Origin: Selaginella moellendorffii
Taxonomy: Eukaryota; Plantae; Lycopodiophyta
Direction of reading: 5' to 3'
NCBI RefSeq assembly: GCF_000143415.4
Contig: NW_003314645.1
Span: 1 to 7,954, forward strand
Length of the DNA: 7,954 nt
A program made the translations under genes and the position numbers. Position 1 is the stretch's first letter; every line of letters starts with the position of its first letter. The notes under the pieces were generated by a model. The model was not told the DNA's origin. It did no database searches and saw nothing but the letters and a program-made list of their open reading frames with translations. Shown here one piece after another: positions 1 through 7,954 of the stretch.

Positions 1-1418
1 CAGACATCAAGGCCGTGTCTTTCGTCGGATCGGACAAGGTTGGTTTGTCGTGAAATTTTGTCGGTTTAGAGTGAATGCCATCTTTTAATAATTTTTATTT
101 TGGAACGCAGGCTGGCATGCACATCTACTCTCGTGCAGCTGCTACGGGCAAACGAGTTCAGGTAAGCTGTCTCCGTGGCTTTGAACCGAAACCAACATTT
201 CCGAGTGTTATTCTCAGTGCAACATGGGGGCCAAAAATCACGCGGTGATTATGCCTGATGCATCGGCTGAAGCGACAATGAATGCTTTAACTGGTGCTGC
301 CTTTGGAGCCGCTGGCCAGCGTTGTATGGCCATCAGTACTGCAGTATTCGTTGGCGATTCAAAGCCTTGGTAAGAACAACTTTTTTCCCTTTGTATGATA
401 TTTTTTACTCGTCGTCGTCTACACAGGGAAGAGGGCTTGAAACAGCGGGCAATGAAATTGAAAATCGGCTGTGGCACAGAGCCCGGTGCAGATCTTGGCC
501 CAGTTATAAGTAAACAGGTAAGAGCAACTAGTAGCTTTTGGTGGTTAACTAGATCTTGGCAGTTCAGGCAAAGGAGCGTATTTGCAGCCTCGTCGAGAGT
601 GGGCTGAAAGACGGCGCGCGAGTTGTTCTTGATGGTAGAAATGTCGAGGTAGGCACTTGCATTGGTTCCTCGCGAGAGAGAGAGAGAGAACTTACAAGAC
701 GTATCAGGTTCCCGGCTTTACAAGTGGAAACTTTGTTGGGCCAACTATACTAGCCGATGTTAGACCAGACATGGATTGCTACAAGGTATGGTCTCTTTTG
801 ATAAGAATGTCGTGAAGACTGAACACCAGTTGTCACTTTAGGAAGAGATATTTGGCCCAGTTTTACTTTGCTTAAAGGTGAGTTTGATTCAAGTCTCGGT
901 TGTGTTACATGAGTACTTACAATCCCAACGCAGGCAGAGACACTTGAAGAGGCGATTGAAATTGTAAATAGTAACAAGTAAGAACGTTTTTTGAGTTTCG
1001 CTCGCGATGATTCTAATCAGATCGTGTATAGATACGGTAACGGGACTGCCATATTCACGACGTCGGGCCCGGCAGCGAGGAAGTTCCAACACGAGATTGA
1101 TGTTGGCCAGGTCGGAATTCTCTCTTTCCAGTGAAACATCTTATTGATCCAAGCGTTAAATCTTTCCAGGTAGGGATCAACGTCCCAATTCCAGTGCCTT
1201 TACCATTCTTCTCCTTCACGGGCTCGAGGGGTTCATTTGCGGGCGACCTCAACTTCTATGGTAAGGTGGTGGAAACGTTTCGAGCTCTTAAGTTTTTGCT
1301 TGGATTCGCAGGCAAGGCTGGAGTCCACTTCTTTACTCACATGAAAACCGTGACGACGCAGTGGAAAGACAGTCCAGGAGGCGTCACAATGGCGTTCCCG
1401 ACCTCCCAAAAGGTGTAG
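1..1418 (+). CDS. ALDH6B: Methylmalonate-semialdehyde dehydrogenase (CoA-acylating), ALDH6 family; 5'-partial, 11 exons visible
   Basis: Hand-spliced exons <1-38, 111-161, 218-369, 427-517, 568-648, 708-785, 842-877, 934-977, 1032-1110, 1170-1260, 1312-1418 (all GT-AG) give [37 protein letters not shown]...[14 protein letters not shown]...EEIFGPV...[12 protein letters not shown]...[41 protein letters not shown]...PTSQKV*. The catalytic Cys is at 323-325. NMGAKNH in place of ELGGKS, together with GINVPIPVP, is diagnostic for MMSDH. Confidence 0.96.
674..689 (+). repeat. (GA)8 microsatellite inside ALDH6 intron 649-707
   Basis: gagagagagagagaga read directly. Confidence 0.9.
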
Positions 1419-1526
1419 AACACACAACAATGTGATATAAAAGGCCAGCGGCTCATTATTTTTGGTTTCCTTTGAATTCAATCTCCTTGTGTTCTCTGCT
1501 GAAAAATCTGTAAGTGAATTTTCAGA

Positions 1527-1532
1527 AATAAA
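1527..1532 (+). promoter_or_regulatory. Candidate AATAAA polyadenylation near-upstream element for ALDH6
   Basis: AATAAA about 110 nt downstream of the ALDH6 stop, inside the 161-nt convergent spacer. Confidence 0.4.
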
Positions 1533-1579
1533 AGTGGATTTCACTCACATAAAAATTGTGGGAACGATGGCGATTGTCG

Positions 1580-3184
1580 CTATTTTGTTTCCTGATCTCC
1601 CTTTGTTTCCTCAGTTCTAGTGTTGGAGGTTTGCTGTTGCTGACTCGTTTGCAAGTAGAAAATGGAGAGAAATGTTGCAGTGAGGTATGGAAACACGGTC
1701 CAAATTCCCTGAGAAAGAAAAAAAAAATTCACTAAGTTTTGCAGCGAAGCTGGTAAAATCTCAAGTACCACAAAAGCTGCTACTCCTGCCAATGCTATTA
1801 CTGGTCGATCACGAAGCATGAAACCAACGCTCATCTGTGACAAGGAGCCCACGGTTTTTGTTTCCCAGATCTTAGAAACGCAAATATATATACCTGTAAT
1901 GGGAGTGTCAGAAGGCCGCCCAAGCAAACTCCCGCAAAGAACTTCGAGGCTTCAATCCCCTAGAACACACGTGACTTATATGTTAGAGAAGCTAAGTTTC
2001 AGGCAAAGAACTTACTTACACTGGCTCCGGCGAGAAATGAAGTTGGATTCCTTGCTCCAACTGAAAATCGCTCGACTGGTGCCAAAATCAAAAGAGTTAA
2101 CTTTGGAGAGAAAGTTGGGCACTAGAATAGCGTACCAAAACCAATGACGTTGCCATAGCGTTGAACAGCTTTAGCGATCTCTTCTAGCTTCTCCCTGCTG
2201 ATTCCTAGCTGCAAAATCGTTTTCACTCAAAGACTCAATCGACTTTTAGCACACCTTGCTGCGGAAAGTCTCCCCAGAACCGGATTGCGCTGTGAGCTTT
2301 CCAGCGTAGAATGGAACCATATCGCTTATACACACTCCCCTGAAAGTCATAGATAGAACGTCAAGGTTGAAAACAAAAAATAAAAACACCACCCACCAGT
2401 AAACCCACAAGATCGTCGACAGAATGAAAGTTCCATTCTGCGAGACAGAAGACCAAAAAACCTCTCGAGTTGAGTTCCAAGTCAAGCTACGAGCAATGGC
2501 TGCTCCAACCTGAAAAAAACTTCCAATTCGAATCGATACAACGAAAGAAGGAAAGCAAACCATCACGAACCCAGACAACGAGCGCTTCCTCACTCACAAA
2601 GAGACCAAATCCAGCAGCCATGAGCAAGAGGAAATAAATCCACCTACACGAGAACGAAGAAAAAAGAATAAGAGAGACCGAAAGGAAAGAAGCATTTGCA
2701 TGCTTACCCGGGAGTTCGCTCTCCCAAAAAGATTTGCCTCCCGAAAATGTTGGCTGTGAAGGAAAATCCCGAGCCGCTACGCGCAAGCTGCGTGGAGCTC
2801 GATACATCCACCGATGTCACTCTCTTTACGGCAATGTATCCCACGAAGAGAAATCCCGTGAGACCGGTGACAACCCCCAGCCACTTCCATCCAATCCTCC
2901 ACCGCTGCTCTTGCTTTTGCGGCACTACTGGCGGTGATTCTTCCAAGAAATCCCGATCATCGGCGGCTGCGCTGCGCCTTGGAACGCTTGCGGATCGCCG
3001 CCTGGATTGCCTGGATCCATTTCTTTCGCAAAGCAAGCAAGGAGAGAAAATATTACCTGACATTGAGAAGAATCGTCGATCGCAATGCCGAGAAATGCTG
3101 GCGCTGGAGACGCGCGTTCTCACATCGGAAATAAGGAGGAGGAGGGACCGTGATCGCGAGCGCCGGCAGCAAGCCCACTGCCAT
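1580..3184 (-). CDS. DedA/VTT (SNARE-associated) family membrane protein, probably plastid-targeted, ~360 aa, 10 exons
   Basis: Exons (minus) 3184-3057, 3001(or 3010)-2708, 2643-2571, 2509-2397, 2339-2255, 2208-2136, 2075-2020, 1959-1894, 1834-1769, 1708-1580 form one open frame of 1083 nt: MAVGLLPALAITVPPPP...RTPGWIYFLLLMAAGFGLFVSEEALVVWVG...WVYWGVCISDMVPFYAGK...VQRYGNVIGFVERFSVGARNPTSFLAGASGIEASKFFAGVCLGG...ETK*. SEE, GxxxSDxxxFYxG, RYG and RFxxGxRxxxxFLAG match DedA motifs. The Ser/Arg/Ala-rich N-terminus resembles a transit peptide. The gene structure is solid; the family call rests on motif recognition. Confidence 0.85.
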
Positions 3185-3209
3185 GGCTGGAAGCTCGCAT
3201 AAACCCTAA
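3172..3209. promoter_or_regulatory. Site II-like motif (AGCCCA, 3172-3177) and telo-box (AAACCCTAA, 3201-3209) at the shared divergent promoter
   Basis: Both motifs are read directly. The site II plus telo-box pairing is a known plant promoter module. Function here is untested. Confidence 0.5.
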
Positions 3210-3277
3210 AAACAGAGCAATGTTAAAAATGGGATATTCTCTTTTAGAACCCAAAACCCTTTTCACAAAGGGGAGAA

Positions 3278-5484
3278 ATGCCACCCTTGGCTATGGCGGC
3301 ATTTCCATCGCCTCGCGGATTCTGGAAGCCGAGCTCGTCGCATTGGCAGGGGCAATGGCGTGGCTTTCGCGGGAGAATGGCGCTGGATCTCGACGAGCAG
3401 GCGAGGATTTCGCTCTCCCGCGCTTGCAAATCCGCCGGCATCGCCGTCGTCGCGCTCTTCTTCTCGGCCGGGGTAAGCCTGAGTGAAAATCCCGCCCTAG
3501 CGGCGCCGGCAGTGGTGGAATCATCGTCAGTGAGGGAAGATTGCGCGTCTTCTTCTCTAGCGGGAGGGATTCCCGACGCCTCGTCGAGCTTGGAGGTAAC
3601 GGATGAGTCTCTTGTGGAATCGGCGTGGGAGCTCGTCAATGATTTCTATCTTGATGCTAGGCACCACAAGTGGTCACCGGATTTGTGGCTGGTAAGTTTT
3701 CCAACTTCCATAGCTTCTTCTCTTTGGTTTTGCAGGAAAATCTCATTCTCGCTTCTACAGGCTCAGAAAGAAAAGGTGTTTCAGAGGCCATTCCAGAATC
3801 GAAAGGCTGCGTACTCGGCTATCAGAGAAATGCTTGCTACACTCGACGATCCATTTACTCGATTTCTAACTCCCGATGAGGTAAAAAAAACAAAAGAGAA
3901 AAATTCTAGCTTTGAGACTTTGCGAGCTAACTCTCTTCTCGCATGCAGGACAGTTTTCCCAAACCTCAAAGTACGATATCACAGGCGTGGGCTTGAATAT
4001 CGGAGAGGTACCGGATGAAAATGGACAAATCCAGCTTAGAGTTCTCGGTATTGTTCTTCAAAGCCCAGCCGAGCTGGCTGGAATTCAGCAGGTTGGTCAG
4101 TGGCTTTCACTCGAGTTCTGATCTTCGCGTGGCAATTTGCTGCTTTTTTCCAGGGTGACGAGATACTTTCAGTGGATGGAAATAGTGTGGCTGGAAAATC
4201 GGCCTTTGCGGTTTCATCTGAGATCCAAGGACGCAAAGGGACTCCTGTTTCAGTCGAGGTATCGTTCGAATTCTATGTTTTCTTCTTTTCTCTTGATACG
4301 CTAAGAGTTTCTCCACGTCCAGGTTCGACGGTCTCAATGTGGAGACGTCCAAAGTTACGTGCTCTATCGCCAGCAAGACTTGCGAAGCCCTGTTTTCTAC
4401 CGTTTAGAGCGTTCTGATGTCGCTAATGAGCGCCGCGGCTATGTTCGGCTCAAGGAGTTCAATGCCTTGACAAAGCGGGACCTGGTCACCGGTAAGAACT
4501 AGCTGATCTTGAAACTCTTGGAACATTGATTCGCCTCTAACCAGGAAAGCACTTGTTGCAGCTTTGATGAGATTGCAAGCATCAGGTGCTTCATCGTTTG
4601 TTCTTGACTTGCGAGACAACTTGGGTGGCCTCGTCCAAGTGAGTAGTGTGGCTTATTTGGCTTCGAAGTGAAACGCTGGTGGACCTTACAGGAAGGTATT
4701 GAAGTGGCCAAGTTGTTTCTGGACGACGGGGAAACCGTGAGTAAAAATCTATCATCTCTTTAAACCATCTGGCTTTGACATAACGCGCAGGTTATATACA
4801 CCACAAGGAGAAATAATGCGTCATTACAAAGTATTGTAGCTAAAGGCCAACCTTTCCTGCGAGCGCCCCTCGTCGTAAGCTTTGTTTCTTCCAACCGGCT
4901 TGTGTTGTGCTCACGTTTCATTCTATTTTGTCAAGGTTTTAGTGAACAACCGGACAGCCAGTGCGAGTGAAATTGTAAGTTTGTGCAGAGAAACGAATAT
5001 AATATGCTTGGAAATCTGGTGCTTTTCAGATGGCTGCTGCTCTCCATGACAACTGTAGAGCTGTTTTAGCTGGTAGCAGGACATTTGGGAAAGTAAGGAC
5101 TAAAAAAAGAAATGATGGTTTCACTGATTTTCTTGCATATCTTGCAGGGCCTGATTCAGTCTGTGTTTGAGTTCAACGATGGCTCTGGTGTAATCTTGAC
5201 TGTTGGGAAATACATGACACCTGCACACAGGGATATTGATGGGAATGGTTTGGAACCAGATTTCTGGAGAATGCCAGGTATTGCATATCAAGAGTCCTTT
5301 TATCTTTCTTTTTGTTCTGTTTTTTTTTTTTTTTTTTTTCTTTTGCCTTTTGTACTTCTTTTTTGTTTGTAATTTTCTAGCTAGGCTCTACGGAATCTAG
5401 ATACAATTCTAAAGTGAAATTTGTACAGGCCACCTTGAAGTGGAGCAGAAGTTGAGAGCTTGTCTTTCAAAAAAGGCATCATGA
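3278..5484 (+). CDS. CTPA1: Carboxyl-terminal-processing peptidase (S41A, PDZ-containing), chloroplast thylakoid lumen, CTPA1-type, ~479 aa, 12 exons
   Basis: Exons 3278-3691, 3761-3880, 3954-4091, 4154-4258, 4323-4491, 4562-4638, 4692-4736, 4791-4874, 4936-4974, 5030-5092, 5148-5277, 5429-5484 total 1440 nt. Motifs: MLATLDDPFTRFL, PDZ (TGVGLNI...SPAELAGIQQGDEILSVDG), GYVRLKEFNA, VLDLRDNLGG, VNNRTASASEI (catalytic Ser), TFGKGLIQ (catalytic Lys). The bipartite N-terminus has a hydrophobic lumen signal ending P-A-L-A. The start may be the ATG at 3293, and the last exon choice is inferred. Confidence 0.94.
5320..5339 (+). repeat. T20 homopolymer in the last CTPA1 intron
   Basis: 20 consecutive T within a longer pyrimidine tract (about 5296-5378). 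Confidence 0.9.
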
Positions 5485-5674
5485 AATTCTTGCTAGCACT
5501 AAAAACAAGAGGAAAAGAAAGAAGAAAAAGCAAATGAAATTTACTTTTTGTATTTGATCTGTTCAATCGATCGATCAAAAAAATAAAAAGTACAAACTCT
5601 TTTAACAAGGCTTTAGAAAAAGGGGAAAAAAAAAAAAGAAGAACCTTTGGCGGAGGAAGAAATTTGCAGTTCTC

Positions 5675-7141
5675 TTAGAACCTCCTCCGCAACGAGCTCG
5701 ACTCCAAACGTGAAGACGCGCTGCTCGCCGAATGCTCTTCGCGATCTTCTTGATCACCGTCTTGCAGTGTTTGCTCATCAGGACCCTGGCTTACATTCCC
5801 CATGCTCCACGAATCCGGGAGCTGCTCAAGACCCGCCGTGACATTCTCGTTGTCCGACGAGTACGAAACTAGCTGTGGATGATCCACGCTGTTGCTGGAC
5901 GACGCCGGCGAGAGAGACGACGGGTTGGCGCACTTGAGACCCGAAACTCCTCCAAAACCACCAGCGAATCCGCCCAGCGCTCGGTACGCAAGCGCTCGCT
6001 CCAAGTTGTCTCTTGGATTCTCGCCCTCCTTCGCTGCTGGCTCTGGCTTCTCCAGGAACTCCGGATAGAAGGAATTCCACCAAGACGAATCCCCTCGCTC
6101 GCACTGGACAGCATCGCCGAGGATCCATCTCGGTAGCGATTCTAGAAAGTCGGTGCGTGCCTGCCGGTCCACCATGTAAGCTAGCAGCGAGCCGAGGCAG
6201 TGTCCTGCGATGATCCCCAGTAGATGGGAACTGGAAGCTTTGCTGGCTATGGATGCAACTAGCTGGCAGCCGCATCCAAAGCATCTCGATCGGACATGCA
6301 AACTGCGAGAGCACAAAATCCCAGTCGGTGAGTCACTGACAGGCCAGAGATGCGAGCGAGTTACCAGAAAGGAACACGGTACAAGAAACTTATAAGAATG
6401 CATTGAGGAAGGAGAACCAACGCCATATCCAGTAGCTTCTGCAGAGATTCGAACGCTGTCAGCAAACCACAGAACTCTCGAAACACGGACGCGCCCACGT
6501 TACTAGTATGATAGAGTTGAAGACCTTCCCAAGACCATAACACGATGGCAAACTGCCAGAGCAAGAGCCTCCTGTTTTGCCTGTACCTGGATGGAGCACG
6601 CACCCCGTGAGAACTTCGTAGCTATTCGAGAGAGCTTACCTCACCATTTAGTGAATAAAAGCTGCGAGGTTATCATCGCCATGCACCACGCAGCAACGCA
6701 AACGTGTGACAAGATCACCACTCCATCTTTGCTCTGCCGAAAAAAGAAACAAAAACAAAGTTTGCAAATGATCTCGAGATGCAAAGACGATAAGAAAACC
6801 AAACGATCACTCACCTGGCCAGCATCAATCGTCCACCAAAGCCGCAAGATGCAAAACGCCAATTCGCAAGCCGCGGGACCGAGATCGTTGAAGTCCGAGT
6901 CGGAACCACATTTCCGGCAATACACCGCTTCCAACCTTCTGTCCTGGAACTTGAGGCTCCACGAGCTAAATCGAACTGGAGTGGCTACCGGATAGTAAAC
7001 CGTGGACACCGCAGCCGCTGCCACAGCTGCTTGTAGCTGAGCATCACCCTGTCGCTGGGCTTCCTTCGCTGCTTCGTGAGCTCTCTCGTACAGCTCCCTC
7101 TCGTGGTCCGAAGCAAAGCCATCAATCTCACCAGTCGCCAT
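5675..7141 (-). CDS. Uncharacterised multi-pass (~6 TM) membrane protein, ~421 aa, 4 coding exons, with an acidic low-complexity C-terminal tail
   Basis: Exons (minus) 7141-6815, 6733-6645, 6586-6365, 6302-5675. GT-AG introns of 81, 58 and 62 nt join three ORF-track frames into one 1266-nt frame: MATGEIDG...SSWSLKFQDRRLEAVY...FTKWYRQNRRLLLWQFAIV...ISFLYRVPFCLHVR...LGSLLAYMVDRQARTDFLESLPRWI...SSLRRRF*. The start context is ccATGG. Confidence 0.82.
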
Positions 7142-7162
7142 GGACAGAGATGAGTATGAAGA

Positions 7163-7195
7163 TTACACGACAACGATTCGAGCCCGAGCAGCCAT
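7163..7195 (-). other. Upstream ORF MAARARIVVV*, in frame with the gene 4 start
   Basis: The minus strand reads aacaaATGGCT GCT CGG GCT CGA ATC GTT GTC GTG TAA. The ATG is 54 nt upstream of the main ATG. Confidence 0.55.
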
Positions 7196-7273
7196 TTGTT
7201 TCTCCTTTCTCTCTGAAAAGCAGAGCTCTGATCCACGGAAGCTTCAGTGCCTCATCATGGAGCACATGGGAAC

Positions 7274-7382
7274 CTAGGAAAAGAAAGAGAAAAACAGCGC
7301 TCATCAGGCACGGAAAGAAGCGAGAAAGCGAAGAAAACAAAAATATTTCCACACATAAAGAGCAAGAACAGCGACATCATAC
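7274..7382 (-). other. Probable 5'-UTR intron of gene 4
   Basis: Minus-strand G|GTATGA donor at 7382, a very U-rich interior, and a ctgtttttctctttcttttcctAG acceptor ending at 7274. No transcript evidence is available. Confidence 0.45.
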
Positions 7383-7561
7383 CCTACGAGCGCCCGGCGC
7401 ACGATATTTCGCCAAGGATCGCGAAATGCAGGATCGCGCAGCCACGAATTCCTCATCCCCGGCGCCGCCACGCAAGAATCATCACAGGAACAAACCAGCT
7501 GATGAGCGACGATCGCTCGCCGCGAGCTGAGACAGCGCCGCGCTCTCCATCGCTTCCCCTG

Positions 7562-7580
7562 CGATCGATCGATCGATCGA
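7562..7580. repeat. (CGAT)4+ tetranucleotide repeat; 7562-7579 is self-complementary
   Basis: cgatcgatcgatcgatcga read directly. Confidence 0.85.
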
Positions 7581-7695
7581 GCCAAAGCCCTAATAAATCG
7601 TCGCGAGAGAGCAGCGATTAGAACCCCTGCCCCACAGCGCCATTGCCTCGCTTCCAAGAGAAGAGAATACCAACCTAGAGAATAGAAACCCAAGC

Positions 7696-7818
7696 TGACG
7701 TGGGTGTCCACGTGGAGCGTATCCCCAAGCATATCCTGACAGGTGGATACACATGTGCGCTGCTGGCACAGAATAAACCATAAAATCCAATAAAGAATTA
7801 AGTAAATGGTCCAATTGG
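7696..7818. promoter_or_regulatory. Putative promoter elements upstream of gene 4: TGACGTGG, G-box TCCACGTGGA, E-box CACATGTG, CCAAT boxes
   Basis: TGACGTGG 7696-7703; perfect palindrome TCCACGTGGA 7707-7716; CACATGTG 7750-7757; CCAAT at 7786-7790 and CCAATTGG 7811-7818. Confidence 0.5.
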
Positions 7819-7954
7819 CGGCCGTACCAGAGTCACATTCCGGCGGCAGGCCGTACCAGTGGCGCGTGGGCTGCCGACTGACCGTCAGATGACGGGTGAG
7901 ACCGACCGTCGCGTGTGGAGCGCAAGCCGTCACACCCGTCAGGCGCGAGTACAG

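Follow-up and report, generated by a model that had tools for sequence, protein, structure and literature searches.

A stand-alone six-helix membrane protein of Selaginella moellendorffii and its streptophyte relatives, with the probable fold of adenylyl cyclase membrane anchors

Does a plant gene that encodes six transmembrane (TM) helices and no enzyme belong with the membrane anchors of class III adenylyl cyclases (ACs)? The question is raised by a locus on the minus strand of the stretch of DNA analysed here (the window; 7,954 nt of contig NW_003314645.1, Selaginella moellendorffii), for which an earlier note had proposed such an anchor without a cyclase domain. The role of AC membrane anchors is an open question, and land plants are, to our knowledge, generally thought to be without canonical transmembrane ACs. 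In the explanation that we favour as probable, the gene product is a stand-alone version of the 6TM signalling-input fold, which class III transmembrane ACs (AC5, AC8, AC9) and bacterial MASE8-type diguanylate cyclases, e.g. ImcA, use as their membrane anchor.

The gene, annotated in S. moellendorffii as LOC112345806/LOC112344807, has five coding exons at 5675-7141 (stop codon included) and a product of 401 aa; all peptides quoted in the earlier note are present in its minus-strand translation. Protein P0001 (LOC112344807, 401 aa) was retrieved, along with a few relatives, by word-index search with the 242-aa terminal open reading frame (100% identity over the exon), and exon coordinates were obtained by mapping P0001 back to the window. 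The parts of the gene are as follows.

7381..7668, minus strand: first exon of the 5'UTR; upper end inferred only from the size of an RNA contig (X1 record 2; 1738 nt, 218 nt of them beyond 7450, the limit of the stretch examined)
7272..7380, minus strand: 5'UTR intron, 109 nt, GT..AG; joint 7271->7381 in 4/4 runs
6815..7141, minus strand: coding exon 1, residues 1-109; N-terminal helix, N motif, TM1
6734..6814, minus strand: intron 1, 81 nt, in frame, without stop codon; RNA contigs
6645..6733, minus strand: coding exon 2; TM2
6587..6644, minus strand: intron 2, 58 nt; RNA contigs
6499..6586, minus strand: coding exon 3; TM3
6439..6498, minus strand: intron 3, 60 nt, in frame; RNA contigs
6365..6438, minus strand: coding exon 4; TM4
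6303..6364, minus strand: intron 4, 62 nt; RNA contigs
5675..6302, minus strand: coding exon 5; TM5, TM6, C motif, tail, stop codon 5675-5677

All four coding introns and the 5'UTR intron are bridged by RNA-derived contigs (4 runs, 4 studies; region 5450-7450), the skipped segments all being CT..AC on the plus strand, i.e. GT..AG for a minus-strand gene; because the contigs are spliced, transcription is proven. Homologues are without an insertion at the position of intron 3. The 3'UTR reaches to about 5561, about 115 nt past the stop codon, and with the transcript ending there, no downstream exon adds a further domain. Runs from 8 studies yielded the assembled Selaginella transcript. A predicted isoform, X3 (P0016), in which the last exon is out of frame, was supported by 0 RNA contigs over 5450-7450 and was set aside. 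Retention of intron 1 or 3, both multiples of three and stop-free, would add 27 or 20 residues in frame; run X5 contains, at low depth, a contig that crosses intron 2 unspliced (6560-6666), as well as a minor alternative joint, 6583->6637.

The product of the window and P0001 differ at two residues, read here as an allelic or haplotype difference; 6673 T>A accounts for an Ile/Leu difference between them. Exon 2 of the window agrees with the product of the second locus, LOC112345806 (P0016), and the window is therefore taken as the other haplotype copy. Single-base differences in the RNA contigs (6673, 6878, 6902, 6905, 5693, 5726, and others) fit a second haplotype locus (LOC112344807 versus LOC112345806), and both copies appear to be expressed. 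Protein analyses used P0001, i.e. the other haplotype, with its two residues different from the window.

The remainder of the window was read as follows. About 30-50 bp upstream of the inferred transcript 5' end (about 7668) lies a pair of ACGT cores, TGACGTGG (7696) and the G-box CCACGTGG (7708-7715; CACGTG core 7709), a candidate bZIP/bHLH-bound promoter element of the 6TM gene. A multi-exon gene for a C-terminal processing peptidase at 3278-5480, plus strand (Peptidase_S41 match on 5112-5369, E=3e-7), is convergent with the 6TM gene, with only some 40-60 nt between the transcript 3' ends (contigs of the one stop at 5497-5525, those of the other begin at 5561); the intergenic space between the convergent genes is short, with long T and A homopolymer runs at 5310-5345 and 5575-5640. 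Exons at 1-1420, plus strand, look by eye like part of an aldehyde dehydrogenase (C-terminal half; apparently the methylmalonate-semialdehyde dehydrogenase type). Several hydrophobic open reading frame pieces at about 1500-3200, minus strand, suggest another multi-exon membrane-protein gene; three of these pieces gave no Pfam match.

Within the 401-aa product, six elements can be told apart.

6998..7108, minus strand: conserved cytosolic N-terminal helix, residues 12-48, ELYERAxxAxxEAxRxGxAQLxAA
6920..6958, minus strand: juxtamembrane N motif SLKFQDRRLEAVY, residues 62-74; family consensus SLxFxxxxLExxY
6170..6883, minus strand: six-helix transmembrane bundle, residues 87-237, over exons 1-5 with four short introns between
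6125..6169, minus strand: TM6-exit motif DRQARTDFLESLPRW, residues 238-252; aligns with AC8 'DRAQRQAFLE'
5930..5983, minus strand: 18-residue tail motif RALGGFAGGFGGVSGLKC, residues 300-317
5678..5929, minus strand: Ser-rich, acidic, low-confidence C-terminal tail, residues 318-401, ending LRRRF

Six helices are predicted at residues 87-248 (pLDDT 75-92), in agreement with the about six hydrophobic segments first read from the sequence, and TM6 runs on into a cytosolic helix (residues 217-248 in the AF2 model). Residues conserved in the helices are C126, W139, R144, W156, E159, S185, P191, H195, R199, Q206, H227, G230, and Y235. The bundle is flanked by the two motifs on which the earlier note had relied, and both are conserved in homologues: directly before TM1, the LExxY-type motif has F65, L70, E71, and Y74 each conserved in 11/12 sequences; in the family motif at the TM6 exit, YxxDRxxRxxFLxSLPxW, residues D238, R242, and F245 are conserved in 14/15 sequences and L246 in 13/15. 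SLPxW follows straight after FL, without a coiled coil between (S248, 13/15; P250, 14/15), and its likeness to the cyclase transducer element (about 19 aa, ending LPxx(V/I)A) is by eye only. Basic loops were read from the sequence between TM2 and TM3 (KWYRQNRR) and between TM4 and TM5 (HVRSR), together with the basic exit DRQAR; by the positive-inside rule these put the N and C termini on the cytosolic side. The Selaginella helices are rich in Cys and His, which had been taken as a hint of metal or redox sensing, a feature that does not extend to the family: C126, H195, and H227 are the only ones conserved, the cysteines of CFGCGC and most others being Selaginella-specific.

Behind the TM6-exit motif follow a conserved block, SxRxSLSRQMWxIFYPEL, shortened in Selaginella, and, after a variable spacer, the 18-mer RALGGFAGGFGGVSGLKC, which is invariant or nearly so in full-length members. 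No other element of the protein is as strongly conserved, and ACs have no counterpart to it. Between an Arg and a Lys the 18-mer carries 15 residues that are apolar or glycine, arranged in overlapping GxxxG repeats; it matches no known family. It may serve as a docking peptide, associate with or re-enter the membrane, or plug the bundle. The description of the tail as acidic, Ser-rich, probably disordered, and ending LRRRF stands for the most part (about 262-401, 140 aa, pLDDT <50, without Pfam domain); with the 18-mer and a second conserved block in it, the tail is not featureless. The Ser-rich part is likely to be a phosphorylation or scaffold region. A tail-only profile (A5) gave no genuine match in Pfam or PDB, a match to the engineered GGS linker of an M3-receptor construct being rejected as an artefact.

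Single exon reading frames and the whole protein gave no family above threshold in Pfam, NCBIfam, and PDB sequences. Against all PDB sequences, the full-length family profile ranked AC8 (8buz) first (E=0.25), and a profile of residues 52-262 (25 sequences) matched AC8 at E=1.8e-4. The AC8 match lies in three colinear stretches: 158-254, the N motif and first helices, with the motif aligned to 'FKSRDLERLY' (162-); 319-354, 'SYLSDRAQRQAFLE', matched to TM6 and DRxxRxxFL; and 688-735, 'FSLMFKDSSLEHKY', before TM7, a second match to the N motif. The spacing from N to C motif is alike in the family and in AC8, about 195 residues. The most frequent Pfam match (6/30 members, all below the gathering score) is PF06327 (Adcy_cons_dom; Adenylate cyclase, conserved domain), which corresponds to the segment before TM7 of animal ACs; of the named members P0017 scores best (18.9 bits, E 0.0023; cutoff 21.1), and the lowest E in the whole set is 0.0015. 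These alignments share their register (e.g., P0017 residues 15-75 to profile positions 32-92 of 98), the N-terminal helix in relatives aligning with the distal part of PF06327. AC_N (PF16214) and MASE8 (PF20968) gave no match in the 30 members scanned against Pfam. Language-model neighbours of residues 52-262, lead-level evidence, were AC_N clusters first (0.94, 0.91), then MASE8, MASE2, 6TM_PilS, MASE7, and MASE11.

The AF2 model of the whole protein is confident only in the TM part; a TM-only model has pLDDT 85.4 and pTM 0.75, and its six predicted TM helices show AC-like connectivity and packing. With this model Foldseek placed ImcA and AC9 on top: the ImcA 6TM domain at probability 1.00 (TMq 0.59), AC9 entries at 0.94-0.99 (TMq 0.57-0.63; best match with rmsd 3.8 A, 190 columns), and AC8 at 0.60 (TMq 0.51), all unrelated rows having probability below 0.3; E-values were 0.1-1.4. 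The VIA structure search (48,161 chains), which is independent of Foldseek, gave ImcA (Z 16.5; rmsd 3.4; 200 columns), AC9 (14.0; 4.7; 190), AC5 (13.7; 4.0; 201), the next row at 10.6, and Rv1625c (8.5; 6.8; 158). An ESM-Atlas shape search found bacterial proteins with 6TM and Guanylate_cyc (TM 0.67), proteins with GGDEF and MASE8 (TM 0.81, rmsd 2.6 A over 201 residues), further MASE8 proteins, and one 6TM Ser/Thr kinase. Taken with the AC8 profile match and the sub-threshold PF06327 matches, these results support the reading of the bundle as an AC-type membrane anchor.

Could an unrelated six-helix protein, e.g. a small transporter, a channel, or a membrane organiser, have come by AC-like charged juxtamembrane motifs by chance? 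Such convergence is in our estimate unlikely. The sequence matches are all sub-threshold or modest, helical bundles yield high structural Z by their arrangement, and polar residues conserved within the membrane or close to it (E159, H195, R199, Q206, H227) could line a pathway; yet profile, Pfam matches, two structure aligners, Atlas shape search, and language-model neighbours converge on one family, with the same elements aligned in the same order and spacing. The hydrophobic background is low, because AC8 is the sole PDB sequence matched at E<=10, and sequence and structure searches matched no transporter or channel family.

The protein had been called an orphan, which no longer applies: a first profile, built from the first matches, found 15 proteins, and 29 relatives came up at E<=1e-3 when 1.84 billion representatives were searched exhaustively with HMMER. 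Named members are from an alga (Chara braunii); a hornwort (Nothoceros) and liverworts (Marchantia paleacea, Riccia fluitans); lycophytes (Selaginella, Diphasiastrum); ferns (Psilotum, Pteridium, Adiantum); and gymnosperms (Ginkgo, with two paralogues; Cryptomeria, Cupressaceae). There was no angiosperm and no moss among the named matches. In a maximum-likelihood tree, sequences cluster by lineage, with two gymnosperm clades. This is a small streptophyte family without a name, from Chara to gymnosperms, for which there is no Pfam or NCBIfam model. The Chara protein P0026 (GBG86510.1, 951 aa) was considered as a domain fusion (zf-CCHC and reverse-transcriptase-like retroelement sequence) and rejected as such: only the last ~200 aa belong to the family, the N-terminal 740 aa look like retroelement Gag/RT (zf-CCHC match), and the gene model has probably been merged with a retroelement.

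The one established class III cyclase of plants, CAPE, is likewise a membrane protein of cyclic-nucleotide signalling. CAPE (COMBINED AC with PDE) joins a PDE and an AC domain with multiple TM spans. Its origin falls between Klebsormidiophyceae and Charophyceae; bryophytes, lycophytes, ferns, cycads, Ginkgo, and Cupressales (Cryptomeria among them) have it, and Zygnematophyceae, Pinaceae, Gnetaceae, and angiosperms have lost it (PMC8115329). Selaginella has CAPE as well (PMC8115329, PMC5159850). The window gene does not encode a CAPE: CAPE has about 1250 aa with PDE and AC catalytic domains, whereas the present protein has 401 aa and no PDE or cyclase match in Pfam; the CAPE TM region has four predicted spans, and CAPE was not matched by the family profile at E<=1e-3 among the 1.84 billion representatives. 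The co-occurrence with CAPE holds for the named taxa from Chara to Cupressales, including the Chara origin and the unusual presence in Cryptomeria, with no named angiosperm, and fails for the mosses. This overlap is suggestive and statistically weak; because the named-taxon ranges largely overlap, apart from mosses, CAPE or cAMP signalling is a candidate partner.

The protein might accordingly be thought an accessory or regulatory subunit of CAPE that provides an AC-type receptor module in trans and acts in sperm or cAMP signalling. The named members (Chara, hornwort, liverworts, lycophytes, ferns, Ginkgo, Cryptomeria; no angiosperm) are as expected from the origin of CAPE in Characeae, its presence in Cupressales, and its losses in angiosperms, Pinaceae, Gnetaceae, and Zygnematophyceae (PMC8115329), and ImcA uses the same fold for TM-TM interaction with a partner. 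Physcomitrella, however, has CAPE and no moss member was found; the conifer-like P0008 and P0013 could be from Pinaceae; the transcript was assembled in runs of 8 studies, hardly a sign of expression restricted to sperm; and the few independent losses give weak statistical power. On balance a CAPE subunit seems improbable. Bolder, and to be held with considerable doubt, is the proposal of a split transmembrane AC design, lost with CAPE in angiosperms: the protein would be the membrane receptor or regulator still missing from plant cAMP signalling, would detect a lipid or ligand in the bilayer, and would control CAPE (or some other effector) in trans via RALGGFAGGFGGVSGLKC; if so, streptophytes with CAPE would keep the animal/bacterial-type AC receptor module as a separate polypeptide.

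That the protein is without enzyme domains, as the earlier note had it, is borne out by Pfam searches of 30 members, which gave no domain of cyclase, PDE, or kinase type; PF00211, the class III cyclase homology domain, had no match at E<=10, be it in P0001 or among the 30. The protein is thus not a whole class III transmembrane AC: there is no PF00211, the 140-aa tail is of low pLDDT, and the transcript ends soon after the stop codon. A decaying remnant of an ancestral streptophyte transmembrane AC, with its catalytic domain lost and without a function of its own, would account for the absent domain and for a best sequence similarity to eukaryotic AC elements (AC8, PF06327), not to bacterial anchors, but is very hard to reconcile with a family that has persisted between Chara and gymnosperms and in which an 18-mer is invariant and dozens of positions are conserved, an intact reading frame, a spliced and expressed transcript, and two paralogues kept in Ginkgo.

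For the stand-alone anchor that we favour, dimerisation, sensing, and output in trans are inferred from the structural relatives. Like these, the protein would form a homodimer of two 6TM bundles (2x6TM); the dimer would sense a membrane-borne cue, i.e. a lipid or ligand, or a TM partner; the signal would be passed down the TM6 extension to the conserved cytosolic linker and the 18-mer. Output would come from the conserved linker and the tail peptide RALGGFAGGFGGVSGLKC docking on or regulating a separate partner protein, not from an attached enzyme, and the Ser-rich tail may be regulatory. A conserved, expressed plant family that consisted only of an AC anchor and a strictly conserved short tail peptide would be a natural experiment that requires the anchor to do work of its own, e.g. 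sensing, scaffolding, or partner control. Since the range largely overlaps that of CAPE (not in mosses), the hypothesis is testable genetically in Marchantia. The work defines a protein family without Pfam model and a new invariant motif; new as a type would be an AC-type anchor that is eukaryotic, stands alone without a cyclase, and has a novel invariant peptide in a putative output role.

Among known systems, metagenomic proteins come near in the frame of motifs. P0036 (879 aa), which the family profile matched at E=1.4e-4 (1.84 billion proteins searched), is built of the unit [LTLRFxxxxLExAY - 6TM - ELxxRxAFxxE], four times in tandem, and its relatives carry HisKA, HATPase_c, and REC domains; hhalign aligned the plant module with the P0036-type module over 193 columns (P=7.8e-5, probability 62%). 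P0036, P0047, and P0052 (4-6 repeats) share with the plant family the frame [hP]LTLRFxxxxLExAY ... 6TM ... ELxxRxAFxxE, some copies being enzyme-free; unlike the plant family, they have the modules repeated in one chain, no Gly/Phe tail motif, and, where an output is present, a histidine kinase. As a side observation, P0036 and P0047-P0052 hold 2-6 tandem AC-anchor-like modules, some followed by a hybrid histidine kinase, and the repeat is without Pfam model.

Mammalian membrane ACs (TM1-6, TM7-12; AC8, 8buz; AC9, 6r3q/7pd4/9u3v; AC5, 8sl3) are pseudo-heterodimers, whereas the plant protein is a single 6TM module, without the coiled-coil helical domain and without the class III catalytic domain PF00211; unlike them it has a conserved linker of ~50 residues, the invariant Gly/Phe-rich 18-mer, and the Ser-rich tail. 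Identity between the two is only about 10-17%, and the plant family is restricted to streptophytes. Pseudomonas aeruginosa ImcA (8wcn) and its MASE8-type relatives (PF20968) are bacterial and have 6TM followed by a GGDEF enzyme domain, where the plant protein has no enzyme; they are without the plant N-terminal helix and tail motif, and a HMMER sequence match between them and the plant family was not detectable. ImcA is a homodimer, and its TM domain is needed for activity and for binding the TM partner IsmP (PMC10904736); dimeric 6TM bundles are known from structures of ImcA, Rv1625c, and mammalian ACs (PMC10904736, PMC9433096). The anchors of Rv1625c and of mammalian ACs are reported to be lipid receptors (PMC12505454, PMC11606603). 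Mycobacterium tuberculosis Rv1625c/Cya (7yzi), with 6TM and a cyclase the 'half' of a mammalian AC, is a homodimer and has, as has the plant protein, one 6TM module per chain.
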